Assembly: GCF_044324875.1 (NCBI RefSeq) | Contig: NZ_CP172185.1 | Source: Escherichia coli | GTDB taxonomy: Bacteria > Pseudomonadota > Gammaproteobacteria > Enterobacterales > Enterobacteriaceae | Reading direction: 5' to 3' (one strand) | Length of the DNA: 64,000 bases | Shown here: positions 1 through 64,000 of the stretch, in pieces | Layout: each line of letters starts with the position of its first letter | Numbering within the stretch: position 1 is the stretch's first letter | The notes under the pieces: generated by a model | What the model was told of the DNA's origin: nothing | The model's database searches: none | The model's input: the letters and a program-made list of their open reading frames with translations, nothing else | Position numbers and translations under genes: made by a program

Positions 1-35
1 CACCAAAAAGCTGGGTATATATACAGATTTGTTGA

Positions 36-752
36 TTATATCAGCGAGGTCAGAGATGCCAACCGGGAAATTTCCAGATGCGGCAGTAAACGGCTATCCC
101 AGGTTTGCATCAGATCGCCATTTTCCGGTCTGATCCAACAGGCCTGCATTCCGCTGCGAATTGCCCCACCCACGTCAGTGGTGAGATCGTCCCCAACATG
201 TAAGATCTGGCCGATCGGCACGTTGAGTTTTTCCGCAGCCAAAAAGTACATATCGCTGAACGGTTTTGAGCGCCCGTGCGGGCCAGCGCGCAGCACAAAC
301 TCAAAATAATCCCCCAAACCAAACAGTTCCGGCTGGGCGTTACCGTTGGTGATAGCCACCAGCGGCCATTTCTTCGCCAGCTGTTTTAAGGTGTCGTGGG
401 TTTGCTGCGGGACATCGATTCGGCTGCGCCATTTGGCAAAGTTGATCATTGCCGCGTGTGCGCCTGCACTGGCTTCTTCGGCACTCAGCCCGGCGTCGAG
501 CATCGCTTGTTCAATCGAACGAAAACGCCAGCGCGTCACGTCGTGATAAATCTCGGGTTCCGCTTCCCGTACCGCCTGGCGCAGGCGTTGCAGATCTTCA
601 TTCTGGAAGCTGCGCAGCGCCGGATGGTAATTTTGCACAAAGGTAAGCGCCTCTCGCTCGGTGCGCAAAATCACCGGACGGTTATCGTAAAGGGTATCAT
701 CCAGGTCAAAGGTGAGCGCCGAGATGCGCCCCAAAGGCCGGTAAAAACGCAT
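36..752 (-). CDS. yigB: HAD-family phosphatase YigB
   Basis: 238-aa ORF with N-terminal HAD motif FDLDDTL; matches remembered YigB; start overlaps xerC stop. Confidence 0.9.
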
Positions 753-1648
753 TATTTCCCCCGTTTGGCGCGTGGATGCGCCGCATCGTACACCGAGGCA
801 AGGTGTTGAAAATCAAGATGAGTATAGATTTGCGTGGTGGAGAGGTTGGCATGACCCAGCAGCTCCTGCACACCACGAAGATCGCCGCTCGACTCCAGCA
901 TATGCGTAGCGAACGAGTGACGTAATTTATGCGGGTGAACGTGATTATTCAGCCCTTGTTTTATGCCCCATTCGGCAAAGCGTTTCTGCACATTACGCGC
1001 GGAGATACGCTTGCCCAGTTTCGACAGAAAAAGCGCGTCGTCTTCGCTACCAAACAGGTCGCGCAAATCAAGCCAGTGCTCAATCCACGCCACAGCGTTG
1101 CGACCAATCGGCAGGCGGCGCTCTTTGCTGCCTTTCCCCATCACCCACACTTCGCCGGATTCCAGGTCGAGGTGTTTGATATCGAGCCCCACCAGTTCGG
1201 AAAGACGCAGACCCGCGCCGTACATCACTTCCAGCATTGCCCGATCGCGCACGGCGAGGGGATCGTTGATATCAATATCCAGCAGCCGATTCATATCATC
1301 GACGTCGATGTTTTTCGGCAGATGACGCGGCGCTTTCGGTGCCGAAACACCTTTCGCCGGGTTGGCTTTGAGTTCGTTCTGGCTGACCAGCCAGTCAAAA
1401 AAGCTACGTAGCGCAGAAAGCCGTAACGCCAGACTTGCAGCTCCCAGCCCTTTACGGCGACTGCGTACAGCGAAATTGCGCACCATCGTCACATCACATT
1501 GCTGCCAGCTTTGCAGGCCGTTTTCACTGGCAAAATTGATGATCGCCTCAAGCTGACGCTGATAGTTAAGCAGGGTTATCGGGCTAAGCTGACGCTCCAC
1601 GCTCAGATAACGTAGGTAGCGTTCTACATCGGTGTGTAAATCGGTCAT
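752..1648 (-). CDS. xerC: Tyrosine site-specific recombinase XerC
   Basis: 298-aa ORF; C-terminal catalytic region RHSFATHML...[15 protein letters not shown] typical of XerC/XerD; conserved dapF-yigA-xerC-yigB operon order. Confidence 0.95.
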
Positions 1649-2352
1649 ACGCGTTCAATCCAACGCTCCAGAAGCTCCGGCAACATCAGCGCAATTTCAT
1701 GAAGTAACTGCGTTCCCTGCCCTTGTTGATAGTGACTGGCATCGCGACTGGTAAACAGCACAACACCCAAATCAGCATCGCTTCCCAGCATCGACATCGC
1801 CACCGATCCCACCGCTTTCGCTTCCGGTAGCACCACCAGAAGCTCCGGTCCGTTAAGCGGCCCCAGATAGTGCTGTTCCTGCCCCAGACGCTGAATACGC
1901 AGCGGTTCGAAAGACTGACGGCTTAATGCCAGATGAGTGTGGTTCGACGGCGCACCTAAGCGCCAGCGATCTGGAAACAGGCGCAAACTCGCCCCTGCCA
2001 GGCCGAGATCGCGCGCCCAGCGGTGAAAGCGCATCAGCATATCATCGAGACTGCTGGCGGCGGTGAGACTACGCTGCAAGTAGAGTAAGCGATAAAACAG
2101 GCCTTCGTTGGCAATAGCCTGTTCCATCAACAGCGCCATGTTCTCTTCCAGAACATGAATATGATTACGTGCGCGGGCCATGTGCCATTCGACCAACGAA
2201 ACGGTGCCGCGTACCGGATGCGGCACACGTATCGCTTCAACTGCGCGCGCATTGCGGATAAAAAACTCAGGATTTTTAATCAGATAATCGACAACCGCCC
2301 GGTCATCAAGCTCCGTGAGTGTTTCCTGCAGTTCTTCCCCTGGTTGCTTCAT
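1645..2352 (-). CDS. yigA: DUF484-family protein YigA
   Basis: 235-aa ORF between dapF and xerC with 4-bp overlaps typical of this operon. Confidence 0.85.
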
Positions 2353-3173
2353 AGATGAATAAATCCGTCGTAGACATGTACCGCCGGGCCAGTCATATAT
2401 AACGGGTGACCCGGACCTTTCCAGGCGATATCAAGACGACCGCCGGGGAGTTCCACGCGTACTTCTTCGGCCAGCAAACCTTGCTGAATCCCTACCGCCA
2501 CCGCCGCACATGCGCCGCTGCCGCAGGCCTGGGTTTCTCCTGCCCCACGCTCATAAACGCGTAAACGAATATGCTCGCGCTTAACCACTTGCATAAAACC
2601 GATATTGGCGCGCTCCGGAAAACGCTCATGGCTTTCCAGAACAGGACCAAGCGTTTCTACCGCCGCGGTATCGACATCATCGACCTGAATCACGCAGTGC
2701 GGATTTCCCATCGACACCACGCCACATAAGATTGTCTGCTCGGCGGCGCGCATAATATAGGTCTTTTCCGCTTTGTTAGCGCGAAACGGCACAGCGGAAG
2801 GTTCGAAGTTGGGCTCGCCCATGTTTACGCGAACCAGATCATCATCGGTGACGGTCAGAACCATCCGCCCGTTGGCGGTGCTGACGCGGATATCGCGCTT
2901 ATTGGTCAGCCCTTTCAGACGCACAAAACGGGCAAAGCAGCGCGCGCCGTTGCCGCACTGCGCCACTTCACTGCCATCGGCATTGAAAATGCGATAGTGA
3001 AAATCCAGTTCAGGATCATACGGTGGCTCAACCACCAGCAGTTGGTCAAACCCTACCCCCAGGTGCCGATCCGCCAGGCGACGAATCAGCTCCGGTGAAA
3101 AAAAGACATTCTGCGTTACCGCGTCGACGACCATAAAATCGTTGCCAAGGCCATGCATTTTCGAGAACTGCAT
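2349..3173 (-). CDS. dapF: Diaminopimelate epimerase
   Basis: ORF translation matches DapF ([17 protein letters not shown]...); 274 aa from the second Met; catalytic Cys motifs GNGARC and ACGSGA present. Confidence 0.95.
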
Positions 3174-3209
3174 CATTTACTCCAATCACGCGGGTACAGA
3201 AACTGACTT

Positions 3210-3413
3210 TTAGTAATTCACCTGGGATGGACCATCGCCAGTGGCGCGGTCGTTTTTATCCGGCACTGTGGATTGCGTTTGCGTCTCTACCGGTTTGGTC
3301 GGCGGTGGTGCGTTTTTATCTGCAGGCGGGAAATAGAGCGGACCTTTCAGACCGCAGCCCGTCAGGCTGAAGAGAGTAAGTAATACAGTGAGTGCCTTAA
3401 ACACGTTTTTCAT
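3210..3413 (-). CDS. yifL: Small lipoprotein YifL (LptM)
   Basis: 67-aa ORF with lipobox LTGC and Pro-rich tail; immediately upstream of dapF as in E. coli. Confidence 0.9.
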   Translation of the reverse strand: MKNVFKALTVLLTLFSLTGCGLKGPLYFPPADKNAPPPTKPVETQTQSTVPDKNDRATGDGPSQVNY

Positions 3414-3490
3414 TATGGATTGCCTGTAAAGTTCATCGCTTTCTGCTTTCTATCATCGCAGGAGAAGGCGTAAAAGCAAGCGTTTAGCGA

Positions 3491-3670
3491 CTCTTTATGA
3501 AGTCTGAAAAGTGAGGAAATGCTGCGAGTATAACGCTTACACGTGGCGATTTATGTTTTGCTGGTAGTTTCGTGATCAACACCTCGTGCCAGGATGGCTT
3601 TATGCACTATCGCAATGTGGTTTGTTTGTTGTCTTGTTCGTTGTTTTTATCGTCGGCATGGGGCTTTTAA
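3491..3670 (+). repeat. Copy 1 of conserved 5' leader module of the islet paralogs (decayed)
   Basis: About 175 bp alignable by eye to 4579-4760 and in part to 7455-7565; contains AGGA RBS and ATG. Confidence 0.7.
3602..3670 (+). pseudogene. Truncated signal-peptide remnant of an islet paralog
   Basis: 22-codon frame MHYRNVVCLLSCSLFLSSAWGF-stop; same signal peptide as the ORFs at 4688 and 7498 but the Cys after AWG is replaced by Phe and followed by TAA. Confidence 0.5.
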
Positions 3671-3761
3671 AAGAGTGGCGCACCATGCAATTTCGTTGTC
3701 TGACCTTAGTCGCCAGTGACATACAGCTTTGCCAACCTGGTGATAAGAGGGAAAAAATCTG

Positions 3762-4316
3762 ATGGGGCTATTTACCCAACTGGAAAAATTTGACCAAAAG
3801 CTTACGCGCGGTTATGCCCGCTGGGGGCGCTGGGTATGGCGGACGTTAATTGTCGTTCCAATACTGGTCGTATTGTGGAATATAGGGCAGGCAGTATGGG
3901 GAGGACCAAGAGGTGGAGTGATTCTGGAAATCCACAGTGAAATTGACCGCCCGATACTGGGATTCAGTGTTAACGGCGTGGCGGGCGCGAATGCTTTTGC
4001 GAATGGTGGCGGTTCAATCACCTGTTGCGGTGATGTCAGTGGGGATACGGCAGAGGTTATCTGGACATTAAGTACTACTCGTACACAGTATAATGCTGGA
4101 ATGCGTCTGGAGAAACGCAATATGACGTTACCTCTCCCAAAAAGAGAATGGGGAGAAAATTATCTGCACGTGCATTTTATGCCTGGCGATAAAGTGTTGC
4201 TGGGGTGGAGTAAAGATTCTTTTTCTCCGTATGAAGATCTTCACAACGGGGGGTACAAGACCCGCGTTCGGCAGGATGTGAAAGATAAACTTTATGGCAC
4301 AGGAAAAATGAATTGA
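3762..4316 (+). CDS. Hypothetical membrane-anchored protein (184 aa)
   Basis: ORF with purine-rich RBS upstream; N-terminal hydrophobic segment TLIVVPILVVLWNIGQAVW; Gly-rich region and CC dipeptide; no recognised family. Confidence 0.55.
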   Translation: MGLFTQLEKFDQKLTRGYARWGRWVWRTLIVVPILVVLWNIGQAVWGGPRGGVILEIHSEIDRPILGFSVNGVAGANAFANGGGSITCCGDVSGDTAEVIWTLSTTRTQYNAGMRLEKRNMTLPLPKREWGENYLHVHFMPGDKVLLGWSKDSFSPYEDLHNGGYKTRVRQDVKDKLYGTGKMN

Positions 4317-4578
4317 TAGATTTCTATAAAAATCACGTTCGGCAGAAAGCGTAATAATGTGGCGAATGTTAGATACCCGTGGTGGAACCTGGGTACAACT
4401 CGTGAAAGACAATAAAGAAGGCAACGGGGGGCGGAATCCCACCTTGCCTCCCTTCCAGGGGTCAATCCGGAATATTTTTATGCTATTAGCCGTACTATGG
4501 GGCAGTTCCGGGATTGTATTTATATCGTGAATGAAAACATCACCTTTATTCCAGCAACTATCAGAAAATAGCGATGAC

Positions 4579-4760
4579 CTTTATGGATTCTGAAAAGTGA
4601 CGATTTGCTGCGAGAGTTACGCTTACTTGTGAGGATTTATGTTCTGCTGGTAGTTTCGTGATCGGCACCTCACGCCAGGATGGCTTTATGCACTTTCGCA
4701 ATGTGGTTTGTTTGTTGTCTTGTTCGTTGTTCTTATCGCCTGCCTGGGGATGTAAGCTTT
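4579..4760 (+). repeat. Copy 2 of conserved 5' leader module
   Basis: Near-identical to 3491-3670; spans upstream leader, RBS and signal-peptide codons of the ORF starting at 4688. Confidence 0.7.
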
Positions 4761-6130
4761 CATCTGTGGATCCCAATGAGTATCAGCAACAGGGAAAAGG
4801 CGTGGTGTACCTGCGCCCTAATCAAAACACCAATCTTTCGCTACCGAACGTGAATTACAAGCGCCTGCGTCGGTTGGCGAATTTGTTAATTGACCCAGCG
4901 ACACTGGAAGATTGGGAGGAAATACCGCCGTTAACCGATCTGTCTACTGATTATGATGTGAGGGGCGCAAATGCCTGGTATCCTCATTACTCCTGGCATA
5001 GCGATGGTCGCTATATTATTTACGCTGGCAAGATAGTGCAAAATCCTGCGGGTGCACCGCCGGTTGACGTCACGTCATTCAAGGCTTGGGGCGATTTTGC
5101 CGCTGATAAAAATAGCCTCTATTTCAGAGGCGAACGCACGGATGACAATGGTGGTGACAAGCCTTTAGATAGCAAAACACTGCATCAGATGAATTTACCG
5201 CCGCCATGGGAACCTGACGTCCTCGGGCTGATATTGCGTGATGCTAACTTCCTGTATATCAACGGGCATCGTATTGCTGAGACCAATAGTTTCCGCGTGC
5301 TGGCGCAAAAGTCCTGGGATAAGCACGGAAAATTTTCCATGAAGTTTAGCTGCATTCGCAAACCATTCGGCCCCTGGGATACGCTGGCTCGTACACAGAC
5401 GAAGATTATGCTCAACGGCGAACAACTGGATGCCGACCCGGATACCTTCACCGTTGTGCGCTGGATACCTGAAGCATTAATAAGCTGGCGAGATAAAAAC
5501 GGCTTTCACCGAAAGGTACTGGATCAATATGCCCTGGACAGCAATGAGGAATATAGCTGCGGTAGTTTCAATGTAAAGGAACACCGCGTCACCTGGCGTA
5601 GTAGCTTCCCGGGTAAGGGAGCAGAATGCCAACAAGAAGAGATTCCCGGCCTCGATCCTGAACAGTTTCACCCAATTAGCGATGCTGTCGCGCAATATCA
5701 GGACAAGCTGTACGTCATCGAAACAACGCCATTTGACGAGCTCAAGCTGAATATTGTTACGCTTGATGACCCGAAACTGATTATTAATAAGCGCTTCAAC
5801 GCCGGGAAGCGTCACGGTTACTTGCTCACAAGAAAGGGAGACGAGTTTGGGGATTCTGGTTTACAGGTGTTTGAATCCGCCGGGCCGCTCATTTTATTTG
5901 ATAACCACATCCCCAGCGAACGGGAAGCGCATCAGGTTAGCAGCAACCCTTATATCCAAAAATGGTTAGCCCGCGACGACAAATATGTTTATCGCTTCGA
6001 TGGCATGCAGCTCTGGCGCTATCACACCGCAGATCCCCGAGCCGTGCGCGTCGTGAACGATCAACTCGATGACAAAATTAACGGTGATGGCGAGTTTATA
6101 CCCACTCCGCGCGATGAGGCTAAAAAATGA
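4688..6130 (+). CDS. Secreted or lipoprotein-like repeat protein, paralog 1 (DKNYY-like repeats)
   Basis: Track ORF 4658-6130 (GTG); the conserved ATG at 4688 with AGGA RBS is preferred; signal peptide MHFRNVVCLLSCSLFLSPAWG-C; repeated units with D-x-x-[ST]-F and D-[KDN]-x-[YL]-[VL]-Y motifs. Confidence 0.75.
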   Translation: MHFRNVVCLLSCSLFLSPAWGCKLSSVDPNEYQQQGKGVVYLRPNQNTNLSLPNVNYKRLRRLANLLIDPATLEDWEEIPPLTDLSTDYDVRGANAWYPHYSWHSDGRYIIYAGKIVQNPAGAPPVDVTSFKAWGDFAADKNSLYFRGERTDDNGGDKPLDSKTLHQMNLPPPWEPDVLGLILRDANFLYINGHRIAETNSFRVLAQKSWDKHGKFSMKFSCIRKPFGPWDTLARTQTKIMLNGEQLDADPDTFTVVRWIPEALISWRDKNGFHRKVLDQYALDSNEEYSCGSFNVKEHRVTWRSSFPGKGAECQQEEIPGLDPEQFHPISDAVAQYQDKLYVIETTPFDELKLNIVTLDDPKLIINKRFNAGKRHGYLLTRKGDEFGDSGLQVFESAGPLILFDNHIPSEREAHQVSSNPYIQKWLARDDKYVYRFDGMQLWRYHTADPRAVRVVNDQLDDKINGDGEFIPTPRDEAKK

Positions 6131-7437
6131 AAGTGATGAAAAAAAGTATCTCACTGGCGCTCATCCTGTTGGGGTACACGGTGGCAATTCCGGCCGTCCA
6201 GGCTGAAGGGTACGAATACTACTCTAACCAGGGAGCCCTGGTTTACGGTTCAAACTTCGGGGGACAAAAGAAAATCATTGCCAAGTTTACGGGAATTAAC
6301 AGACGCGATTTGTACCCTGTGGAAAATATCTCTGGCGAGCAGGAACGATATATTATCGAAGATGAAGTCACCACAATTAAAGAGGAGTACCACTGGATAA
6401 CGGACGGTCACGTCATTCTCTGGCGAGGGAAAATCGTGAGTAATCCTCCCGGTACGCCAATGGTCGATGTTGCCAGCTTTAAGGCTCTGGGCCGCTTCGC
6501 CGTCGATAAATACAGTCTCTATTTTGACGGTCAGCGCACCGAAAGCAATAGCGGTGCTTCGAAGGTGGACCTGGCAACCCTAAAAGCTATCGAAGATAAC
6601 AGCAGCACGCTGGTTGACCGACATAACCTTTATTTATTGGGACGCAGGCAGGCCAGTAGCGACGATTTCAGCGTACTACAAAGTAAATTGTGGGGGGATA
6701 TCGAGCGGTTCCGCCCACGCAATGAAGGGGCTACCTCCCGCGACCTGCTTATTCGTCATCGCCAGGATGTGTTTCTCAATGGTCAGCGCATTGCAGACGT
6801 TGATGCTGACACCTTTCACATCATTCGATGGATCCCCAATTCATTATTGGTCTACCGCGACAAACATGGTGAGCACCGTTACGCCTATGGCAACCCGGCC
6901 GGAAAAATGGCAACGACCGATGATGCGAATTCGTTTGAAATCGGTGAAAAAACCGTCCGCTGGCGCAGGCAACTCGCGCGGGATGACGCCTGGCCCACGC
7001 AACTCTCGTGGGATGTCATATGGGGGGCCTGGCAGGATATTCCCAATGTTGATCCGGAACAGTTCCATCTGATCACTGACCGCATCGCGCAGTATCAGGA
7101 TCGTCTGTATATCATCAAACTGTCGCCAGTTGGCGAAGACCAGCTTAACGTTATCACCCTGGATACCCCTGATTTAGTGGTTGATCACGTCTTCAATGGT
7201 GGGAAAAAGCACATTTATATTATCAAGGACAGAGCGTGGGTGCAGGATGTTCATGTGATTGCTACCCACGGTCCACTCACCATGGCTGAGAGTTTCGCCT
7301 GGGACGATCGCTATGTATATGCCTGGCGGGGCCAGCGACCTTCCAGAACTGAATCGCCATGTCCGGAGCAAACCGTTGAGCAGGATGATGGCATAGTCAT
7401 TAAGACCGAAGCATCAGAGTGCCACCGCACGCCGTAA
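6127..7437 (+). CDS. Secreted repeat protein, paralog 2 (DKNYY-like repeats)
   Basis: 436-aa ORF; start ATG overlaps the stop of the upstream paralog (ATGA); classical Sec signal MKVMKKSISLALILLGYTVAIPAVQA; repeat motifs VDVASF, DKYSLYF, DDRYVY; Cys-containing C-terminal tail. Confidence 0.75.
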   Translation: MKVMKKSISLALILLGYTVAIPAVQAEGYEYYSNQGALVYGSNFGGQKKIIAKFTGINRRDLYPVENISGEQERYIIEDEVTTIKEEYHWITDGHVILWRGKIVSNPPGTPMVDVASFKALGRFAVDKYSLYFDGQRTESNSGASKVDLATLKAIEDNSSTLVDRHNLYLLGRRQASSDDFSVLQSKLWGDIERFRPRNEGATSRDLLIRHRQDVFLNGQRIADVDADTFHIIRWIPNSLLVYRDKHGEHRYAYGNPAGKMATTDDANSFEIGEKTVRWRRQLARDDAWPTQLSWDVIWGAWQDIPNVDPEQFHLITDRIAQYQDRLYIIKLSPVGEDQLNVITLDTPDLVVDHVFNGGKKHIYIIKDRAWVQDVHVIATHGPLTMAESFAWDDRYVYAWRGQRPSRTESPCPEQTVEQDDGIVIKTEASECHRTP

Positions 7438-7454
7438 AATGGGTCATTATTTTT

Positions 7455-7565
7455 AACGGGTAGTTTCATGATCAACACCTCGCGCCAGGATGGCTTTATG
7501 CACTATCGCAATGTGGTTTGTTTGTTGTCTTGTTCATTGTTTTTATCGTCGGCATGGGGATGTCG
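7455..7565 (+). repeat. Copy 3 of conserved 5' leader module
   Basis: About 110 bp matching the 3' part of copies 1 and 2 (RBS plus signal-peptide codons). Confidence 0.7.
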
Positions 7566-9525
7566 GCTTTCCGCGCCTGAACATAATATTTACCAGAAAC
7601 AGGGAAAAGGCGTGGTATACCTGCGCCCTTATAAAGAAACAAATCTTTCTCTTCCTGACGTGAATTACAAAAGTTTGCGCCGTTTACCCAATTTATTAAT
7701 AGACCCGACAACACTAGACGAATGGGATAAAGAACCGCCTCTGACTGATTTGACAACCGACTACCTCTATGAGGGCGCACAGGCCTGGTATCCTCATTAT
7801 TCCTGGCATAGCGATGGTCGCAATATCCTCTACGCGGGTGAAGTTGTGCAAAACCCTCCCGGCACACCTCCCGTCGATGTCGCCTCGTTCAAGGCATGGG
7901 GTGATTTTGCCGCAGATAAACACAGTCTCTATTTTGAAGGCAAGCGCACCGATGACAATGGCGGAGAAAATAGTCTAGATATCAAAACGCTGCATCAGGT
8001 GAAATTCCGTTCCCCCTGGAAACCTGACTTACTGGGGCTGATATTACGTGACGCTAATTTCTTGTATATCAATGGGCATCGCCTCGCTGACCCCGAGAGT
8101 TTCCGTGTGCTGGCGCAAAAGTCCTGGGATCGGCGAGGAAAGTTTTCCGCCGAGTTTAACCCCTGCGTTGCCGTACCATTTGGCCCCTGGGATACGTTAG
8201 CCCGTACACGGACCAAAATCATAATCAATGGCGAACAGCTTACAGCCGACCCAGAGACATTTACTGTCGTGCGCTGGATGCCCAGTTCGTTATTAACCTG
8301 GCGTGATAAAAACGGGCTGCAGCGTAAAGTGCTGAATCAGGGAAATCTGGACAAAGATAGGGCAAATAGCTGTGCAACGTTCAATTTACAGGAACACTTT
8401 GTTTCATGGCGCAAAGGGCCAGAATGTCAGCAAGAAGTCCTACCCGGCCTCGATCCAGAACAATTTCACCCTCTTAGTAATACCGTTGCTCAGTATCAGG
8501 ACAAGCTGTACACCATCAAAAAAACGGAATTTGGCGAAAATAGGCTAGATATCGTCACACTGGATAATCCTGGTTTGGTGATAGATAAACGCTTTAACGC
8601 GGGAAGAACTCACGGCTATTTATTGACCAAATTACCAGCTGATGGTGAAGAAGAAGATGGCCTCCAGGTATTCGAGTCTTCCGGGCCGCTTATCCTGATG
8701 GATTATCGTGTTCCTGACGAGCATGAGGCTCACCTTAGCGATAGCCCCCATTACAAGAAATGGTATGCACACGACGATCGTTATGTTTACGCATTCGATG
8801 GCTCACAGCTTTGGCGCTACCCAACTCCCAATACCAAAGCCGTGCGGGTGAAATGGAAAACCAAAGATTCAGGATATGGCTATTGGGCAAACTACCGTAG
8901 TGGTGAGCTTGACGGCAGACTTCTTGAGGATGGTGCGTTTATTCCAACGGGAATCCCCTATAACTCATCCGTTAACATTGCTCAATATTCTGATGGCGAA
9001 GGCTCTTTTCTCGTCGGCGAAACCGATGTTAGCTGGCGTAAGCTTCGCTCTACAGACCAGCAATGGAGTCAATGGGAGAAACTCCCCGATATTGACCCGA
9101 AAGCATTTCATCCCATCACCGATCGTGTCGCGCAGTACAAAAATCATCTGTACATTGCGAAATTGTCTCCTTTTGGTGAAGACACCCTGGAGATAATAAC
9201 GCTCGACTCTTCTGCACCTTTCCTGAAACAACGAATTAACGCCGGGAAAGGCCATGGTTACTTTATGCGCTCTTCCCGTTTACGCGATGATATTCAAATT
9301 TTTGCTATTGATGGACCATTGAAAACCACCGAACGTTTCGCTTATGACAATCGCTATGTTTATACCTGGATCGGTAGCCAACTTTATCGAACCGCATCGC
9401 CCTGTCCGGCCAGGACACGTAATCTGGATCAGAACATGTTTTCATCCAATGATGACATCATCATCCTGAAGACGGAGGAAGAGTGCCACAAAACACCAGA
9501 CATTGAGCAAACTTTGAAGCCCTGA
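7498..9525 (+). CDS. Secreted or lipoprotein-like repeat protein, paralog 3 (long mosaic form)
   Basis: Track ORF 7468-9525; conserved ATG at 7498; N-terminal two thirds closely similar to paralog 1 at DNA level; C-terminal third resembles the C-terminus of paralog 2 including the SPCP...ECH[KR]TP tail. Confidence 0.75.
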   Translation: MHYRNVVCLLSCSLFLSSAWGCRLSAPEHNIYQKQGKGVVYLRPYKETNLSLPDVNYKSLRRLPNLLIDPTTLDEWDKEPPLTDLTTDYLYEGAQAWYPHYSWHSDGRNILYAGEVVQNPPGTPPVDVASFKAWGDFAADKHSLYFEGKRTDDNGGENSLDIKTLHQVKFRSPWKPDLLGLILRDANFLYINGHRLADPESFRVLAQKSWDRRGKFSAEFNPCVAVPFGPWDTLARTRTKIIINGEQLTADPETFTVVRWMPSSLLTWRDKNGLQRKVLNQGNLDKDRANSCATFNLQEHFVSWRKGPECQQEVLPGLDPEQFHPLSNTVAQYQDKLYTIKKTEFGENRLDIVTLDNPGLVIDKRFNAGRTHGYLLTKLPADGEEEDGLQVFESSGPLILMDYRVPDEHEAHLSDSPHYKKWYAHDDRYVYAFDGSQLWRYPTPNTKAVRVKWKTKDSGYGYWANYRSGELDGRLLEDGAFIPTGIPYNSSVNIAQYSDGEGSFLVGETDVSWRKLRSTDQQWSQWEKLPDIDPKAFHPITDRVAQYKNHLYIAKLSPFGEDTLEIITLDSSAPFLKQRINAGKGHGYFMRSSRLRDDIQIFAIDGPLKTTERFAYDNRYVYTWIGSQLYRTASPCPARTRNLDQNMFSSNDDIIILKTEEECHKTPDIEQTLKP

Positions 9526-9572
9526 CCCCATGCCGCTATACTGCCGCCATCACTTAAAAACAGGATACAACA

Positions 9573-9893
9573 ATGAACGACAGTGAATTTCATCGCCTGG
9601 CTGATCAACTGTGGCTGACCATTGAAGAGCGTCTGGACGACTGGGATGGCGATAGCGATATCGACTGCGAAATCAACGGCGGTGTACTGACCATTACCTT
9701 TGAAAACGGGAGCAAAATCATTATCAACCGTCAGGAACCGCTGCACCAGGTGTGGCTGGCAACCAAACAGGGCGGCTACCATTTTGATATGAAAGGCGAT
9801 GAGTGGATTTGCGATCGTAGCGGCGAAACCTTCTGGGATTTGCTGGAACAGGCGGCGACGCAGCAGGCGGGTGAAACAGTCAGTTTCCGCTAA
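9573..9893 (+). CDS. cyaY: Frataxin homolog CyaY
   Basis: 106-aa translation matches remembered E. coli CyaY ([14 protein letters not shown]...). Confidence 0.95.
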
Positions 9894-9900
9894 GATTGCA

Positions 9901-9926
9901 TGCCGGATAAGCCTCGCTTTCCGGCA
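9901..9926. terminator. Hairpin between convergent cyaY and cyaA
   Basis: Inverted repeat tgccgga...tccggca between the two stop codons. Confidence 0.5.
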
Positions 9927-9932
9927 CGCTCA

Positions 9933-12479
9933 TCACGAAAAATACTGCTGTAATAGCGGCGTGTCGTGATCCTGATTGGCAGGCGGCATGTTGCCGATAG
10001 ATTTGGTGCGGAACGGAATCACCTGTTCACGACCATCAACCTTCACAATCTGATAGAACTGCGGCAGGTTGAAGTTGATGAAGCTTGAGCCGTAGGTAAA
10101 ACGGTCGTGCGATGACGAGTAGAAGCGACTGACGTCACGCACCAGCTCCTCTTTGCTGCCTTCGCAGTGGTGATACACCTCAACCCGGTTGCTTTCGTCG
10201 AGAATGTAGATATTAAAGCCATTCTCGTCTTGCGTTTCTTCGAAAAAGAACTGGATGATCCCTTCGCTGGCAAAGCCGTCCACCACCGCCGGTAATTTGA
10301 CGTGATTGGTTTCAACCTGCACTGACAGGCCGTGCAGTTTGTTATGCGAAATAGCGCCATAAAACTCGATGGCATTTTCTAGTTTCTGTACCGATACATT
10401 CAGGCGTTCGAAGAATAAGCCCCAGGTTTGACCAGAAACGCGCAGCGCCTTGAAGCGCCCGGTTTCCTGGCGGGTGCTGGAAAGACGCAGTTCAATGCAC
10501 TCAGAAACCAGTTGCTGTACACGAGTACGGATTAATCCGCGCAGATGCTGGCTGTAGCAGAAGACTTCCACGCTATCTGGCGGTGCGGCGTCCTGATGCA
10601 TTTTGCCGAGAATAGTTTTCAGGGCTTCGATCATCGACTGCTCGCCGTTGAAGTGCAGCGTACGCACTTCGTTCCACGAGTTGCGGTACAGCAGGTCAAC
10701 GCTACCTACCAGGCAATTTTGATTCTCGCCAAAGCTGAAGACATCCAGCTTACGGAAATCAAAATGCACCACCTGATTGCGGAACGCAGCTGTCGGGTCA
10801 TATTCCAGGTTAACGATAATCGCCAGATGGCGGATCTCACACGGGCTGTAGAGCGCCTTCGGTGTCGGTGCAGGTAAGCGCAGCGGGAAATGGTGCGACA
10901 CGTCGGCGACCATCTCCTGCAACTTAGGCAAATCGACAATGCCGTTACCTTTAATATACAAACGGGTGCGCGAGGTCAGCAGGCCGTTAAACCACGCCCA
11001 GGCCACTAGCTTATTAAGATAACGGTTATATTCCAGCGGCTGATGGCTGATGATCGACTCAATATTTGGCGCGCGGTTATACAGATACCAACCTGAACGG
11101 TTAGCCCGGCCCGGCGGCACATAAATAAAGGTCAGATTCGGTTCCGAGAGATCGGGCGAAATCTGCGGGTTTACCAGCGTCACTTTACCTGGCAATGCTT
11201 CAAACGCGGCATACAGTTTACGCGTCAGTACGCCGATATCCTGCGGACTGGCGGAGACGCTAAGGTTATTGCGACGCGCAAAGCGGATCAGATTACGGTA
11301 GCTCTGCATCATTGCGTCGAGCAGCTCGTTGTGCGCCTCACGCACCTGATCAATCTTCCAGTTAGCGCGGTTATCGAGCATTGCCAGACGAGCATCGTCC
11401 CATTCCCACTCTTTCACTAACTGGGTTAGCACTTCACGACGCCAGCCTACGCAAGCGCGTTCACGGCTGAGTTTTTCGCACACTTTTAAATAGAAGCAGC
11501 GGCGTACTAAATCCAGACGGGTGAAATCTTCAATCGCCGTCAGGTACTCAGTAACACGCTCCAGCATCATGCAGTAAGGATCGAGGCCAAACGATACAAT
11601 CTCGCCGTCGTGCAAACGCTGTTTGATATCTTTCGCCAGCAGTCGTGGGTTGGGGTATTCCCAGGAATAGGCTTCCAGTAGCAGTGTTTTCAGCACCGCT
11701 TTGTATGGGGAATCGATACTCTTATAGAGCTGCCAAAGGCTGGCACCAAAGTACTCTTCGGCAGAAAGTGAGCTTAAGCCGCCGAGATCCAGCCATTCAT
11801 TTGGCGTCAGCACGCCCTGCGCGTAAAGCGTCATCACATAGTCATCGTAATGCTCTTCTTCGTCGCACGGCACCATATTCCACAGAATACGCTTACCGGC
11901 GAGACGCACGGCGGTACGATAAAATTCGTCAAGCAGCAGTATATGCTGGGTGGAGCCACAATCTTCGCCCCCCAGGCTGCCGCTTTCATTATGACGGAAG
12001 CGATTTTCATCAATCAGGAAGAAGCTAACTTCCACGCCCAGCGAGGCGGCCCAGCTTTCCAGCAGGCTGCATTTACGTTGTAGTAACTGGCGCTCTTCGC
12101 TATCAAGCCAGGATTGATGACAGACCCAGATATCCAAGTCAGAGGAACAACTTTGCCCTACGGACGAGGTGCTGCCCATGGTGTATACACCAGTAATTGG
12201 AAGCTCACCTTTCGGCGGGTCCTGTACTGACATTCCACGATACAGTTCAAGCTCGTTCAGGTAGTGGCGTTGAGTTTCATCAGGCGTGTAAAGGCAAATG
12301 CCTTTGGGAACGTTACCATCAAGGTAACCCGGCATTAGCGGATGGTGATAGTGCAACAATGTCGGCAGTAGACTGTAGACCTGTTGGAATGCAGGCCCCA
12401 TAGCAGCAAGCGCGCGATCCACACGCAATTGATTTATGGCATCCAGTCTCTGTTTCAGAGTCTCAATATAGAGGTACAA
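9933..12479 (-). CDS. cyaA: Adenylate cyclase
   Basis: 848-aa ORF starting with TTG (known UUG start of cyaA); translation matches CyaA. Confidence 0.95.
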
Positions 12480-12632
12480 GACGTATCGCCTGATTTGCTA
12501 CCCGTCATGACTGTGATTCCGCCAACATCAACGGTAACACGCGGCATTCGGGATATTTCGTATGTCAAAGGTAACCGTTACCACTTTTCGCGCCTGGTTT
12601 TTTTAGTTTCACGACGAAAAAATGGTCTAAAA

Positions 12633-12650
12633 CGTGATCAATTTAACACC
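12633..12650. promoter_or_regulatory. Candidate CRP-like site in cyaA-hemC divergent region
   Basis: cGTGAtcaattTAACAc resembles TGTGA-N6-TCACA; cyaA is known to be CRP-regulated; position not verified. Confidence 0.3.
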
Positions 12651-12865
12651 TTGCTGATTGACCGTAAAGAAAGATGCGCTACATACAAGTGTAGCACCGT
12701 TTATTCTCTGTAAATTCCTTATTACGACGGCGTGAAACGCCTGTCAGGATCCACTGCCAGACCTCATTTTACGGTTTGCGCAGGCGTCTACGTTTCACCA
12801 CAACACTGACATCGCTCTGGCAAGGATGTTAGGATGGACCACGGATGATAATGACGGTAACAAGC

Positions 12866-13807
12866 ATGTTAGACAATGTTTTAAGAATTGCCACACGCCA
12901 AAGCCCACTTGCACTCTGGCAGGCACACTATGTCAAAGACAAGTTGATGGCGAGCCATCCGGGCCTGGTCGTTGAACTGGTACCGATGGTGACGCGCGGC
13001 GATGTGATTCTTGATACGCCGCTGGCGAAAGTAGGCGGAAAAGGCTTATTTGTAAAAGAGCTGGAAGTCGCGCTCCTCGAAAATCGCGCCGATATCGCCG
13101 TACATTCAATGAAAGATGTGCCGGTTGAATTCCCGCAAGGTCTGGGACTGGTCACTATTTGTGAGCGTGAAGATCCTCGCGATGCCTTTGTGTCCAATAA
13201 CTATGACAGTCTGGATGCGTTACCGGCAGGCAGTATCGTCGGGACGTCCAGTTTACGTCGCCAGTGCCAACTGGCTGAACGCCGCCCGGATCTGATTATC
13301 CGCTCCCTGCGCGGCAACGTCGGCACTCGCCTGAGCAAACTGGATAACGGCGAATACGATGCCATCATTCTTGCCGTAGCCGGACTAAAACGTTTAGGTC
13401 TGGAGTCACGCATTCGCGCCGCGTTGCCACCCGAGATTTCTCTTCCGGCGGTAGGACAAGGTGCGGTGGGCATTGAATGCCGCCTTGATGATACACGCAC
13501 TCGCGAGCTGCTTGCCGCGCTGAATCACCACGAAACTGCACTGCGCGTTACCGCAGAACGCGCCATGAATACCCGTCTCGAAGGCGGATGTCAGGTACCA
13601 ATTGGTAGCTACGCCGAGCTTATTGATGGCGAAATCTGGCTGCGTGCGCTGGTCGGCGCGCCGGACGGTTCGCAGATTATTCGCGGTGAACGCCGCGGTG
13701 CGCCGCAAGATGCCGAACAAATGGGGATTTCGCTGGCAGAAGAGCTACTGAATAACGGCGCGCGCGAGATCCTTGCTGAAGTCTATAACGGAGACGCCCC
13801 GGCATGA
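12866..13807 (+). CDS. hemC: Porphobilinogen deaminase
   Basis: Translation matches HemC from [20 protein letters not shown]; track ORF starts 21 nt upstream at 12845. Confidence 0.9.
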
Positions 13808-14544
13808 GTATCCTGGTCACCCGCCCGTCTCCCGCTGGAGAAGAGTTAGTGAGCCGTCTGCGCACACTGGGGCAGGTGGCCTGGCATTTTCCGCTGATTG
13901 AGTTTTCTCCGGGTCGACAATTACCGCAACTTGCTGATCAACTTGCAGCGCTGGGGGAGAGGGATCTGTTGTTTGCCCTCTCGCAACACGCGGTTGCTTT
14001 TGCCCAATCACAGCTGCATCAGCAAGATCGTAAATGGCCCCGACTACCTGATTATTTCGCCATTGGACGCACCACCGCACTGGCGCTACATACCGTAAGC
14101 GGACAGAAGATTCTCTACCCGCAGGATCGGGAAATCAGCGAAGTCTTGCTACAATTACCTGAATTACAAAATATTGCGGGCAAACGTGCGCTGATATTAC
14201 GTGGCAATGGCGGTCGTGAGCTAATTGGGGATACCCTGACGGCGCGCGGTGCTGAGGTCACTTTTTGTGAATGTTATCAACGATGCGCAATCCATTACGA
14301 TGGTGCAGAAGAAGCGATGCGCTGGCAATCCCGCGAGGTGACGACGGTCGTTGTTACCAGCGGTGAAATGTTGCAGCAACTCTGGTCGCTGATCCCACAA
14401 TGGTATCGTGAGCACTGGTTACTACACTGTCGACTATTGGTCGTCAGTGAGCGTTTGGCGAAACTCGCCCGGGAACTGGGCTGGCAAGACATTAAGGTCG
14501 CCGATAACGCTGACAACGATGCGCTTTTACGGGCATTACAATAA
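13804..14544 (+). CDS. hemD: Uroporphyrinogen-III synthase
   Basis: 246-aa ORF overlapping hemC stop; conserved hemCDXY order. Confidence 0.9.
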
Positions 14545-14565
14545 CTCTCATAACAGGAAGCCATA

Positions 14566-15765
14566 ATGACGGAACAAGAAAAAACCTCCGCCGTGGTTGA
14601 AGAGACCAGGGAGGCCGTGGACACCACGTCACAACCTGTCGCAACAGAAAAAAAGAGTAAGAACAATACCGCATTGATTCTCAGCGCGGTGGCTATTGCT
14701 ATTGCTCTGGCGGCGGGCGTCGGTTTGTATGGCTGGGGTAAACAACAGGCCGTCAATCAGACTGCCACCAGCGATGCCCTGGCTAATCAACTGACGGCAC
14801 TGCAAAAAGCCCAGGAGAGCCAAAAAGCTGAGCTGGAAGGCATTATCAAGCAACAAGCTGTACAGCTTGAGCAGGCGAATCGTCAGCAAGAAACGCTGGC
14901 AAAACAGTTGGATGAAGTCCAACAAAAGGTCGCCACCATTTCCGGCAGCGATGCTAAAACCTGGCTGCTGGCTCAGGCCGATTTTCTGGTGAAACTCGCA
15001 GGACGGAAGCTGTGGAGCGATCAAGACGTCACGACCGCTGCAGCGTTGCTGAAAAGTGCAGATGCCAGCCTGGCGGATATGAATGACCCGAGTCTGATTA
15101 CCGTTCGTCGGGCAATTACCGATGATATCGCCAGCCTTTCTGCGGTATCGCAGGTGGATTATGACGGCATCATCCTGAAGCTCAATCAGCTTTCAAATCA
15201 GGTAGATAACCTGCGTCTGGCCGATAATGACAGCGATGGTTCGCCGATGGATTCCGACGGTGAAGAGCTTTCCAGTTCCATCAGCGAATGGCGTATCAAT
15301 CTGCAAAAAAGCTGGCAGAATTTTATGGACAACTTCATTACGATTTGCCGTCGTGATGACACCGCCGTACCGCTGTTAGCGCCAAATCAGGATATCTATC
15401 TGCGCGAAAATATTCGCTCTCGCCTGCTGGTCGCGGCACAAGCCGTACCGCGTCATCAGGAAGAGACTTATCGCCAGGCGCTGGAGAACGTCTCCACCTG
15501 GGTACGTGCTTACTACGATACTGATGATGCCACCACCAAAGCGTTCCTCGACGAGGTGGACCAGTTAAGCCAGCAAAATATCTCGATGGATCTCCCGGAA
15601 ACCCTGCAAAGCCAGGCGATGCTGGAAAAACTGATGCAGACTCGCGTGCGTAACCTGTTGGCACAACCGGCAGCGGGGACAACGGAAGCTAAACCTGCAC
15701 CTGCACCTGCACCTGCACCTGCACCGCAAGCTGATACTCCGGCAGCCGCGCCGCAAGGAGAATAA
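14566..15765 (+). CDS. hemX: HemX membrane protein
   Basis: 399-aa ORF with N-terminal TM segment, coiled-coil Q/A-rich region and Pro-Ala-rich C-terminus. Confidence 0.9.
15694..15723 (+). repeat. Hexanucleotide tandem repeat (cctgca x5) inside hemX
   Basis: Five perfect in-frame copies encoding [10 protein letters not shown]. Confidence 0.9.
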
Positions 15766-15767
15766 CC

Positions 15768-16964
15768 ATGCTAAAAGTGTTATTGCTCTTTGTTTTGCTG
15801 ATTGCGGGGATAGTGGTTGGCCCGATGATTGCCGGACACCAGGGTTACGTGCTGATCCAGACCGACAACTACAATATTGAAACCAGCGTCACTGGCCTGG
15901 CGATTATTTTGATTCTGGCAATGGTAGTGCTGTTTGCCATTGAGTGGCTACTGCGGCGGATCTTCCGCACAGGCACACACACCCGTGGGTGGTTTGTCGG
16001 ACGTAAGCGTCGCCGTGCCCGTAAGCAGACCGAACAGGCGCTGCTGAAACTGGCGGAAGGCGATTATCAGCAAGTTGAAAAGCTGATGGCGAAAAATGCC
16101 GATCACGCTGAACAACCGGTGGTGAACTATCTGCTGGCTGCCGAAGCCGCGCAACAACGCGGTGATGAAGCACGCGCCAACCAACATCTGGAACGCGCAG
16201 CGGAGCTGGCCGGCAACGACACAATTCCGGTAGAAATCACCCGTGTACGTCTGCAACTGGCCCGTAATGAAAACCATGCAGCACGTCACGGCGTTGATAA
16301 GCTGCTGGAAGTTACGCCACGCCATCCGGAAGTATTACGTCTGGCGGAACAGGCGTATATCCGCACTGGTGCATGGAGTTCGCTGCTGGATATCATCCCA
16401 TCAATGGCAAAAGCCCACGTTGGCGATGAAGAGCATCGTGCAATGCTGGAACAACAGGCATGGATTGGCCTGATGGATCAGGCGCGTGCCGATAACGGTA
16501 GCGAAGGTTTGCGTAACTGGTGGAAAAACCAAAGCCGGAAAACGCGTCATCAGGTGGCGTTACAGGTGGCAATGGCGGAACATCTTATTGAATGTGACGA
16601 TCATGATACTGCCCAGCAAATTATCATCGACGGCCTGAAACGCCAGTATGACGATCGCCTGCTGCTGCCGATCCCGCGTCTGAAAACCAATAACCCGGAA
16701 CAGCTGGAAAAAGTGCTGCGCCAACAGATCAAAAACGTGGGCGATCGCCCGTTGTTGTGGAGCACACTGGGTCAGTCGCTGATGAAGCACGGCGAATGGC
16801 AGGAAGCATCGCTCGCCTTCCGCGCGGCGCTGAAACAACGTCCGGACGCCTACGATTACGCATGGCTTGCCGACGCGCTGGACAGACTGCACAAGCCGGA
16901 AGAAGCCGCAGCGATGCGTCGCGATGGCTTGATGTTAACGTTGCAGAACAACCCGCCACAGTAA
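15768..16964 (+). CDS. hemY: HemY, TPR-containing heme biosynthesis-associated membrane protein
   Basis: 398-aa ORF with N-terminal TM helices; last gene of hemCDXY. Confidence 0.9.
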   Translation: MLKVLLLFVLLIAGIVVGPMIAGHQGYVLIQTDNYNIETSVTGLAIILILAMVVLFAIEWLLRRIFRTGTHTRGWFVGRKRRRARKQTEQALLKLAEGDYQQVEKLMAKNADHAEQPVVNYLLAAEAAQQRGDEARANQHLERAAELAGNDTIPVEITRVRLQLARNENHAARHGVDKLLEVTPRHPEVLRLAEQAYIRTGAWSSLLDIIPSMAKAHVGDEEHRAMLEQQAWIGLMDQARADNGSEGLRNWWKNQSRKTRHQVALQVAMAEHLIECDDHDTAQQIIIDGLKRQYDDRLLLPIPRLKTNNPEQLEKVLRQQIKNVGDRPLLWSTLGQSLMKHGEWQEASLAFRAALKQRPDAYDYAWLADALDRLHKPEEAAAMRRDGLMLTLQNNPPQ

Positions 16965-16970
16965 TCTATA

Positions 16971-17000
16971 TCGCCTCGTTCAGAGGCGATATTTTTTTAC
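16971..17000 (+). terminator. Intrinsic terminator after hemY
   Basis: Hairpin atcgcctcgttcagaggcgat followed by a T-run. Confidence 0.75.
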
Positions 17001-17004
17001 CAGG

Positions 17005-17604
17005 ATGTCAAAATTGCGCACGCCGTCCCGCTATCTTTTTCGCTTGCCATCGCATGAAATTACTCCTTTTCGGGCAACGCTCTTTTTAATCTTGTTGATA
17101 TGTGCCGCTCTGGCTGGCGTAAGTTGGCTGATTATTTCCTTTGTGCGTACGGGCAATACATTCATCTTCTGGTTAACACTTTTTATTGGGTATCTGATAG
17201 CTGCGGCGAAGCAGGAAAAAATCAAGCTCCTCAAGAAGTACCGAATCATGGCAGATAAACGTCGGGGACGCTCCATTTGCCAGTTCGCCCGCGAATTTGA
17301 CACCTACACCGTAGATACATGGGTGATTCGTGCGGTGTGGGATACCTTGCAAGGAAACGGTTATATCGATTACCCACTGCCACTGAAAGCCGATGATATA
17401 CTGGACGATGATCTGGATTTGGTGAGCGACGCAGTCGAGTTAGAAGAGCTGGTTGAAGATACCGCTGCTCGTTGCGGGCGCGATCTATGCGGAATAGAAG
17501 AGAATCCGTTTCTTCCCATCGTCACGGTAGGCTCTCTTGTAAGAGTGTTAAACGCGCAACCGATGACCCAGGAGCGACGTAACCAGTTCTTTATCCGGTC
17601 ATAA
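17005..17604 (+). CDS. Hypothetical protein (199 aa), predicted membrane-anchored with acidic C-terminal region
   Basis: Uninterrupted ORF with coding-like composition; hydrophobic N-terminal segments; acidic stretch DDILDDDLDLVSDAVELEELVED; weak RBS at 17005; stop abuts the glmZ terminator. Confidence 0.4.
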   Translation: MSKLRTPSRYLFRLPSHEITPFRATLFLILLICAALAGVSWLIISFVRTGNTFIFWLTLFIGYLIAAAKQEKIKLLKKYRIMADKRRGRSICQFAREFDTYTVDTWVIRAVWDTLQGNGYIDYPLPLKADDILDDDLDLVSDAVELEELVEDTAARCGRDLCGIEENPFLPIVTVGSLVRVLNAQPMTQERRNQFFIRS

Positions 17605-17809
17605 AAAAACGCCTGCTCTTATTACGGAGCAGGCGTTAAAACAGGTCTGTATGACAACAAGTGGGTGCTTCACTCAACGTTGTGTCCATGGTGTCTGATG
17701 AGGCATAAGCGACATCTGTCAGTGGACGATAAGCACCGTAAACGGCTCTGCGTCATTCCGGAGTTTATGAGGCACTAAGGCGAACATAAGAGATGGAATG
17801 AGCATCTAC
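17603..17809 (-). ncRNA. glmZ: GlmZ small regulatory RNA
   Basis: Minus-strand sequence matches remembered GlmZ from 5' GTAGATGCTCATTCCATCTC through the terminator GCCTGCTCCGTAATAAGAGCAGGCGTTTTTTT; lies between hemY and aslA. Confidence 0.8.
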
Positions 17810-18233
17810 TCGTTTATTATGCCACAGAGAACCGGGAAATAACATCCCTTAACACTTGTTATGAGATAATTCTGTAATCCTCTTTGCTTCCTGAGTAATA
17901 ACTTCCTGAGTGAATATTTCTCCTGCGCACGATTCTACACATATATATAATGAATAATAAAAGTCATTCAATTAATAACATATATATTAATTGCCGTTAA
18001 AACTAAAAACAGCATCAATAATCAACGCGATATAACATCACCGCCTTACATATCACCTGCGCCAGAGGTAGGATTGAAAACGCTCTCCTGATTTTCCAAT
18101 TCATTTTCTGGATAAATAAATAATTTATTTTTATCACTATTATTTATGCAATCATCCTGTCAGGGAGAGGGATCTCAATTATCAATGCTTAATTACGTCA
18201 TCATTTTGACGACATGAAACCGGAGCATTTTGC

Positions 18234-19889
18234 ATGGAATTTTCGTTTTCACCCAAACTTCTTGTTGTAGCTGTCGCCGCCGCTCTTCCTCTCATGGCCA
18301 GCGCAGCAGATACCCCGTCAACCGCCACCGCACGCAAAGGCTTTGCCGGATACGATCACCCAAACCAGTATCTGGTTAAACCGGCGACCACTATTGCCGA
18401 CAACATGATGCCGGTGATGCAGCATCCTGCACAAGACAAAGAAACCCAGCAGAAGCTGGCAGAACTTGAGAAAAAAACCGGTAAGAAACCGAACGTGGTT
18501 GTTTTCTTGCTGGATGATGTGGGCTGGATGGATGTTGGCTTTAACGGCGGTGGCGTGGCGGTGGGTAACCCTACACCAGATATCGACGCCGTTGCCAGCC
18601 AGGGGCTGATTTTAACTTCGGCGTATTCTCAACCGAGTTCTTCCCCAACCCGCGCCACGATTCTTACCGGACAATACTCCATCCACCACGGCATTCTGAT
18701 GCCGCCAATGTACGGGCAACCGGGCGGTCTGCAAGGGTTAACCACTCTGCCGCAGTTGCTGCACGATCAGGGCTACGTCACTCAGGCCATCGGGAAATGG
18801 CATATGGGGGAAAACAAAGAGTCGCAGCCGCAGAACGTTGGCTTTGATGATTTCCGCGGTTTTAACTCGGTATCCGATATGTATACCGAATGGCGTGATG
18901 TTCACGTCAACCCGGAAGTCGCCCTGAGCCCGGATCGTTCTGAATACATCCAAAAACTGCCGTTCAGCAAAGATGACGTTCATGCCGTGCGCGGCGGTGA
19001 ACAGGAAGCCATTGCCGACATTACGCCGAAATATATGGAAGACCTGGATCAACGCTGGATGGAATATGGCGTTAAGTTCCTCGACAAGATGGCGAAGAGC
19101 GATAAGCCTTTCTTCCTCTACTACGGCACTCGCGGCTGTCACTTCGATAACTACCCTAATGCGAAATATGCGGGTAGCTCTCCGGCGCGCACCTCTTACG
19201 GCGACTGCATGGTGGAGATGAACGATATCTTCGCCAATCTGTATAAAGCACTGGAGAAAAACGGTCAGCTTGATAACACGCTGATTGTGTTCACCTCTGA
19301 TAACGGTCCGGAAGCCGAAGTTCCGCCGCACGGTCGCACACCGTTCCGCGGTGCGAAAGGTTCTACATGGGAAGGCGGCGTTCGTGTGCCAACCTTCGTT
19401 TACTGGAAAGGCATGATCCAACCGCGTAAATCTGACGGCATTGTCGATCTGGCGGATCTCTTCCCTACGGCGCTGGATCTGGCGGGGCATCCTGGGGCGA
19501 AAGTAGCGAATTTAGTACCGAAAACCACCTTTATCGATGGTGTGGACCAGACATCTTTCTTCCTGGGAACAAATGGTCAGTCTAACCGTAAGGCCGAGCA
19601 CTACTTCCTCAACGGTAAACTTTCTGCTGTGCGTATGGATGAGTTCAAGTATCACGTCCTGATCCAGCAACCGTACGCGTATACCCAGAGCGGGTATCAG
19701 GGTGGATTCACCGGCACAGTAATGCAAACGGCGGGATCGTCGGTGTTTAACCTGTACACCGATCCGCAGGAAAGCGACTCTATCGGCGTGCGCCATATCC
19801 CAATGGGTGTACCGCTACAGACCGAAATGCATGCGTATATGGAGATCCTGAAAAAATATCCACCACGCGCGCAGATTAAATCTGATTAA
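18234..19889 (+). CDS. aslA: Arylsulfatase-family protein AslA
   Basis: 551-aa ORF with signal peptide and sulfatase motifs ([11 protein letters not shown] region). Confidence 0.9.
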
Positions 19890-19917
19890 GCCGGCGCTAT
19901 CGCTGAGATCAACCTTT

Positions 19918-19943
19918 GCCGGATGCGATGCTGACGCATCCGA
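19918..19943. repeat. REP-like palindromic element
   Basis: gccggatgcgatgctgacgcatccg palindrome between convergent aslA and aslB; same 23-mer at 41438. Confidence 0.6.
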
Positions 19944-19979
19944 CAATCAACCGCAGGCGGCCACAAAATGGCTGCTATT

Positions 19980-21215
19980 TTACTTATTCACCACCAGCAA
20001 ATGCGCCTGCATAATGTCGCTGGCCGGACGACCGTGCGCCAGCAAATCAACCATTGCTTTAAGATATGGCGGTAGATGGCGGAAATAACGCTGATACCCG
20101 GCACACAAATAATTCAGCCCGGGTTTGCCGCTGGCATCGAGCATAAAGCGGTGTTTCGGGCAGCCTCCCCAGCACGCTTTTAACACGTTGCAACTGCGAC
20201 ACTGTGCCGGTAACTGCTTGAATTTATCTTCACCAAATGCCTGCTGTTGCGGGGAATCAATCATTTCTGCAATTGTCTGCTGAAGCATATTCCCCAGTCG
20301 ATATTGCGGATAAACATAGTGATCGCAGGCGTAAACGTCGCCGTTGTGTTCAACAATCACCGAGCGCCCACAGGTTGGCTGATGATGGCAAACCGCTCCT
20401 GGCGCACCGACAAAATTGGCAAACGCCCATTCGATATTCATCACGAAAATATTGCCGACGTCGCGTTTGATCCAGTGGTCGAATATCGCCACCAAAAATT
20501 CACCGAACTCCTCGGGGTGTACCGACCATTCCGTCAGTTCGCCCTGAATATCGCCGGGACCATGTAGCTTAAGTCCAGCATGAACAGCCGTTTCATCAGC
20601 CAGGCGTTCGACCACAGGAATAAACTGGATAAACTCAACGCCTGCATCACACAGAAAATCATAGATTTGCAAAGGTTGTAACGCACTGGTGCGATTTACG
20701 CAGACCAGCGCGTTATAGTCGACATGATGTTTTTGCAGGAGCGTCAGGGCACGCATCACCAGCTTATGCGTTGGTCTGCCGCCTTTGGTCACGCGATATT
20801 GATTGTGGATCTCAGCCGGACCATCCAGCGATAACCCAACAAGGAAATGATTTTCTGCCAGAAATGCACACCATTCGTCATCAAGCAGAACGCCGTTAGT
20901 CTGGAAGCTGTTACTTATCTTCCTGCCAGCACCATATTTCGCCTGTAGCGCCACGGCACGGCGGTAAAAATCCAGCCCGAGTAACGTTGGTTCGCCGCCC
21001 TGCCAGGTAAAAGCCACTTCGTTTTGGGTTTCGCTGGCAGCGATATAGTGACGGACATACGCTTCCAGCGTGTCATCGTCCATATGCGTGACTGGCTTTT
21101 CGCGGTAAAGGGATTGTTTTTCGAGATAAAAACAGTAGTCACAGTTCAGATTACAATCGGAACCGCTCGGTTTCGCCATCACATGAAAAGCACGCGTTGG
21201 AACCTGTTGCAGCAT
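19980..21215 (-). CDS. aslB: Anaerobic sulfatase-maturating enzyme homolog (radical SAM)
   Basis: Translation from MLQQVPTRAFHVMAKPSGSDCNLNCDYCFY with the CxxxCxxC radical SAM motif; track ORF extends 10 codons upstream. Confidence 0.85.
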   Translation of the reverse strand: MLQQVPTRAFHVMAKPSGSDCNLNCDYCFYLEKQSLYREKPVTHMDDDTLEAYVRHYIAASETQNEVAFTWQGGEPTLLGLDFYRRAVALQAKYGAGRKISNSFQTNGVLLDDEWCAFLAENHFLVGLSLDGPAEIHNQYRVTKGGRPTHKLVMRALTLLQKHHVDYNALVCVNRTSALQPLQIYDFLCDAGVEFIQFIPVVERLADETAVHAGLKLHGPGDIQGELTEWSVHPEEFGEFLVAIFDHWIKRDVGNIFVMNIEWAFANFVGAPGAVCHHQPTCGRSVIVEHNGDVYACDHYVYPQYRLGNMLQQTIAEMIDSPQQQAFGEDKFKQLPAQCRSCNVLKACWGGCPKHRFMLDASGKPGLNYLCAGYQRYFRHLPPYLKAMVDLLAHGRPASDIMQAHLLVVNK

Positions 21216-21361
21216 GGTCGCTCCTTGCCTGAAGTCATCCTTCAATAAGTTAAGGGCGAAATCATACCGTGGCGCAATGAGTTATTACGGGCGTTTATTG
21301 CGAAGGGAGAGTGACGAAATGCACAGAAAACAAAAAACCCCGCCGAAGCGGGGTTCAAAAT

Positions 21362-21438
21362 TGGTCGGCGAGAGAGGATTCGAACCTCCGACCCACTGGT
21401 CCCAAACCAGTTGCGCTACCAAGCTGCGCTACTCGCCG
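21362..21438 (-). tRNA. proM: tRNA-Pro (anticodon UGG)
   Basis: Reverse complement gives CGGCGAGTAGCGCAGC...anticodon loop with TGG...TTCGAATCC...CCA. Confidence 0.9.
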
Positions 21439-21480
21439 AAATACTGCTTTTTGAATTTTTAGTTCAATTCTTTAAAGTCG

Positions 21481-21567
21481 TGGTGCGAGGGGGGGGACTT
21501 GAACCCCCACGTCCGTAAGGACACTAACACCTGAAGCTAGCGCGTCTACCAATTCCGCCACCTTCGC
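21481..21567 (-). tRNA. leuT: tRNA-Leu (anticodon CAG)
   Basis: 87-nt class II tRNA GCGAAGGTGGCGGAATTGGTAGACGCG...long variable arm...CCA. Confidence 0.9.
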
Positions 21568-21587
21568 ATTGTCACAACTTCTAATAA

Positions 21588-21664
21588 TGGGGTGGCTAAT
21601 GGGATTCGAACCCACGACAACTGGAATCACAATCCAGGGCTCTACCAACTGAGCTATAGCCACC
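21588..21664 (-). tRNA. hisR: tRNA-His (anticodon GUG)
   Basis: GGTGGCTATAGCTCAGTTGGTAGAGC...GTG anticodon...CCA with the extra 5' G. Confidence 0.9.
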
Positions 21665-21721
21665 ACTACAAATCTTGTTACGCGGTATTACTACCACCGC
21701 AGCTCAAGCGCCGGGACTAAA

Positions 21722-21798
<77 letters not shown>

Positions 21799-21900
21799 TT
21801 AGCGCCGTTGCGGGGGTGGATAATACGGACTTCCCACCCCTCTGTCTAGTCCCTTTTTAAATAAATTGCGCGTTTGGTTACGGTTTGTGCGTTTTGCTGC

Positions 21901-23286
21901 TTATTCCTCCAGTTTATGCGCTTTTCCGTGGCGATTAAGCCCAAAAACTTTATAAATCGCCGTCACAGCCAGCATAAAGATGATGCCGACAAACAGCGAC
22001 ATACGCGTATCTTCATTAAAGTACATGCCGATCAAAACGCAAATCAGGAATGCCATTGTTACGTAGTTGGCCCACGGGAACAGGATTGAGCGGAACGGAT
22101 GGCTGGCAATCGCCGCTTTATGCGCACGACGAAAACGCAGCTGGCTTATCAATATCACAAACCATGGCACCATCCCCGGAAGCACGCTGGCACTGTAGAC
22201 GTAGACAAACACACGCTGCGGATTGGGAATGATGTAGTTCAGGCATGAGCCAATTAACAGGATAGCAATAGATACTGCCACACCCGCAACCGGTACGCCG
22301 TGACGGGAAACTTTCGCCATCGCCGTCGGTAACTGACGGTTTTTCGCCAGTGCGTAGAGCATACGTCCGCAACTGTACATGCCGCTGTTACAGCCAGAGA
22401 GCGCAGCCGTCAGCACCACAAAGTTGATAATGCCCGCCGCTGCGGTAATGCCGATTTTGGCGAAAGTCAGTACGAACGGGCTACCGTTGCTGCCTATTTC
22501 ATTCCACGGGAAGATGGTGACGATAACGAAAATCGCGCCTACGTAGAAAATCAGGATACGCCACAGCACTTTGCCTACGGCACTGCGCAGCGTCACCTGC
22601 GGATTCTTCGCTTCACCGGCAGTAATGCCAATCAGCTCCACGCCCTGGTAGGACGCCACCACAATACACAATGCGGTCAGGAACCCTTTCCAGCCACCCG
22701 CAAAGAAACCGCCATGCTCTGTGAGGTTGCTAAAACCAATCGACTGCCCGCCATTGCCAAAGCCAAAGAAAATCACGCCCAGGCCAATGACAATCATCAC
22801 GATAATCGTGGTGACTTTGATCATCGCGAACCAGAACTCGATTTCGCCGTACAACCGCACCGCCGCCAGATTCGCCAACGCCACCAGCGCCACCGCGATC
22901 AATGCGGGTATCCACTGCGCCATCTCCGGGAACCAGAACTGGACATAAACGCCAATGGCGGTGATTTCTGAGATCCCCACCGCCATCCACATAAACCAGT
23001 AAGACCAGGCGGTGAGATAGCCAAAAAACGGGCTCATATAACGATGCGCATAAACGGCGAACGAACCGGTAACCGGTTCGAGGAACAACATTTCGCCCAT
23101 TGAACGCATGATGAAAAAGACGAACAGCCCGGCGATGATATAGGCCAACAATACGGATGGCCCGGCCCATTTCAGGGTACTGGCGGCCCCCATAAACAGG
23201 CCGACGCCAATGGTGCCCCCCAGGGCGATGAGTTCGATATGTCGAGCTTCCAGCCCACGCTGTAGCTCTGGTTTGTTATCTGCCAT
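21901..23286 (-). CDS. yifK: Amino acid permease (APC family) YifK
   Basis: 461-aa polytopic membrane ORF; conserved position between the tRNA operon and the wec cluster. Confidence 0.9.
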
Positions 23287-23433
23287 AAATCCTCGTGTTG
23301 TGTTTGCATGCTTTCCGGTGTTACCGGTTATCGTTATGGGTACATCGAGTGTTGCGAATGTTTTCGTAATTCAGGAGAAATGGCAAATAAAGCATTAAAA
23401 ATTTGAATGCTTTGTGTAATAAAAAAGCAGACA

Positions 23434-23457
23434 GGCGACGGAGTGACCACTCCGTCG
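23434..23457 (-). terminator. Putative terminator hairpin downstream of the wec operon
   Basis: Perfect palindrome gcgacggagtgaccactccgtcgc; the U-tract is not immediately adjacent, so weakly supported. Confidence 0.45.
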
Positions 23458-23476
23458 CTTTACAAAGAGAGGAAAA

Positions 23477-24217
23477 TCAGAGGTTGCCGGTGTAGTGCCA
23501 GCGTAAATAACGCAGCAAACGAAGCTGACGCTTAATGCGGCTCGGCTGCGAAAGCAGGCGGTAGAGCCACTCCAGCCCCAGCGTTTGCCAGATTTTCGGT
23601 GCGCGTTTTACGTGACCGGTGAAAACATCGTAAGTCCCGCCAACGCCCATATACAGCGCATCCGGATGCACCAGACGGCAGTCGCGCATGAAGATCTCCT
23701 GCTTTGGCGATCCCATCGCAACGGTGACGATTTGCGCTCCGCTGGCATGAATGCGTTCAAACAGCATCTGACGCTGCTCGGGTTTAAAATAACCATCCTG
23801 ACTGCCAACGATATTCACATTCCACTGGTTGCGTAGTTTAGCTTCAGTTTGCGCCAGCACTTCAGGTTTACCGCCCACCAGAAATACCGGCGTCCCTTCT
23901 TTGCCTGCGCGCGCCATCAGCTCTTCCCAGAGATCGGCCCCGGCAACGCGGGAAACCTGCGCCTGCGGGTACTTTTTACGTACTGAACGTACAACGCTGA
24001 TACCATCCGCATATTTAAATTCGGCAGCGTTAATTAACTCCCTGACCTCGGCGTTATCTTCAATGGTCAGCATTTTTTCAGCATTAATGGCAACCAGCGT
24101 TCCCTGCTTAAGCTGCCCGTCAGCGAACAGATAATCGAGGGCGTGCTGCATATCACGCCAACCGATCAACTGTAAGCCACGCAGCGTATAGGTCGGTGCC
24201 GTGGTGTTGTTATTCAT
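23477..24217 (-). CDS. wecG: UDP-N-acetyl-D-mannosaminuronic acid transferase
   Basis: 246-aa ORF, last gene of the wec operon; matches WecG/RffM. Confidence 0.9.
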
Positions 24218-24219
24218 TG

Positions 24220-25572
24220 TTATCCTTCAACCTGCGTCCGGAGCGATGATTTTGTTCGTTTATGAATGAGTCCGGCGCTTTCAAAAAGCCAGTACAACAG
24301 TTTTGCGATCATCAGACATGCGCCGAAGACCACGATAAAAAAGACTACGCGTGAGACAAACGAATCCAGCCCTTCACGTGCCAGCACGATCATATTGAAG
24401 ATCGCCCCGAAGCAGAAACTGTGCAATATCGCAGCCTTATAGCGATTAGTCTCGCGGTTGCCCAGCTCATACAGCCAGTCGAACCATTTGATGATCAGGC
24501 CAACCACAATCGCCCCGAGCGGGATGAACAACGCGCCGCCCATCACCACCAGTGAGCCTATAAGCGTAGGCGAGATCGCCAGCCCGGAGTGGTTATTCAG
24601 CACTTCCCACGTAAAGTAGTTGGCGGAGTTCAGTACCATACTCGGGCGACCCGGCCACAGCCAGGAAGGGATAAAGACATAGAAATCGCGGACAATGGGA
24701 GCCAGCCCCTGGAAGTCGATGTTGTCGTAGTTCTGCAACAGCAATGCCAGATTCTCCCACGGCGAAAAGGTATCGCGGGTGAGATAGAGAAACGTATAGA
24801 ACGCTTCATCACCGCTCACATTCATTCCATAGCGTTTTAGCGCCAGCCAGAACATGCCCACAATCCCCAGCACGCCCGCCGCCGCCAGCATCCACAACGA
24901 AATCCAGCCGCGAATAATGCCAATAAACAGGAAGATAGCGAATGCGATGATGATATTGGCGCGAGTGCCGCCGACAATCATATAAGTCAGCAAGCCAAAA
25001 GCGACCGTGCTGACGAGGAAAAACAGCCACGCTTTGCTGTCCTGGCGCAGAAAGTAGACCACCAGCATCGCCGGGATGAAAAAGTAAAAGAAGCGTTTTA
25101 ACGCCACGCCAGAGACTTCACTGGAGAAGATCTGACTGTAGGAGTTAAGCCGGAACAGCAAAAAGCCGTTGTGCATGAAGAAGATGCCGACGCTTACCAG
25201 CGCAATGCCCATCAGGATCACCCACGTGAGATTGGTCTCCACGCGGTTCATGGTAAACAGCGGACGGCGCGGTACATCAGCAACGCGTTTGCGTAGGCGG
25301 GTTTTGTAGGTGACGTAGTAAACCGCGTAGAAGCAGCCCGCAGAAAGCAACGCCTGCAACAAGATTTCTGGCGGCGCGACACCAACATCAAAGCGAAATA
25401 CCAGCACGCTGGTCAGCGGGAAGCCGAAGAAAAAGGTGAGCAAAAACAGCAATGAAAAGAAGACATTGAAGTTAAAACGCACACGGCGAAACTCAAACCA
25501 GGTCAGCGTGGCAATAAACAGCGTGCAGAGCAGCCAGACAATAAACAGGCCACTGAATTGCAGCAGACTCAT
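24220..25572 (-). CDS. wzyE: ECA polysaccharide polymerase
   Basis: 450-aa polytopic membrane ORF in the conserved wec order. Confidence 0.9.
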
Positions 25573-26648
25573 GCAACCTCCCCGGCGGCAATAGCCAACG
25601 CCCGCTGCCAGCCTTGCAGATAGTTCGGGCTAAAGAAGGCAATGGTGTTTTTATCCACCGACGCCAACTGGCGCTGCGCTTCACGCACAATATCCTCGTT
25701 GAGATCGTCGGTAGTAAACAGCACCGGCAAATGCTGTTCCGTCATATCCTGCCAGAACGGATTTTCCCGGTTAAGCACACAAGGAATGCCCGCCTGAATC
25801 AGTAAGCACAGCGTACCAATGCCCTGCTGGCGGGCAAAAATAAAGTAACCAAGATCGCACTGACGAAGTAGCGTCAGATAGGCGTCAAATTCCAGTTTTT
25901 CGCTCAGAACTTGCAGATTTTCTTCGCTGAATAACTCCAGCCCCGCCTGACGAACTTCCTCGATGTACGCTTCGTTATTAGGCGGATATCCCATCGGCAC
26001 CACCACTTTTACCGTATCGCCAAATTGCTGATGAACGGCGCGCAAGGCAGCAATATGCTCATTGCTGCGGTCGCCGGAGTTGCCCACCAGAATGGTCATT
26101 TTCCCTTCACGTTGCCGATCGTTCGCCATCGTATTGAGAGAAGGGTCCATCCGCGTCGGGAAGTACAGCAGTTCGCCCCGCACCTTTGGGTGCGTTTTGG
26201 CAAAAAAGCTCAAATCGCCGCGGGTGGCAAACACACAGCCGACTCGCTTTTGCGCCAGGCGACGTAGCGGGTAAAAAAGCTTATATCTCAAGCCACTGGA
26301 AAGCTCATACAGATCTGCTCCCCAGATATGCCAGTAAAACTGGCTGGGCTTAATGCCACCACTCAGCAGAGCCAGCCACAGTGTGGGATTGAACTGACCG
26401 TGGAAGAAAAATCGCTGCTGACGGTTAGCTTTTGCTTTCGCGATGACCGCTTCCGCCAGCGATTTTTTCCCAGGGAAAAATTGCACAGAAAGCGCCGGAC
26501 AGCTATCACTTAAGCCGTCGTCCTTGCCAACAACCATAAACTCGCGCGCGTGCTCGCTCGTCGCGGCCAGCGCGTCGTTGAAAAACCGCAAAACGGTTCG
26601 GTTATGGTGAGGGATATCCGATCCCAGTACGTGAATCAGTACAGTCAT
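25569..26648 (-). CDS. wecF: TDP-Fuc4NAc:lipid II Fuc4NAc transferase
   Basis: 359-aa ORF; conserved position in the wec operon. Confidence 0.9.
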
Positions 26649-27895
26649 GCCCGCCTACGCCAGAGTAAAAACACGCCACAACAAAGAGAAAAATAGACGA
26701 TATAGGTTGCCATATAGGCCTGCGCCGCGCCCAGTGCGCCATGCGCAGGGATTAGCCAGTGGGCAAATACCATCAATAAAGTGAACTGGCTGACTTCCGC
26801 CAGAATATAAAACCGCAGTGACGCTTTGGCGATCACCAGATAACCAAAGACATAAGCGCCCACTTTTAACACATCACCCACCAACTGCCAGGCAAAGAGA
26901 TCGCGCATAGCGGTAAATTTATTCGACAACAGCAGCCAGATAGCAAAATCACGCAGCAACCAGACGGTAAAACTCGCCGCCGCCACTGCCGGTAAGACGA
27001 ATTTCAGCGATTTAACTACTTCCCGGGTGATATCGCGCTTTTCCGTTAGCCGCGACAACGTGGGCAGCAAATATACGCTGAACGATGCCGTAATAAATTG
27101 CAGGTAGGCATCGGAAATACTGCTCACCCCTTGCCAGATCCCCACTTCATCCCAGCTATACTGCGCCGCCAGCAGTTTACGCATCATGATGTAAGCAACA
27201 GGCAAGGTCACCGACGTAATCAACGCCATGAGCGTAAATTTGCTCAACTGCCCTGCCAGACCGTTATCCCAGCTGGGTTTCAGATAGCTTAACGGGATGA
27301 CACCTCGTTTGATCAACATGATGGCGGCAGGAATCACCACCAGCGCGGGAATCAGCGCCAGACCCAGCAACGCCCCTTCATAACCGCCCAAACGGTAACT
27401 GACGTAGTACGCGAGAACGCCAATCAAGCTGCCGACAATCAGCGATAACGCATTACCTGCGGCATCGCGAAAGCCTTTCATCAGCGCCAGTAACAGGTTG
27501 CCCCAGGCGATCCCCATTTGCACCAGCGCCACTAAACGCACCAGCCCCTGATAGTCGGTATTACCAAACAATCCCTGGCTGATTGGCGCAGCTGCCAGCA
27601 CAAAAACCAGCGCCATCAGCGTAGAGAAGCCAAGTACCATCGCTGATGAAGTGCCGACCACGCGGCGCAGCTGTTGCGGATTATCATGGTACTGGGCAAC
27701 GTATTTAGTTACGCCGTTAAAGATGCCAGCCCCGGCAAGCACGCCGAGCACGGTAATCAACTGGCGGAAATTTGCCGCCAGCCCAAGCCCCGCCGGACCA
27801 AATGACACCGCCAGCAACTTACCGACCAGTAACCCGGCACCAATCTTGACCAGTGTACTGGCCGCCGTCCACAAGGACGCTTTTGCCAACGACAT
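26645..27895 (-). CDS. wzxE: ECA lipid III flippase
   Basis: 416-aa multi-TM ORF; conserved position. Confidence 0.9.
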
Positions 27896-27896
27896 A

Positions 27897-29027
27897 TCAG
27901 GAGAAGTAGTTCAACAAAGTCGCAATTACCGTACGCTGATTGACGGGCGACAGGTTGTAGAACAGCGGCAGGCGCAGCAGGCGCTCGCTCTCTTTGGTGG
28001 TGTAGCGATCTTCACCGTGGAACTCACCAAAGCGTTCCCCCGCAGGGCAACCGTGCAGCGGAATGTAATGGAACACCGCCATGATTTCCGCTTCTTTCAG
28101 AAAGTTAATCAACGCGCTCCGGTCATCAATATCCCGCAGTTTAATGTAGAACATATGCGCGTTCTGCACGCAGCCATCGGGAATCGACGGCAGCTCGATA
28201 CGCCCGGCTTTCGCCAGAGGTGCTAACGCATCGTAGTAGTTTTGCCACAGCGCCAGACGTTGCTGATTGATACGATCCGCTGCTTCCAGTTGCGCCCACA
28301 GGTACGCAGCTTGCAGATCGGACATCAAATAGCTGGAGCCAATATCGCGCCAGGTATATTTATCGACCTGACCACGGAAGAACTGGCTGCGGTTAGTGCC
28401 TTTTTCACGGATGATCTCGGCGCGTTCGATTAACGCTTTATCGTTAATCAGCGTCGCGCCGCCTTCACCGCCCGCCGTGTAGTTTTTGGTTTCATGGAAG
28501 CTAAAGCAGCCAATATGACCAATGGTTCCCAGCGCACGCCCTTTGTAAGTGGACATCACGCCCTGAGCGGCATCTTCCACCACAAACAGATTATGCTTTT
28601 TCGCCAACGCCATAATGGTGTCCATTTCGCAGGCCACACCCGCGTAATGGACCGGCACGATAACGCGCGTTTTGTCGGTGATCGCTGCTTCAATCAACGT
28701 TTCGTCGATGTTCATGGTGTCCGGGCGAACATCCACAAAAACGATTTTTGCGCCACGCAGCACAAAGGCATTGGCGGTGGAGACAAAGGTGTAGCTCGGC
28801 ATGATCACTTCATCGCCAGGCTGGATATCGAGCAGCAGCGCCGCCATCTCCAGCGAAGCGGTGCAGGATGGCGTCAGTAACACTTTGGCGCTGCCAAAAC
28901 GTTGCTCCAGCCACTGCTGGCAGCGACGGGTAAAACCGCCATCGCCACACAGTTTGCCACTACCCATTGCCGACTGCATATAGTCGAGTTCGGTTCCCAC
29001 CACCGGCGGTGCGTTAAATGGAATCAT
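27897..29027 (-). CDS. wecE: dTDP-4-amino-4,6-dideoxygalactose transaminase
   Basis: 376-aa DegT/aminotransferase-like ORF. Confidence 0.9.
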   Translation of the reverse strand: MIPFNAPPVVGTELDYMQSAMGSGKLCGDGGFTRRCQQWLEQRFGSAKVLLTPSCTASLEMAALLLDIQPGDEVIMPSYTFVSTANAFVLRGAKIVFVDVRPDTMNIDETLIEAAITDKTRVIVPVHYAGVACEMDTIMALAKKHNLFVVEDAAQGVMSTYKGRALGTIGHIGCFSFHETKNYTAGGEGGATLINDKALIERAEIIREKGTNRSQFFRGQVDKYTWRDIGSSYLMSDLQAAYLWAQLEAADRINQQRLALWQNYYDALAPLAKAGRIELPSIPDGCVQNAHMFYIKLRDIDDRSALINFLKEAEIMAVFHYIPLHGCPAGERFGEFHGEDRYTTKESERLLRLPLFYNLSPVNQRTVIATLLNYFS

Positions 29028-29031
29028 GTGA

Positions 29032-29706
29032 TCACCTGTATAACCAGTACGCGGTGCTTTCTACATTCGCACCACTTTGTATGTATCGTTTTAGCGCGGC
29101 GGTGTTGCCCATTTGGGTCGCCACCCGCAAAGTTGTTTTACCGCGAGCATACGCCCAGTTTAGCGCCGTTTGCATCAGCTCAGCACCTGCACCTCGTCCA
29201 GCCAGCAGGCCAATTCGCGCATCTGTCGCATTGAGTTCCCGTAAAGAGACATAGCCGCGAATATCGCCGGACGCCGCACGTAAAATCAGACATTGATGAT
29301 CAAAGGTGCCGCGCACGGCATTTTCAATCCACTGTGCATAAAAGCGTCCGCTGGCGTCAGGCGCATACCACGGCGCACGAAAACGGCTTTGCGCAAATGC
29401 GGCGCTGGCTAACTGACGTAATGCGGGAATATCGGTCTCTTGTGCCACTACAGCACCACTATCACTGACATTGTTCACGGGTAGCGCCAAATCAACTTCA
29501 CCTTCTACCAGGGAGAATCCCAGCTGTTGCAGGGCATCCAGTTCACCCGTATTTGATGCCGCAATTTTGGCCTGTACCCGTGACCACGGCGCTAAGGCGT
29601 CTGACGTCAGGAGCGGTGCTTCAGGCGTGATGCGCACGATGGCGCTGTTAACACCAAAGAAGGCGTTTTCCCAGGTTAGTGGCTCAATACTGGCGCGGAC
29701 GGGCAC
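29032..29706 (-). CDS. wecD: dTDP-fucosamine acetyltransferase
   Basis: 224-aa GNAT-like ORF; start overlaps the end of rffH. Confidence 0.85.
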
Positions 29707-30565
29707 GGAGTAACTCCAGCAGATATTGGCCGTAGCCAGTTTTCGCTAATGAACTGGCAGCACGCTTCACACCCTCGTCATCGAGCCAGCCGTTACGCCA
29801 GGCGATCTCTTCCAGGCAGGCAATCTTAAAGCCCTGGCGTTTTTCCACCGTCTGTACAAAGGTGCTGGCTTCAATCAGGCTGTCGTGAGTGCCAGTGTCC
29901 AGCCAGGCAAATCCGCGCCCGAGCAGTTCAACGGTCAGGTTGCCCGCCTCGAGGTACATCTGGTTGATGGAGGTAATCTCCAGTTCACCACGCTCCGACG
30001 GCTTCACCTGCTTTGCGTACTCCACGACTTTACTGTCGTAGAAATAAAGTCCGGTCACCGCCCAGTTTGACTTCGGCTGTTTTGGCTTTTCTTCCAGCGA
30101 GATCGCACGGAAATTGTCGTCAAACTCCACCACGCCAAAGCGTTCCGGATCCATTACCTGATAGCCAAATACCGTCGCCCCTTCCGTGCGCGCCGCAACA
30201 TGACGCAGCTTCGGACTGAAGCCCTGACCGAAGAAAATGTTATCGCCCAGCACCAGACAAGAAGGTTCACCGTTGAGGAAGGTTTCACCGATGATAAAGG
30301 CCTGCGCCAGACCGTCCGGGCTGGGCTGTTCGGCATATTCCAGCTGGATACCGAACTCACTACCATCGCCCAGCAGGCGCTGGAAATAACCTTTATCTTC
30401 CGGCGTAGTGATGATGAGAATTTCGCGGATACCGGCCAGCATCAGCACCGACAGCGGATAGTAAATCATTGGCTTATCGTAAATCGGCAACAGTTGCTTC
30501 GATACGCCGCGCGTAATCGGATGCAATCGGGTGCCGGAACCGCCCGCCAGGATAATACCTTTCAT
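29684..30565 (-). CDS. rffH: Glucose-1-phosphate thymidylyltransferase
   Basis: 293-aa ORF beginning [14 protein letters not shown] (nucleotidyltransferase motif). Confidence 0.9.
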
Positions 30566-30583
30566 GTTTGCCTCCGCTGAAAA

Positions 30584-31651
30584 TTAGCCTTTCAGACCTA
30601 AACGCTCGCCCTGATAGCTGCCGTCCTGCACCTGCTTCCACCAGCTTTCATTAGCCAGATACCACTGCACCGTTTTACGCATTCCACTTTCAAAGGTTTC
30701 CTGCGGCAGCCAGCCAAGTTCATGGGCAATTTTCGAAGCATCAATGGCATAACGCAGATCATGCCCCGGACGGTCAGCGACAAAGGTGATCAGGTCATGA
30801 TAGTGCGCCACGCCGTGCGGCTTGTTTGGAGCCAGTTCTTCCAGCAGCTCGCAAATGGTTTCCACAACATCGAGATTCTTACGCTCGTTGTGACCACCAA
30901 TATTATAGGTTTCACCGACTTTCCCGGTGGTCGCCACGCAATACAGCGCGCGGGCGTGATCTTCCACATACAGCCAGTCACGGATTTGCTGCCCGTTGCC
31001 ATATACCGGCAGCGGTTTACCCGCCAGCGCGTTGAGGATCATCAGCGGGATCAGTTTTTCCGGAAAGTGGTAAGGACCGTAGTTATTCGAGCAGTTGGTG
31101 ATAAGCGTCGGCAGACCATAGGTCCGCAGCCAGGCGCGCACCAGGTGGTCGCTGCTGGCTTTTGAAGCGGAATAGGGGCTGCTCGGCGCATACGGCGTGG
31201 TTTCGGTGAAGAAATCATCCGTCGAGTGCAGGTCACCATATACTTCGTCAGTGGAGATGTGATGAAAACGGAACGCTGATTTTTTATCTTCCGTCAGCGC
31301 ATTCCAGTAAGCCCGCGCCGCTTCAAGCAATGTATAAGTCCCGACAATGTTGGTTTCAATAAACGCTGCCGGGCCGTCAATAGAACGGTCAACATGGCTT
31401 TCGGCTGCCAGATGCATGACACAGTCTGGCTGATGCTCAGTGAATACGCGCGCCAGTTCTGCCCGATCGCAGATATCAACTTTCTCAAAGGCAAAGCGCT
31501 CGCTTTGCGCGACCGGTGCCAGCGACATCAGATTTCCGGCGTAGGTCAGCTTATCGACCACTACCACCGCGTCGCTCGTTTCGTTGATGATATAACGCAC
31601 CAGCGCCGAGCCAATAAACCCGGCACCACCTGTTATCAGAATCTTTCTCAT
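30584..31651 (-). CDS. rffG: dTDP-glucose 4,6-dehydratase
   Basis: Translation from [15 protein letters not shown] (Rossmann motif); ATGA overlap with wecC. Confidence 0.9.
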
Positions 31652-32913
31652 CAGCGCCAAACTCCTTTGGCATCGACGACATACTGCTGATGGACATTGT
31701 CGCCATTGATAACTTTGAACTGACTATGATCGACCAACATCACCAGCACATCTGCCGTTGCCAGCGCCTCGTCAAGCTGCGCCAGAGTACAAAGCCCGGT
31801 CAGTTTCTTCGGCAACTGGTGGATGTTAGGCTCAACAACCAGCGTTTCGCCGCTGTGCCACTGGGCGATCAGTTCAGCGATTTCCATCGCCGGGCTTTCG
31901 CGCAGGTCATCAATATTCGGTTTAAACGCCAGACCAAAGCAGGCGATTTTCAGTTCGCTGGCGCGTTTATCGGTAGCCGCCAGGCAATCAGCCACCGCCG
32001 CTTTCACCTGATCGATAACCCAGAACGGTTTGTGATCGTTCACTTCGCGCGCGGTGCGGATAAGCCGCGCCTGCTGCGGGTTCTGTGCCACAATAAACCA
32101 CGGATCAACAGCGATGCAGTGACCGCCCACGCCAGGGCCAGGCTGAAGAATATTGACGCGAGGGTGACGATTCGCCAGGCGAATCAGTTCCCAGACGTTA
32201 ATCCCCTGATCGGCACAAATCAGCGACAATTCATTAGCAAAAGCGATATTCACATCGCGGAAGCTGTTTTCGGTGAGCTTACACATTTCCGCCGTCCGCG
32301 AGTTAGTGACGACACACTCACCTTCGAGGAAAATCTTGTACAGTTCGCTGGCGCGGGCCGAGCAAACCGGCGTCATGCCGCCAATCACGCGATCGTTTTT
32401 AATCAGCTCGACCATAACCTGGCCCGGTAACACGCGTTCCGGGCAGTATGCAATGTTGACGTCCGCCAACTCGCCCACCTGCTGTGGGAAAGTGAGATCT
32501 GGACGCATCTCTGCTAACCATTCTGCCATCTTCTCGGTTGACCCCACCGGCGAGGTGGATTCAAGGATCACCAGCGCGCCTTTTTTCAGCACTGGCGCAA
32601 TGGAGCGAGCAGCCGATTCAACGTAGGTCATATCTGGCTCATGATCGCCTTTAAACGGCGTGGGTACAGCAATCAGCCAGGCATCCGCTTCAACTGGCGT
32701 CGTGCTCGCTCGTAAAAAACCGCCTTCTACGGCAGTTTTTACTACGCTCGCCAAATCAGGTTCGACGATATGGATTTCGCCACGATTGATGGTATCAACC
32801 GCATGTTGGTTGATATCGACACCAATCACCTGTTTTTGCCGAGAGGCAAACGCAGCTGCTGTAGGCAGCCCGATGTAACCCAGTCCGATAACAGAAATGG
32901 TCGCAAAACTCAT
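31651..32913 (-). CDS. wecC: UDP-N-acetyl-D-mannosamine dehydrogenase
   Basis: 420-aa ORF beginning [20 protein letters not shown]. Confidence 0.9.
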
Positions 32914-34040
32914 AGTGATATCCGATTATTTTTTAACGCTTCCAGAATGCGAGAGCATGCCTGACCATCACCATACGGGTTATGGGCGCGGCTCATAGCT
33001 TGATATTCGTTTTCGTCTTTTAAAAGACGCGTCACTTCCTCGACAATTCGCTGCTTATCCGTGCCTACCAGACGCACCGTACCCGCCGTCACCGCTTCCG
33101 GACGCTCAGTGGTATCGCGCATTACCAGCACCGGTTTCCCCAGCGAAGGCGCTTCTTCCTGAATGCCGCCTGAGTCGGTCAAAATCAGCCAGGCGTGGTT
33201 CATCAGCCAGACAAACGGTAAATACTCCTGGGGATCGATCAGAATGACATTTTTCACGTGCCCCAGAATGCGATTGACCGGCTCTCTGACGTTCGGGTTG
33301 AGATGCACTGGATAGACAATCTGGATGTCCTGGTGCGTGGTGGCGATGTCTGCCAGCGCATGGCAGATTTCTTCAAAGCCACGACCGAAGCTCTCACGCC
33401 TGTGACCGGTCACCAGAATCATTTTTTTATTGGGGTCGATAAACGGGTAATTTGCCGCCAGTTCTGAACGCAGCGTATCGCTGCTCATCACCTGGTCACG
33501 CACCCATAACAGTGCATCAATAACTGTATTACCGGTAATGAAGATTCGGCTGTCAGCAACATTTTCACGCAGCAAGTTTTGCCGGGAAGTTTCGGTTGGA
33601 GAGAAGTGATACATCGCCAGATGCCCGGTCAATGTACGGTTAGCCTCTTCCGGCCACGGCGAATAGAGATCGCCCGTGCGCAGACCAGCCTCAACGTGAC
33701 CAACAGGAATACGCTGATAAAACGCCGCCAGGCTGGTTGCCAGCGTCGTCGTAGTATCGCCGTGAACCAGCACGACGTCTGGTTTGAACTCGGCAAGAAT
33801 TGGTTTTAGCCCTTCCAGAATCCGACAGGTTATCTCTGTCAGGCCCTGTCCTGGCTGCATTATGTTGAGATCGTAGTCAGGTACAATGGAAAAGAGTTTC
33901 AGCACCTGATCGAGCATCTCCCGATGCTGCGCAGTGACGCAAACTTTAGCCTCAAAAAAAGGATCTTTTGCCAACGCATGCACCAACGGAGCCATCTTGA
34001 TGGCTTCCGGGCGCGTACCAAATACAGTCAGTACTTTCAC
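32910..34040 (-). CDS. wecB: UDP-N-acetylglucosamine 2-epimerase
   Basis: Translation matches WecB from (V/M)[19 protein letters not shown] with a GTG start; track ORF extends 14 codons upstream. Confidence 0.9.
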
Positions 34041-34095
34041 ATCGATTCTCTTCGAATAAGCGGCGAGCGCCTTTGCGCTCACCGCAGCAGTGTTG

Positions 34096-35142
34096 CTATT
34101 TCGAGCAACGGCGGGTTAATGCGACACCAGCCCCAATCAGCCCCCCGACAATGCCCCACATAATCATCAGGAAGGCACGACGTGGGCTATCGCGTTTTAC
34201 CGGTTCTTCCGGCGTACGCAAATAGCGATAGGTCTGAAAACGCGGATCCAGGGTTGGACCAACATTCAGGGTGTTTAACATGGCCCGATTCTGATCATAG
34301 TCGAGATCAAAGGCCGGACCGACGGCCTGTAAATTTTCCAGTCGAGCCTGGAGCATTGGACGCCCAAGCAGGAACATTTCTGAATCAGGTAATTCCTCGG
34401 CAGGCACATCTGTCGCACTGCGCGAAATATTATGCTGCTCAGCAATTTTCAGCGCCTGTTCAATACTGTTCATCCGGCGGTCGTAGATAGCTTTCGCCAC
34501 CTCTTCCTGACGCTTCACCTGAGCTTTCATCTGGATGGTGCGTGCCGCCCATGCACCTTTCAGCTCATCATTCAGATGGCTGGCTGCACGCTGGCTGGCA
34601 AAAGCAACATACTGACGTAACAGGTTATTAGCGTCAGGCGCGGTTTCGGCAATCAGCTTCACGCTGTCATTGACCGCGCGGGTAAAGTCTCCGGGGATAA
34701 ACTGGATGTTGTTAATCATTTCATCCAGCAACGCCGCATCGGCTTTGCTGTTGCCCACCATCCGCTGCTTGTAATAGTCGGTTTGCAGCCAGAACTCTCT
34801 GCGGGTATCCCACGAGGCCAGTTGCATAACAAACTCTTTATAGGCTTCGTCCATGACCGATGGTTGGTCGGCAGAAGCCATGTTTGAACGGACATCCAGG
34901 TTACGCAAAAATTGCTGCTGTGAGTAATATCCCCCCAGCATATTCACCGTTGGACGATCGGTAATCGCCGTCGAGCTCCACTCCTGACGAGCAAAAAAAG
35001 TATACGCCAGCGCGATTAACGCAAACGCCAGCCCCATGCCAATAATCCATAGCTTCCCAGCCCACAAGGTACGAAACAACCCACGAATATCCAGTTCATT
35101 TTCAGCGTCTTCGGCCGGTTTCCCAGGCATTGGTTGTGTCAT
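34096..35142 (-). CDS. wzzE: ECA chain-length modulator
   Basis: 348-aa ORF with N- and C-terminal TM segments flanking a periplasmic coiled-coil domain. Confidence 0.9.
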
Positions 35143-35153
35143 CACATCCTCAT

Positions 35154-36257
35154 TTATTTGGTTAAATTGGGGCTGCCACCACGATTTCTACGCAGTCTGC
35201 GTTTTACGCGCTTAATAAAGCGAGCAACTTTCCAGGCACGCTTAATGCAATATCCATAGAGGAAGAATGCTAGCAAAAAGAGCACCAGCATGACCCACTC
35301 CGGGACAAAATGAGAATATTCTGCCAGCACCCCAATGGAGGCGAGCAGAGCTGCGGCAAGGGTAATCAGCACAAACGCCTGGCGGGAAGTAAACCCGGCA
35401 CGCATGATCAAATGGTGAATATGCTGGCGATCAGGAGAGAACGGACTCATGCCTTTACGCAGGCGACGGTACATAATCGCCACCATATCCATTAGCGGAA
35501 TGGCGATTATCCACAAAGCGGTAACCGGGCTGATGGGATGGGTTTTGCCCTGGGTCGTTTCGAGCAGGATCCAGATAACGGTAAAACCAATCAGCGTACT
35601 GCCCGCATCACCCATAAAGACTTTGTAGCGGCGACCCAGGATACCAAGGTTAAGCATGATGTATGGCAGGATGGCGGCGATCATCGCAAAACACCAGATT
35701 GCAAGGCTGGTTTGCCCGTCGAACCACAAAATCATACCGATTGCTGCAAACGAGACGCAGGACAACCCGCCCAGCAAGCCATCAATGCCATCAACCATGT
35801 TGAACGCATTAATGGCCGCCCAGACGGCAAATAGCGTCAGGAAGTAACCAAACGGTCCGAGCACCATCTCCCAGGAGCCAAAGATATAACCCAGGCTACT
35901 GAGATAAAGGTTGCCAAACACCATCATAACAATGCCAACAGCAGCCTGTATGGTGGCACGGATTTTTACGCTGATATCAAAACGGTCATCCAGCGCACCG
36001 ATAAACACCAGTACACCGGCACAAGCGAGATAGAGAGATGCATGCGGAATATAGTAATCGACAATTCCGAACGTGAAGCAAATCCCTGCGTAAACCGAAA
36101 TACCCCCAACGAGTGGTATCAACCCCTGGTGACGTTTGCGGAAGTTAGGTTTATCCACTAAACCGACTTTTTTTGCCACCTTACGGGCAAAAAACAGAAA
36201 CAGTGTCGTGAATAAAAAAATACTGATGAGATCAGTACTCACTGTCAGTAAATTCAC
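35154..36257 (-). CDS. wecA: UDP-GlcNAc:undecaprenyl-phosphate GlcNAc-1-phosphate transferase
   Basis: 367-aa polytopic ORF, first gene of the wec cluster, just downstream of rho. Confidence 0.9.
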   Translation of the reverse strand: MNLLTVSTDLISIFLFTTLFLFFARKVAKKVGLVDKPNFRKRHQGLIPLVGGISVYAGICFTFGIVDYYIPHASLYLACAGVLVFIGALDDRFDISVKIRATIQAAVGIVMMVFGNLYLSSLGYIFGSWEMVLGPFGYFLTLFAVWAAINAFNMVDGIDGLLGGLSCVSFAAIGMILWFDGQTSLAIWCFAMIAAILPYIMLNLGILGRRYKVFMGDAGSTLIGFTVIWILLETTQGKTHPISPVTALWIIAIPLMDMVAIMYRRLRKGMSPFSPDRQHIHHLIMRAGFTSRQAFVLITLAAALLASIGVLAEYSHFVPEWVMLVLFLLAFFLYGYCIKRAWKVARFIKRVKRRLRRNRGGSPNLTK

Positions 36258-36452
36258 AATGCATGCTCTCAGAGAAAATTATTAGCAGAAGTATAACCAC
36301 GAAGACCTTTATTCAGAAGGGAAAGTCCGTTCCGAACCCACCAGTCCTGTGCAAAAATTAACCATTTGATATGCAAATTGCATAACACACCAGCAAAATC
36401 CAGGAATTTTCCTAACATTGCCAGCGCGGCATTAAGATTACAGATATAAAAG

Positions 36453-36482
36453 CAAAACGCCACGTAAACACGTGGCGTTTTT
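36453..36482 (-). terminator. Intrinsic terminator after rho
   Basis: Palindrome aaaacgccacgtaaacacgtggcgtttt with flanking T-tracts on both strands. Confidence 0.8.
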
Positions 36483-36496
36483 GGCATAAGACAAAT

Positions 36497-37756
36497 TTAT
36501 GAGCGTTTCATCATTTCGAAGAAATCGTCATTGGTCTTGGTCATTGCCAGTTTATTAATGAGGAATTCCATTGCATCGATTTCGCCCATCGGGTGAATGA
36601 TTTTGCGCAGGATCCACATTTTCTGCAGTTCTTCCTGAGTAGTGAGCAGCTCTTCTTTACGGGTACCGGAACGGTTGTAGTCGATTGCCGGGAAGACGCG
36701 TTTTTCAGCGATCTTACGAGAGAGGTGCAGTTCCATGTTGCCTGTACCTTTAAACTCTTCGTAGATAACTTCGTCCATCTTGGAACCGGTATCGATAAGC
36801 GCGGTAGCGATGATGGTCAGGCTGCCGCCCTCTTCCACGTTACGCGCCGCACCGAAGAAGCGTTTCGGACGATGCAGGGCGTTGGCATCCACACCACCGG
36901 TCAGCACTTTACCTGACGCCGGAACAACGGTGTTGTAAGCGCGCGCCAGACGAGTGATGGAGTCGAGCAGGATGATAACGTCTTTCTTGTGCTCAACCAG
37001 GCGTTTCGCCTTCTCGATCACCATTTCCGCAACCTGAACGTGGCGAGATGCTGGTTCGTCAAAGGTAGAAGCAACAACTTCACCTTTTACCAGACGCTGC
37101 ATCTCGGTTACTTCTTCCGGACGTTCGTCGATCAGCAGAACCATCAGCACACAATCCGGGTGGTTGTAAGCAATGCTCTGAGCAATGTTCTGCAGCAGCA
37201 TGGTTTTACCGGCTTTCGGCGGTGCCACAATCAGACCTCGCTGACCACGACCGATAGGTGATGCCAGATCCAGTACGCGAGCGGTTAAATCTTCAGTAGA
37301 ACCGTTACCACGTTCCATACGCAGACGAGAGTTTGCGTGCAGCGGGGTTAAGTTCTCAAAGAGGATTTTGTTGCGGGCGTTTTCAGGTTTGTCGAAGTTA
37401 ACTTCGTTAACTTTCAGCAGCGCAAAATAGCGTTCACCTTCTTTCGGCGGGCGAATCTTACCAGAGATGGTATCACCAGTACGGAGGTTGAAACGGCGGA
37501 TTTGGCTAGGGGAAACGTAGATGTCATCAGGACCGGCGAGGTAGGAGCTGTCTGCGGAACGGAGGAAACCAAATCCATCCTGCAATATCTCCAGTACACC
37601 ATCACCAAAGATATCTTCGCCACTCTTTGCGTGCTGCTTCAGGATGGCAAAAATAATGTCCTGCTTACGCATACGAGCCAGGTTTTCCAGCCCCATATTT
37701 TCGCCGAGAGTGATCAGCTCAGAAACCGGCGTATTCTTTAATTCGGTAAGATTCAT
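36497..37756 (-). CDS. rho: Transcription termination factor Rho
   Basis: Translation matches Rho from [25 protein letters not shown] (419 aa); track ORF extends upstream into the leader. Confidence 0.97.
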
Positions 37757-37840
37757 AGTGGTGTGAGTTCTTAAACTTGGGGTAAATCTCGAACTTAATG
37801 TTGTGAATGGTATGGCAGGATCATCCATGCCTGTTTACGG

Positions 37841-37942
37841 TCATCGACTCATGTCTTTTCGCTGTCTGGTCACAGGAGAGTACGCAGAACTGAAACGACA
37901 AGACGGATTGAGTGACGAGCCAGAAATCTGTTCACTTCGCAT
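37841..37942 (-). CDS. rhoL: rho operon leader peptide
   Basis: 33-codon frame MRSEQISGSSLNPSCRFSSAYSPVTRQRKDMSR matching remembered RhoL, just upstream of rho. Confidence 0.75.
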   Translation of the reverse strand: MRSEQISGSSLNPSCRFSSAYSPVTRQRKDMSR

Positions 37943-38082
37943 TTAAGATAAAACGGGAAGCGTTGGAAATTACAAGATTCAAACTTAATAAGGTATGTTT
38001 AATACGAAGTCAACACTAAGTTAGCATGACTCACGCCGGGCGTCCAGTTTTTAGCGACGGGGCACCCGAACATGAAATTCCC

Positions 38083-38412
38083 TTACGCCAGGTTAGCGTC
38101 GAGGAACTCTTTCAACTGACCTTTAGACAGTGCGCCCACTTTGGTTGCCGCCACTTCACCGTTTTTGAACAGCAGCAGAGTCGGGATACCACGGATACCA
38201 TATTTCGGCGCAGTGCCAGGGTTTTGATCGATGTTCAGTTTTGCAACGGTCAGTTTGCCCTGATATTCGTCAGCGATTTCATCCAGAATCGGGGCGATCA
38301 TTTTGCACGGACCGCACCACTCTGCCCAGAAATCGACGAGGATCGCCCCGTCCGCTTTGAGTACATCCGTGTCAAAACTGTCGTCAGTCAGGTGAATAAT
38401 TTTATCGCTCAT
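38083..38412 (-). CDS. trxA: Thioredoxin 1
   Basis: Translation [18 protein letters not shown]...WCGPC... (109 aa) matches TrxA. Confidence 0.97.
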
Positions 38413-38542
38413 ATATAACTCCACAGGAATAAGCCTGGCGTGTTGGTTTCGTTGTTGGTGTAACATTAACCAACTAAAGGTTGACTTTATTTCACCGGAT
38501 ACGCTTTCGTAAAGCAATAGTAAGCTGATATTCTACCACACT

Positions 38543-39808
38543 ATGAGCAAAACACATTTAACAGAACAGAAGTTTTCCGACTTCGCCCTGCATCCGAAGG
38601 TTGTAGAAGCCCTTGAAAAAAAAGGGTTTCATAACTGTACGCCCATTCAGGCACTGGCCCTTCCGCTGACGCTGGCGGGTCGTGACGTAGCCGGGCAGGC
38701 GCAAACCGGTACCGGGAAAACGATGGCGTTTCTTACGTCAACGTTTCATTATCTTCTCTCTCATCCCGCGATTGCCGATCGCAAGGTGAATCAACCGCGT
38801 GCCTTAATTATGGCACCGACGCGTGAACTTGCCGTGCAGATCCACGCCGACGCGGAACCGCTGGCGGAAGCTACCGGCCTGAAGCTGGGTCTGGCTTACG
38901 GTGGTGATGGCTACGACAAACAGCTGAAAGTGCTGGAAAGCGGCGTTGACATTCTGATTGGCACCACGGGGCGTTTAATTGACTACGCCAAGCAGAACCA
39001 CATTAACCTCGGTGCCATTCAGGTAGTTGTACTGGACGAAGCCGATCGCATGTACGATCTGGGCTTTATTAAAGATATCCGCTGGCTGTTCCGCCGTATG
39101 CCGCCTGCAAACCAGCGCCTCAACATGCTGTTCTCCGCCACGCTTTCGTACCGGGTACGTGAACTGGCGTTCGAGCAGATGAACAATGCCGAATATATTG
39201 AAGTGGAACCGGAACAGAAAACGGGCCACCGTATTAAAGAAGAGCTTTTCTACCCTTCTAACGAAGAAAAAATGCGTTTGCTGCAAACGCTGATCGAAGA
39301 AGAGTGGCCAGACAGAGCGATTATTTTCGCCAACACCAAACACCGTTGTGAAGAGATCTGGGGCCACCTGGCGGCAGATGGTCATCGTGTCGGTTTGTTG
39401 ACAGGCGATGTCGCGCAGAAAAAACGTCTGCGTATTCTTGATGAATTTACCCGTGGGGATCTGGATATTCTGGTTGCCACCGACGTTGCCGCGCGTGGCC
39501 TGCATATCCCGGCTGTGACGCACGTCTTTAACTACGATTTACCCGATGACTGTGAAGATTACGTTCACCGTATTGGTCGTACAGGTCGTGCAGGCGCAAG
39601 CGGTCACTCTATTAGTCTGGCGTGTGAAGAGTATGCATTGAATTTGCCTGCTATTGAGACCTATATTGGTCACTCAATTCCGGTAAGCAAATACAATCCG
39701 GACGCATTGATGACCGATCTGCCAAAACCGCTGCGCCTCACGCGCCCGCGCACAGGCAATGGTCCGCGTCGTACTGGCGCTCCGCGTAATCGTCGTCGTT
39801 CAGGTTAA
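38543..39808 (+). CDS. rhlB: ATP-dependent RNA helicase RhlB (DEAD-box)
   Basis: 421-aa ORF with GTGKT, DEAD and SAT motifs and Arg-rich C-terminus. Confidence 0.95.
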
Positions 39809-39943
39809 ATAAAAAATGTCATACTCAAAATCATTCAAACTGGATCAAGATGGCAAGAGAATGAATCCCGATGCGCATGCTGTAGTAAGTGATTTGGGTG
39901 AAAGAACGCAGCCAACGCAGAGACAGATTGAAGGATGAAGAGT

Positions 39944-41428
39944 ATGGGTTCCACCTCGTCGCTGTATGCAGCCATTGATCTCGGTTCGAATAGTTTTCAT
40001 ATGCTGGTTGTGCGCGAGGTGGCTGGAAGCATCCAGACGCTGACGCGAATTAAACGCAAAGTGCGTCTGGCTGCTGGCCTGAACAGCGAAAATGCCCTCT
40101 CTAATGAAGCAATGGAGCGCGGTTGGCAATGTTTGCGCCTGTTTGCTGAACGTCTGCAAGATATCCCTCCCTCGCAAATTCGCGTTGTCGCTACGGCGAC
40201 ATTACGACTAGCCGTCAATGCGGGTGATTTTATCGCCAAAGCACAGGAAATCCTTGGCTGCCCGGTACAAGTCATCAGCGGTGAAGAAGAAGCCCGCCTG
40301 ATTTATCAGGGGGTGGCCCACACAACAGGCGGTGCCGATCAGCGCCTGGTGGTGGATATAGGCGGTGCCAGTACTGAACTGGTAACCGGCACGGGTGCAC
40401 AAACCACCTCGTTGTTCAGCCTGTCGATGGGCTGCGTCACCTGGCTGGAACGCTATTTTGCCGATCGTAATCTGGCGCAGGAAAATTTTGATGCTGCAGA
40501 AAAAGCGGCACGCGAAGTGTTACGTCCGGTTGCCGATGAATTACGGTATCACGGCTGGAAAGTGTGCGTTGGCGCTTCCGGCACCGTGCAGGCGTTACAG
40601 GAAATCATGATGGCACAGGGGATGGATGAACGCATTACCCTGGAAAAGTTGCAGCAACTGAAACAGCGAGCCATTCATTGCGGTCGGCTGGAGGAACTGG
40701 AGATTGACGGGCTGACGCTGGAACGTGCGTTAGTGTTCCCGAGTGGTCTGGCAATCCTGATAGCCATTTTTACCGAACTGAATATTCAGTGTATGACCCT
40801 GGCAGGTGGTGCGCTGCGTGAAGGCCTGGTCTACGGCATGTTGCATCTGACCGTCGAGCAGGATATTCGCAGCCGTACGCTGCGTAATATTCAGCGCCGC
40901 TTTATGATCGATATTGATCAGGCACAGCGCGTAGCCAAAGTTGCGGCTAACTTCTTCGATCAGGTGAAAAACGAATGGCATCTTGAAGCAATAAGCCGCG
41001 ATTTGCTCATCAGCGCCTGCCAGCTTCATGAAATCGGCCTGAGCGTTGACTTCAAACAAGCGCCGCAACACGCTGCTTATCTGGTACGTAATCTGGATCT
41101 TCCCGGTTTTACCCCCGCACAGAAAAAACTGCTGGCGACGCTACTGCTCAACCAGACTAACCCGGTCGATCTCTCATCGCTGCATCAGCAAAATGCCGTA
41201 CCGCCGCGCGTCGCAGAACAACTCTGCCGTTTACTACGCCTGGCCATCATTTTTGCCAGCCGTCGTCGTGACGATCTCGTGCCAGAGATGACATTACAGG
41301 CTAACCATGAACTGTTGACCTTGACGCTTCCGCAAGGTTGGCTAACCCAACATCCGCTGGGTAAAGAGATTATTGATCAGGAAAGCCAGTGGCAGAGCTA
41401 TGTCCACTGGCCGCTGGAAGTGCATTAA
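39944..41428 (+). CDS. gppA: Guanosine pentaphosphate phosphohydrolase
   Basis: Translation from [22 protein letters not shown] (Ppx/GppA family), 494 aa. Confidence 0.95.
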
Positions 41429-41437
41429 TGAGTAAGT

Positions 41438-41470
41438 GCCGGATGCGATGCTGACGCATCTTTTCCGGCC
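41438..41470 (+). terminator. REP-like hairpin, probable gppA terminator
   Basis: gccggatgcgatgctgacgcatc followed by tttt; same 23-mer as 19918-19940. Confidence 0.6.
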
Positions 41471-41474
41471 TTGA

Positions 41475-43496
41475 TTATTTCCCTCGTTTTGCCGCCATCA
41501 TCGCTTTCAGATTCGCCAGATGGCTTTGCCCTTTCTGCATCCGTTCTTCGGCGCTGACCACTTTGCGCTCCTGTTCCCAAATCAGATCATCCTGCGGCAG
41601 CTCCAGCAGGAAGCGGCTCGGCTCCGGGCGCACCAGTTCGCCGTACTGACGGCGTTCTTTACACAGCGTAAAGGTCAATTCCTTCTGGGCGCGGGTAATG
41701 CCGACATAGGCCAGCCGCCGCTCCTCATCGATATTATCTTCATCGATGCTGCTTTGGTGCGGCAAAAAACCTTCTTCCATACCGACCATGTAGACATAAG
41801 GAAACTCCAGCCCTTTCGACGCGTGGAGAGTCATCAGTTGCACCTGATCCAGCTCTTCTTCACTCTCACCACGCTCCATCATGTCGCGCAAAGTAAAGCG
41901 CGTCACCACCTGGGTGAGCGTCATCGGCTCATCCAGTTCGCTGCCCTCCAGCATCTCCGTCATCCAGCTAAACAGTTGGTTGACGTTCTTCATGCGCATT
42001 TCGGCGGCTTTCGGGCTGGGCGATGTTTCGTACAGCCAGGATTCATAATCCATGCCGTGGATCAGATCGCGCACCGCGGCAATCGGCTCCCGCTCCGCCA
42101 GACGCTGGATTTCTGCCAACCAGTGAGTGAAGCGGGTCAATGCTTCATAACCACGTCCGCTAAGCGTCTGACTCAGGCCCATATCAAAGCTGGCGGTAAA
42201 CATGCTTTTATTGCGCGTCATCGCCCACTCACCCAGCTTTTTCAGCGTCGCCGGGCCAATCTCTCGCTTCGGCGTGTTAACGATACGCAGAAATGCGCTG
42301 TCATCGTCCGGGTTAGTCAGCACGCGCAGATAAGCCAGCAAATCCTTGATTTCAGGACGAGAGAAAAACGACGTACCACCGGATATTTTGTACGGGATGC
42401 GGTTTTGCATCAGGAATTTTTCAAACACCCGCGACTGATGGTTGCCGCGATAAAGAATGGCGTAATCTTTGTACTGCGTTTTATTGACGAAGTGATGCGC
42501 GATCAGCTCGCCGGTAACTCTCTCGGCTTCATGTTCTTCGTTATTCGCGCTTAAAACTTTTAGCTCCGCGCCATAGCCCAGTTCGGAGAACAGACGCTTT
42601 TCAAAGACGTGCGGGTTATTGGCGATCAGGATGTTCGCCGCTTTCAGAATACGTCCGGAAGAGCGGTAGTTCTGCTCAAGCTTAATCACCTTCAGTGCCG
42701 GGAAATCCTGACTCAACAGCACCAGGTTTTGCGGACGTGCACCGCGCCAGGAGTAGATCGACTGATCGTCATCGCCAACTACGGTAAAGCGCGCGCAGCT
42801 GCCCACCAGCAGTTTCACCAGTTCATACTGGCTGGTGTTGGTGTCCTGATACTCATCCACCAGCAGGTAGCGAATTTTGTTCTGCCAGCGTTCACGAACT
42901 TCTTCATTGCGTTGCAACAGTAACGTCGGCAATAAAATCAGATCATCGAAGTCGAGAACGTTACAGGCTTTCAGGTGTGCATCATACAGCCCATAACAAT
43001 GGGCAAAAATACGGTCCCGCTCGCCCTTTGCCTCTGCCGCCGCCTGCGCCGGAGTTTTGAGATCGTTCTTCCAGTTGGAGATGGTCGAAATCAGCTGTTG
43101 CAGGAGAACTTTGTCATCTTCAATCAGCCCCTCGGTCAGCTCTTTAAGCAAAGCAAGCTGATCGGTATCGTCAAACAACGAGAAGTTTGCTTTCATCCCA
43201 AGCGCCGCATACTCGCGTTTGATGATATCCAGCCCCAGTGTGTGGAAGGTGGAGATCATCAGCCCACGCGCCTCTTTGCGACCCAACGTCTGCCCGACAC
43301 GCTCTTTCATCTCGCGCGCCGCCTTATTGGTAAAGGTCACCGCCGCGATATGTCGCGCCTGATAACCGCAACCGCGGATCAGATGGGCGATTTTATTGGT
43401 GATGACACGAGTTTTACCGGAACCCGCGCCTGCCAGCACCAGGCAGGGGCCGGTAACGAATTCGACAGCTTGTTGTTGGCCGGGGTTTAGACGCAT
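41475..43496 (-). CDS. rep: ATP-dependent DNA helicase Rep
   Basis: Translation from [31 protein letters not shown] (673 aa), UvrD/Rep superfamily I helicase. Confidence 0.95.
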
Positions 43497-43713
43497 AGGT
43501 ATATTGCTCAATCTTCGAACGGGGGGGAGGATTGTAGCAGAATCGCATTTGAATGTGACCGAGTGAAAACCGCTAACCGGATGGCTGCGGATGTTTAAAT
43601 CAGAGAGGGAAGGCCGAAACCGGAGTTCATCATGAATCCATTAGACTTAGAAAATATTGGGTCGTAACGTTGTGTTATTACTTTTTCAGAGTTTACTAAG
43701 GAGAGGTTTACTC

Positions 43714-44163
43714 GTGGCGATTAATTTCAGCCCCAAGGTTGGTGAAATACTGGAATGCAACTTTGGTAACTATCCTGTTAGCCAGAATGGACAGATCAGT
43801 ACGGCGTATTACGATGGCCGCATTCCACCTGAGATGATAAAAAATAGGTTGGTTGTCGTGCTCAACGGAAAAATTAATGGCAACGCATGTATCGTCGTTC
43901 CATTATCAACCACTCGCGACCATGACAAGTTAAATCGTGGAATGCATGTTGAAATAGCCAGTAATGTTATCAATGACCTGCAATTCTTTGATCATCAGAT
44001 ACGTTGGGCTAAAGCCGACCTGGTACAACAAGTCAGTCGAAACCGATTAAACAGAGCAAGGACTTATCGGGGGTATCTTAATCAATGTTTGCCACATGAG
44101 TTGGTTGCAGACATACAGAGGGCAGTCATCAAGTCAATCAATGCCATATCGCTCATAAATTGA
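43714..44163 (+). CDS. yifN: PemK/MazF-like toxin-fold protein (yifN-like), apparently intact
   Basis: GTG start at 43714 after AAGGAGAG RBS; 149 aa; MazF-like pattern GEILECNF...RLVVVLNGK...CIVVPLSTT...HVEI...WAKADLVQQVSRNRL; syntenic between rep and ppiC. Confidence 0.6.
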   Translation: MAINFSPKVGEILECNFGNYPVSQNGQISTAYYDGRIPPEMIKNRLVVVLNGKINGNACIVVPLSTTRDHDKLNRGMHVEIASNVINDLQFFDHQIRWAKADLVQQVSRNRLNRARTYRGYLNQCLPHELVADIQRAVIKSINAISLIN

Positions 44164-44291
44164 CAATAAAATCACCATCCCTGATAATGACTCTGTAGCC
44201 CATAGAGGCCCTAAGTTTTCTCCCCTTGAGGGACCTGCGAAGCCCGGATTTTCCGGGCTTTTGCCATATATGTCCCCCCCTCCCTGACTGA

Positions 44292-44597
<306 letters not shown>

Positions 44598-44601
44598 CAG
44601 C

Positions 44602-44626
44602 AAGGCCTTCTTCAGGAGAAGGCCTT
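44602..44626. terminator. Bidirectional terminator hairpin between ppiC and ilvC
   Basis: Perfect palindrome aaggccttcttcaggagaaggcctt between convergent stop codons. Confidence 0.7.
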
Positions 44627-44642
44627 GAACTCTGAATCGCTA

Positions 44643-57075: not shown

Positions 57076-57083
57076 AATTAGGG

Positions 57084-57160
57084 TGGCGGAACGGACGGGA
57101 CTCGAACCCGCGACCCCCTGCGTGACAGGCAGGTATTCTAACCGACTGAACTACCGCTCC
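57084..57160 (-). tRNA. aspT: tRNA-Asp (anticodon GUC)
   Basis: GGAGCGGTAGTTCAGTCGGTTAGAATACCTGCCTGTCACGCAGG...CCGCCA. Confidence 0.9.
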
Positions 57161-57212
57161 ACCGAATTCTTTTACAACCACCGGTTTTATGACCGGCTTA
57201 CTGCTTAATTTG

Positions 57213-57332
57213 ATGCCTGGCAGTTCCCTACTCTCGCATGGGGAGACCCCACACTACCATCGGCGCTACGGCGTTTCACTTCTGAGTTCGGCATGGGGTC
57301 AGGTGGGACCACCGCGCTACGGCCGCCAGGCA
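57213..57332 (-). rRNA. rrfC: 5S ribosomal RNA
   Basis: 120-nt match to E. coli 5S rRNA (TGCCTGGCGGCCGTAGCGCGGTGG...GGAACTGCCAGGCAT). Confidence 0.95.
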
Positions 57333-57424
57333 AATTCTGTTTATCAGACCGCTTCTGCGTTCTGATTTAATCTGTATCAGGCTGAAAATCTTTCTCTCAT
57401 CCGCCAAAACATCTTCGGCGTTGT

Positions 57425-60329
<2,905 letters not shown>

Positions 60330-60513
60330 TCACAACCCGAAGATGTTTCACTTCAGAGTTGCGAAAATTTGAGAGACTCACGAACAACTTTCGTTGTTCA
60401 GTGTTTCAATTTTCAGCTTGATCCAGATTTTTAAAGAGCAAATATCTCAAACAAGACTTAACAGTCTGTTTTGAGATATTGAGGTCGGCGACTTTCACTC
60501 ACAAACCAGCAAG

Positions 60514-60589
60514 TGGCGTCCCCTAGGGGATTCGAACCCCTGTTACCGCCGTGAAAGGGCGGTGTCCTGGGCCTCTAGACGAAGGGGAC
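60514..60589 (-). tRNA. gltU: tRNA-Glu (anticodon UUC), 16S-23S spacer tRNA
   Basis: GTCCCCTTCGTCTAGAGGCCCAGGACACCGCCCTTTCACGGCGGTAACAGGGG...CGCCA. Confidence 0.9.
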
Positions 60590-60674
60590 GTATCAGTCTG
60601 CTTCGCAAGACGCCTTGCTTTTCACTTTCTATCAGACAATCTGTGTGAGCACTGCAAAGTACGCTTCTTTAAGG

Positions 60675-62216
<1,542 letters not shown>

Positions 62217-62389
62217 AAAAGTTTGATGCTCAAAGAATTAAACTTCGTAATGAATTACGTGTTCACTCTTGAGACTTGGTATTCATTTTTCGTCTTGCGA
62301 CGTTAAGAATCCGTATCTTCGAGTGCCCACACAGATTGTCTGATAAATTGTTAAAGAGCAGTGCCGCTTCGCTTTTTCTCAGCGGCGCG

Positions 62390-62436
62390 GGGTGTGCATA
62401 ATACGCTTTCCCGCTACAGAGTCAAGCATTTATTTT
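62390..62436 (-). promoter_or_regulatory. rrn P2 promoter
   Basis: Minus-strand TTGACT-N17-TATTAT upstream of the 16S leader. Confidence 0.7.
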
Positions 62437-62507
62437 TGCTTTCTCTGCCGGAATTCTCAGGAGAACCCCGCTGACCCGGCGGCGTGTTTGCCGTTGTTCC
62501 GTGTCAG

Positions 62508-62545
62508 TGGTGGCGCATTATAGGGAGTTATTCCGGCCTGACAAG
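62508..62545 (-). promoter_or_regulatory. rrn P1 promoter
   Basis: Minus-strand TTGTCA-N16-TATAAT followed by GC-rich discriminator GCGCCACC; AT-rich UP-element-like sequence upstream. Confidence 0.8.
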
Positions 62546-62696
62546 AGGAAATTTAAAATAATTTTCCGACCGCGCATTTTTTCAGCAAAACCCCCGTTAA
62601 TGTGCCATAAAACAAGCAATTTGCCGTTTTTGCAACCGTAATCACACTTCCTGGTGGCATACTAAGGAGGAATAAAAAGAAAAAGGAAGATTAGTA

Positions 62697-63389
62697 ATGC
62701 CTTTAAGCGCACAACAGTTAGCTGCACAGAAAAACCTTTCGTATGTTCTGGCTGAGAAGCTGGCGCAACGGATCTTAAAAGGTGAATATGAACCCGGCAC
62801 CATTTTGCCTGGTGAGATTGAGCTGGGCGAGCAATTTGGAGTGAGTCGTACAGCGGTACGCGAAGCGGTCAAAACGTTAACGGCAAAAGGGATGGTTTTA
62901 CCGCGACCGCGAATTGGTACCCGGGTCATGCCACAATCAAACTGGAATTTTCTTGATCAGGAATTGCTTACCTGGTGGATGACAGAAGAGAACTTTCATC
63001 AGGTCATCGATCACTTTCTGGTTATGCGTATCTGTCTGGAGCCGCAAGCTTGCCTACTGGCTGCAACGGTTGGCACCGCGGAACAGAAGGCGCATCTCAA
63101 TACGTTAATGGCCGAAATGGTGGCATTAAAAGAGAACTTTCGCCGTGAACGCTGGATTGAGGTCGATATGGCCTGGCATGAGCATATCTATGAAATGAGC
63201 GCCAATCCGTTTTTGACCTCATTCGCCTCGCTATTCCATTCGGTTTATCACACTTACTTCACCTCAATTACCAGCGACACAGTGATAAAGCTGGATCTGC
63301 ATCAGGCGATTGTCGATGCGATTATCCAAAGCGATGGCGACGCGGCATTTAAAGCTTGTCAGGCGCTGCTACGCTCACCTGATAAGTGA
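62697..63389 (+). CDS. yieP: GntR/FadR-family transcriptional regulator YieP
   Basis: 230-aa ORF with N-terminal wHTH (GEQFGVSRTAVREAVKTLTAKG) and FadR-like C-domain; RBS AAGGAGG upstream. Confidence 0.9.
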   Translation: MPLSAQQLAAQKNLSYVLAEKLAQRILKGEYEPGTILPGEIELGEQFGVSRTAVREAVKTLTAKGMVLPRPRIGTRVMPQSNWNFLDQELLTWWMTEENFHQVIDHFLVMRICLEPQACLLAATVGTAEQKAHLNTLMAEMVALKENFRRERWIEVDMAWHEHIYEMSANPFLTSFASLFHSVYHTYFTSITSDTVIKLDLHQAIVDAIIQSDGDAAFKACQALLRSPDK

Positions 63390-63410
63390 TAACCCGATAA
63401 CAGGACATTG

Positions 63411-64000
63411 AATGAGCGATAAAAAGAAGCGCAGTATGGCGGGTTTGCCGTGGATCGCGGCGATGGCCTTCTTCATGCAGGCACTTGATGCCACTATTCT
63501 GAATACCGCCTTACCCGCAATCGCTCATAGCCTTAATCGTTCTCCTCTCGCGATGCAATCAGCCATCATCAGTTATACGCTGACGGTGGCGATGCTTATT
63601 CCTGTAAGCGGATGGCTAGCCGATCGCTTCGGTACGCGTCGCATATTTACCCTTGCCGTGAGTCTGTTCACGTTGGGTTCTCTGGCCTGCGCACTTTCTA
63701 ACTCGCTACCACAGCTGGTTGTCTTCCGAGTTATTCAGGGGATAGGCGGCGCAATGATGATGCCTGTTGCTCGGCTGGCCTTACTGCGCGCTTATCCTCG
63801 TAATGAGCTTCTTCCTGTATTGAATTTTGTCGCCATGCCGGGTCTGGTGGGGCCAATTTTAGGCCCCGTTCTTGGCGGCGTGCTGGTCACCTGGGCAACC
63901 TGGCACTGGATATTTTTAATCAATATCCCCATAGGTATTGCGGGCCTTCTTTACGCGCGCAAACATATGCCCAATTTCACCACCGCACGACGCAGATTCG
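63411..64000 (+). CDS. hsrA: MFS-type efflux transporter HsrA (YieO), 5' part only
   Basis: [38 protein letters not shown]... with MFS TM helices; runs off the window end. Confidence 0.85.

Follow-up and report, generated by a model that had tools for sequence, protein, structure and literature searches.

DKNYY-like paralogs and an orphan Tli1-like gene at the variable lptM-cyaY locus of Escherichia coli

Genes and repeated leaders between lptM and cyaY

The window analysed is a 64,000-nt stretch of E. coli DNA in which lptM and cyaY are separated by four plus-strand ORFs, as originally predicted (Table 1). The same four CDSs are annotated by RefSeq in the 99.9%-identical genome E. coli Ecol_316. 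A repeat family, D1, is present in three copies, the first two of which are 87% identical, and copy 1 ends in a 22-codon relic ORF (3602–3670; MHYRNVVCLLSCSLFLSSAWGF followed by a stop). A scan of the segment for promoters and terminators gave nothing above shuffle expectation, with none detected in the leaders; the promoter-like TTGAAG-17-TATACT in front of cyaY (9514–9542) is a match to consensus alone. The locus is built of cassettes that each open with the same leader, in the order leader-relic plus captured tli1 module, leader-orf2-orf3, leader-orf4. Recombination among the leaders, the paralogs and the flanking core genes may duplicate, fuse, delete and swap such cassettes.

Table 1. Features of the lptM-cyaY segment and its flanks
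Feature	Position	Strand	Description
lptM (yifL)	3210–3413	-	Left conserved flank, divergent from the locus, dapF on that side; ORF and RefSeq
Leader copy 1 (D1)	3493–3663	+	5' UTR and signal-peptide coding region of a B-type gene
tli1 module (captured)	3685–4283	+	Matches E. coli T6SS cluster by blastn/tblastx
orf1	3762–4316	+	184 aa; Tli1-like (DUF3304); predicted N-terminal hydrophobic anchor, residues ~27–45 (hydropathy)
Spacer	4317–4578		Between tli1 module and leader copy 2
Leader copy 2 (D1)	4579–4749	+	Upstream region, ribosome-binding site and signal-peptide coding region of orf2
orf2	4688–6130	+	480 aa; B-type paralog; lipoprotein-like signal, DKNYY-like N domain, family-specific C domain
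orf3	6127–7437	+	436 aa; A-type paralog; signal peptidase I-type signal (AVQA/E)
Leader copy 3 (shortened D1)	7447–7559	+	~50 nt upstream and signal-peptide coding region of orf4
orf4	7498–9525	+	675 aa; in-frame B-A fusion
Right junction	9454–9572	+	Last ~70 nt of orf4 and intergenic region; retained in K-12
cyaY	9573–9893	+	Right conserved flank; ORF and RefSeq

The three longer ORFs are paralogs. In BLASTP comparisons orf2 and orf4 are 65.5% identical over 490 aligned positions and orf3 is 35.7% identical to orf2 over 361 (E 1e-64). The orf3 start overlaps the orf2 stop (ATGA). A complete B-type protein (aa 1–490) is joined in orf4 to an A-type C-terminal half (aa 491–675; nt 8968–9522), which is 42–52% identical to other A-type C-terminal halves and 36–37% to the B-type; this BA architecture is also found in Salmonella, E. 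albertii and Pseudocitrobacter. The reiterated D-x-x-[ST]-F and D-K-x-x-L-Y motifs read at the outset from the translations are confirmed, since D-x-x-[ST]-[FL] occurs 5–7 times per protein against 0.4–0.9 expected (reached in 0 of 2000 shuffles), D-[KDN]-x-[YL]-[VL]-Y occurs 2–3 times per protein, and few if any of the 2000 shuffles equal these motif counts. In an alignment of 33 sequences the motif residues do not vary, and its invariant columns are mostly aromatic, aliphatic, Gly or Asp and fall largely within the repeats. The alignment holds no invariant His, Ser or Cys and no enzyme signature. A C-terminal Cys pair (C412, C432) is present in orf3.

All three proteins begin with an apparent export signal, MKVMKKSISLALILLGYTVAIPAVQA/E in orf3 and ...LFLS[PS]AWG-C in orf2 and orf4, where the Cys is conserved across genera. 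Relatives of orf2 and orf4 are labelled 'Lipoprotein' in UniProt. Because the Trp at -2 (S-[PS]-A-W-G-C) is atypical for the lipobox [LVI][ASTVI][GAS]C, these two signals are described here as lipoprotein-like only. The proteins had been called secreted, and the N-terminal signals agree with export, but release from the cell was an over-statement, the signals pointing to the periplasm or to membrane anchoring. AlphaFold2 gave confident all-beta models for orf3 (pLDDT 80.9) and orf4 (pLDDT 80.8). The best structural matches of these two models are propeller proteins, with weak similarity. A sequence search of the PDB returned no relatives of the family profile.

Membership of the DKNYY family (PF13644), proposed for all three paralogs, is significant for orf3 (i-Evalue 1.4e-5, 26.1 bits, residues 113–247), which RefSeq names 'DKNYY domain-containing protein'. 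The PF13644 HMM has no significant match in orf2 (best i-Evalue 5.6) or orf4 (2.2), and these two connect to it through their homology to orf3 and through the family profile, whose distant matches are true PF13644 proteins in 17 cases out of 18. Judged from sequence, the most fitting description of orf2 and orf4 is a divergent sister branch of DKNYY; NCBIfam has nothing for orf2-orf4. The enterobacterial branch is tiny, with 121 representatives at E <= 0.001 among 1.84 billion in a profile search and 11 loci among 100,044 species genomes, and its identified sources are Enterobacterales. The DKNYY-like family is one that is already annotated, yet uncharacterised. A literature search for 'DKNYY' gave a single, unrelated paper, and 'PF13644' gave nothing. 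Taken together, orf2-orf4 would be exported proteins of this branch, periplasmic or lipid-anchored, all-beta and propeller-like.

The orphan tli1-like gene

The first ORF, left unassigned in the original prediction, is by homology a DUF3304/Tli1-like T6SS immunity protein. The module that contains it has its homologous counterpart in an E. coli T6SS cluster annotated in the order VgrG-DUF4123-DUF3304-Tle1, where it comprises the tail of the DUF4123 gene, the intergenic region after that gene, and the DUF3304 gene. Identity by blastn is 75% over 560 nt (cluster L008, 9001–9551), and tblastx extends the match to 4283. Since the protein is 67% identical to the RefSeq 'DUF3304 domain-containing protein' adjoining Tle1 in that type of cluster, orf1 is classed as an orphan Tli1-like immunity gene. 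Its profile matches are weak (Pfam DUF3304, E 5.8e-4, 20.7 bits; NCBIfam Tli1a_fam, 19.4 bits against a cut-off of 110). Comparison with the T6SS cluster revealed no tle1 remnant after the module, and the spacer that follows has no homology to tle1 or to the remainder of the cluster. The near-identical genome has a single copy of orf1, at this locus, and its closest paralog adjoins Tle1. A sequence search of the PDB brought up AcrH at E 0.19, which is not meaningful.

In other species, a role in immunity to Tle1 has been validated for DUF3304 proteins (PMC13133936). It is quite likely that orf1 is an inner-membrane protein whose periplasmic domain neutralises incoming Tle1-type lipases, though 67% identity is no guarantee of cross-protection. 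The dN/dS between E. coli alleles of orf1 is 0.11–0.19. The orphan gene occurs at >=90% identity in 1,163 genomes, about one-fifth of those of E. coli and roughly twice the 509 with the matching tle1, while both tli1 types are found together in at most 73. This near-exclusive distribution could reflect phylogroup structure alone. If orf1 is protective, it bears on which strains win type VI contests in the gut. The tli1 module is confined to E. coli-type loci and may therefore have no bearing on what orf2-orf4 do.

Distribution and origin of the locus

The accessory status proposed for the segment is supported by its distribution. Among 5,426 complete E. coli genomes at least 80% of the segment is present in 52; ~33% match DNA of the family, 21% have orf1 and 1% have the four-gene form. 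Other strains carry a tli1+B+A form or a tli1+BA form. K-12 has ~1 kb at the lptM-cyaY junction; it is 98% identical to the window up to position 3638, homology resumes at 9454, and what remains of a family gene there is its 5' stump, which is annotated as a DKNYY pseudogene. The apparent 'junk' between yifL/lptM and cyaY in K-12 is thus the stump of a gene family kept, as very different alleles, by about one-third of E. coli, and K-12 would have lost everything but this stump. In K-12, 'yzcX' is listed as a neighbour of cyaY.

Family genes occupy the same lptM-cyaY site in Salmonella, Klebsiella spallanzanii, Citrobacter, Pseudocitrobacter, E. albertii and Escherichia sp., and a second variable locus, cycA-ytfE, has paralogs without tli1. 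We could not show that stm3944, from a Salmonella literature report, corresponds to anything in the window. Alleles of the locus are 56–69% identical and mosaic; the B gene of another strain, for example, is 92–95% identical to the 5' end of orf4 and then ~36% divergent. Exchange between genera is evident in orf4, which is 92% identical to the Pseudocitrobacter copy with a dS of 0.18, compared with 0.94 for the flanking cyaA and 1.04 for dapF. The family genes have dN/dS values of 0.15–0.47 against 0.01–0.06 in the flanking genes, which points to functional constraint combined with fast evolution. In a check for hitch-hiking, the flanks were an ordinary 1–4% divergent, with elevated divergence confined to the 300 nt nearest the cyaY junction. 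In plasmid and phage collections, all that matched were records of megabase size listed as plasmids, two Salmonella records in which fragments adjoin a DUF3021 gene (27% of the query), one contig of a Salmonella genome, and 1–4 kb records lacking annotation.

Because K-12 retains a stump and other genera have family genes at this position, the pattern is attributed to differential loss and allele replacement and not to an inserted islet. Taken as a whole, it is moderately probable that the segment is one of the rare allelic forms taken by an lptM-cyaY locus of the Enterobacteriaceae that is old, non-mobile and hypervariable. The original prediction implied instead that foreign DNA had recently landed between two adjacent core genes. 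Such an islet would fit the lower G+C of the segment (0.45–0.53, left flank 0.54–0.58), the rarity of the full form and the clear movement of orf4 between genera. However, at least six genera have family genes at this site, a family-gene relic is found in K-12 and most E. coli where an empty site would be expected, and the allele classes within E. coli differ by dS > 1.2. Of the usual marks of a genomic island (integrase or transposase, tRNA or repeat borders, an empty site in relatives), none was found. As first predicted, the locus lacks mobility genes: there is no integrase, IS or transposase ORF inside the segment and no tRNA gene within 12 kb, the sole recombinase nearby being the housekeeping xerC, and a repeat search found no direct-repeat borders. 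A recent insertion is therefore quite improbable, and as an insertion model it had in effect already failed.

Possible functions and comparison with known systems

The most likely role of orf2-orf4 is that of diversified binders in the cell envelope. Their export signals, their fast evolution, the mosaic alleles and the transfer between genera make the DKNYY-like proteins good candidates for interaction at this level. Our preferred guess, a weak one, is that they bind and blunt proteins from outside the cell, for example toxins of competitors or proteins of phages or hosts.

Also tentative is the proposal that orf2-orf4 are variable surface or outer-membrane lipoproteins, adhesins or antigens under pressure from host immunity or phage, with tli1 a chance passenger. 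In Lol sorting, a non-Asp residue at +2 directs a lipoprotein to the outer membrane, and the C-K and C-R of the lipoprotein-like signals would predict that location. The extreme allelic diversity, the raised dN/dS and the combination of conserved scaffold and variable loops also suit surface exposure, as do the S-layer homology cell-surface domains sometimes fused to canonical DKNYY proteins and the tli1-free paralogs at cycA-ytfE. However, the signals of the A-type proteins are of the ordinary signal peptidase I kind, these proteins lack an anchor, and searches of Pfam and NCBIfam found no adhesin-like domains.

Returning to the blunting of outside proteins, a more elaborate version is, on balance, unlikely. 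It would make the A, B and BA types an unrecognised class of envelope defence, large beta-repeat binders of the periplasm or outer membrane that neutralise T6SS effectors or bacteriocins or block phage or host proteins, maintained as trans-species polymorphisms at the fixed hotspots lptM-cyaY and cycA-ytfE and exchanged through flank-mediated recombination. If it were true, the captured orphan tli1 would show the locus to be an immunity depot. Against the blunting of outside proteins in either version, one would usually expect a true immunity family to have a cognate effector as neighbour in some genome. No toxin or secretion system was recognisable beside family members in the contexts examined, no Tle1, VgrG, Hcp or DUF4123 was present near family genes in the 11 loci scanned, and distant family members and canonical DKNYY proteins had no consistent toxin or secretion neighbours. 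At 436–675 aa, orf2-orf4 are also large for immunity proteins, and PADLOC defence-system models gave zero matches for all four proteins of the locus. Two hypothetical proteins downstream of an SLT-domain gene in an E. coli T6SS cluster would, as family members, have made this a family of cognate immunity proteins; they were ruled out (hhalign probability <1%). At one locus an Rhs cluster lies ~4 kb away on the opposite strand, which was judged coincidental.

That orf2-orf4 are functionless remnants of an eroding locus is very improbable: they are lost from most E. coli, with frameshifted or stop-containing copies in some strains and IS insertions in others, but here all three ORFs are intact, dN/dS is well below 1 in every comparison, orf4 closely matches its Pseudocitrobacter copy, and both AlphaFold2 models are confident. 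The question of what orf2-orf4 do is directly testable, because carrier strains and natural nulls such as K-12 exist. Current understanding is not overturned by any finding here.

Several known systems can be set beside the locus. PF13644 proteins share with orf2-orf4 a reiterated motif of ~40 residues, D-x-x-[ST]-F ... D-K-x-x-[LV]-Y-[FY]-x-G, but the resemblance is limited to residues ~90–250, and the C-terminal half (DPEQF...AQYQD.LY...DDRYVY) is specific to the enterobacterial branch. The likeness to beta-propellers, for example WD40-type or TolB-like, lies in the predicted all-beta, repeated four-stranded units. The weak DUF3304 match and the 67% identity link orf1 to the Tli1/DUF3304 proteins of P. 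aeruginosa (Tli1a), B. thailandensis, K. pneumoniae and V. cholerae; unlike those systems, orf1 has no effector, VgrG or adaptor nearby, and it has a transmembrane-like N-terminal anchor where a lipoprotein signal is described for P. aeruginosa Tli1a. The concept of the orphan immunity gene has been reviewed for E. coli (PMC6730261). In contrast to orphan immunity arrays, such as the V. cholerae auxiliary clusters and the acquired interbacterial defence clusters of Bacteroidales, this locus lies outside any T6SS cluster and is free of mobile-element genes, and only orf1 has a homolog beside an effector, none having been found for orf2-orf4. It resembles those arrays in having an immunity homolog detached from its effector, and in its tandem, apparently exported and highly polymorphic genes, where a conserved 5' segment in each unit can mediate recombination.

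Four genes between lptM and cyaY

The four ORFs placed by the original prediction between lptM (yifL) and cyaY are all present on the + strand, each with a plausible ribosome-binding site at its start, and a 99.9%-identical stretch of E. coli Ecol_316 has the same four genes called by RefSeq. An ATGA overlap joins orf2 to orf3. The G+C content is 0.45–0.53 within the segment, compared with 0.54–0.58 to its left. The lack of mobility features noted earlier also holds, with no IS or integrase ORF in the segment and no tRNA within 12 kb of it; xerC, 1.7 kb away, is a housekeeping recombinase. The remaining window is ordinary E. coli chromosome.

Features of the segment and the remaining window (window coordinates)
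Feature	Position	Strand	Remarks
lptM/yifL	3210-3413	-	left flank
leader copy 1	3493-3663		22-codon relic ORF (MHYRNVVCLLSCSLFLSSAWGF and stop) at end, directly before tli1 module
tli1 module	3685-4283		nucleotide homology to T6SS cluster, including DUF4123 gene tail and intergenic region
orf1	3762-4316	+	184 aa
spacer	4317-4578		262 nt, downstream of orf1; homology neither to T6SS cluster nor to leader repeat
57-codon ORF	4357-4530		within spacer
leader copy 2	4579-4749		upstream of, and reaching into, orf2
orf2	4688-6130	+	480 aa
orf3	6127-7437	+	436 aa
leader copy 3	about 7447-7559		shortened; upstream of, and reaching into, orf4
orf4	7498-9525	+	675 aa
cyaY	9573-9893	+	right flank
GlmZ sRNA	17603-17809	-	
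Pro-Leu-His-Arg tRNA cluster	21362-21798	-	
rRNA operon with Glu, Asp, Trp tRNAs	57000-62216	-	

BLASTP bears out the proposal that orf2, orf3 and orf4 are paralogs, with 65.5% identity between orf2 and orf4 (490 aligned positions) and 35.7% between orf3 and orf2 (361 positions, E 1e-64). The repeat motifs reported for them are real, being enriched over shuffled sequence and corresponding to invariant columns in a 33-sequence alignment. Orf4 carries an additional C-terminal module (aa 491-675), and since this is nearer to orf3-type C-terminal halves (42-52%) than to orf2-type (36-37%), we class orf3 as A-type, orf2 as B-type and orf4 as an in-frame B–A fusion (BA). The fusion is also found in Salmonella (670 aa), E. 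albertii and Pseudocitrobacter, and the architecture is therefore old. A-type proteins have a classical signal peptide (…AVQA|E) and a conserved C-terminal Cys pair. In B-type proteins the N-terminal signal reads …[PS]AWG-C, with its Cys kept across genera, and their relatives carry the UniProt label 'Lipoprotein'; they are only putative lipoproteins, because Trp at position −2 is atypical.

The assignment of all three proteins to the DKNYY family (PF13644) stood in part: orf3 is significant against Pfam (E 1.4e-5), but orf2 (E 5.6) and orf4 (E 2.2) each fail alone. A family profile searched against 1.84 billion representatives found just 121 proteins at E <= 0.001, and its distant multi-stretch matches are true DKNYY proteins (PF13644 was matched by 17 of the 18 scanned), so that by sequence the family is a small, divergent DKNYY branch. 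It has no relatives in the PDB by sequence and no match in NCBIfam or PADLOC.

AlphaFold2 models of orf3 (pLDDT 80.9, pTM 0.72) and orf4 (pLDDT 80.8, pTM 0.75) are all-beta, with repeated short four-strand units. Foldseek against the PDB gave multi-propeller proteins at E of at least 8.5e-6, yet with a TM of about 0.1, and a search of AFDB50 returned family members only. The units are predicted to be propeller-like, a closed propeller being a candidate only. Conservation is confined mainly to four core stretches, while variation falls in the N-terminal region and in loops and goes with low pLDDT. The invariant residues of the 33-sequence alignment are mostly aromatic, aliphatic, Gly or Asp, largely inside the repeat motifs, and His, Ser and Cys are absent among them; a binding scaffold, not an enzyme, would be the likelier reading.

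Orf1 and the T6SS cluster

Orf1, left unassigned by the original prediction, matches Pfam DUF3304 weakly (E 5.8e-4) and shares 67% identity over 174 residues with the DUF3304 protein of an E. coli T6SS cluster, whose gene sits between those for a DUF4123 adaptor and the Tle1 phospholipase effector. In several species, DUF3304 proteins confer immunity to Tle1 effectors (PMC13133936). The nucleotide homology to the cluster stops at 4283, and no tle1 remnant comes after it. The NCBIfam Tli1a model scores far under its cut-off, and orf1 appears to be a Tli1a relative, not an equivalog. Purifying selection acts on its alleles (dN/dS 0.11-0.19). From homology and what is known of the family, the straightforward reading is that orf1 is probably an orphan Tle1 immunity gene.

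The orphan copy (>= 90% identity) is present in 1,163 of 5,426 complete E. coli genomes, and the T6SS-cluster tle1 (>= 99%) in 509. In these genomes there are only 73 extra places for the two tli1 types, so they rarely share a genome, a pattern that phylogroup structure alone could yield.

Variation and age of the lptM–cyaY locus

The segment had been called an accessory islet; comparison with K-12 and other genera speaks against an insertion. K-12 matches at 98% identity as far as window position 3638, continues with ∼200 nt of a B-type gene 5' end (81% to 4579-4844), and resumes homology at 9454 with the last ∼70 nt of orf4 plus cyaY. In RefSeq this stump is a DKNYY pseudogene, truncated and with a frameshift. 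A promoter-like site before cyaY, a consensus match only, lies in the right end retained by K-12. Family genes also occupy lptM–cyaY elsewhere: BA together with a 129-aa membrane protein in Salmonella, four paralogs in tandem in K. spallanzanii, B+A in Citrobacter sp., B+A+BA in Escherichia sp. MOD1, and BA in both Pseudocitrobacter and E. albertii. The comparison thus points to an old and variable locus, not an insertion. K-12 yzcX, which the literature lists as a neighbour overlapping cyaY in transcription and also among membrane-protein genes (PMC12288877, PMC7414163), may be this relic of a family gene.

In S. enterica the 129-aa membrane protein (L003:11992-12381; weak DUF3021 match), absent from the window, lies between the BA gene and cyaY. 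According to a review, overexpression of stm3944 lowers free intracellular iron (PMC8264917), and this ORF is only a candidate for that gene. In K. spallanzanii five extra genes (L006:14108-20772), namely a GntR/aminotransferase regulator, an amidohydrolase, two MFS transporters and one small ORF, separate the paralogs from cyaY.

A 171-nt leader occurs three times in the segment; it is made up of ∼110 nt of upstream DNA, a ribosome-binding site and the codons for a B-type signal peptide. Because copy 1 ends in such codons just before the tli1 module, the module was spliced in directly behind them. In other E. coli the locus holds tli1+B+A, tli1+BA only, or B(pseudo)+A lacking tli1, and further forms contain IS elements and a fimbrial operon. 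Judging from this anatomy, the four-gene form looks like tli1+B+A joined to tli1+BA through leaders. In E. coli SW070912 the lptM-side junction (L012:4403-9246) has a truncated B-type gene, with an IS3 transposase and a fimbrial operon of the chaperone-usher type behind it, so unrelated accessory DNA is accepted here too.

Family DNA is detectable in 1,791 of 5,426 genomes (33%), orf4 at >= 90% identity in 165 (3%) and the whole segment in 52 (1%). Same-position proteins of different E. coli are 65-69% (B) or 56-58% (A) identical, with dS > 1.2 and dN/dS about 0.17-0.20 for their genes. Alleles are mosaic, one strain's B gene matching the 5' 600 nt of orf4 at 92-95% identity and diverging by ∼36% thereafter. 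Orf4 and its Pseudocitrobacter counterpart differ by a dS of only 0.18, compared with 0.94 for flanking cyaA and 1.04 for dapF, and the allele therefore crossed genera long after their split. CyaY itself differs from its K-12 counterpart by a dS of 0.26 and from those of other E. coli by 0.12-0.30, and the first 300 nt at its junction are 10% divergent from K-12 (1-4% further out); this raised divergence, a small sample of 106 codons, may reflect linkage to old polymorphism.

The identified sources of the family are Enterobacterales. A scan of 100,044 species, one genome each, gave 11 loci, ten of them in Escherichia, Citrobacter, Klebsiella spallanzanii, Leminorella and Pseudocitrobacter. The eleventh, resembling E. 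coli DNA, is a 4-kb contig (JAIJJM010000270.1) of a MAG labelled Collinsella sp., carrying orf1 at 98% amino-acid identity along with a B and an A gene; almost certainly this is DNA of E. coli that was binned by mistake into the MAG of an actinobacterium.

A second variable site, cycA–ytfE, holds a tandem pair of paralogs in some E. coli, E. albertii and E. whittamii, with neither tli1 nor mobility genes. In E. coli CAVP773 (L017:5490-8173) the two are 385 and 497 aa and align to the family profile with hhalign E 1e-64 and 5e-88; loci L030 and L032 also show this arrangement. Leminorella has two paralogs at hda–arsC, and Pseudocitrobacter a similar tandem pair whose flanks match none of the marker genes used. 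Plasmid and phage collections gave no good evidence for mobility: the matches there are megabase-size entries filed as plasmids, a Salmonella genome contig, unannotated 1-4 kb records and, in two Salmonella records, fragments next to a DUF3021 gene that cover 27% of the query.

Possible roles of orf2–orf4

We found no link between orf2–orf4 and a known activity. Being exported, scaffold-like, tandem, highly polymorphic, laterally exchanged and beside a captured immunity gene, they would fit a role in the envelope, binding outside partners that vary. Protection of an immunity-like kind has its appeal but is rather unlikely: no effector neighbour was seen in the contexts examined, including the 11 loci scanned for Tle1, VgrG, Hcp and DUF4123, and the proteins are large for immunity proteins. 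About equally likely, they may be variable surface or outer-membrane proteins, either adhesins or antigens, or phage-related. Decay is unlikely: close pairs have dN/dS 0.21-0.47 (0.01-0.06 in flanking genes), and because this fast protein evolution retains constraint, the genes are not junk.

As envelope binders, the DKNYY-like proteins could conceivably form a new class of envelope defence protein, which we consider doubtful. Our full-text literature search found no paper on the family or the locus. New here are the assignment of orf1, the cassette structure, the relic in K-12 and the view of the locus as old, trans-generic and recombining. RefSeq and UniProt already label the genes 'DKNYY family', 'DUF3304' or 'Lipoprotein', and orphan immunity genes are an established concept (PMC6730261). 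Likeness to the PF13644 repeat is limited to residues ∼90-250, whereas the C-terminal half is specific to this branch.

Follow-up and report, generated by a model that had tools for sequence, protein, structure and literature searches.

The short open reading frame at positions 3602-3670 of the DNA analysed is probably the relic of a gene for a DKNYY-family exported protein, cut off at a recombination junction. The window, that is, the whole stretch of 64,000 nt, matched the chromosome of Escherichia coli strain C4 at 100%, and the reading frame (hereafter the stub) lies in a variable islet bounded by lptM and cyaY. The stub is an ordinary gene remnant, and its value is that of a precisely mapped scar. 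The following course of events was proposed. A gene for a DKNYY-family exported protein would formerly have stood beside lptM, and the stub would keep its ribosome-binding site and its signal-peptide codons from the start codon to codon 21. Illegitimate recombination at codon 22 would have joined this gene to a copy, about 770 nt long, of part of a type VI secretion system (T6SS) vgrG island. A 134-nt internal piece of the displaced body would have been left after the T6SS fragment, abutting the second 5' module that heads DKNYY-A. The promoter and 5' UTR of the dead gene may now supply transcription of the captured DUF3304 gene, which may have been kept intact as an orphan gene of the Tle1-immunity type. 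The last two steps, promoter donation and immunity, were taken as tentative on their own and given somewhat less than an even chance. The 180-nt module may have been duplicated, and the cassettes downstream exchanged, either before or after the body was replaced.

The features of the islet are listed in Table 1. From left to right, the anatomy was module 1 (3485-3664), the T6SS fragment (3665-4434), fragment X (4435-4568) and module 2 (4569-4750), followed by DKNYY-A. The non-coding part of module copy 1 ran continuous with the lptM intergenic region. The stub itself is without annotation in RefSeq.

Table 1. Features of the lptM-cyaY islet in the window.
Feature	Position	Strand	Remark or basis
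lptM	3210..3413	-	Left islet border; Pfam LptM_cons; RefSeq annotation of strain C4
Module copy 1, non-coding (5' UTR and presumed promoter)	3485..3601	+	Direct repeat D1; alignments
Relic ORF, 21 leader codons (to 3664) and TTT-TAA from T6SS-derived DNA	3602..3670	+	
DUF4123 (T6SS adaptor) gene, internal piece, codons about 130-138	3665..3690	+	26/28 nt identical to L002 5789-5816
DUF4123 gene, last 11 codons and stop	3685..3719	+	Similarity to T6SS locus
DUF3304 (Tli1-like) gene, intact orphan, 184 aa	3762..4316	+	Pfam, NCBIfam, identity to T6SS copy
tle1 phospholipase effector gene, truncated, first 26 codons	4357..4434	+	Match to T6SS locus
Fragment X, residual body of lost divergent DKNYY paralog	4435..4568	+	Pairwise similarity, shuffle control
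Module copy 2, non-coding part, duplicate of 3485-3601	4569..4687	+	Direct repeat, alignment
DKNYY-A, intact paralog, 480 aa, leader copy 2	4688..6130	+	
DKNYY-B, partner gene, 436 aa, own Sec-type signal peptide	6127..7437	+	
DKNYY-C, 675 aa, leader copy 3, A-type gene fused to B-type C-terminus	7498..9525	+	
cyaY	9573..9893	+	Right islet border

The stub was read from the plus strand, with an ATG at 3602 and a TAA at 3668-3670. It comprised 22 codons in 69 nt, and its product was MHYRNVVCLLSCSLFLSSAWGF, followed by the stop. The first-pass annotation of this DNA had given the sequence of the stub and its TAA accurately to the base. A Shine-Dalgarno sequence, AGGA, was located at 3591-3594, 7 nt 5' of the ATG. 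The leader lay within a three-copy direct repeat: the copy at 3493-3663 was 171 nt long, the one at 4579-4749 was 87% identical to it, and a third was found in part at 7389-7559. In both intact copies the residue after AWG was Cys (MHFRN...PAWGC-KLSS at 4688 and MHYRN...SAWGC-RLSA at 7498), as had been described earlier for the paralogs, and it was seen here in the reading frames 4688-6130 and 7498-9525. The stub had Phe in place of this Cys.

The position of the junction was determined by alignment. Leader copy 1 followed the intact paralogs as far as ...GCATGGGG (3664), where it diverged. The sequence past this point was unrelated to the paralog bodies and matched a T6SS locus. In the T6SS island of E. 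coli MLI108K1 (locus L002), an inner part of the DUF4123 gene was identical at 26 of 28 positions to the stretch 3663-3690 (GCTTTTAAAAGAGTGGCGCACCATGCAA), with a local score of 46 compared to a maximum of 23 in 200 shuffles. In addition, 3685-4434 matched the same island at 91.5% identity and comprised the last 11 DUF4123 codons, the whole DUF3304 gene and the first 26 tle1 codons. A deletion from one ATGAAA repeat to another, about 190 nt long, had joined the two DUF4123 pieces. Since the T6SS-derived DNA starts at 3665, the TTT-TAA of the stub is DUF4123 DNA read in the wrong frame. Judged from these matches, the stop of the stub is a product of recombination with foreign DNA, and the Cys codon was not point-mutated.

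Two other accounts of this position were considered and rejected. The Phe-stop could have been a mutated Cys codon (TGT to TTT), and 3665-3684 could have been filler DNA. Both were ruled out by the match of 3665-3684 to the interior of the DUF4123 gene. A 58-aa reading frame in another frame (3586-3762) overlaps the stub and ends in TGATG, so that its stop is shared with the start codon of the DUF3304 gene. In the part LLKEWRTMQ, it follows the genuine frame of the DUF4123 gene.

The first-pass annotation had proposed a downstream search for residual similarity to the paralog bodies, and this search was positive. The 134 nt at 4435-4568 gave one frame reading ...SLPGVNPEYFYAISRTMGQFRDCIYIVNENITFIPATIRK, which aligned with a conserved motif at residues about 290-350 of all A-, B- and C-type proteins from ten islets, with 31-38% identity. 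The best local score was 73, compared to 34.5 ± 4.1 for shuffles, and it was reached by none of 300 shuffles and by no random segment of the window (300 segments of 147 nt). This assignment to DKNYY was made by pairwise similarity. Fragment X had the same distance from every known paralog. When its 49-aa sequence was used as a query among 5.8 billion proteins, no intact relative was found and only the same E. coli fragment was returned. Since fragment X was equidistant from the known paralogs and no intact relative was returned, it would represent a lost DKNYY lineage. Its apparent stop (TAG, 4569-4571) falls in the duplicated module, and the same TAGCGA recurs at 3485-3490. Because this stop belongs to the module, fragment X was ended by a junction and not by a natural terminus. 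The link of fragment X to leader copy 1 is one of position, because fragment X is only 31-38% identical to the paralogs and no intact form was found. In the nine-strain alignment, 35 of its 137 columns were variable, and a second allele carried a 4-bp deletion and a premature stop. Fragment X is decaying, like the stub.

The junction was then considered in other genomes. With a match covering at least 80% of the query, the stub/T6SS junction was found in 1074 (about 20%) of the 5426 complete E. coli genomes, among them O103:H2 12009, O26:H11 11368, O111 strains and an echidna isolate. DKNYY-A/B-related DNA was present in 1520 of the 5426, and the DKNYY-A/B islet segment matched EAEC 042 at 99.9%. 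The left end of the islet was constant. The right part varied and contained an A-B pair, C alone, A-B-C or A-B-A-B. At least six structural variants were seen in E. coli, namely an empty remnant, A-B, and the stub and DUF3304 gene followed by A-B, by C, by A-B-C or by A-B-A-B.

An intact gene at the orthologous position, for which a search had been proposed, was present. In E. coli UID2309220026, the T6SS fragment was absent and the first leader continued into an intact DKNYY gene of 489 aa. In the E. albertii type strain, lptM was followed by the module, an intact C-type gene of 684 aa and cyaY. In most E. coli (K-12-type strains included) and in E. whittamii, only the leader with about 100 nt of body and the final ~90 nt of the islet were left, fused to each other, and this remnant was annotated as a DKNYY pseudogene. 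Since the first leader carries an intact gene or a pseudogene elsewhere, a real gene normally follows the leader at this position, and the state of the stub is derived. The K-12-type pseudogene is like the stub: its leader module is the same, it stands at the same place in the chromosome, and it is likewise the dead 5' end of a DKNYY gene. However, the K-12-type gene died by a large internal deletion, whereas in C4 T6SS DNA took the place of the body and left the rest of the islet intact. These results supported the earlier proposal that the stub is the remnant of a paralog whose body was lost or displaced: leader homology ends at 3664, T6SS DNA starts at 3665, fragment X lies downstream and intact orthologues exist. 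The accompanying statement that the islet is undergoing rearrangement held in part. The structural variants agreed with it, but the event in C4 was old and widely shared, not ongoing.

Two side observations were made on these variants. The K-12-type remnant (L004 5173-5351) has a reading frame of ~100 aa antisense to the pseudogene and divergent from cyaY (L017 2900-3211, minus strand). It is probably the K-12 gene yzcX and looks like a spurious reading frame over the remnant; in the literature, yzcX was found in gene lists only. In addition, a 4-kb contig labelled as a metagenome-assembled genome (MAG) of Collinsella sp. (JAIJJM010000270.1) contained the stub, the DUF3304 gene and a DKNYY A-B pair. 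This islet is almost certainly E. coli contamination of an actinobacterial MAG.

The same region can also be described as an insertion with duplication, in which leader copy 1 never had a body of its own. T6SS DNA and a foreign DKNYY block would have entered a single leader-DKNYY gene, the 180-nt module would have been duplicated, and the stub would be one part of a gene split in two. Direct repeats of about 180 nt with 87% identity do indeed flank the 904 nt at 3665-4568. In addition, module copy 2 has upstream sequence of the lptM-intergenic type, which internal copy 3 lacks in the alignment; this shows that the lptM-proximal module was duplicated to give copy 2. However, a target duplication of 180 nt is unusual for an insertion, and the donor would need a pre-existing junction between tle1 (codon 26) and a DKNYY gene (residue ~300). 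Unequal exchange between two islets followed by body replacement gives the same anatomy. The repeats also differ by 13%, so the duplication was old or came from different alleles. We considered such an insertion unlikely, and the stub would be a dead 5' end even in this case.

The preferred reading is replacement of the body of a resident DKNYY gene, and the captured DNA contains one intact gene. The donor-type locus in E. coli MLI108K1 has the gene order vgrG, DUF4123, DUF3304, tle1. The DUF3304 protein of the window was 92.9% identical in amino acid sequence to the T6SS copy. It was named a DUF3304 domain-containing protein in RefSeq, and its Pfam DUF3304 score was 21.6 bits against a cut-off of 22, whereas the T6SS copy, 93% identical, passed at 24.6 bits. 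The NCBIfam Tli1a_fam match of the protein was weak (19.4 bits against a cut-off of 110). Searches of PDB sequences with the DUF3304 protein and with DKNYY-A gave nothing significant. The gene had zero indels in nine strains, and dN/dS was 0.05-0.19 in all comparisons, the T6SS copy included. In the islet, it was adjoined by only the 26-codon tle1 stub. The region matched 2121 places in 1961 genomes, with a second place in at most 160 genomes. Therefore, the islet copy is the only one in at least 914 of the 1074 carriers.

DUF3304 proteins of P. aeruginosa have been reported as Tle1 immunity proteins (PMC13133936), and the domain is said to recur in the Tle1 immunity proteins of other species (PMC13133936; PMC12469244). 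The vgrG4a island of P. aeruginosa has the order tla1 (DUF4123)-tli1b-tli1a (DUF3304)-tle1 (PMC13133936). The donor E. coli T6SS locus resembled it in the order adaptor, DUF3304 gene, tle1. In contrast, the Pseudomonas Tli1 proteins are outer-membrane lipoproteins, whereas the N-terminus of the E. coli DUF3304 protein is a membrane anchor (a helix) without a lipobox, unlike the lipoprotein signal typical of Tli1. Orphan T6SS immunity genes have been reviewed for E. coli and Vibrio cholerae (PMC6730261). The islet gene resembled these in being an intact immunity-type homologue (DUF3304, Tli1 family) under purifying selection with no functional cognate effector beside it, and in being the sole copy in most carriers. 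It differed in lying outside any T6SS cluster, within the unrelated lptM-cyaY islet, and in having come as a fragment with stubs of both T6SS neighbours that overwrote a resident gene. Since purifying selection acts on it, its frame is intact and no functional effector stands next to it, we infer that the DUF3304 gene counts as an orphan immunity gene.

Expression signals were examined around the captured gene. A GAGGG was located upstream of the DUF3304 ATG, and 92 nt separated the end of the stub from the DUF3304 start. Within the T6SS fragment, no promoter consensus was found except for one weak site beside the start codon. Because the DUF3304 gene derives from within an operon and lacks a recognisable promoter, the dead gene may, most simply, have donated its promoter and 5' UTR. 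A scan of 3380-4760 for promoters and terminators detected a single weak promoter-like site and no terminator, less than in shuffled sequence, and no sigma-70 consensus promoter was found in the module. Across nine strains, 6 of the 107 columns of 3495-3601 were variable. The divergent lptM promoter could equally be the cause of conservation in 3414-3601.

The scar would show that a mid-operon T6SS effector fragment was copied into an unrelated islet and destroyed a resident exported-protein gene, and that an intact Tli1-like gene was left behind the expression signals of the destroyed gene. The arrangement is present in about one fifth of the complete E. coli genomes, mostly without the matching T6SS module. 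If DUF3304 protects against Tle1, this would be an orphan-immunity locus widespread in E. coli, with EAEC 042 and the O26, O103 and O111 lineages among its carriers, that had so far gone unremarked. In that case, the captured locus would also be a clear example of how orphan immunity genes can be recruited. The alleles of the gene gave a further observation. The orphan DUF3304 allele of strain PEC403 (L008 3982-4536) had a dS of 0.09 to the T6SS copy (L002 6079-6633) and of 0.20 to the window allele (3762-4316). T6SS and islet copies may have exchanged sequence repeatedly, or the allelic lineages may be old.

A wider interpretation of the islet was also weighed. The 5' module (promoter, 5' UTR and signal-peptide codons) has 95% DNA identity between paralogs, compared to ~72% for their bodies, and could be a portable platform of homology and expression for the swap, addition, deletion and capture of cassettes. 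The islet would then serve in interbacterial defence, the DKNYY proteins would be an unrecognised immunity-type family, and the stub would be a promoter donor. We hold this combination to be improbable.

The stub might instead be a genuine small protein or a regulatory upstream reading frame, in which the 22-aa hydrophobic peptide or its translation is selected, for example to control DUF3304 expression. The Shine-Dalgarno sequence and ATG were intact in all nine aligned strains, the DUF3304 start follows the stub at the spacing given above, and the structure persists in about 20% of E. coli. However, variation of the stub did not agree with this. In the nine-strain alignment, 14 of its 69 columns were variable, 7 of them by indel, a density second only to that of fragment X among the segments compared. 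A 7-bp deletion (3634-3640) was present in four of the nine strains, and the frameshifted product, MHYRNVVCLLSCSYRLHGTFKRVAYHEISLSDLSRQ, was an unrelated sequence of 36 aa. With a junction-spanning query, the deletion allele was found in about 131 of the 1074 carriers (~12%), so the stub is not a conserved small protein. Further variants were the non-synonymous S11A and G21S and a doubled stop, and the ends seen were AWGF-stop, AWSF-stop and AWGF-stop-stop. The first-pass annotation had asked whether the same reading frame is kept under purifying selection in other strains; the frameshift and the substitution and stop variants speak against this. An Rfam scan of 3300-9700 at E ≤ 1 gave zero matches. 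RNA folding of the module 5' regions and the stub gave z-scores of 0.14 to 1.36, which indicated no unusual structure. A selected small protein or upstream reading frame is thus very improbable, and the stub peptide is most likely functionless. A sequencing or assembly error that made the stop in this record, the other objection raised earlier, can be dismissed, since the junction occurs in 1074 independently assembled complete genomes and the sequence beyond it belongs to the T6SS locus, not to a paralog body.

With Pfam DKNYY (PF13644) at a cut-off of 25 bits, DKNYY-A scored 25.1, DKNYY-B 36.3 and DKNYY-C 27.8. The family has no known function, and a literature search on its name gave nothing relevant. 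The intact paralogs with the leader match PF13644 and fragment X has the conserved motif, whereas the stub is a signal peptide without the DKNYY domain. A search with a 40-aa version of the leader returned only short annotated E. coli and Shigella fragments and no full-length proteins, so it was uninformative on other bodies borne by this leader. DKNYY-C was an in-frame fusion, in which residues 1-484 were A-type (66-78% identical) and residues ~498-675 matched the C-terminal ~175 residues of the B-type (42-49%).

The leader has a charged n-region, MHYR, followed by a hydrophobic stretch, NVVCLLSCSLFLSS, with a maximum 12-residue Kyte-Doolittle mean of 2.42. A lipobox was taken as [LVI][ASTVI][GAS]C or as the PROSITE core that ends in the modified Cys. 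The AWGC of the intact paralogs, in which the -2 residue is Trp and the -3 residue Ala, failed for this reason the PROSITE core (PS51257 type), DOLOP and G+LPP lipobox patterns, and the LptM control passed all three. A signal-peptidase I site, with Ala at -3 and Gly at -1, would fit the leader at least as well as a lipobox. The first-pass annotation had left the choice between a lipobox and a signal-peptidase site; the lipobox failed on all three patterns, and the result leans towards signal-peptidase I. As a last observation, the leader DNA of DKNYY-A and DKNYY-C (4671-4730 and 7481-7540) was identical at 57 of 60 positions, and the bodies averaged about 72%. This contrast suggests gene conversion or recombination endpoints in the leader, and not protein-level constraint.

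Follow-up and report, generated by a model that had tools for sequence, protein, structure and literature searches.

The gene at positions 3762-4316 of the analysed DNA is probably an orphan immunity gene of the Tli1 (DUF3304) type, which descends from a T6SS module of the order VgrG-DUF4123-DUF3304-Tle1-like and for whose product a protective function is proposed. It was filed as an orphan copy because no effector stands beside it, whereas its homologs lie next to Tle1 in all nine contexts inspected elsewhere. The window, by which we mean the whole stretch of 64,000 nucleotides, belongs to the E. coli chromosome and contains the genes yigB-xerC-yigA-dapF-lptM on its minus strand and, further on, cyaY followed by cyaA and hemC; the sequence was found with 100% identity in strain C4 and in 13 further complete genomes. 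Between lptM and cyaY lies an islet of ~6 kb, which is headed by the DUF3304 ORF and continues with three DKNYY-like lipoprotein genes, the RefSeq order being lptM, DUF3304, three DKNYY genes and cyaY. In E. coli the DUF3304 gene always occupies this first position and is followed by DKNYY-like genes on the same strand, whose number varies from two to at least four; the middle paralog of the window is present in 124 genomes only, compared to 1074 with the DUF3304 arrangement. No effector, vgrG or intact adaptor gene was found near the window DUF3304 gene. A 58-aa ORF at 3586-3762 corresponds to a frame-shifted read-through of the leader and DUF4123 remnants upstream of the gene (see below) and was treated as spurious because it has no meaningful Pfam hit and is absent from the RefSeq annotation. 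Neither this gene nor the lptM-cyaY islet was found to be described in the literature searched, which also yielded nothing relevant on DKNYY.

The DUF3304 domain and its predicted membrane anchor

The 184-aa reading frame reported in the first-pass annotation begins with ATG on the plus strand and bears the RefSeq accession WP_000522548.1 under the name "DUF3304 domain-containing protein". Together with this annotation, 419 homologs at E<=1e-3 in a word-indexed search and the purifying selection described below show that it is not a chance ORF. Among the matches listed, all homologs carrying an organism name belong to the Enterobacterales and are typically 57-68% identical and 170-184 aa long. 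An exhaustive search against 50%-identity representatives gave just 78 homologs, and the DUF3304 subfamily is therefore compact.

The proposed Pfam search identified PF11745 (DUF3304) as the sole hit at E<=1. The alignment of residues 63-145 extends from position 6 to position 95 of the 97-position profile (E=3e-4). With 21.6 bits, this allele scores 0.4 bits below the gathering threshold of 22 bits; across the same region, relatives 86% and 67% identical reach 31.0 and 25.3 bits, and 35 of 36 aligned relatives match the profile at E<=1e-3. Neither DUF2931 nor DKNYY (PF13644) was hit by the window protein. The NCBIfam model Tli1a_fam aligns to residues 62-110 alone and scores 19.4 bits against an equivalog cut-off of 110 bits; it is weakly matched by all 36 relatives with a best E of 4.3e-7. 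Judged by these profiles, the window protein is related to P. aeruginosa Tli1a at the domain level and is no equivalog of it. The first-pass annotation had vaguely suggested a similarity to small DUF-type lipoproteins near secreted effectors, which proved a good lead since DUF3304 is the immunity domain of Tli1 proteins adjoining T6SS Tle1 effectors; the DUF and the effector in this suggestion hold, whereas the lipoprotein gives way to a predicted transmembrane anchor.

The hydrophobic, signal-anchor-like N-terminal segment noticed at first reading was recovered as a single stretch comprising residues 28-47 (mean Kyte-Doolittle 1.9), and a lipobox is absent from the protein. The N-terminal flank of this segment carries 6 Lys/Arg and 2 Asp/Glu, the C-terminal flank 1 and 3, respectively. 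According to the positive-inside rule the protein is thus predicted to be held in the inner membrane by a signal anchor in an N-in/C-out orientation and not to be a lipoprotein. The N-terminal hydrophobic segment is present in 124 of the 143 full-length subfamily members, a lipobox in one of them. It is preceded by a conserved subfamily N-terminus with the pattern MGFF..LEK.D...RGYARWGKWIW, in which Asp11, Tyr18, Trp21, Trp24 and Trp26 are invariant (15 sequences). In the AF2 model (mean pLDDT 74, core blocks about 80-87) the polypeptide is composed of a helix spanning residues 3-46, a seven-stranded beta-sandwich spanning residues 54-150 and a disordered tail, the DUF3304 domain thereby adopting a beta-sandwich fold. 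No solved structure of any relative was found, the structural matches being generic beta-sandwiches. The glycine-rich stretch and the CC dipeptide, also pointed out in the first-pass annotation, are located at residues 82-95 (GGGSITCCGDVSGD). Gly82, Gly83, Gly84, Cys88, Cys89 and Gly90 are invariant in 36 sequences, Cys88 and Cys89 are the sole cysteines of the window protein, and CC occurs in 139 of the 143 full-length members with the TCCG motif kept throughout.

T6SS modules of the relatives and origin of the cassette

The gene-neighbourhood analysis covered nine DUF3304 loci outside the islet from seven genera, and in 9/9 the gene is part of a VgrG-DUF4123-DUF3304-Tle1-like module free of DKNYY genes. 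Modules were seen in E. cloacae, Citrobacter, Salmonella (two loci), Serratia, Pantoea/Erwiniaceae and Cronobacter; those of E. coli are of the ST131 type or reside in strains EC-129 and also CREC-2. They share the order VgrG, DUF4123, one to five DUF3304 copies and a Tle1-like protein of 594-655 aa, with the effectors passing the Pfam threshold of T6SS_Tle1-like_cat and the adaptor that of DUF4123. The module of EC-129 lies inside a T6SS cluster and reads vgrG-DUF4123-DUF3304-DUF3304(pseudo)-DUF2235. With the three DKNYY proteins as queries, tblastn detected no relatives in seven T6SS loci, so that there is no sign of a linkage between DKNYY and T6SS genes. Some modules contain an extra unknown gene after tle1 as a possible alternative immunity gene, an observation which counts against an immunity function of the DUF3304 genes.

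The product of the DUF3304 gene that comes first in the EC-129 module (WP_137088578.1) is 96% identical to the window protein over all 184 aa, and the DNA is 94.4% identical over 3685-4323, from 77 nt 5' of the ATG to 7 nt past the stop codon. The window gene is thus highly similar to a gene in the immunity position of a module elsewhere; the module copies of Salmonella are 85-86% identical at the protein level. Upstream of the gene, the homology to EC-129 (locus L012) extends in two separate pieces. Positions 3663-3690 (28 nt) correspond to 5287-5314 of that locus with 93% identity, and the 94.4% stretch from 3685 onward corresponds to 5499 onward, both falling within the EC-129 DUF4123 CDS (4709-5533). 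The spacer 3720-3761 is homologous to the intergenic spacer between DUF4123 and DUF3304 in EC-129.

The region further upstream is of different descent. The decayed leader postulated in the first-pass annotation is real: positions 3572-3670 translate to VINTSCQDGFMHYRNVVCLLSCSLFLSSAWGF followed by a stop codon, and blastx relates them with 87-94% identity to residues 1-31 of DKNYY paralogs 1 and 3. Positions 3493-3663 pair with 4579-4749 (87% identity), where paralog 1 has its upstream region and leader, and positions 3551-3663 are 94% identical to 7447-7559, the corresponding region of paralog 3. The empty site was found in E. coli ABU 83972, which matches the window with 98.5% identity over 3200-3663; there, the same leader runs into an intact DKNYY-like gene of 489 aa, and the DUF3304 gene is absent. 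The homology ends at 3663, which marks the left cassette junction inside the DKNYY gene, and from these alignments we conclude that roughly the first 21 codons of a DKNYY-like lipoprotein gene precede the splice point of the cassette. On the 3' side, positions 4425-4571 match the DKNYY paralogs at about residues 315-354 (blastx, E 7e-8 and 2e-7). The DUF4123 fragments, the junction defined by ABU 83972 and this C-terminal remnant together indicate that a module fragment replaced most of one DKNYY paralog. A consensus scan of 3200-4800 for sigma-70 promoters and terminators gave matches no better than those in shuffled sequence; as the scan is uninformative, the DKNYY-type upstream region is addressed here as the presumed promoter of the DUF3304 gene. 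The features of the locus are compiled in Table 1.

Table 1. Coordinates and assignment of the features in and around the DUF3304 gene of the window
Feature	Position	Strand	Basis
Copy of a DKNYY-gene upstream region, presumed promoter and 5' UTR of the DUF3304 gene	3493..3571	+	87% identity of 3493-3663 to 4579-4749
Decayed DKNYY lipoprotein leader (signal-peptide remnant) ending in TAA	3572..3670	+	Translation, blastx
Two pieces of a DUF4123 (T6SS adaptor) gene, from its 3' part	3663..3719	+	Alignment to EC-129; end near 3719 inferred
Module-derived spacer with Shine-Dalgarno-like GAGGG (3747-3751), 10 nt before the ATG	3720..3761	+	Read from sequence
Orphan DUF3304 (Tli1-type) gene, probable; 184 aa, ATG start	3762..4316	+	ORF listing, Pfam, RefSeq, homologs, dN/dS
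Basic helical N-terminal segment, residues 1-27, predicted cytoplasmic	3762..3842	+	Conservation, charge, AF2
Predicted single transmembrane signal-anchor, residues 28-47	3843..3902	+	Kyte-Doolittle, lipobox check
DUF3304 beta-sandwich, residues 54-150, predicted periplasmic	3921..4211	+	Pfam PF11745, AF2
Gly-rich/CC stretch GGGSITCCGDVSGD, residues 82-95	4005..4046	+	Alignment of 36 sequences
Diverged DKNYY-like C-terminal remnant 3' of the cassette	4425..4571	+	blastx; translation ...LPGVNPEYFYAISRTMGQFRDCIYIVNENITFIPATIRK and stop
Upstream region and leader of the intact DKNYY paralog 1 (ORF 4658-6130), the second copy of this element	4579..4749	+	Internal repeat pairing with 3493-3663

Distribution and selection in E. 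coli

With the window gene as query, a DUF3304 gene was detected in 1673 of 5426 complete E. coli genomes. A copy at least 90% identical is present in 1163 of these, and the best match falls into the 60-80% band in 510, where the sampled rows represent a 73%-identical paralogue located in the ST131-type T6SS module. The orphan arrangement was found in about 1074 of the 5426 genomes (about 20%), among them members of the O104:H4 and O111:H8 lineages, whereas tle1 of the EC-129 type occurs in 43 and Tle1-like DNA of any type in 620. The orphan thus outnumbers its closest cognate effector by about 25 to 1. The 1673 positive genomes yielded a total of just 73 additional DUF3304 places, strains with a CREC-2-like module having two places each; a single place was counted in Ecol_316, which carries a gene identical to the window copy. 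Carriers of the orphan therefore largely lack a module copy, the two arrangements being nearly mutually exclusive according to counts rather than to a genome-by-genome table. The cognate effector is missing from the locus and, by the same counts, from most of the carrier genomes.

Pairwise comparison of three orphan alleles (Nei-Gojobori) gave dN/dS values of 0.10-0.32 at dS 0.12-0.17, and comparison of the orphan with the Salmonella module copies gave 0.06-0.07. On these ratios, the orphan DUF3304 gene is under purifying selection. Its full-length ORF is intact throughout the spread genome sample; degraded alleles also exist, namely a form of 153 aa, seen on 61 contigs and shortened by an in-frame deletion, and one of 172 aa with a frameshift (P0006, P0007). 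Two of the eight differences between the window protein and the EC-129 module copy lie inside the beta-sandwich.

Comparison with known systems and proposed function

DUF3304 is the domain of Tle1-neutralising immunity proteins in B. thailandensis, K. pneumoniae, P. aeruginosa and other species (PMC13133936). P. aeruginosa Tli1a (PA3291) is an outer-membrane lipoprotein, the DUF3304 beta-sandwich of which has been modelled to bind Tle1, and is encoded in the order vgrG4a-tla1(DUF4123)-tli1b-tli1a-tle1 (PMC13133936). In K. pneumoniae, a tandem tli1 array (Tli1KP) upstream of tle1 protects in competition assays (PMC5649205), and in a Klebsiella survey no domain was reported more often downstream of vgrG genes than DUF3304 (PMC12469244). 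Tli1a, Tli1KP and Tli1 of B. thailandensis have the DUF3304 beta-sandwich in a periplasm-exposed domain in common with the window protein, for which both are predicted; moreover, the order behind vgrG (DUF4123, immunity, Tle1/DUF2235) and the occurrence of tandem immunity copies are shared between these systems and the relatives of the window gene. Despite these similarities, the characterised Tli1 proteins are lipoproteins, whereas the window subfamily has a conserved, presumably cytoplasmic N-terminus and a transmembrane anchor but no lipobox. Their sequence similarity to the window protein is remote, and the window copy is devoid of an adjacent effector. The immunity role is accordingly extrapolated from distant lipoprotein family members, which counts against it. 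No experiment on the TM-anchored DUF3304 subfamily was found in the literature searched, including the EC-129 copy, which resides in a T6SS module as do its relatives in CREC-2 and Salmonella, and the window copy, which stands alone in the lptM-cyaY islet; this subfamily represents a Tli1 variant worth testing.

Two further immunity proteins were compared and set aside as relatives. Tli1 of EAEC, which confers immunity to the Tle1 effector of the Sci-1 T6SS, is an outer-membrane lipoprotein encoded downstream of tle1. The window protein resembles it in its proposed action against a phospholipase of the Tle1 family in the E. coli periplasm, but EAEC Tli1 was rejected as its closest E. coli relative on account of a DUF2931 rather than a DUF3304 domain. 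E. cloacae Tli (Hayes lab) was rejected as a DUF3304 homolog, being an ankyrin-repeat lipoprotein; a cytosolic pool of this protein activates Tle (10.1101/2023.03.28.534661).

Based on the comparison with the characterised Tli1 proteins we propose the following scenario for the orphan gene. A module fragment consisting of the adaptor tail and the first DUF3304 gene would have entered the lptM-cyaY islet by recombination into its first DKNYY-like gene. As the join lies just past the signal-peptide codons, the DUF3304 gene came to stand behind the presumed promoter and the leader of the DKNYY gene while keeping its own ribosome-binding site. The protein, presumably expressed from the DKNYY promoter, would then insert into the inner membrane via its N-terminal signal-anchor and expose the DUF3304 beta-sandwich to the periplasm, where this domain might bind and neutralise a phospholipase of the Tle1 family delivered through the T6SS of module-carrying rivals (E. 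coli, Salmonella or other Enterobacteriaceae) and thereby prevent the hydrolysis of phospholipids. Since the strain has no adjacent toxin, the gene would act purely as a defence. If protection applies, approximately one in five sequenced E. coli would be immune to a Tle1-class lipase deployed by ~1% of strains, which would have consequences for strain displacement in the gut and for designing probiotics armed with a T6SS. A more far-reaching and rather speculative proposal, to which we give little credence at present, is that the Enterobacterales subfamily forms a distinct class of bitopic inner-membrane Tle1 immunity proteins. Their conserved cytoplasmic helix would have a function of its own, for instance in contacting the endogenous Tle1 or DUF4123 adaptor prior to export or in sensing membrane damage, and the lptM-cyaY DKNYY array would be an unrecognised landing pad which captures and expresses orphan defence genes.

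As to the relation with the repeat proteins, the first-pass annotation had offered two options, an accessory partner and an independent cassette. A partnership, in which the DUF3304 protein would serve the DKNYY-like lipoproteins as membrane anchor or maturation factor and would have co-evolved with them in the lptM-cyaY islet, is suggested by its invariable first place in the E. coli islet ahead of two to four same-strand DKNYY-like genes and by the scan, which found no terminator-like site between the DUF3304 gene and DKNYY paralog 1. We nevertheless consider it very improbable. DKNYY arrays devoid of DUF3304 occupy the lptM-cyaY interval in Citrobacter, Salmonella, Klebsiella spallanzanii and E. 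coli ABU 83972, which argues against a partnership, as do the nine DKNYY-free T6SS modules and the cassette itself, which interrupts a DKNYY gene and brings DUF4123 fragments along. The lack of similarity to the three repeat paralogs, already stated at first reading, was borne out by a best blastp E-value of 8.7. From the differing distributions of the two families we infer independent histories and a linkage in E. coli by an accident of insertion; of the two original options, the independent cassette survives with the T6SS modules as its source.

Two other accounts accept the descent from a module and dispute the function. A captured fragment which hitch-hikes without function and slowly decays would explain the missing cognate effector, the truncated alleles (P0006, P0007) and the surroundings composed of gene remnants (decayed leader, pieces of DUF4123 and C-terminal part of a DKNYY gene). 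It is, however, an unlikely description of an ORF that is full-length in all genomes of the spread sample, shows dN/dS ratios of 0.10-0.32 at dS 0.12-0.17 among the orphan alleles, has 2/8 of its differences from the EC-129 copy within the beta-sandwich and is carried by about 20% of the complete E. coli genomes. Even less probable appears a role of the TM-anchored DUF3304 protein, or an additional role, as a secretion or activation factor of Tle1 in analogy to E. cloacae Tli, the orphan then having another function or none. That protein is an unrelated ankyrin-repeat lipoprotein; in single-copy modules (ST131-type E. coli, Citrobacter, Salmonella L009 and Pantoea) no other immunity candidate exists upstream of tle1, and an effector-less orphan kept by purifying selection suits defence better. 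Compatible with an activating role are the strong conservation of the predicted cytoplasmic N-terminus (Asp11, Tyr18, Trp21, Trp24, Trp26), the position of the gene between adaptor and effector, the presence of two DUF3304 genes in some modules and the precedent of a dual-role immunity protein in E. cloacae (10.1101/2023.03.28.534661).

Orphan immunity genes as such are an already established concept (PMC6730261, PMC12469244). Those in the V. cholerae T6SS arrays, in the Bacteroidales AID clusters and among the E. coli Hcp-ET orphans closely resemble, like the window gene, the immunity gene of an effector-immunity pair known from other strains, do not adjoin a cognate effector and are far more widespread than the latter (PMC6730261, PMC12469244). 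Unlike these, the window gene is single, lies outside a T6SS cluster or a recombinase-associated array and is embedded in a disrupted and unrelated lipoprotein gene, the upstream region of which it apparently uses. With its pieces of the adaptor gene, a foreign leader and an intact empty site in another strain, the locus provides an unusually clean record of the birth of an orphan immunity gene.

Conserved and variable features of the DUF3304 protein

In the alignment of the orphan DUF3304 gene product, which is read as a copy of a Tle1 immunity protein, the predicted cytoplasmic N-terminal segment is conserved to the same degree as the domain core and contains the invariant residues D11, Y18, W21, W24 and W26. 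This degree of conservation exceeds the needs of a simple membrane anchor. The vicinal CC dipeptide is likewise invariant among the aligned close homologs and is present in 139 of the 143 family members, the few members devoid of it being distant ones. In the periplasm the pair might serve as a vicinal disulfide, an intermolecular disulfide or a ligand site. Comparison of alleles revealed a mosaic at residues 104–113, where some orphan alleles (P0002 and P0007) have DMTHEQYLKG instead of STTRTQYNAG. A patch of the DMTHEQYLKG type is also found in other family members such as P0123, and the second E. cloacae copy carries DITHAQYLKG. Residues 104–113 may form a specificity patch swapped by gene conversion. 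The orphan allele of strain 98191 is nearer to the copy in the CREC-2 module (dS 0.085) than to the remaining orphan alleles.

Coordinates of the features discussed and the basis of their assignment
Feature	Position	Basis or remark
Predicted cytoplasmic N-terminal segment, residues 1–27	window 3762-3842	alignment
Vicinal CC dipeptide, C88-C89	window 4023-4028	alignment
Variable patch, residues 104–113	window 4071-4100	allele comparison
58-aa ORF (probably spurious)	window 3586-3762	GTG start; TGA stop overlapping ATG of DUF3304 gene
DKNYY-like array	window 4658-9525; also loci L016, L017, L018, L019	gene neighbourhoods
Final 77 nt of O104:H4-type terminal DKNYY gene	L013:9647-9723	adjoins cyaY
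Five-gene array, Cronobacter dublinensis	L022:5252-10525	
Gene 3' of Tle1-like effector	L008:5289-5783, L009:10435-10929 (Salmonella); L021:8371-8904 (Pantoea)	

Decay and divergence of the islet alleles

Some ongoing decay of the orphan gene is evident, since two of its E. coli alleles are degraded: P0006 (153 aa, 61 contigs) has suffered an in-frame deletion of 31 residues, which takes out the first β-strand together with half of the TM segment, and P0007 (172 aa) a C-terminal frameshift. The short ORF directly upstream of the DUF3304 gene is probably not a real gene. Its frame across the leader remnant is the wrong one, it then runs on through the DUF4123 fragments, and RefSeq holds no annotation for it.

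At the DNA level the islet alleles differ by 3–7% among E. coli strains. Window 3200-4800, compared over 1.6 kb, is 93.4% identical to the O104:H4-type locus and 97.0% identical to that of strain 98191. Typical core-genome divergence in E. coli lies well below this range, and the excess suggests either that the allelic lineages are old or that recombination is frequent at the lptM–cyaY islet.

The DKNYY-like array between lptM and cyaY

The lptM–cyaY site accommodates an array of DKNYY-like lipoprotein genes in Citrobacter, Salmonella, Klebsiella spallanzanii and E. coli, its size ranging from one to at least four copies across the loci compared; a literature search on DKNYY returned nothing relevant. 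The terminal DKNYY gene of the O104:H4 type is matched in 4739 of 5426 E. coli genomes, with coverage of 80% or more in 1408 of them. Among the rows sampled from the remaining matches, just the final ~77 nt are left, as unannotated DNA adjoining cyaY. The persistence of this terminal remnant suggests an ancestral array that most E. coli lineages have since lost by deletion.

Related modules and unusual homologs

In some modules a conserved gene of 164–177 aa directly follows the Tle1-like effector gene. No Pfam family was assigned to its product, which could act as a second immunity protein or in an accessory role. Cronobacter dublinensis carries five genes of 173–182 aa arrayed upstream of the Tle1-like gene, two of them with a recorded DUF3304 match, and ORFs of 45 and 65 aa are interspersed among them; this arrangement is similar to the array of four tli1 genes in K. 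pneumoniae (PMC5649205). The representative protein P0168 (854 aa) contains 11 matched DUF3304-like stretches and would be a long tandem-repeat DUF3304 protein.

What the first reader, a model, noticed from the sequence alone, without database searches (positions are those of the whole stretch)
7354..7434. Conserved Cys-containing C-terminal tail shared by two paralogs
Paralog 2 ends SPCPEQTVEQDDGIVIKTEASECHRTP, and paralog 3 carries SPCPARTRNLDQNMFSSNDDIIILKTEEECHKTP near its C-terminus (about 9397-9498). The shared pattern is SPCP-x(n)-I-x-KTE-x(1-2)-ECH[RK]TP. A conserved Cys pair in exported proteins suggests a disulfide-stabilised tail, a sorting signal or a metal site.
Basis: seen in the sequence. 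Interest (0 to 1): 0.4.

Follow-up and report, generated by a model that had tools for sequence, protein, structure and literature searches.

The report
Cysteine-stapled tail of DKNYY proteins
The cysteine-containing tail shared by two neighbouring E. coli genes is real, and is most likely an ordinary structural disulfide that pins the last beta-hairpin of a small, uncharacterised family of exported proteins, not a sorting signal or a metal site.

Summary
Window 7354-7434 and 9397-9498 translate exactly as quoted. The two tails are homologous (0 of 20,000 shuffles reach their score) and end a 181-aa module that is 42% identical between the paralogs.

The window is E. coli, 99.9% identical to strain 042. 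The genes lie in a four-gene island between lptM and cyaY: one DUF3304 gene and three DKNYY-family paralogs. Only 29-52 of 5,426 complete genomes carry the full island.

Among homologs from Escherichia, Salmonella, Citrobacter, Klebsiella, Atlantibacter and Pseudocitrobacter, 28 of 30 distinct tails with the first Cys-Pro also keep exactly one downstream Cys (C-x19-27-C, 1-12 residues from the C-terminus). The His, the KTE and the residues after the second Cys vary. Mature paralog 2 has only these two cysteines.

AlphaFold2 places the tail as a short beta-ladder plus a one-turn helix; pLDDT is 81-90 in paralog 3 and about 60-80 in paralog 2.

Best reading: an intramolecular disulfide staple on the last hairpin, made in the periplasm. 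This is inferred; the S-S distance could not be measured. A metal site or sorting signal is not supported.

Paralog 1 and the internal module of paralog 3 carry a Cys-less tail at the same position. The family's function remains unknown. Ordinary finding, low interest.

The parts
6127..7437 (+). Paralog 2: a 436-aa exported DKNYY-family protein. It has a Sec-type signal peptide (residues 1-26, cleavage motif VQA|E).
   Evidence: ORF. Pfam PF13644 at 36.3 bits against a cut-off of 25. RefSeq WP_000867004.1 'DKNYY domain-containing protein'. AF2 gives an all-beta model, pLDDT 78.
7354..7434 (+). The finding: the C-terminal tail of paralog 2, SPCPEQTVEQDDGIVIKTEASECHRTP. Cys412 is at 7360-7362 and Cys432 at 7420-7422. 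These are the only two Cys of the mature protein.
   Evidence: AF2 predicts a hairpin, strands 416-419 and 422-425, with pLDDT 79 falling to 56.
7498..9525 (+). Paralog 3: 675 aa from the RefSeq start (the ORF opens at 7468). It has two modules: a paralog-1-like part, then an extra paralog-2-like C-terminal module.
   Evidence: It is 68% identical over its full length to the Salmonella 670-aa protein, so the two-module form is old.
8959..9522 (+). The C-terminal module of paralog 3 (188 aa), modelled on its own.
9397..9498 (+). The Cys tail of paralog 3, SPCPARTRNLDQNMFSSNDDIIILKTEEECHKTP. Cys636 is at 9403-9405 and Cys663 at 9484-9486. Eight variable residues follow (9499-9522).
   Evidence: AF2 pLDDT is 81-90 through the second Cys and 50 after it.
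8773..8949 (+). Internal Cys-less tail that ends module 1 of paralog 3: DDRYVYAFDGSQLWRYPTPNTKAVRV...EDGAFIPT.
4688..6130 (+). Paralog 1: 480 aa from the RefSeq start. Its signal peptide ends A-W-G-C. Its stop overlaps the paralog 2 start (ATGA at 6127-6130).
   Evidence: Pfam DKNYY at 25.0 bits, exactly at the cut-off.
5975..6127 (+). Cys-less tail of paralog 1: DDKYVYRFDGMQLWRYHTADPRAVRVVNDQLDDKINGDGEFIPTPRDEAKK. It shares the invariant Pro, but has Asp where paralogs 2 and 3 have the first Cys.
   Evidence: On its own it is not significantly similar to the paralog 2 tail.
3762..4316 (+). First gene of the island: a 184-aa DUF3304-like protein with an N-terminal hydrophobic segment.
   Evidence: Pfam PF11745 at 21.6 bits against a cut-off of 22. 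NCBIfam Tli1a at 19.4 bits against 110. RefSeq names it 'DUF3304 domain-containing protein'.

Best explanation
The tail is the last structural element of a paralog-2-type terminal module in an Enterobacterial branch of the DKNYY family of exported beta-repeat proteins. The chain leaves the last conserved strands (DDRYVY-x-W ... QLYR), passes an invariant Pro, forms a short hairpin or beta-ladder whose loop length varies, and comes back. A Cys directly before the invariant Pro, and a Cys 1-12 residues from the C-terminus, are then joined by an intramolecular disulfide in the oxidising periplasm. Because they are consecutive cysteines, this would be a simple DsbA-type substrate. The bond staples the otherwise loose chain end to the body of the module, which would give stability and protease resistance.

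Shown: the motif, its conservation, the export signals, the Cys counts, and the predicted local fold.

Inferred: that the two thiols are actually bonded, and that the benefit is stability.

The function of the proteins is unknown.
For: (1) Co-conservation. Of 30 distinct tails selected only for having Cys-Pro at the invariant Pro, 28 have exactly one further Cys, spaced C-x19-27-C. One has Cys->Tyr and one is a truncated fragment. These come from Escherichia, Salmonella, Citrobacter, Klebsiella, Atlantibacter and Pseudocitrobacter, at 35-87% identity to paralog 2.

(2) Everything else in the tail drifts. The residue after Cys2 is H, R, Q, L, K, D, I or A. The loop between the Cys varies by 8 residues. 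The terminal extension is 1-12 residues.

(3) Mature paralog 2 and its closest relatives (P0003-P0007) have exactly two Cys, both in the tail. 17 of 19 soluble family members have even Cys counts. Exported proteins of bacteria that have DsbA are known to be biased towards even cysteine counts; this is stated from background knowledge and was not checked here.

(4) Export. Paralog 2 starts MKVMKK, then a hydrophobic core, then VQA|E. Paralogs 1 and 3 have signal peptides ending A-W-G-C.

(5) AF2. In the paralog 3 module, pLDDT is 81-90 from Cys1 through Cys2 and falls to 50 straight after it. The structure there is a beta-bridge (residues 154-155 with 167-168) and a one-turn helix that carries Cys2. 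In paralog 2 there is a hairpin at 416-419 and 422-425.

(6) Independent Cys pairs occur within the tails of Cys-less-type members: P0070 has ...PEKAC...GWPCGNYN, linking the start of the tail to the chain end, and P0046/P0048 have HCPSGKKQC close together near the C-terminus. The family also has two other recurrent Cys-pair positions. Disulfide staples are therefore a habit of this fold.
Against: - There is no direct evidence of the bond. The structure tool returns no coordinates, so the Cys-Cys distance in the models is unknown.
- pLDDT of the paralog 2 tail is only 56-79.
- All Cys-tail sequences form one clade, so the gain of the pair is a single evolutionary event. Its retention could partly be inheritance.
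- One cluster (P0024, 11 member sequences) has Tyr in place of Cys2, and P0002 and P0028 carry a third Cys nearby.
- Cys-less relatives fold without the staple, so it is not essential to the fold.
Confidence: 0.65

Rival explanations
1. The two cysteines, with the neighbouring His, form a metal-binding site (Cu, Zn or Fe) at the C-terminus.
For: The window's two paralogs both read E-C-H-[RK]-T-P, and Cys-Pro resembles CPx-type motifs.
Against: The His is present in only 5 of 30 distinct tails (3 of 15 after removing near-duplicates). It is replaced by Arg in close alleles of paralog 3 (P0132, P0134) and by R, Q, L, K, D, I or A elsewhere. No other potential ligand is conserved. Two thiols 20-28 residues apart in an oxidising compartment are expected to oxidise.
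Confidence: 0.05
2. The tail is a C-terminal sorting, secretion or anchoring signal recognised by a dedicated machinery.
For: It always sits at the extreme C-terminus of the protein, with the second Cys 1-12 residues from the end.
Against: - The residues after Cys2 vary in length and sequence. There is no hydrophobic helix, basic tail or fixed terminal residue.
- Cys-less paralogs with the same N-terminal signals sit in the same operons.
- No sorting-enzyme gene accompanies the loci in E. coli, Salmonella, Klebsiella or Leminorella.
- There are no hits to any curated family beyond DKNYY.
Confidence: 0.03
3. The cysteines act between molecules or in redox chemistry. For example, they could form a disulfide with the co-transcribed paralog 1-type partner, or a thiol-disulfide exchange site.
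For: The paralog-1-type and paralog-2-type genes form a conserved, translationally coupled pair: ATGA overlap in the window, and the same gene pairing in L002, L008 and L010. Paralog-1-type proteins have a Cys whose partner is uncertain.
Against: Paralog 2 has an even count (two), so an intermolecular bond would leave a free thiol. The spacing is not CxxC-like. The Salmonella and CT30-type loci have the Cys tail in a single fused protein with no separate partner.
Confidence: 0.1
4. The pair has no specific role. The cysteines are retained by descent in a young clade and may be free or buried.
For: All Cys tails belong to one clade. A C->Y variant exists (P0024). The Cys-less tails show the fold does not need the pair.
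Against: Within that clade the tail is otherwise the most variable part of the module, yet both Cys and the Pro are invariant in 15 of 15 tails left after merging those 70% or more identical. That set was selected for having both Cys; the unbiased count is 28 of 30. Free thiols are uncommon in periplasmic proteins.
Confidence: 0.12

Closest known systems
Pfam PF13644, DKNYY family (uncharacterised beta-repeat proteins)
   Same: All three paralogs reach the Pfam gathering score: 36.3, 27.7 and 25.0 bits against 25. RefSeq names paralog 2 and its E. coli relatives DKNYY proteins. Distant relatives (P0061, P0062, P0067) continue after the equivalent of the tail into canonical ADPxTF...DKNxVYY repeats.
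   Different: The Enterobacterial branch is divergent and small: 88 representatives at 50% identity among 1.84 billion proteins. The Pfam match does not cover the tail. A profile built from 13 canonical repeats gives no signal on the tails, with scores near 0. The Cys-stapled tail is described nowhere; only one paper in the library mentions DKNYY at all.
Structural disulfides between consecutive cysteines in periplasmic proteins (DsbA substrates)
   Same: Exported protein, two consecutive Cys 20-28 residues apart, an even Cys count, and conservation of the pair with drift around it.
   Different: The bond has not been demonstrated here. This is a general class, not a homologous family.
C-terminal sorting signals (PEP-CTERM, GlyGly-CTERM, LPXTG, type IX CTD)
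   Same: Location at the extreme C-terminus only.
   Different: There is no conserved terminal motif, no transmembrane helix, no basic tail and no cognate sorting enzyme nearby. The end varies from 1 to 12 residues.
DUF3304 / Tli1-type type VI immunity lipoproteins (concerns the neighbouring gene, not the tail)
   Same: The first gene of the island gives weak DUF3304 and Tli1a hits. DUF3304 is discussed in the literature as the immunity protein of the Tle1 phospholipase effector (titles and abstracts only).
   Different: Scores are below both curated cut-offs (21.6 against 22, and 19.4 against 110). No type VI or effector gene is in the locus in any genome examined.

Membership tests
Pfam PF13644 DKNYY | Whole-protein score at or above the curated gathering cut-off (25 bits). 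| tested here: met
   Paralog 2 scores 36.3 bits, paralog 3 scores 27.7 and paralog 1 scores 25.0, exactly at the cut-off.
Pfam PF13644 DKNYY | The tail itself is a (degenerate) DKNYY repeat. | tested here: inconclusive
   By eye, S-x-C-P-x-x-T lines up with A-D-P-x-T-F, and the Pro is invariant across the family. However, a profile of 13 canonical repeats scores the tails at about 0 bits.
Sec-exported periplasmic protein | N-terminal signal peptide: basic n-region, hydrophobic core, and small residues at -3 and -1. | tested here: met
   Read from the sequence: MKVMKK, then SISLALILLGYTVAIPA, then VQA|E. This is conserved in homologs. AF2 gives a low-confidence helix at residues 2-18. No dedicated signal-peptide predictor was available.
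Structural intramolecular disulfide | Both Cys are conserved together across homologs. | tested here: met
   28 of 30 distinct CP-tails keep exactly one downstream Cys. One has C->Y and one is a truncated fragment.
Structural intramolecular disulfide | Even number of Cys in the mature exported protein. | tested here: met
   Paralog 2 has 2. 17 of 19 soluble family members have even counts.
Structural intramolecular disulfide | The two S-gamma atoms are within bonding distance in a structure, or the bond is detected chemically. | not testable with these tools
   Structure prediction returns only pLDDT and secondary structure. No solved relative exists.
Cys/His metal site | At least three conserved ligand residues. 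| tested here: not met
   Only the two Cys are conserved. The His is present in 5 of 30 tails.
C-terminal sorting signal | A conserved terminal motif with a hydrophobic or basic end, and a cognate sorting enzyme. | tested here: not met
   The 1-12 residues after Cys2 are variable. No such gene lies in five loci from four genera.
Bacterial lipoprotein (paralogs 1 and 3) | A lipobox [LVI][ASTVI][GAS]C at the end of the signal peptide. | tested here: inconclusive
   The sequence is A-W-G-C, with an atypical Ala at -3 and Trp at -2. It equally fits an A-x-G signal peptidase I site. The Cys-count parity favours a disulfide-bonded +1 Cys.
NCBIfam NF053804 Tli1a immunity protein (the neighbouring gene at 3762-4316) | Score at or above the curated cut-off (110 bits). 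| tested here: not met
   19.4 bits.

The most novel reading that the evidence does not exclude
The tandem array of exported DKNYY paralogs with a DUF3304 (Tli-like) gene sits next to lptM in Escherichia, Salmonella and Klebsiella, and is deleted to a scar in most E. coli. It could be a polymorphic periplasmic immunity or decoy island against contact-dependent (for example type VI) effectors. On that reading, the Cys-stapled terminal module would be the protease-resistant binding unit that is shuffled between paralogs. Nothing here excludes this, but nothing beyond the weak DUF3304 hit and the array-like, patchy distribution supports it.
Probability: 0.08. Interest if true: 0.5.

Novelty: new member of a known kind. 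Interest (0 to 1): 0.17.

Why it matters
The finding matters little on its own. It is a subfamily-specific structural disulfide in proteins of unknown function.

Its practical uses are these:
- It gives a clean diagnostic motif, S-x-C-P-x2-[TSA]-x(12-22)-hydrophobic run-x(2-4)-C close to the C-terminus, for the paralog-2-type terminal module.
- It predicts that these proteins are DsbA-dependent periplasmic proteins.
- It helps define domain boundaries for anyone who wants to express or solve a first structure of the Enterobacterial DKNYY branch, which has no solved relative.

The surrounding locus is a mildly interesting example of a variable gene array. It is intact in about a quarter of E. 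coli genomes and reduced to a scar in K-12. It offers natural knock-outs for testing what the family does.

Tried and rejected
(1) Tail as a degenerate DKNYY repeat. I built a profile from 13 canonical repeats of distant relatives. The tails scored about 0 bits, so this stays a visual resemblance only.

(2) Paralog 1 tail homologous to the paralog 2 tail on its own. The local score is 20, and 5,491 of 20,000 shuffles reach it. Homology rests only on position after the invariant Pro, not on tail sequence.

(4) Defence or immunity assignment. There were no PADLOC hits. NCBIfam gave nothing for the three paralogs. No type VI genes lie in any locus examined.

(5) A full-length paralog 3 alignment for AF2. 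MAFFT split the single-module homologs across both modules, so I modelled the C-terminal module alone instead.

(6) A second large homolog search with the module profile returned only 8 fragments. It added two paralog 3 alleles with His->Arg but no new diversity.

(7) Promoter and terminator scans of the island were at background level.

(8) Literature. DKNYY appears in one unrelated paper. yzcX appears only in gene lists.

Full report
WHAT IS THERE

The window is E. coli chromosome. Region 3400-9600 is 99.9% identical to strain 042 and a few dozen other genomes. Four + strand genes lie between lptM (yifL, 3210-3413, minus strand) and cyaY (9573-9893):
- a DUF3304-like gene (3762-4316);
- paralog 1 (4688-6130, 480 aa from the RefSeq start);
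- paralog 2 (6127-7437, 436 aa);
- paralog 3 (7498-9525, 675 aa).

All three paralogs reach the Pfam DKNYY gathering score, with 25.0, 36.3 and 27.7 bits against a cut-off of 25. NCBIfam and PADLOC have nothing for them.

Paralog 3 is a two-module protein. Residues 1-494 are 66% identical to paralog 1. Residues 508-677 are 42% identical to the C-terminal 173 residues of paralog 2 (coordinates counted from the longer ORF). The Salmonella 670-aa homolog has the same architecture at 68% identity, so the fusion is old.

CHECKING THE OBSERVATION

Their similarity is not chance: the local score is 69 against 18.6 +/- 4.0 for shuffles, and 0 of 20,000 shuffles reach it. They are also the ends of a much longer significant alignment (E = 2e-43). 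The real unit of homology is the whole ~180-residue terminal module, of which the tail is the last ~30-60 residues.

A search of 5.8 billion clustered proteins with paralog 2 found 48 relatives. An exhaustive profile search of 1.84 billion representatives found only 88, of which 31 had E <= 1e-30. This is a small, mostly Enterobacterial family.

I took every distinct C-terminal tail that follows the last conserved DDRYVY strand. There are 55, and they split into two kinds.

- Cys tails. Thirty have Cys-Pro at a Pro that is invariant in the 18-sequence family alignment (P413 of paralog 2). Of these 30, 28 have exactly one further Cys, 19-27 residues downstream and 1-12 residues from the C-terminus. 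One cluster has Tyr instead (P0024). One is a truncated fragment (P0125).
- Cys-less tails. The other 25 have no Cys at either position. They include paralog 1 and its orthologs; the internal end of module 1 of paralog 3 is of the same kind. They typically read R-Y-x-T-x-x-P-x-x-[AV]-x-[VI] ... L-x-T-x-E-G-x-Y ... G-x-F-x-P.

The residue after the second Cys is His in only 5 of 30 tails. It is Arg in close alleles of paralog 3. 'KTE' is replaced by TQA, PVT, LPD, LVD and others. The loop between the cysteines varies by eight residues. The conserved core is S-x-C-P-x-x-[TSA], a run of three or four hydrophobic residues, and the second Cys.

WHY A DISULFIDE IS THE BEST READING

- Paralog 2 starts with a typical Sec signal peptide: MKVMKK, a hydrophobic core, then VQA|E.
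- Its mature form contains exactly two cysteines, C412 and C432, both in the tail.
- Among soluble family members, 17 of 19 have even Cys counts. That is the pattern expected for exported proteins in a DsbA-containing organism. This expectation is background knowledge and was not tested here.
- AlphaFold2 on paralog 2 (18-sequence alignment, pLDDT 78) gives an all-beta protein. The tail forms a hairpin, strands 416-419 and 422-425, at modest confidence (pLDDT 79, then 63, then 56).
- AlphaFold2 on the isolated C-terminal module of paralog 3 (29-sequence alignment, pLDDT 84.8, pTM 0.76) places the whole Cys-to-Cys segment with pLDDT 81-90. It shows a short beta-bridge and a one-turn helix that carries the second Cys. 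Confidence collapses to 50 immediately after it. That is what one expects if the second Cys is the last anchored point.
- Other members have evolved different Cys pairs within the same tail: P0070 joins the start of the tail to the chain end, and P0046/P0048 carry a closely spaced pair near the C-terminus.
- The family has two further recurrent pair positions, described under 'Other things seen'.

None of this proves the bond. The tools return no coordinates, so the decisive distance could not be measured. All Cys tails form one clade, so the gain of the pair is a single evolutionary event.

REJECTED READINGS

- Metal site. It would need a conserved third ligand, and there is none.
- Sorting signal. 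It would need a conserved terminal element or a partner enzyme. The terminal residues are the most variable part, and five loci from four genera show only housekeeping neighbours.
- Intermolecular disulfide with the translationally coupled paralog-1-type partner. This cannot be excluded, but it fits the even Cys count poorly. It also fits poorly with loci where the tail sits in a single fused protein.

WHAT THE TAIL CORRESPONDS TO IN THE FOLD

By eye, S-x-C-P-x-x-T resembles the A-D-P-x-T-F element of canonical DKNYY repeats seen in distant relatives, with the first Cys in the place of the Asp. Paralog 1 actually reads T-A-D-P there. A profile of canonical repeats does not detect the tails, so I leave this as a lead.

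CONTEXT

The lptM-cyaY position is a variable locus. Among 5,426 complete E. coli genomes:
- 29-52 carry the three-paralog version found in this window;
- 165 carry the paralog 3 terminal module;
- 1,395 carry a two-gene version of 492 and 441 aa, whose second protein ends in a Cys tail;
- most of the rest, including K-12, keep only a scar. It joins the signal-peptide codons to the last ~22 codons of the Cys tail.

Arrays of one to four paralogs sit next to lptM in Salmonella and Klebsiella spallanzanii too. A pair sits elsewhere in Leminorella. The function of the family is unknown, and only one paper in the library mentions DKNYY. The weak DUF3304/Tli1-like neighbour and the array-like, patchy distribution allow an 'orphan immunity island' speculation. 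No effector or type VI gene supports it.

VERDICT

This is a real, conserved, subfamily-specific motif. It is most likely an ordinary structural disulfide staple on the C-terminal hairpin of a periplasmic beta-repeat protein (confidence about 0.65). It is a new member of a known kind, and of low interest.

Noticed in passing
window 4751 (p1 C22), 5351 (C222), 5558/5627 (C291/C314); 7561 (p3 C22), 8164 (C223), 8371/8425 (C292/C310): Every Cys of the three mature paralogs falls into one of three recurrent pair positions in the family. The first is a Cys right after the A-x-[AG] end of the signal peptide, together with a Cys about 170-200 residues later. The second is a mid-domain pair around F-x3-E-x2-V-x-W. 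The third is the tail pair. Distant members P0061, P0062, P0063, P0065 and P0067 have only the first pair. If the +1 Cys is lipidated, as the lipobox-like A-W-G-C suggests, its partner would be a free thiol. If signal peptidase I cuts A-W-G|C, all counts are even. Whether paralogs 1 and 3 are lipoproteins is therefore open.
   Followed up: partly
L012 (E. coli K-12 MG1655) 1510-1688; equivalent to window ~7468-7650 joined to ~9460-9525: In K-12 and most E. coli the locus is reduced to a frameshifted deletion scar. It joins the signal-peptide codons of the 492-aa gene to the last ~22 codons (RDIIIPVTDESCRNAAAEVQTLKP*) of the 441-aa gene's Cys tail. RefSeq calls it a DKNYY pseudogene. It is probably the K-12 gene listed as yzcX next to cyaY (PMC12288877, PMC7414163), but that identity was not verified.
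   Followed up: partly
window 3414-9572, and loci L002, L004, L006, L008, L013: The space between lptM and cyaY is a variable locus with at least five states in E. coli: a scar; DUF3304 with the 675-aa gene; 492 + 441 aa; DUF3304 with 492 + 441 aa; and DUF3304 with 480 + 436 + 675 aa. Paralog arrays also sit next to lptM in Salmonella and Klebsiella spallanzanii. The island's G+C is 0.44-0.52, against 0.53-0.58 in the flanks.
   Followed up: partly
window 6127-6130: The stop codon of paralog 1 and the start codon of paralog 2 overlap as ATGA, which suggests translational coupling. The same 4-nt overlap joins the 492- and 441-aa genes in L002 and two of the Klebsiella paralogs in L008.
   Followed up: partly
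window 3762-4316: The DUF3304-like protein has an N-terminal hydrophobic segment (WVWRTLIVVPILVVLWNIGQAVWG) rather than a lipobox. It scores just below the Pfam cut-off (21.6 against 22) and far below the Tli1a cut-off (19.4 against 110). It is present in only some versions of the locus.
   Followed up: no
L006 9992-10381 (Salmonella): In Salmonella the 670-aa two-module gene is followed, with a 22-nt overlap, by a 129-aa hydrophobic protein (weak DUF3021 hit). This protein has no counterpart in the E. coli window.
   Followed up: no
window 6614-7072 (+2 frame inside paralog 2): Several database 'proteins' (P0008, P0010, P0032, P0037) start as paralog 2 and end in the out-of-frame ORF that the ORF listing shows at 6614-7072. 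These are frameshifted alleles or assembly errors in some strains, i.e. decay of paralog 2.
   Followed up: no

Follow-up and report, generated by a model that had tools for sequence, protein, structure and literature searches.

A cluster, or islet, of DKNYY genes lies directly upstream of cyaY and on the same strand in the window analyzed here, a 64,000-nucleotide stretch of Escherichia coli DNA (contig NZ_CP172185.1), and this raises the question of what transcribes cyaY. CyaY is the bacterial frataxin and a modulator of IscS-dependent Fe-S cluster assembly; given that role, a strain-specific change in its transcription, if true, would be worth knowing. An earlier note on this DNA had proposed that transcription of the islet may run on into cyaY and alter its regulation relative to strains that lack the islet. 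The reading favored below, to which we give a probability of roughly 0.8, is that the gap between the islet and cyaY is the core of the gene's own sigma-70-type promoter together with a short leader, and that cyaY is transcribed independently, with minor or conditional read-through on top.

The islet and its junction with cyaY

The order of genes is yigB, xerC, yigA, dapF and lptM (minus strand; lptM at 3210..3413), an islet of about 6 kb on the plus strand, cyaY (plus), cyaA (9933..12479, minus) and hemC, and the window is 99.9% identical to E. coli strain Ecol_316 over 3150-10000. The limits of the islet (3490..9536) are approximate to within a few bp and come from homology to islet-free Enterobacteriaceae, which stops at about 3489 and resumes at 9537. 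Its GC content is 48.6%, versus 52-55% in the flanks. All of its genes are read on the plus strand. At the left end stands a truncated repeat copy of a DKNYY leader and signal-peptide fragment (3493..3663), 98% identical to the left half of a remnant in K-12 that is described below. Next comes a gene for a protein of 184 aa (3762..4316), called DUF3304 after the RefSeq name in Ecol_316 and a Pfam match just under the cutoff (E=3e-4), and then three genes with Pfam DKNYY matches: DK1 (4688..6130; 480 aa from the RefSeq start), DK2 (6127..7437; 436 aa), whose start overlaps the DK1 stop by 4 nt, and DK3 (7498..9525; 675 aa), the last gene of the islet.

The three DKNYY genes are true paralogs, DK1 and DK3 being 66% identical over 490 aa and DK2 and DK3 35% identical. 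In DK3 the C-terminal domain occurs a second time (residues ~498-667), in a copy 42% identical to residues 264-436 of DK2. The N-termini of DK1 and DK3 contain a possible lipoprotein signal, LLSCSLFLS[PS]AWGC, and DK2 has an ordinary signal peptide (…AVQA/EG). A unit of about 170 nt, made up of the leader and the first part of a DKNYY gene, signal peptide included, occurs three times, at 3493-3663, 4579-4749 and 7389-7559; the first copy is a dead fragment closed by a stop codon, and the DUF3304 gene follows it. Overall the islet resembles an array of cassettes that recombination between paralogs has remodelled. No transposase or integrase genes were seen among its ORFs, the only Pfam families found in its proteins were DUF3304 and DKNYY, and a literature search on the islet or on DKNYY proteins found nothing relevant. 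Against NCBIfam, the DUF3304 protein matched only the Tli1a immunity family, at 19 bits and so far below the cutoff of 110. Tli1a is a type VI lipase immunity family, and at another place in E. coli a related DUF3304 gene adjoins a DUF4123 gene; these are hints that the DUF3304 part of the islet may be linked to type VI secretion.

The starting observation, that the last paralog ends at 9525 and that cyaY begins at 9573 on the same strand, agrees with the ORF coordinates. The DK3 ORF (7468/7498..9525) closes with a TGA codon at 9523-9525, the gap covers the 47 bp from 9526 to 9572, and the following gene (9573..9893; 106 aa) is cyaY by RefSeq annotation and by its match to Pfam Frataxin_Cyay (E=2e-34). 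The accompanying claim that the gap holds no hairpin with a T-tract is borne out as well, with both the terminator scan and RNA folding coming up blank. The scan, which covered 3100-10300, found no intrinsic terminator in or near the gap, and the longest run of T in 9480-9600 is three. Folds of the junction are not more stable than those of dinucleotide shuffles, whether taken over 9500-9580 (z = +0.23), 9480-9600 (+1.24), 9526-9572 (+0.06) or 9440-9572 (-0.06). The best structure in the gap is an interrupted stem of 4 bp at -3.8 kcal/mol; a hairpin downstream of cyaY, with z = -3.2, served as the positive control for folding. With neither a GC-rich stem-loop nor a U/T-tract present, an intrinsic terminator in the gap was rejected. 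No riboswitch, leader or sRNA element of Rfam was found in 3100-10300 at E<=1. A short, unstructured same-strand gap is typical of tandem bacterial gene pairs and is no more than chance gives.

Rho-dependent termination was also considered. Rho loading normally needs some 70-80 nt of untranslated RNA that is C-rich, G-poor and unstructured. The composition of the gap fits (17 C and 6 G among 47 nt), but the distance from stop to start is only 47 nt and about half of this lies under the ribosome-binding region of cyaY, so that, from known Rho behavior, the stretch is probably too short for efficient loading and a Rho-dependent terminator here is improbable.

Downstream, the positive-control hairpin lies at 9898-9929 between the convergent cyaY and cyaA genes and folds well on both strands (z = -3.2 on the plus strand and -3.4 on the minus strand). 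It lacks a T-tract on either side, is absent from the terminator scan and is not a canonical intrinsic terminator; it is the likely end of any transcript that contains cyaY. A REP-like element is one possibility, an unconventional bidirectional terminator another.

A resident promoter for cyaY

The sequence at the junction can be read as a promoter on the plus strand. A -35-like hexamer, TTGAAG (9514-9519), lies in the 3' end of the islet, where it forms Leu-Lys codons of DK3, its last two sense codons. After a spacer of 17 bp comes the -10 hexamer TATACT (9537-9542), then a GC-rich discriminator, GCCGCC, between the -10 and A9549, and then A9549 itself, the predicted transcription start, 7 nt past the -10 and 24 nt ahead of the cyaY ATG. 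A Shine-Dalgarno sequence, AGGA (9562-9565), stands 7 nt ahead of the ATG, and its GGA/GGG core is kept in an alignment of 26 Enterobacteriaceae sequences. The 47-bp gap therefore divides into 11 bp of islet-derived spacer, the ancestral -10, the discriminator and a 24-nt 5' UTR.

The promoter scan reported TTGAAG-17-TATACT at 9514-9542 with 9 of 12 matches to consensus, a result not significant when taken alone (8 such sites in 7.2 kb versus 9.8 expected by chance). The -10 differs little from TATAAT and has the A of position 2 and the T of position 6; the -35-like hexamer matches TTGACA at 4 of 6 positions, has the TTG, and stands at a spacing within the range of 16-18 bp. The scan found both hexamers at the same site in K-12.

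Conservation of the -10 region is much more telling. In cyaY loci sampled from 80 Enterobacteriaceae species, TATACT is present in 79, lies 27-31 nt ahead of the ATG in 78 of these, and is usually followed by GCCGCCATCAC. Neither TATACT nor A9549 varies in the 26-sequence alignment, and upstream of the -10 the islet-free and islet-bearing taxa cannot be aligned with each other. Most of the 80 loci have no islet, and in these cyaY is about 138 bp from lptM; since the upstream gene is divergent, the cyaY promoter must sit within that interval. The region from the -10 onward is ancestral to the Enterobacteriaceae. In 23CRST031, a rare E. coli variant, the islet ends differently, and homology to the window begins only at TATACT. 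One locus, CACSKA010000013.1, is labelled Chryseobacterium sp. 18061 and has a typical Enterobacteriaceae dapF-lptM-cyaY arrangement with CyaY 90% identical; it is probably mislabelled or contaminated.

Transcription start mapping in other strains points to the same site. The distance from start codon to transcription start of cyaY is 24 in MG1655 (RegulonDB v10.5) and likewise 24 in O157:H7 EDL933 by Cappable-seq, both as given in a published supplement (PMC10469882 Table S5 sheet 3), and in EDL933 the -24 site is the only gene-associated start that the same table gives within 250 bp of cyaY. From 19 nt before the DKNYY stop through the start of cyaY, the window (9507-9575) is identical to both K-12 and EDL933, so the 24-nt distance places the +1 on A9549, 7 nt after TATACT. 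A mapped 5' end at 6-8 nt past the -10 is thus available in MG1655 and EDL933 and is transferred to the window by sequence identity. These source strains carry only an islet remnant upstream of cyaY, and promoter activity in the strain of the window is what the identical sequence would predict. In the accessible text of the Cappable-seq and SMRT-Cappable-seq supplements no entry for cyaY was found, nor were start-site coordinates between cyaY and lptM in the accessible part of the supplement to the EDL933 paper.

These three independent lines, namely conservation, start mapping in identical sequences and the natural experiment of 23CRST031, establish that the cyaY promoter is real. Its region is already catalogued, and the junction is in this respect an ordinary gene boundary. 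The earlier note had said that its proposal would be undone if a cyaY promoter and a terminator were both mapped within the gap and read-through transcripts were absent; the promoter exists, as mapped in K-12 and EDL933, and the terminator does not appear in either the scan or the folds.

Islet remnants and the origin of the -35 region

The proposed contrast between islet-bearing and islet-free strains also depends on what other E. coli carry at this site. K-12, which had been suggested as the comparator for the region upstream of cyaY, is not islet-free, its gap being identical and a remnant of the islet being present. The K-12 interval between lptM and cyaY is 462 bp (MG1655 3994060-3994521; 1765-2226 of the extracted K-12 locus) and consists of two fused pieces: the left end of the islet, with the leader and a DKNYY signal-peptide fragment, and the last ~70 bp of a terminal DKNYY gene. 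BLAST aligns this remnant with window 3149-3638, to which its left half is 98% identical, and with 9454-10046, and RefSeq annotates a DKNYY pseudogene at the remnant in the lptM-cyaY interval. By this evidence, what is called an intergenic region in K-12 is a decayed DKNYY islet. O157:H7 EDL933 likewise keeps a remnant with the 5' leader and the 3' end of the islet, and in neither strain does a convincing terminator stand between the two ends.

The MG1655 interval also holds yzcX (b3808, 3993850..3994335), an ORF antisense to cyaY and the remnant that is doubtful as a real gene; its counterpart in the window is shortened to 9429..9782 (117 aa). A "cyaY-yzcX divergent excludon" called by ExcludonFinder was discarded as uninformative, as yzcX overlaps cyaY in antisense by annotation. 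A possible terminator or attenuator within the DKNYY leader was discarded as well: the scan flagged a hairpin at 1873-1897 of the extracted K-12 locus, but the leader folds are not significantly stable (z = -0.66, +0.18 and -1.47) and so do not convince.

The junction is in fact a species-wide feature of E. coli and not a property of islet strains. The segment 9507-9580, which comprises the last 19 nt of the DKNYY ORF and the gap onward, is present, with at least 95% identity, in 5405 of the 5426 complete E. coli genomes (4860 by megablast). A full C-terminal DKNYY domain abuts cyaY in 1559 of the 5426 (29%); the remaining ~71% keep only the last 66-119 bp of the DKNYY end, and an islet like that of the window was found in only 52 E. 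coli genomes. Of the claim that the islet alters cyaY regulation relative to islet-free strains, the absence of an intrinsic terminator stands; against the rest are the conserved promoter, mapped in K-12 and EDL933, and the near absence of any contrast to draw when 5405 of 5426 genomes share the junction.

Beyond E. coli, the islet or a remnant is also present in other Escherichia species, and a tblastn survey found DKNYY sequence upstream of cyaY in only 11 of the 80 Enterobacteriaceae loci. The lptM-cyaY site holds DKNYY genes in Pseudocitrobacter vendiensis, whose protein has 92% aa identity to DK3, and in Citrobacter sp. FP75, Phytobacter diazotrophicus and Atlantibacter hermannii, and it holds DKNYY remnants in Kosakonia sp. 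S29 and Superficieibacter electus. In UTI89 an IS1 element separates two DKNYY genes, a further structural variant at the same hotspot (2845-3542 of the extracted UTI89 locus). The scatter of DKNYY loci, with absence in close relatives, suggests lateral exchange by way of the conserved flanks, or repeated loss.

Wherever it came from, the islet sits between the core promoters of the divergent lptM and cyaY genes: the left block is intact to about 3489 and the right end abuts the -10. The conserved lptM-proximal block presumably holds the lptM promoter, given that the lptM (yifL) start site lies ~30 nt upstream of the gene in K-12 (PMC10469882 Table S5). On the cyaY side, islet-free and islet-bearing taxa share homology from TATACT onward, which puts the insertion boundary between the -35 position and the resident -10. 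At the -35 position, with 17-bp spacing, 33 islet-free loci have CTGCAA, and nine DKNYY-bearing loci have TTGAAG (six) or TTGATG (three). Insertion of the islet therefore seems to have replaced an ancestral -35 region, CTGCAA, with TTGAAG, a modestly new point; the swap may affect cyaY expression. DK3 extends 8 codons (DIEQTLKP) past the position at which DK2 ends (ECH[KR]TP). The -35-like hexamer falls within this tail, as though the reading frame had just continued into the promoter.

Hybrid promoters arise when an insertion brings a new -35 to a resident -10, as with IS1, IS2 and IS257. The cyaY junction resembles these in that the islet boundary falls between the -35 and the -10, with TTGAAG or TTGATG supplied at 17-bp spacing. 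It differs in that the islet is neither an IS nor a recognizable mobile element, in that the -35 lies inside the coding tail of a gene, and in that its effect on expression is putative.

An extension of the favored reading would give this swap a regulatory consequence. A hybrid of islet and host DNA would drive the frataxin gene of Escherichia, a weak, conserved CTGCAA (possibly also a regulator site) having been exchanged for the islet's TTGAAG. Read-through from the islet would be added wherever the terminal DKNYY gene is intact (~29% of strains), and the level of expression would then not be the one seen in Salmonella, Citrobacter and Klebsiella. We regard this as a tentative proposal, with the odds somewhat against it.

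Possible read-through from the islet

The mechanism that best accommodates these observations has cyaY transcribed from its own promoter whatever sits upstream. With no intrinsic terminator in the gap, polymerase arriving from DK3 should run on into cyaY, and any polymerase transcribing the islet would continue through cyaY to the hairpin before cyaA, so that a polycistronic transcript, minor or conditional, would accompany the monocistronic one. The -35 region would have been swapped when the islet was inserted, with the sequence from the -10 onward remaining ancestral. Read-through from the islet into cyaY is plausible, on this sequence, wherever the islet is expressed, and it would add to the output of the resident cyaY promoter or possibly occlude it. 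The same holds in principle for K-12, where the remnant keeps the leader.

Partial read-through of operons is common in bacterial transcription units, and the DK3-cyaY junction is like other tandem junctions that lack a terminator and have an internal promoter, in that the gap is short and the downstream promoter overlaps the end of the upstream ORF. It is unlike them in that DKNYY and cyaY are functionally unlinked and are not conserved neighbors outside Escherichia, and co-transcription is putative. Compared with K-12, the window has the same -35-like hexamer, -10, predicted +1 and Shine-Dalgarno in an identical sequence; the difference lies upstream, where the promoter is abutted by a full 675-aa DKNYY gene rather than by a remnant of ~70 bp, which gives more potential for incoming transcription than in K-12.

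A stronger version of the read-through idea would make cyaY in effect the last gene of an islet operon, with transcription from the islet dominating or reprogramming cyaY and islet strains regulating this Fe-S factor differently. The arrangement of the genes is compatible with it: DKNYY and cyaY share a strand, are 47 bp apart and have no terminator between them, the layout expected of an operon; farther up, the DK1 and DK2 frames share 4 nt, the spacer between DK2 and DK3 lacks structure and no significant terminator was found anywhere between DK1 and cyaY; and the full C-terminal DKNYY domain directly abuts cyaY in ~29% of E. coli genomes. The conserved promoter, mapped in strains of identical sequence, argues against such dominance, as does the presence of the junction and the DKNYY leader in K-12 and EDL933, which leaves no clean islet-free comparator within E. 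coli. Conserved adjacency of DKNYY and cyaY, another mark of an operon, was not found among the 80 Enterobacteriaceae loci, most of which lack the pairing, and no convincing islet promoter was found in the sequence. We consider this version unlikely.

Still less probable is that cyaY is fully insulated, with DKNYY transcription silenced by H-NS or stopped by Rho before cyaY and only the resident promoter mattering: the gap's C-rich, G-poor composition resembles a Rho utilization site, the slightly low GC content of the islet would suit acquired DNA and possible silencing by H-NS, and the -24 site is the sole gene-associated start near cyaY in EDL933, but the untranslated stretch is well below the length that Rho normally needs, the GC deficit is small and the gap is without structure.

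An independently transcribed cyaY with occasional read-through therefore remains the reading we prefer, and for the regulation of cyaY the islet then matters little: cyaY has retained a conserved promoter of its own, and nearly all E. coli share the junction. A useful point to emerge is that the K-12 lptM-cyaY "intergenic region," which holds the doubtful antisense yzcX, is a decayed DKNYY islet. The apparently islet-derived -35 of the Escherichia cyaY promoter, in turn, would provide a simple and testable case of promoter remodelling by insertion.

Follow-up and report, generated by a model that had tools for sequence, protein, structure and literature searches.

A polymorphic CCTGCA repeat at the 3′ end of Escherichia coli hemX corresponds to the typing locus CVN014

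The hemX locus and its tandem repeat

The window analysed here, a stretch of 64,000 nt (64 kb) of Escherichia coli DNA (contig NZ_CP172185.1, assembly GCF_044324875.1), contains the gene hemX and, starting 2 nt past the hemX stop codon, the gene hemY (Table 1). The hemX ORF matches the Pfam family HemX PF04375 (E=1.5e-107, residues 130-363), and the RefSeq label is hemX in every matching genome. In the protein, a cytoplasmic N-terminal segment leads into one transmembrane helix, and a long helix then precedes the HemX domain, to which the Pfam match corresponds. The most hydrophobic 19-mer, residues 36-54, is the single hydrophobic segment of the protein, and the N-terminus is hydrophilic. As three Lys directly precede the hydrophobic segment, an N-in, C-out orientation is suggested, with the C-terminal tail probably located in the periplasm.

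The hexanucleotide array lies near the end of hemX and consists of five full CCTGCA units (15694-15723) and, after them, a partial “cc”. Its Tandem Repeats Finder score of 66, with period 6, 5.5 copies and 100% matches, is the highest of the 64-kb window. When the sequence is compared with itself at a lag of 6, the array gives an exact run of 27 bases, while the runner-up among the real runs of the window has 12 and the longest runs in shuffled sequences have 13 (200 mononucleotide shuffles) and 12 (200 triplet-block shuffles). The array is, consequently, confirmed as real and far beyond chance. Codon 377 starts at 15694, so that the array reads (CCT GCA)x5 and its product is (Pro-Ala)x5, residues 377-386 of the 399 of HemX, with the stop coming 13 residues later. 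The preliminary description of this DNA, which had reported five in-frame tandem copies of cctgca near the HemX C-terminus, was exact on this point.

Table 1. Features of the window, with their coordinates, strand and the evidence on which each is based
Feature	Position	Strand	Evidence
hemX CDS, 399 aa with the 5-copy allele	14566..15765	+	ORF, Pfam, RefSeq annotation
Pro/Ala-rich C-terminal tail of HemX, codons 367-399, holding the repeat	15664..15762	+	sequence, AlphaFold2 model
CVN014 primer site GCAGCRGGGACAACGGAAGC	15670..15689	+	0 mismatches
Perfect hexanucleotide tandem array, CVN014 VNTR by primer match	15693..15725	+	sequence read, Tandem Repeats Finder
AAGGAG, likely hemY Shine-Dalgarno (inferred role)	15755..15760	+	sequence read
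hemY CDS, 398 aa, HemY_N and TPR repeats	15768..16964	+	ORF, Pfam
CVN014 primer site TCCCCGCAATCAGCAAMACAAAGA	15787..15810	-	0 mismatches
GlmZ sRNA, just downstream of the ORF in the accessory-looking segment	17603-17809	-	Rfam
Four-tRNA cluster	21365-21798	-	Rfam
trxA 5′ UTR thermometer	38383-38482	-	Rfam
“Rev39 5′ UTR” match, containing a 15-bp tandem repeat (53656-53692)	53492-53781	-	Rfam
Complete rRNA operon with its tRNAs	57003-62216	-	Rfam

Variation in copy number across E. coli

A search of complete E. coli genomes, for which the query was 230 bp long and had the array in its middle, found the locus in 5,425 of 5,426. The allele distribution was read from two evenly spaced samples of these 5,425 genomes, each of 59 rows (118 in total) and with at least one genome common to both; the first consists of full-length rows obtained with this 230-bp query, and the K-12 allele was the query for the second. 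Among the 118 sampled rows, there are 14 alleles of 2 to 18 copies (Table 2), and the allele of the window, with 5 copies, belongs to the second commonest class. In one further strain, the array has been deleted. Nei diversity of the array is 0.89 in the first sample and about 0.88 when both are combined. The expectation, raised in the preliminary description, that repeat number would vary among strains is thus borne out, as the comparison of hemX alleles across E. coli genomes found different copy numbers rather than the identical number in all strains that would have spoken against it.

Table 2. Genomes per copy number at the hemX array, two samples combined (118 rows, at least one genome common to both samples)
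Copies	Genomes
2	23
3	6
4	8
5	20
6	17
7	9
8	11
9	6
10	7
11	4
12	2
13	3
16	1
18	1

The alleles differ in 6-bp steps only. In the first sample, the matched span runs from 211 to 307 bp exclusively in steps of 6, as checked with a script, and the length differences in the second, worked out by hand from the spans, are likewise all multiples of 6. Additionally, base-by-base reads of the 2-, 5-, 8-, 13-, 16- and 18-copy alleles gave uninterrupted CCTGCA arrays with matching flanks. Every fetched allele is in frame and encodes a HemX of 384 to 425 aa, for instance of 393 aa with 2 copies, 399 with 5, 421 with 16 and 425 with 18. The sampled K-12 strains carry 2 copies, and HemX of MG1655 has, accordingly, 393 aa. 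The protein of 384 aa is that of NCTC11023 (NZ_LS483297.1), where an in-frame deletion has taken out the complete array together with the 15 nt after it; the sequence reads GCTAAACC before the deletion junction and GGCAGCC after it, at about 255-275 of the compared stretch.

Copy number also differs between very close relatives. Over 3,199 bp of flanks, 0 mismatches separate the O157:H7 strains 9.1_Anguil and ECP19-598, and yet they carry 8 and 16 copies, respectively, which indicates that the array changes much faster than its surroundings. Four O157:H7 genomes of the two samples have 5, 8, 13 and 16 copies.

A separate observation concerns NZ_CM135829.1, a record labelled DH5alpha, which has 5 copies, as opposed to the 2 of all sampled K-12 derivatives. 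This record is of 4.83 Mb, about 0.25 Mb above the sampled K-12-derived records (about 4.57-4.61 Mb), and its strain label may be wrong.

Correspondence with the typing locus CVN014

A 6-bp locus, CVN014, forms part of the generic E. coli MLVA scheme (Lindstedt et al. 2007, as cited in PMC8143711), known as GECM-7/GECM-10 (Lindstedt et al. 2007, Lobersli et al. 2012; cited in PMC8143711, PMC3877011, PMC5217547). Its primers and the formula that converts the size of the product into copies, (product size - 111)/6, are given in Table 1 of PMC8143711. Both primers match the window uniquely, where 0 matches are expected by chance, and they converge around the hemX array. The amplicon predicted from them (15670-15810) has 141 bp, and (141 - 111)/6 = 5, the number of units read from the sequence. 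The amplicons of the 2-, 13-, 16- and 18-copy alleles, of 123, 189, 207 and 219 bp, fit the same formula. Flanking primers, a 6-bp unit with an offset of 111 bp and high polymorphism are, therefore, all found at the hemX array and, judged from these matches, it is the published VNTR CVN014, an already known and ordinary feature, which the preliminary description had not identified as a typing locus in routine use. We found no statement in the searchable literature that hemX is the site of CVN014, and it is the primer matches that connect the two; searches combining hemX with tandem repeats or MLVA returned only an unrelated Salmonella SNP table and no paper naming a hemX VNTR.

The published behaviour of CVN014 resembles that described above. 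No other locus of the scheme has been reported to vary as much, whether different serotypes or members of a single serotype are compared (PMC3424435, PMC3519732, PMC3877011, PMC5217547), and CVN014 is also given as the biggest contributor of variation in ESBL-producing isolates (PMC5217547, PMC3877011). Fragment sizing gave alleles of 2-18 copies, with 5 to 11 in O157:H7 (PMC3424435), and other PCR-sized ranges are 2-12 (PMC5217547) and 1-15 (PMC3407997), the range within ST131 being 2 to 11 copies (PMC3407997). The diversity index of CVN014, 0.83, was the top of the scheme (PMC3519732), to be compared with our Nei values of 0.89 and about 0.88. The allele spectrum obtained from genomes agrees with these reports, so that CVN014 and the hemX array coincide as one locus in primers, unit, offset, allele range and top-ranked diversity.

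These reports also bear on the possibility that the variation is an artefact of sequencing or assembly at a site of low complexity. Although some assemblies are prone to errors in short tandem repeats, the differences seen here are exact multiples of 6, made of perfect units and present in complete assemblies, and PCR sizing across many laboratories gives a similar range (PMC3424435, PMC5217547, PMC3407997). The chance that an artefact explains the variation is, consequently, negligible, and the MLVA results from wet-lab work have, in practice, already refuted this reading.

As CVN014 has been in use since 2007 as the most discriminating generic E. coli MLVA marker, the array itself has little discovery value. 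What is gained is a mapping detail, the placement of CVN014 at the 3′ end of hemX, together with an allele spectrum from complete genomes. In practice, variation at this site should be read neither as a functional difference in hemX nor as an assembly error. Additionally, NCTC11023 has a mismatch in a CVN014 primer site (GGGGATAACGG), because of which MLVA amplification could fail and the strain could be scored as a null allele.

Origin of the variation

The array is very probably the CVN014 microsatellite, changing by slippage and varying near-neutrally in a tail that tolerates the change. In this model, the repeated strands would misalign by whole units during replication (slipped-strand mispairing), and units would be gained or lost as a consequence. 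With a unit of 6 bp, each change would keep the reading frame and would add or remove Pro-Ala dipeptides only. The unstructured tail past the folded HemX domain would tolerate these changes in length, allowing many alleles (from 0 to at least 18 copies) to coexist, and near-identical strains would differ in copy number as a result of the instability of the array. For hemX, we infer both slippage as the mutational mechanism and near-neutrality, the latter being assumed.

Slippage is the mechanism best supported by the whole-unit changes, the uninterrupted arrays, the continuous series from 2 to 13 copies and the clonal differences. The alleles differ by whole units in otherwise identical sequence, as expected for a VNTR. 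Slipped-strand mispairing is also generally accepted as the way in which loci of this kind change (PMC3777172), and it is consistent with all that was observed at hemX. Other 6-bp VNTRs of O157:H7 have been followed under passage, where they also changed by whole units, at rates of 4.4e-5 to 1.8e-3 per generation (PMC3777172). These hexanucleotide VNTRs of the O157:H7 MLVA (Vhec/TR/O157-n; PMC3777172, PMC3768571) resemble the hemX array in that they outpace substitutions, are employed in outbreak typing and vary within O157:H7. By contrast, they were chosen for O157 specifically, while practically every E. coli has CVN014.

Recombination, either by unequal sister exchange or by the horizontal import of alleles, seems unlikely to be the main source of change in copy number in place of slippage. 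The gap of several units between near-identical strains (8 vs 16 copies) is in its favour, as is the observation that 48% of the passage events in other O157 VNTRs involved more than one unit, and recombination may contribute to such large changes (PMC3777172). However, the continuous distribution from 2 to 13 copies is what stepwise change predicts, and slippage has been judged predominant for VNTR units of ≤6 bp (PMC3777172). Regarding import, the 3.2 kb of flanks are identical in both O157:H7 strains and, thus, the arrival of a foreign allele is not needed to account for their 8 and 16 copies. Furthermore, as a matter of general knowledge, a 30-bp array is a very short substrate for RecA-dependent exchange.

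The HemX tail and its probable tolerance of length change

The simplest interpretation is that the variation is near-neutral, being tolerated in a HemX tail free of constraint. An AlphaFold2 model of HemX, built with 76 homologues (mean pLDDT 78.8), places a helix at residues 36-126, followed by a helical domain whose last helix ends at residue 366. Residues 367-399 are modelled as coil, with a pLDDT of about 55-59, and the tail that carries the repeat is thus predicted to be unstructured. Pro and Ala make up 61% of residues 364-399.

The preliminary description had taken the repeat for a linker of variable length, and this part of it does not stand. The repeat sits past both the end of the Pfam domain (residue 363) and the last predicted helix, and only 13 residues and no domain follow it. 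An interdomain linker was accordingly rejected, as the repeat joins no two folded domains, and the region is better described as a tail of variable length. The difference is apparent when it is compared with the Glu-Pro / Lys-Pro region of TonB, a Pro-rich periplasmic spacer between a membrane anchor and a folded C-terminal domain. Both are Pro-rich, extended, low-complexity regions of inner-membrane-anchored proteins that face the periplasm, but the TonB spacer leads to a folded domain and the HemX repeat only to 13 residues.

HemX has also been described as a distant gammaproteobacterial homologue of Mic60 in which the C-terminal mitofilin domain is missing (bioRxiv 10.1101/2022.06.14.496148, preprint). 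The N-terminal anchor, the long helix and the helical domain of the model fit Mic60/mitofilin in general architecture, and Mic60 has its mitofilin domain where HemX ends in a short variable tail. On a different matter, the RefSeq product name of HemX is “uroporphyrinogen-III C-methyltransferase”, while the AlphaFold2 model is all-helical and membrane-anchored, with a 90-residue helix and without methyltransferase-like features; the label of an enzyme is probably a misnomer of historical origin.

The tails of orthologues vary as well. In Citrobacter and Salmonella, they are rich in Pro, Ala and Thr and end in ..APQGE, but their middle part differs, and the Salmonella tail has no repeat. Tails in the C. 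gillenii/freundii group have (AP)3 to (AP)5, in proteins of 395, 397 and 399 aa, and those of C. sedlakii have one to three PAA units, in proteins of 394, 397 and 400 aa. These protein sequences point to a separate repeat instability at the same site of the tail in Citrobacter. In homologues that are more distant, the tail measures 5-84 residues and its sequence is not conserved, and some of these tails carry other short repeats (KPET-like, QP).

An E. coli-like HemX of 485 aa was also found in an ENA metagenome contig. In this protein, about 86 residues of the C-terminal domain are duplicated internally in tandem, a feature that may be real or an assembly artefact, and the array is interrupted, PAPAPAPTPAPAPAP.

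Contingency loci, such as the tetranucleotide repeats in surface genes of Haemophilus and Neisseria, are likewise hypermutable coding repeats that change by slippage. They switch genes on and off, as their unit is not a multiple of three, or alter promoter spacing, and the hemX array does neither. Phase variation was, in fact, rejected for hemX: a unit length divisible by three rules out frameshift switching, no allele departs from the reading frame and the array does not sit within a promoter. An adaptive contingency locus of another kind could nonetheless be imagined, in which the length of the tail tunes HemX (e.g., its C-terminal periplasmic reach) and selection keeps the array hypermutable. 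The very high allelic diversity would be compatible with such a locus, as would the recurrence in several genera of repeat-prone Pro/Ala tails with differing units ((AP)n, PAA, KPET-like, QP) and the conservation of the residues that follow the variable part. Moreover, the hemX knockout is viable and has a phenotype, being less sensitive to gentamicin (PMC12282077); neither this phenotype nor the described relation to Mic60 ascribes a function to the tail. We nevertheless consider a contingency locus quite improbable, for the 6-bp unit permits no on/off switching, the tail is predicted to be unstructured with no domain downstream, and an allele without the array exists in nature (NCTC11023). 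Salmonella and many other homologues lack the repeat, with tails that range from 5 to 84 residues, and an informal look at copy number revealed no apparent link to host or source.

A more specific form of this idea is that the tail is a selected “length dial” for the periplasmic reach of the conserved C-terminal peptide, which lineages would adjust through the hypermutable Pro-Ala array and, in Citrobacter and distant homologues, through comparable repeats of independent origin. If true, it would tune the role of HemX/HemY in haem or envelope biology, but we regard it as highly improbable, and the evidence gives no support to selection on the length of the tail. The ..APQGE end, being conserved across genera, may give the tail some function, although the conserved residues overlap the ribosome-binding site of hemY and could be explained at the DNA level (see below). 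By contrast, the deletion allele of NCTC11023 and the repeat-free tail of Salmonella support the near-neutral reading of the variation. For work on this poorly understood protein, it is relevant that the last ~30 residues of HemX appear to be unconstrained in length.

The junction with hemY

The likely Shine-Dalgarno of hemY, AAGGAG, lies within the last codons of hemX (CAA GGA GAA TAA, encoding ..Q G E and the stop), which may explain the conservation of these codons. The distance from the end of the array is 30 nt to this motif and 43 nt to the hemY ATG. Such proximity raises the possibility of a role at the RNA level, in which the length of the array would alter the structure of the mRNA upstream of the hemY start and tune HemY translation, and the TGCA palindromes of long arrays can indeed pair into an imperfect hairpin. 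The predictions do not favour it: with anything from 0 to 25 copies, the hemY initiation region has the same predicted unpaired probability, 0.30, and no effect of copy number on its accessibility is predicted over this range. As DNA, neither strand of the 5-copy array is significantly structured (z = -0.7 and -0.9). Additionally, ribosomes translating hemX pass through this region and would unfold it. A role in HemY translation is, thus, a very remote prospect, and there is no sign of a regulatory role of the array. For the 18-copy array as DNA, a folding energy of -23.9 kcal/mol (z = -4.3) was obtained, but the centroid structure is empty and no special DNA structure is claimed for this allele.

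One genome stood out at this junction. In P276M (NZ_CP044293.1), the alignment to the hemX-hemY junction query is split into two pieces and covers only 78% of it, and the gene downstream of hemX is labelled “HemY N-terminal domain-containing protein”, which hints at a disrupted or truncated hemY.

Other observations in the window

Between hemY and the GlmZ sRNA gene there are 638 bp (16965-17602), with an ORF of 199 aa on the + strand (17005-17604) that has no Pfam match and is annotated as “hypothetical protein”. Only 690 of the 5,426 complete E. coli genomes have the segment, which comes in two divergent forms, one in 105 genomes at ≥95% identity and another in 585 at 80-90%. It looks like an accessory insertion.

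Further upstream in the window, there is a direct repeat of 171 nt (3493-3663 and 4579-4749), with 87% identity between its copies and a spacing of 1,086 bp, which probably reflects two adjacent paralogous genes. Each copy holds a 12-bp tandem, TTGTTCGTTGTC, detected by Tandem Repeats Finder.

What the first reader, a model, noticed from the sequence alone, without database searches (positions are those of the whole stretch)
17005..17604. Unexpected 199-aa ORF filling the hemY to glmZ gap, its stop abutting the glmZ terminator
I recall glmZ lying in a short hemY-aslA intergenic region in K-12. Here a 600-bp ORF with coding-like composition, N-terminal hydrophobic segments and a strongly acidic C-terminal stretch occupies the space between the hemY terminator and the 3' end of convergent glmZ. 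Its TAA (17602-17604) sits on the first bases of the glmZ terminator T/A-tract. It is either an under-annotated conserved small gene or a strain-specific insertion placed exactly at a shared bidirectional terminator.
Basis: partly seen in the sequence, partly recalled or inferred. Interest (0 to 1): 0.5.

Follow-up and report, generated by a model that had tools for sequence, protein, structure and literature searches.

The report
Accessory membrane protein gene beside glmZ
The open reading frame between hemY and the small-RNA gene glmZ is a real but optional E. coli gene, present in about 13% of complete genomes and absent from K-12. It encodes a small membrane-anchored protein with an acyl-carrier-protein-like fold, from a widespread, mobile family whose function nobody has studied.

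Summary
The ORF is real and protein-coding. Its likely start is the TTG at 17014 (196 aa), not the ATG at 17005. RefSeq already annotates it as a hypothetical protein (WP_001260227.1 in E. coli 042).

K-12 has 47 nt between hemY and glmZ; this window has 638 nt. The gene is in 693 of 5426 complete E. coli genomes, as two alleles: 042-type, and a type found in strains labelled ST131. It sits at the same locus in E. fergusonii, another Escherichia species and Klebsiella aerogenes. In Kosakonia, Phytobacter and Superficieibacter it lies between rlmC and artJ. In several marine and freshwater bacteria it is an integron gene cassette flanked by attC sites.

dN/dS is 0.16-0.28. The family has 944 clusters at 50% identity, nearly all 165-200 aa.

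The protein has a conserved N-terminal MRxPSRxMP motif, a two-helix membrane hairpin, a basic linker and a cytoplasmic acidic domain with an ACP fold. The phosphopantetheine-serine position is not conserved and is Ala here. It is therefore not a carrier, and I infer it is a protein-binding module.

Function is unknown. The "bidirectional terminator" idea is not supported by consensus. This is an ordinary accessory gene from an uncharacterised family.

The parts
15768..16964 (+). hemY coding sequence (398 aa), the upstream neighbour and last gene of hemCDXY
   Evidence: ORF list. RefSeq annotation of the 99.6%-identical E. coli 042 region.
16968..16998 (+). Terminator-like hairpin after hemY (ATATCGCCTC-GTTCA-GAGGCGATAT) plus a T7 run, 3 nt upstream of the ORF's Shine-Dalgarno sequence. 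A related hairpin core (TATCGCC...GGCGATA) also lies in the hemY-ORF spacer of the K. aerogenes-like locus L005 and of L009.
   Evidence: Consensus scan. Spacer comparison and folds.
16966..17599 (.). Segment that differs from K-12. It holds the hairpin, Shine-Dalgarno sequence and ORF body. K-12 has an unrelated ~45-nt segment with its own hairpin (CCCGGAGG...CCTCCGGG). Homology resumes at CATAAAAAAACGCC.
   Evidence: Three-way alignment. K-12 sequence and glmZ position.
17002..17005 (+). Shine-Dalgarno-like AGGA, 8 nt upstream of TTG 17014. It overlaps the alternative ATG at 17005.
   Evidence: Sequence read directly. AAGGA plus 8 nt plus ATG in the ST131-type and E1V33 alleles.
17014..17604 (+). 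Coding sequence of the accessory protein: 196 aa, TTG start, TAA stop at 17602-17604.
   Evidence: dN/dS 0.16-0.28. Family of 944 clusters.
17014..17040 (+). Codons for the conserved N-terminal motif MRTPSRYLF (family consensus MRxPSRxMP). Predicted cytoplasmic.
   Evidence: Alignments. pLDDT 79-85 for residues 1-20 in the model built from the deep alignment.
17074..17208 (+). Two-helix membrane hairpin, residues 21-65, with a short RTGNT turn.
   Evidence: Hydropathy and charge. Model helices 18-46 and 49-82.
17209..17274 (+). Basic linker, residues 66-87, net charge +8. This places the C-terminal domain in the cytoplasm by the positive-inside rule.
17275..17601 (+). Cytoplasmic acidic domain with an ACP-like four-helix fold, residues 88-196, net charge -12. 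It includes the acidic helix-II region (residues 127-149, nt 17392-17460). The residue equivalent to the ACP serine is Ala140.
17603..17809 (-). glmZ small-RNA gene, convergent with the ORF. Its 3' end overlaps the ORF stop codon by 2 nt.
   Evidence: Rfam RF00083, 218.4 bits, E 3.7e-57.
17601..17637 (-). glmZ intrinsic terminator: 11-bp stem at 17637-17608, then a T-run that contains the complement of the ORF's TAA. The U-tract is present only on the glmZ strand.

Best explanation
The ORF is a functional accessory gene. Its real coordinates are 17014-17604 (196 aa).

It encodes a small inner-membrane protein with these parts: a conserved cytoplasmic N-terminal peptide (MRxPSRxMP), a two-helix membrane hairpin, a strongly basic linker, and a compact acidic cytoplasmic domain with the four-helix acyl-carrier-protein (ACP) fold.

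The domain keeps the Asp that precedes the ACP serine and keeps a very acidic helix II. It lacks the serine that carries phosphopantetheine. It therefore cannot be a carrier. Inferred: it works as a membrane-tethered protein-binding module that uses the ACP-style acidic docking surface, for example to hold or neutralise a basic partner protein at the membrane.

The gene is a self-contained, single-gene unit of a widespread mobile family. The same family occurs as integron cassettes and as single-gene inserts at two different enterobacterial intergenic sites. In Escherichia it has sat behind hemY, tail-to-tail with glmZ, since before E. coli diversified. It has been lost from most E. coli lineages, including K-12.

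Shown: gene reality, selection, distribution, architecture, fold, absence of the serine, and mobility. Inferred: cytoplasmic orientation, partner binding, and the direction of the gain/loss event.
For: - Reality and selection: full-length homologues exist down to 28% identity. dN/dS is 0.16-0.28. 944 clusters at 50% identity match at E<=1e-3 and 724 at E<=1e-10, almost all 165-200 aa. The frame is intact in 587 of 589 carriers at the C6 tract.
- Distribution: 693 of 5426 complete E. coli genomes carry it, 104 with the 042-type allele and 589 with the 87.6%-identical allele seen in strains labelled ST131, SE15 and JJ1887.
- Same hemY-ORF-glmZ order: Escherichia sp. E1V33, the K. aerogenes-like locus L005, and L006 and L009. 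The ORF also follows hemCDXY in K. aerogenes CP077429 and E. fergusonii CP058057, where glmZ was not scanned.
- Second site: between rlmC and artJ in Kosakonia, Phytobacter and Superficieibacter.
- Integron cassettes: attC repeats flank the gene in L041, next to an IntI-like recombinase, and in L004, L026, L046 and others.
- Architecture: hydropathy and charge. AlphaFold2 model with pLDDT 93.5 and pTM 0.85.
- Serine: the equivalent column holds P35, D30, E21, S14, G12 and A11 of 148 sequences, and Ala in the window.
- Conserved charged and polar residues: R83, R106, D128, R153, R156, N164, Q182.
Against: - There is no direct evidence of expression. No promoter-like site was found upstream on the + strand. 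A strong terminator-like hairpin sits 3 nt before the Shine-Dalgarno sequence. The 042-type allele starts with TTG. Expression may therefore depend on read-through from hemCDXY and be low.
- The same scan missed the experimentally defined sigma-70 glmZ promoter (PMC3045617), so its silence is weak evidence.
- No partner, phenotype or conserved neighbour gene was found, so the binding-module mechanism is inference from the fold only.
- dN/dS is 5-20 times higher than for hemY, so constraint is relaxed.
- Truncated or frameshifted copies exist in some lineages.
Confidence: 0.6

Rival explanations
1. It is an orphan immunity or defence-type protein. On this reading the membrane-tethered acidic domain neutralises a basic toxin or a phage protein. 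This would explain why the gene travels alone, is patchy within species and sits in integron arrays. It is a specific version of the binding-module idea rather than a contradiction of it.
For: - Single-gene mobility and integron cassette status.
- Neighbours in other genomes are conflict-type genes: VapBC-like RHH+PIN in Sulfurovum, Fic in Duganella, and a weak SUKH match plus Bro-N in Pseudomonas otitidis.
- Patchy presence within E. coli.
- From memory, colicin DNase immunity proteins are classed in the same SCOP fold as ACP.
Against: - No PADLOC or PHROGs match.
- No toxin gene is consistently adjacent.
- Substitutions between alleles are spread evenly, not concentrated on one surface.
- No phage record carries a relative.
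Confidence: 0.2
2. The locus matters mainly in cis. Transcription of the ORF runs into the glmZ terminator and antisense to glmZ, so carrying the gene tunes GlmZ and GlmS levels. On this reading the protein is secondary.
For: - The ORF stop lies 0-10 nt from the glmZ terminator in all four hemY-locus lineages.
- On the ORF strand the hairpin has no U-tract, so read-through into glmZ antisense is plausible.
Against: - The protein is under purifying selection and is conserved far from any glmZ, at rlmC-artJ, in integrons, and in Pseudomonas and Sulfurovum.
- K-12 has the same convergent geometry with hemY itself, so the ORF adds little.
- glmZ is 100% identical across the aligned terminator region in carriers and K-12.
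Confidence: 0.08
3. It is a decaying remnant: an ORF that happens still to be open in some lineages but no longer does anything in E. coli.
For: - Lost from 87% of complete E. coli genomes.
- TTG start and no recognisable promoter.
- Frameshifted (C6 to C5) and N-terminally truncated copies exist.
- dN/dS is well above that of hemY.
Against: - dN/dS of 0.21-0.28 between Escherichia alleles is well below 1.
- 587 of 589 copies are intact at the slippery tract.
- All 693 copies cover the full length.
- Invariant residues are retained in the window protein.
Confidence: 0.08
4. It is a genuine acyl or peptidyl carrier protein anchored in the membrane, carrying phosphopantetheine.
For: ACP fold. 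The aspartate of the DSL motif is conserved (126 of 148). 14 of 148 members have Ser at the equivalent column.
Against: - The serine column is P/D/E/S/G/A and is Ala in this protein. The nearby Ser138 falls in an insertion found only in the enteric branch.
- No Pfam PP-binding match.
- No fatty-acid, polyketide, non-ribosomal-peptide or phosphopantetheinyl-transferase genes are conserved nearby.
Confidence: 0.03

Closest known systems
Acyl carrier proteins (PP-binding, Pfam PF00550; e.g. E. coli AcpP, M. tuberculosis Rv0033, mitochondrial NDUFAB1)
   Different: The phosphopantetheine serine is not conserved and is Ala here. The protein has a membrane hairpin, a basic linker, a conserved N-terminal peptide and extra conserved arginines. 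No Pfam PP-binding match. No biosynthetic gene neighbours.
DUF1493 (Pfam PF07377), an uncharacterised enterobacterial family of about 115 aa
   Same: It is the only soluble-domain Pfam family that recurs among members: 3 of 37 (best E 4.4e-4) and 7 of 120. Its size is similar to that of the cytoplasmic domain. Its function is also unknown; only passing mentions turned up in the literature.
   Different: The window protein does not match at all, and the best hits have only marginal E-values. DUF1493 proteins, as described by Pfam, are short proteins of about 115 residues. Homology is possible but not demonstrated.
Integron gene cassettes of unknown function (sedentary chromosomal integrons of marine gammaproteobacteria)
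   Same: Relatives at 30-35% identity are one-ORF cassettes. Each is followed by an attC-like element that starts at TAAC, overlapping the stop codon, and ends in GTTA. They sit in arrays of ten or more cassettes, or next to an IntI-like recombinase.
   Different: The window copy has no attC-like repeat on either side and no recombinase nearby. In enterobacteria the gene is fixed at ordinary intergenic sites.
Small two-transmembrane inner-membrane proteins such as CptA/YgfX (Pfam PF07254)
   Same: N-terminal membrane hairpin followed by a small cytoplasmic domain. 4 of 120 members give sub-threshold matches, best E 2.7e-5.
   Different: The matches are few, the window protein is not among them, and they probably reflect the hydrophobic hairpin only. 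No antitoxin-like partner gene is present.

Membership tests
Acyl carrier protein / PP-binding (PF00550) | Four-helix ACP fold | tested here: met
Acyl carrier protein / PP-binding (PF00550) | Conserved serine of the DSL motif at the start of helix II (phosphopantetheine attachment) | tested here: not met
   The equivalent column (residue 140) holds P35, D30, E21, S14, G12 and A11 of 148 sequences, and Ala in the window. The register comes from the hmmsearch alignment to ACP chains and from helix II starting at residue 140 in the model.
Acyl carrier protein / PP-binding (PF00550) | Match to the family HMM above the curated cut-off | tested here: not met
   No PP-binding hit for the window protein or for 37 or 120 relatives. 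hhalign against AcpP gave probability 1.4%.
Acyl carrier protein / PP-binding (PF00550) | Genomic association with fatty-acid, polyketide or non-ribosomal-peptide enzymes, or a phosphopantetheinyl transferase | tested here: not met
   No neighbour family recurs across 56 loci. The enteric neighbours are hemY/glmZ or rlmC/artJ.
DUF1493 (PF07377) | Match to the family HMM above the gathering score | tested here: not met
   The window protein gives no hit. 3 of 37 and 7 of 120 relatives give weak hits, best E 4.4e-4.
Integron gene cassette | attC recombination site immediately 3' of the ORF (TAAC...GTTA ends, imperfect hairpin) | tested here: not met
   In the window, the region after the stop is the glmZ terminator, there is no flanking repeat (score 14 against a null maximum of 19), and no TAAC...GTTA element. 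For relatives the feature is met in L004, L026, L033, L041, L046, L049, L054, L057 and L064.
Integron gene cassette | Integron integrase (IntI) adjacent to the array | tested here: not met
   None lies next to the window ORF. In the relative L041, a recombinase with Phage_int_SAM_4 plus Phage_integrase domains lies divergently upstream.
Bidirectional intrinsic terminator (shared by ORF and glmZ) | GC-rich hairpin followed by a U-tract on both strands | tested here: not met
   The - strand has an 11-bp stem plus T7. On the + strand the same stem is followed by TTAAAAC, and the scan reports no + strand terminator there.
GlmZ sRNA (Rfam RF00083), the neighbour used to define the finding | Covariance-model match above gathering score, in the hemY-aslA interval | tested here: met
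   218.4 bits against a gathering score of 60, at 17603-17809 on the - strand. K-12 location and PMC2377431.
Known anti-phage defence proteins (PADLOC-DB 2.0) | HMM match to any catalogued defence protein | tested here: not met
   No match for the window protein. Only scattered single hits with E>=0.0025 among 37 relatives.
CptA/YgfX membrane toxin (PF07254) | HMM match above cut-off and a paired antitoxin gene | tested here: not met
   4 of 120 relatives match below cut-off, and the window protein does not. No conserved partner gene.

The most novel reading that the evidence does not exclude
The family is a previously undescribed class of membrane-tethered ACP mimic. In this reading the serine-less ACP domain, clamped by its own conserved N-terminal peptide, acts as a decoy for a protein that normally docks on ACP or on another acidic helix. 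The target could be a toxin, a phage factor or a lipid-synthesis enzyme. That would give a one-gene protective or regulatory function that integrons and homologous recombination spread between bacteria, and that distinguishes E. coli lineages such as ST131 and 042 from K-12.
Probability: 0.15. Interest if true: 0.65.

Novelty: new variant of a known kind. Interest (0 to 1): 0.38.

Why it matters
For annotation, the result is mundane. The gap between hemY and glmZ in this strain holds an already-called hypothetical gene, and K-12 is simply the short haplotype.

Three things make it mildly useful:
- It gives a named architecture to a family that has no Pfam or NCBIfam model: N-terminal motif, membrane hairpin and serine-less ACP fold. 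The family has about 950 clusters at 50% identity across Proteobacteria, Verrucomicrobia, Armatimonadetes and others.
- It shows the family is mobile as integron cassettes. This marks it as a self-sufficient single-gene function worth testing.
- The gene is one of the differences between K-12 and clinically important lineages (strains labelled ST131, enteroaggregative strain 042). It lies tail-to-tail with the regulator of cell-envelope precursor synthesis, so anyone engineering or interpreting the glmZ locus in those strains should know it is there.

Tried and rejected
- Pfam, NCBIfam, PADLOC and PHROGs scans of the protein and of 37-120 relatives gave nothing above cut-off.
- hhalign of the family against E. 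coli AcpP gave probability 1.4%. It shows the register only and is not evidence of homology.
- Profile search of PDB sequences: none with 37 sequences, and only sub-significant ACP hits with 120.
- AFDB Foldseek was unavailable.
- All-against-all BLAST of neighbours in 56 loci found no recurring partner outside close relatives.
- Longer family members were checked for domain fusions. They are mis-called starts plus one tandem duplicate.
- Two home-made attC detectors were too strict and missed known sites. They were replaced by flank-repeat comparison, direct reading and folding.
- Literature searches for DUF1493, for hemY/glmZ/ST131, and for integron cassettes with an ACP-like fold found nothing on this gene.
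- tblastn against phages gave no hit. Against plasmids it gave one hit, on an 801-kb Pseudoalteromonas replicon.
- I considered whether the 591-bp size difference from K-12, which equals the CDS length, means a precise excision. I rejected this because the two spacers are unrelated in sequence.
- I considered a paralogue elsewhere in E. coli to explain the 108-aa and 158-aa database entries. They are frameshifted copies at the same locus.

Full report
**1. What is in the sequence**

The window between hemY (15768-16964, +) and aslA (18234-19889, +) holds an uninterrupted + strand ORF at 17005-17604. It also holds glmZ on the - strand at 17603-17809 (Rfam RF00083, 218 bits). The ORF's TAA (17602-17604) overlaps the last two bases of glmZ. 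It lies inside the A-run that is the complement of the glmZ terminator U-tract. A terminator-like hairpin with a T7 tail follows hemY at 16968-16998.

One correction concerns the start. The homologous start, which is also the one NCBI's PGAP annotation pipeline uses, is TTG 17014, giving 196 aa. Every relative begins MRxPSR at that codon, and it is ATG in the other Escherichia alleles. The AGGA at 17002-17005 is 8 nt upstream of it but overlaps the ATG at 17005.

**2. Comparison with K-12 and other E. coli**

The window is 99.6% identical to E. coli 042, where the ORF is annotated as hypothetical protein WP_001260227.1. In K-12 MG1655 the distance from the hemY stop to the glmZ 3' end is 47 nt. 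That spacer has an unrelated hairpin and no ORF. In the window the distance is 638 nt. [quoted passage not shown]

Of 5426 complete E. coli genomes, 693 (12.8%) carry the ORF. Each has one copy, and all copies are full length.
- 104 have the 042-type allele (>=95% identity).
- 589 have an allele 87.6% identical in DNA. The listed carriers include SE15, JJ1887 and strains labelled O25b:H4-ST131.

The remaining genomes show the K-12-type short interval. No intermediate forms appeared among the listed rows.

**3. It is a real gene under selection**

Database searches found full-length relatives of 190-199 aa at 97, 84, 81, 57, 43 and about 40% identity, and more distant ones of 171-176 aa. Nei-Gojobori dN/dS is 0.21-0.28 between Escherichia alleles and 0.16-0.28 in the deeper comparisons that are not saturated. 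For hemY in the same genome pairs it is 0.01-0.06. The gene is therefore constrained, though much less tightly than its neighbour.

The ST131-type allele has a C6 tract, and a C5 frameshift variant exists in public assemblies. In complete genomes, however, 587 of 589 copies are intact there.

A profile search of 1.84 billion representative proteins found 944 clusters at E<=1e-3, 724 at E<=1e-10 and 210 at E<=1e-30. Almost all are 165-200 aa with the same single-module layout, and one is a tandem duplicate.

**4. Where the family lives**

*Behind hemY.* The order hemY-ORF-glmZ recurs in several genomes:
- Escherichia sp. E1V33 (L013).
- A K. aerogenes-like contig (L005).
- Two unnamed enterobacterial contigs (L006, L009). 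HemY in L005, L006 and L009 is 90-92% identical to the window's, while the ORF is only 42-57% identical.
- Named genomes of K. aerogenes (CP077429) and E. fergusonii (CP058057) also show the ORF directly after hemCDXY. glmZ was not scanned in these two.

Source names attach the 81%-identity cluster to E. fergusonii, E. marmotae and cryptic Escherichia clades, and the 40%-identity cluster to K. aerogenes.

*A second enterobacterial site.* In Kosakonia, Phytobacter, Superficieibacter and the metagenome-assembled genome UBA5654, the gene sits at potHI-ybjO-rlmC-ORF-artJ.

*Outside the family Enterobacteriaceae.* Relatives occur in Pseudomonas, Motilimonas, Alcanivorax, Oceanobacter, Rheinheimera, Microbulbifer, Pelomonas, Curvibacter, Duganella, Sulfurovum, Verrucomicrobia, Armatimonadetes and others. 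They share no conserved neighbour.

*Integron cassettes.* In a subset the gene is plainly an integron cassette.
- In L004 ten successive small ORFs are each followed by a 64-85-nt repeat. The repeat starts at TAAC, overlapping the stop codon, and ends in GCGTTA.
- In L041 (Oceanobacter) 99-nt repeats of this kind flank the gene, and a recombinase with Phage_int_SAM_4 plus Phage_integrase domains lies divergently upstream.
- Similar elements follow the stop codon in L026, L033, L046, L049, L054, L057 and L064.
- The bottom strands of the L004 and L057 elements fold as bulged hairpins (z -2.7 and -6.7).

*Other contexts.* Elsewhere the neighbours are a VapBC-like pair, a Fic protein, a weak SUKH match with a Bro-N protein, or an IS3 transposase. 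The window copy has no attC-like flank.

*Reading.* I read this as a self-contained mobile gene that became resident at two ordinary intergenic sites in enterobacteria. Several Escherichia species carry it behind hemY, so the short K-12 haplotype is more probably a loss than the long one a gain. This direction is an inference. The synonymous divergence between the two E. coli alleles (dS 0.32) is about twice that of the adjacent hemY (0.14). This fits old alleles or import from other Escherichia.

**5. The protein**

*Hydropathy and charge.* The layout is a short basic N-terminus (net +3), two hydrophobic helices (residues 21-43 and 50-65) joined by RTGNT, a linker of net charge +8, and a C-terminal domain of net charge -12. 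The stretch at residues 127-149 alone carries -12. By the positive-inside rule both termini are cytoplasmic. This orientation is inferred.

*Structure prediction.* AlphaFold2 with 13 sequences gave pLDDT 81.7. With 120 sequences it gave pLDDT 93.5 and pTM 0.85. The N-terminal 20 residues reached pLDDT 79-85 in a non-helical conformation, which suggests the conserved MRxPSRxMP peptide packs against the rest of the protein.

*The serine position.* In that register, and by the start of helix II at residue 140 in the model, the aspartate before the modification site is conserved (126 of 148). The serine position holds P35, D30, E21, S14, G12 and A11, and is Ala in this protein. The family is therefore ACP-like in fold but is not a phosphopantetheine carrier.

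*Conserved residues and Pfam.* F91, R106 and D128 are invariant. R83, D101, R153, R156, N164 and Q182 are nearly so. The only recurrent soluble-domain Pfam signal is sub-threshold DUF1493, in 3 of 37 and 7 of 120 members. DUF1493 itself has no known function.

**6. How it probably works**

*Shown.* It is a selected, mobile, single-gene membrane protein with a cytoplasm-facing domain that has the ACP fold but no conserved serine.

*Inferred.* It acts by binding another protein through the acidic helix-II face, the surface ACPs use to dock on their clients, and holds that partner at the membrane.

Whether that partner is a toxin, a phage protein or a housekeeping ACP client cannot be decided here. 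The conflict-type neighbourhoods and the integron cassette status lean towards a protective role. However, no catalogued defence or immunity family matches, and no toxin is consistently adjacent.

*Expression in E. coli is not demonstrated.* The strong hairpin plus T7 run lies 3 nt before the Shine-Dalgarno sequence. No promoter-like site was found upstream. The 042-type start codon is TTG. The same scan also missed the experimentally defined glmZ promoter (PMC3045617), so its negative result is weak.

**7. The terminator idea**

The ORF ends 0-10 nt from the glmZ terminator in all four hemY-locus lineages, so it has no terminator of its own. The glmZ hairpin has a U-tract only on the glmZ strand. 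"Shared bidirectional terminator" is therefore not supported by consensus. Read-through antisense to glmZ is possible and untested. The protein is conserved far from any glmZ, so a purely cis-acting role is unlikely.

**8. Verdict**

It is a conserved small gene. It is not unannotated and not strain-specific, and the terminator is not demonstrably bidirectional.
- As a genome feature it is ordinary: an accessory hypothetical gene already in RefSeq.
- The family behind it is uncharacterised. Its architecture (membrane hairpin plus serine-less ACP fold plus N-terminal motif) and its integron mobility are, as far as these searches show, undescribed. That justifies a modest interest score and the label "new variant of a known kind".

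Noticed in passing
L069:4738-5330 (E. coli assembly GCA_916159785.1); equivalent to window ~17295-17300: The ST131-type allele has a C6 homopolymer (TTTTCCCCCCACACC). A C5 variant splits the gene into 99-aa and 108-aa products. The 108-aa product is recorded on more than 400 contigs, yet only 2 of 589 complete genomes deviate at this tract. It could be a small clonal frameshift lineage or a sequencing artefact.
   Followed up: partly
P0033, P0086 (E. albertii, some E. fergusonii); equivalent to window 17248-17604: In E. albertii and some E. fergusonii genomes only a 118-aa product is called. It starts at the internal Met79 (MADKRQG...) and so lacks the membrane hairpin. This suggests N-terminal disruption or an alternative soluble form in those lineages.
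   Followed up: no
L022:927-1355 (Motilimonas eburnea): The gene immediately upstream of the family member encodes a 142-aa protein with a hydrophobic N-terminal segment that may be a signal peptide. It gives a Pfam PP-binding match (E 5e-5, 23.8 bits against a cut-off of 20.8) whose motif reads DTD instead of DSL. This is a second serine-less ACP-like protein next to the first.
   Followed up: no
window 15700-15765 (3' end of hemX): HemX ends in a Pro-Ala repeat ([24 protein letters not shown]). The annotated hemX length differs between 042 (1218 nt), SK1144 (1206 nt) and K-12 (1182 nt), so the gene has a length-variable low-complexity tail.
   Followed up: no
NZ_CP170379.1 (E. coli 1428_w1_hybrid, 294 kb record), positions ~244080-244139: The single 'plasmid' hit for the hemY-ORF region is a 294-kb record labelled as a plasmid. 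It carries this chromosomal locus, so it is probably a misassigned chromosome fragment.
   Followed up: no
NZ_CP044293.1 (E. coli P276M): One of the 5425 genomes that matched the 16700-18300 query did so only over aslA, at 80.6% identity. It had no hit to the hemY 3' end or to glmZ in megablast. The locus there is unusually divergent or rearranged.
   Followed up: no
window 16965-17013 versus L005:6943-7000 and L009:1627-1682: The hairpin between hemY and the ORF keeps the same stem core (TATCGCC...GGCGATA) in Escherichia, the K. aerogenes-like contig and L009, even though the ORF is only about 42% identical. K-12 and L006 have different hairpins there. Only the Escherichia version has the long T-run.
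   Followed up: partly
P0132 (354 aa, metagenomic): One family member is a head-to-tail duplication of the whole module: membrane hairpin plus ACP-like domain, twice in one polypeptide.
   Followed up: partly
window 16965-17602 versus L003:1766-1812: The length difference between the long and short haplotypes is 591 bp, exactly the length of the CDS including its stop codon. The two spacers share no evident sequence, so this looks coincidental.
   Followed up: yes

Follow-up and report, generated by a model that had tools for sequence, protein, structure and literature searches.

The glmZ small RNA gene in a stretch of Escherichia coli chromosome very probably has a single constitutive sigma-70 extended -10 promoter

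In Salmonella, Yersinia and further genera, glmZ is known to have a sigma-54/GlrR promoter architecture, and the glmY gene of E. coli has one as well (PMC3045617). The question here is how the glmZ gene is transcribed in the 64,000-nucleotide stretch of DNA that we analysed (hereafter, the window). An earlier note, made from the letters of the window, had recognised glmZ on the minus strand and expected both GlrR/sigma-54 and sigma-70 elements upstream of it, in 17810-17900. It pointed to a TGGCA-like element there, and could not place a full -24/-12 pair. The window is E. coli DNA, with 99.8% identity to strain 042. A 901-base segment around glmZ, also 99.8% identical to strain 042, has matches in 5,425 of 5,426 complete E. 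coli genomes.

The covariance-model search that had been proposed as a check returned a match to RF00083 (Rfam GlmZ_SraJ) at 17603-17809 on the minus strand, far above the gathering score (218.4 bits against 60; E=3.4e-56), and this confirmed the gene call with exact coordinates. The match covers model positions 1-214 of 214, is not truncated, and was recovered again in a permissive local scan; beyond GlmZ, the Rfam scan found no RNA-family match in 16900-18300, even at E<=1. The RNA is identical at 207 of 207 nt to K-12 MG1655 3986432-3986638 (b4456; SraJ/RyiA). In the alignment its first nucleotide falls on the annotated K-12 start; the +1 base and the terminator are the same, and the RNA folds better than shuffled sequences (z = -3.3). 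The flanking genes are also oriented as in K-12: aslA is divergent upstream (from 18234, plus strand) and hemY convergent downstream (15768-16964, plus strand). This agrees with the synteny of the GlmZ_SraJ family, in which the hemCDXY operon converges on the gene and the upstream region is variable. In our survey of other genomes, all listed glmZ loci with an identified hemY had it in convergent orientation. The feature is an ordinary, well-studied E. coli small RNA gene with a known promoter, and in this sense it is already known. Further Rfam matches in the window, all on the minus strand, lie at 21365-21798, 38383-38482, 53492-53781 and 57003-62216; they comprise a four-tRNA cluster, the TrxA 5'UTR thermometer, a Rev39 5'UTR match and a complete rRNA operon with tRNAs and StyR-44, and are expected for such a part of the E. 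coli chromosome. The coordinates of the features discussed below are collected in Table 1.

Table 1. Features of the glmZ locus in the window, with promoter positions counted from the glmZ +1 and nucleotide (nt) numbers from the GlmZ 5' end.
Feature	Position	Strand	Basis or remark
Strain-variable 636-bp insertion, adjoining glmZ	16964..17599	+	replaces the 45-bp K-12 hemY-glmZ spacer
Accessory ORF, 196 aa	17014-17604	+	'hypothetical' in the strain 042 annotation
glmZ, 207-nt primary GlmZ sRNA	17603..17809	-	RF00083, K-12 identity; +1 is G 17809, 3' end in U-tract at 17603
SL3, Rho-independent terminator	17603..17637	-	terminator scan, Rfam structure, fold
glmS-pairing site in single-stranded linker, nt 149-170	17640..17661	-	RNAduplex against the K-12 glmS leader
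SL2, central stem-loop, nt 73-146	17664..17737	-	Rfam structure line; closing helix GGUGCUU/AAGCACC
SL1, 5' stem-loop, nt 1-65	17745..17809	-	Rfam structure line; core helix in MFE and centroid folds
-10 hexamer CATAAT, -12..-7	17816..17821	-	published motif match; invariant in four Escherichia sequences
Extended -10 TGG (TG at -15/-14, 17824-17823)	17822..17824	-	counted from +1; invariant in Escherichia
G where K-12 has A, -23 in the promoter spacer	17832..17832	-	pairwise alignment
-35 hexamer ATGTTA, -36..-31	17840..17845	-	published motif match; conserved in Escherichia
Remaining aslA-glmZ intergenic region	17846..18233	.	no sigma-54, GlrR or exact IHF motif

In an alignment of 39 enterobacterial genomes, Gopel et al. 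(2011) found that the glmZ promoters of Escherichia and Klebsiella lack sigma-54, GlrR and IHF motifs and carry ATGTTA-N15-tggCATAAT instead (PMC3045617). This motif has a single exact match in the window, at 17816-17845 on the minus strand, with 0 expected by chance, and it ends 6 nt before the +1, as in an Escherichia-type sigma-70 promoter. The sigma-70 elements that had been anticipated upstream of glmZ are thus present as an exact copy of the published motif. The hexamers are separated by 18 nt. This promoter was missed by a scan for the general sigma-70 consensus, since ATGTTA agrees with the -35 consensus at no more than 3 of 6 positions; the promoter relies on its TG extension. The -35, TG and -10 elements are invariant across E. 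coli, E. albertii and one divergent Escherichia genome, and the invariant blocks of the Escherichia glmZ promoter are ATGTTA, TTTCCC and TGTGGCATAAT. Between -100 and +207 the sole difference from K-12, whose -35, TG and -10 are the same, is G for A at 17832 (-23). It creates a GG at -24/-23 in the window strain, within a stretch of the spacer that varies across Escherichia (GGTTCTC, GATTCTC, TGACCGC, GGCCCTG). Experiments in K-12 showed that mutation of CATAAT, mutation of ATGTTA or deletion to -20 abolishes expression, that promoter activity is kept after deletion to -40, and that the promoter is constitutive "under the tested conditions" (PMC3045617); a 2014 review describes the sigma-70 promoter of glmZ as active constitutively (PMC4152352). 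Given the sequence identity, promoter function and constitutivity would carry over to this locus from the K-12 and EHEC experiments.

The sole sigma-70 promoter might not be truly constitutive if a nucleoid protein or another regulator bound 17846-18233 and modulated glmZ under other conditions. We consider this unlikely. Constitutivity has indeed been claimed for the tested conditions only, but the same study found K-12 promoter activity intact without everything upstream of -40, and this region is therefore dispensable there (PMC3045617). The aslA-glmZ spacer, of 424 bp, is AT-rich (33.7% GC), and it contains five scattered IHF-like sites with one mismatch where 1.7 are expected, a number reached by 3% of shuffles, although mononucleotide shuffles are a weak control for the excess of such sites in an AT-rich region. 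Blocks at about -300..-200 from the glmZ +1 (about 18010-18100, minus strand) are strongly conserved across Escherichia, but they lie nearer the start of aslA and may serve that gene. A direct repeat, ACTCAGGAAG-ttatt-ACTCAGGAAG, at about 17890-17914 on the minus strand (about -105..-81), is identical in K-12; we rejected it as a regulator site because both E. albertii and the divergent Escherichia genome lack conservation of it and because it lies in the region dispensable in K-12. An ORF of 29/40 aa at 18015-18137 (minus strand) was judged non-coding, its start and a Trp codon being destroyed in the divergent Escherichia genome.

The single sigma-70 promoter also gives the TGGCA element its place. 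The string quoted for it in the earlier note, ctctgtggcataataaacg, lies at 17829..17811 on the minus strand, with its last base 2 nt before the +1 G. Its TGGCA occupies -15..-11 and consists of TGg followed by the CA of CATAAT, i.e., it is the extended -10, whereas a -24 box would be expected at -27..-22, its position where other genera have a glmZ promoter of the sigma-54 type. The element is therefore present, but not as a sigma-54 -24 box. The hesitation over the -24/-12 pair was justified, since none exists in the scans: TGGCAC-N5-TTGCA at <=3 mismatches has no match in 17810-17900, and across the whole window its 188 matches are below the 217 expected by chance. At the core position of a sigma-54 promoter, the best match has 6 of the 11 specified positions wrong, and GG-N10-GC is absent from the glmZ strand across the 424-bp aslA-glmZ spacer. 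The GlrR site TGTC-N10-GACA at <=2 mismatches is found 0 times in -424..-1, against 2.9 in shuffles of this upstream region, and thus also not in 17810-17900. The IHF consensus WATCARNNNNTTR has no exact match in the 424-bp spacer. A GlrR-activated promoter has three GlrR sites, typically at distances of 32 and 63 bp, and IHF sites between these and the promoter. The locus shows neither, and the IHF-like sites with one mismatch have nothing to assist without GlrR sites or a sigma-54 core. The GlrR/sigma-54 part of the expectation for this region is contradicted by these searches.

Two sigma-54-like candidates were rejected. The first, TGACAGGATGATTGCA at 18147-18162 on the minus strand, 338-353 nt upstream of the +1, has its essential GG broken, reads TTACA in K-12 and is not conserved in E. 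albertii; the spacer has no more matches of this type than chance would give (2 against 1.1). The second, a cryptic promoter made of the GG at -24/-23 and the GC at -13/-12, has N9 in place of N10 and its GG in the variable stretch of the spacer. Published experiments agree with the searches: GlrR did not bind the K-12 glmZ fragment -424..+32 in EMSA, K-12 glmZ expression is independent of sigma-54/GlrR (PMC3045617), and glmZ expression is unchanged in qseF and qseB mutants of EHEC (PMC3903284). By identity with K-12, GlrR would not be expected to bind here either. We therefore give almost no credence to a sigma-54/GlrR promoter at this glmZ with TGGCA as part of its -24/-12 architecture, for which the pentamer near the start, the GG and GC of the window strain and the use of such an architecture at glmZ by most enterobacterial genera (among the loci listed, and in PMC3045617) could be cited, but in which the pentamer is out of place, the GG-to-GC spacing is 9 where 10 is required, and the GG lacks conservation, with A in K-12 and other bases in E. 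albertii.

The negative result at glmZ has power because the same scans recover the sites of glmY and of other genera. We scanned a genome collection with a conserved GlmZ pattern, listed 72 enterobacterial glmZ and glmY loci anchored on their 5' ends, and ran a single script over the whole set as a positive control. Among the loci listed, a sigma-54 core with <=2 mismatches occurs in 21 of 23 glmY loci and, ending at -12, in 36 of the 47 glmZ loci from other genomes. GlrR sites accompany it in all but one of those 36, usually two or three of them, 32 and 63 bp apart. At K-12 glmY the script found GlrR sites at -230, -197 and -134 and a core that ends at -12 and has one mismatch. For the glmZ of the window and that of K-12, it gave a core with 6 mismatches, and GlrR sites were absent at <=2 mismatches. 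The paralogous glmY has the same CATAAT -10 as the glmZ of the window, but it keeps TGGCAC-N5-CTGCA and GlrR sites, whereas glmZ has none here. Two glmY-like loci of Edwardsiella ictaluri and E. hoshinae, classed by similarity only, have no sigma-54 core and no GlrR sites and in this differ from the 21 other glmY loci scanned.

The sigma-54/GlrR/IHF promoters of glmZ in Yersinia, Serratia, Enterobacter, Citrobacter and Salmonella (groups I and II of Gopel et al.) lead to an orthologous RNA with the same 5' end, GTAGATGCTCAT, as the promoter in the window. The latter differs from them in having no TGGCAC at -27..-22 and no GlrR or IHF sites, and its GC at the -12 element is shifted by one base. 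When the sequences are anchored at +1, identity to the sigma-54-type promoters in -17..-1 is 0.57 on average and 0.82 at most; upstream of -18 it is at background (0.25-0.29). The -10 segments can be aligned, with gTGCAATAAT-N6-G in the other genera against gTGGCATAAT-N6-G in the window, and the TGG here occupies the place of their sigma-54 -12 element GTGCA. The -10 region of Escherichia may thus be the surviving half of an ancestral promoter in which sigma-54 and sigma-70 elements overlapped, everything upstream of it having been replaced. Shared sigma-70 constraints could be an alternative source of the similarity in -17..-1.

Among the other genomes, the sigma-54/GlrR elements of glmZ look lost or degraded in Citrobacter youngae, Citrobacter sp. 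Cu233, Kluyvera genomosp. 1, Pseudocitrobacter faecalis, Superficieibacter electus and two Pluralibacter genomes. Degradation is partial in Phytobacter, where two GlrR sites are kept and the -24 box is lost, and Citrobacter werkmanii and Citrobacter sp. FP75 keep a TGGCAT core and have no GlrR sites. All ten of these loci retain a TGnAATAAT-like -10. Comparison of these promoter sequences suggests that the loss of sigma-54/GlrR elements at glmZ is wider than the two genera, Escherichia and Klebsiella, for which it was reported in 2011.

Between SL2 and the terminator, which begins at nt 173, the linker (nt 147-172) is single-stranded. The terminator, SL3, has an 11-bp stem (AACGCCUGCUC/GAGCAGGCGUU), an 8-nt loop and a U7 tail. 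We used the K-12 sequence of the glmS leader, since glmS falls outside the window. RNAduplex gives a duplex of -19.2 kcal/mol between linker nt 149-170 and positions -41..-21 of this leader, made up of an 8-bp and a 7-bp block; shuffled linkers equal this score in 5 of 1000 cases and the GlmY control duplex is weaker (-15.8 kcal/mol). A single-stranded linker complementary to glmS, the feature that discriminates GlmZ from GlmY, is thus present, and the pairing agrees with the published one, between a 15-nt site of GlmZ and leader positions -41..-19 (PMC4152352). Runs of RNAduplex with full-length GlmZ and the full leader gave meaningless all-over pairing, worse than shuffles, and the linker alone was used instead. 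In K-12, SL2 is the decisive element for RapZ binding, and the RNase E recruited by RapZ cleaves 6-7 nt 3' of SL2 (PMC6602413). SL2 probably has the same role here, its sequence being identical, and the cut would map to about 17656-17658, with loss of the glmS-pairing site. RapZ binding, RNase E cleavage and Hfq dependence would all be expected at this locus from the 100% identity with K-12 and the literature.

Downstream of glmZ the window departs from K-12. Homology with K-12 extends 3 nt beyond the 3' end of GlmZ and then breaks off until the stop codon of hemY; K-12 has 45 bp between the glmZ terminator and hemY, whereas the window has 636 bp with an extra gene. We regard the 636-bp segment as an insertion because most genera have a short spacer here. 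It occurs in 689 of 5,426 complete E. coli genomes (13%), always in single copy, and hemY lies under the segment match in every genome among the matches listed. There are two allele groups, which are about 88% identical, with flanks 97-99.7% identical. Between the alleles the reading frame is intact, the differences are distributed 17/17/40 by codon position and dN/dS is 0.27; the accessory ORF is, as judged from its sequence, a real gene under purifying selection. Its 196-aa product appears, by inspection, to have two hydrophobic, possibly transmembrane helices. Searches of Pfam, NCBIfam and PADLOC gave nothing above noise for this protein. Its relatives number 59 among 5.8 billion proteins, of which the named ones are all 'hypothetical' and most are from Escherichia; a few outside Escherichia, e.g., in Pseudomonas solani, have 32-39% identity.

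Among the glmZ loci listed, 10-100 bp usually separate the hemY stop from the glmZ terminator. In nine of them this spacer is 0.5-1.5 kb long (Enterobacter asburiae, Phytobacter, strain RIT691, Proteus, Providencia, Moellerella and Brenneria). These lineages have unrelated insertions at the same place, in which tblastn detects nothing similar to the accessory protein of E. coli, and the glmZ-hemY site appears to accept insertions repeatedly. In the window, the accessory ORF converges on glmZ and its stop codon overlaps the U-tract of the glmZ terminator. A terminator scan found no intrinsic terminator-like site 3' of the ORF on its own strand. In the approximately 13% of complete E. coli genomes with the insertion, transcription of the accessory mRNA could therefore conceivably continue into glmZ and yield RNA antisense to the 3' portion of GlmZ with its glmS-pairing site, which we hold to be quite improbable. 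If true, this would add a strain-specific layer of antisense RNA or transcription interference to GlmZ/GlmS control.

The reading that we favour, with a probability of about 95%, is that E. coli glmZ has a single constitutive sigma-70 extended -10 promoter, that its control is post-transcriptional, and that sigma-54/GlrR acts through glmY only. For this locus we obtained the RNA family, the identity with K-12, the promoter motif, the absence of the other motifs with positive controls, and the complementarity to the glmS leader. Under such a mechanism, sigma-70 RNA polymerase would recognise ATGTTA, the 18-nt spacer and TGgCATAAT, and would start at G 17809 to make the 207-nt GlmZ, ended by the intrinsic terminator. 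With Hfq, the linker (nt ~149-170) would pair with the glmS leader and so unfold the structure in which the ribosome-binding site of glmS is hidden. The control point would be the decay of GlmZ and not its transcription: RapZ would bring RNase E, which would cut just 3' of SL2, and the decoy GlmY would counteract this cleavage. The sigma-54/GlrR(QseF)/IHF input of Escherichia would act on glmY only.

Taken as a whole, the interpretation in the earlier note stands for the identity of the small RNA and for the sigma-70 promoter, and fails for sigma-54/GlrR control of an Escherichia glmZ. The correction is that such control of glmZ is genus-specific, and that annotating it in E. coli by analogy with other genera would be wrong. 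The broader loss of sigma-54/GlrR elements at glmZ would be an incremental point on the evolution of this promoter, not a new mechanism. In Escherichia, the envelope-stress two-component system GlrK/GlrR would reach GlmS through GlmY only, with GlmZ made constitutively and regulated by its decay.
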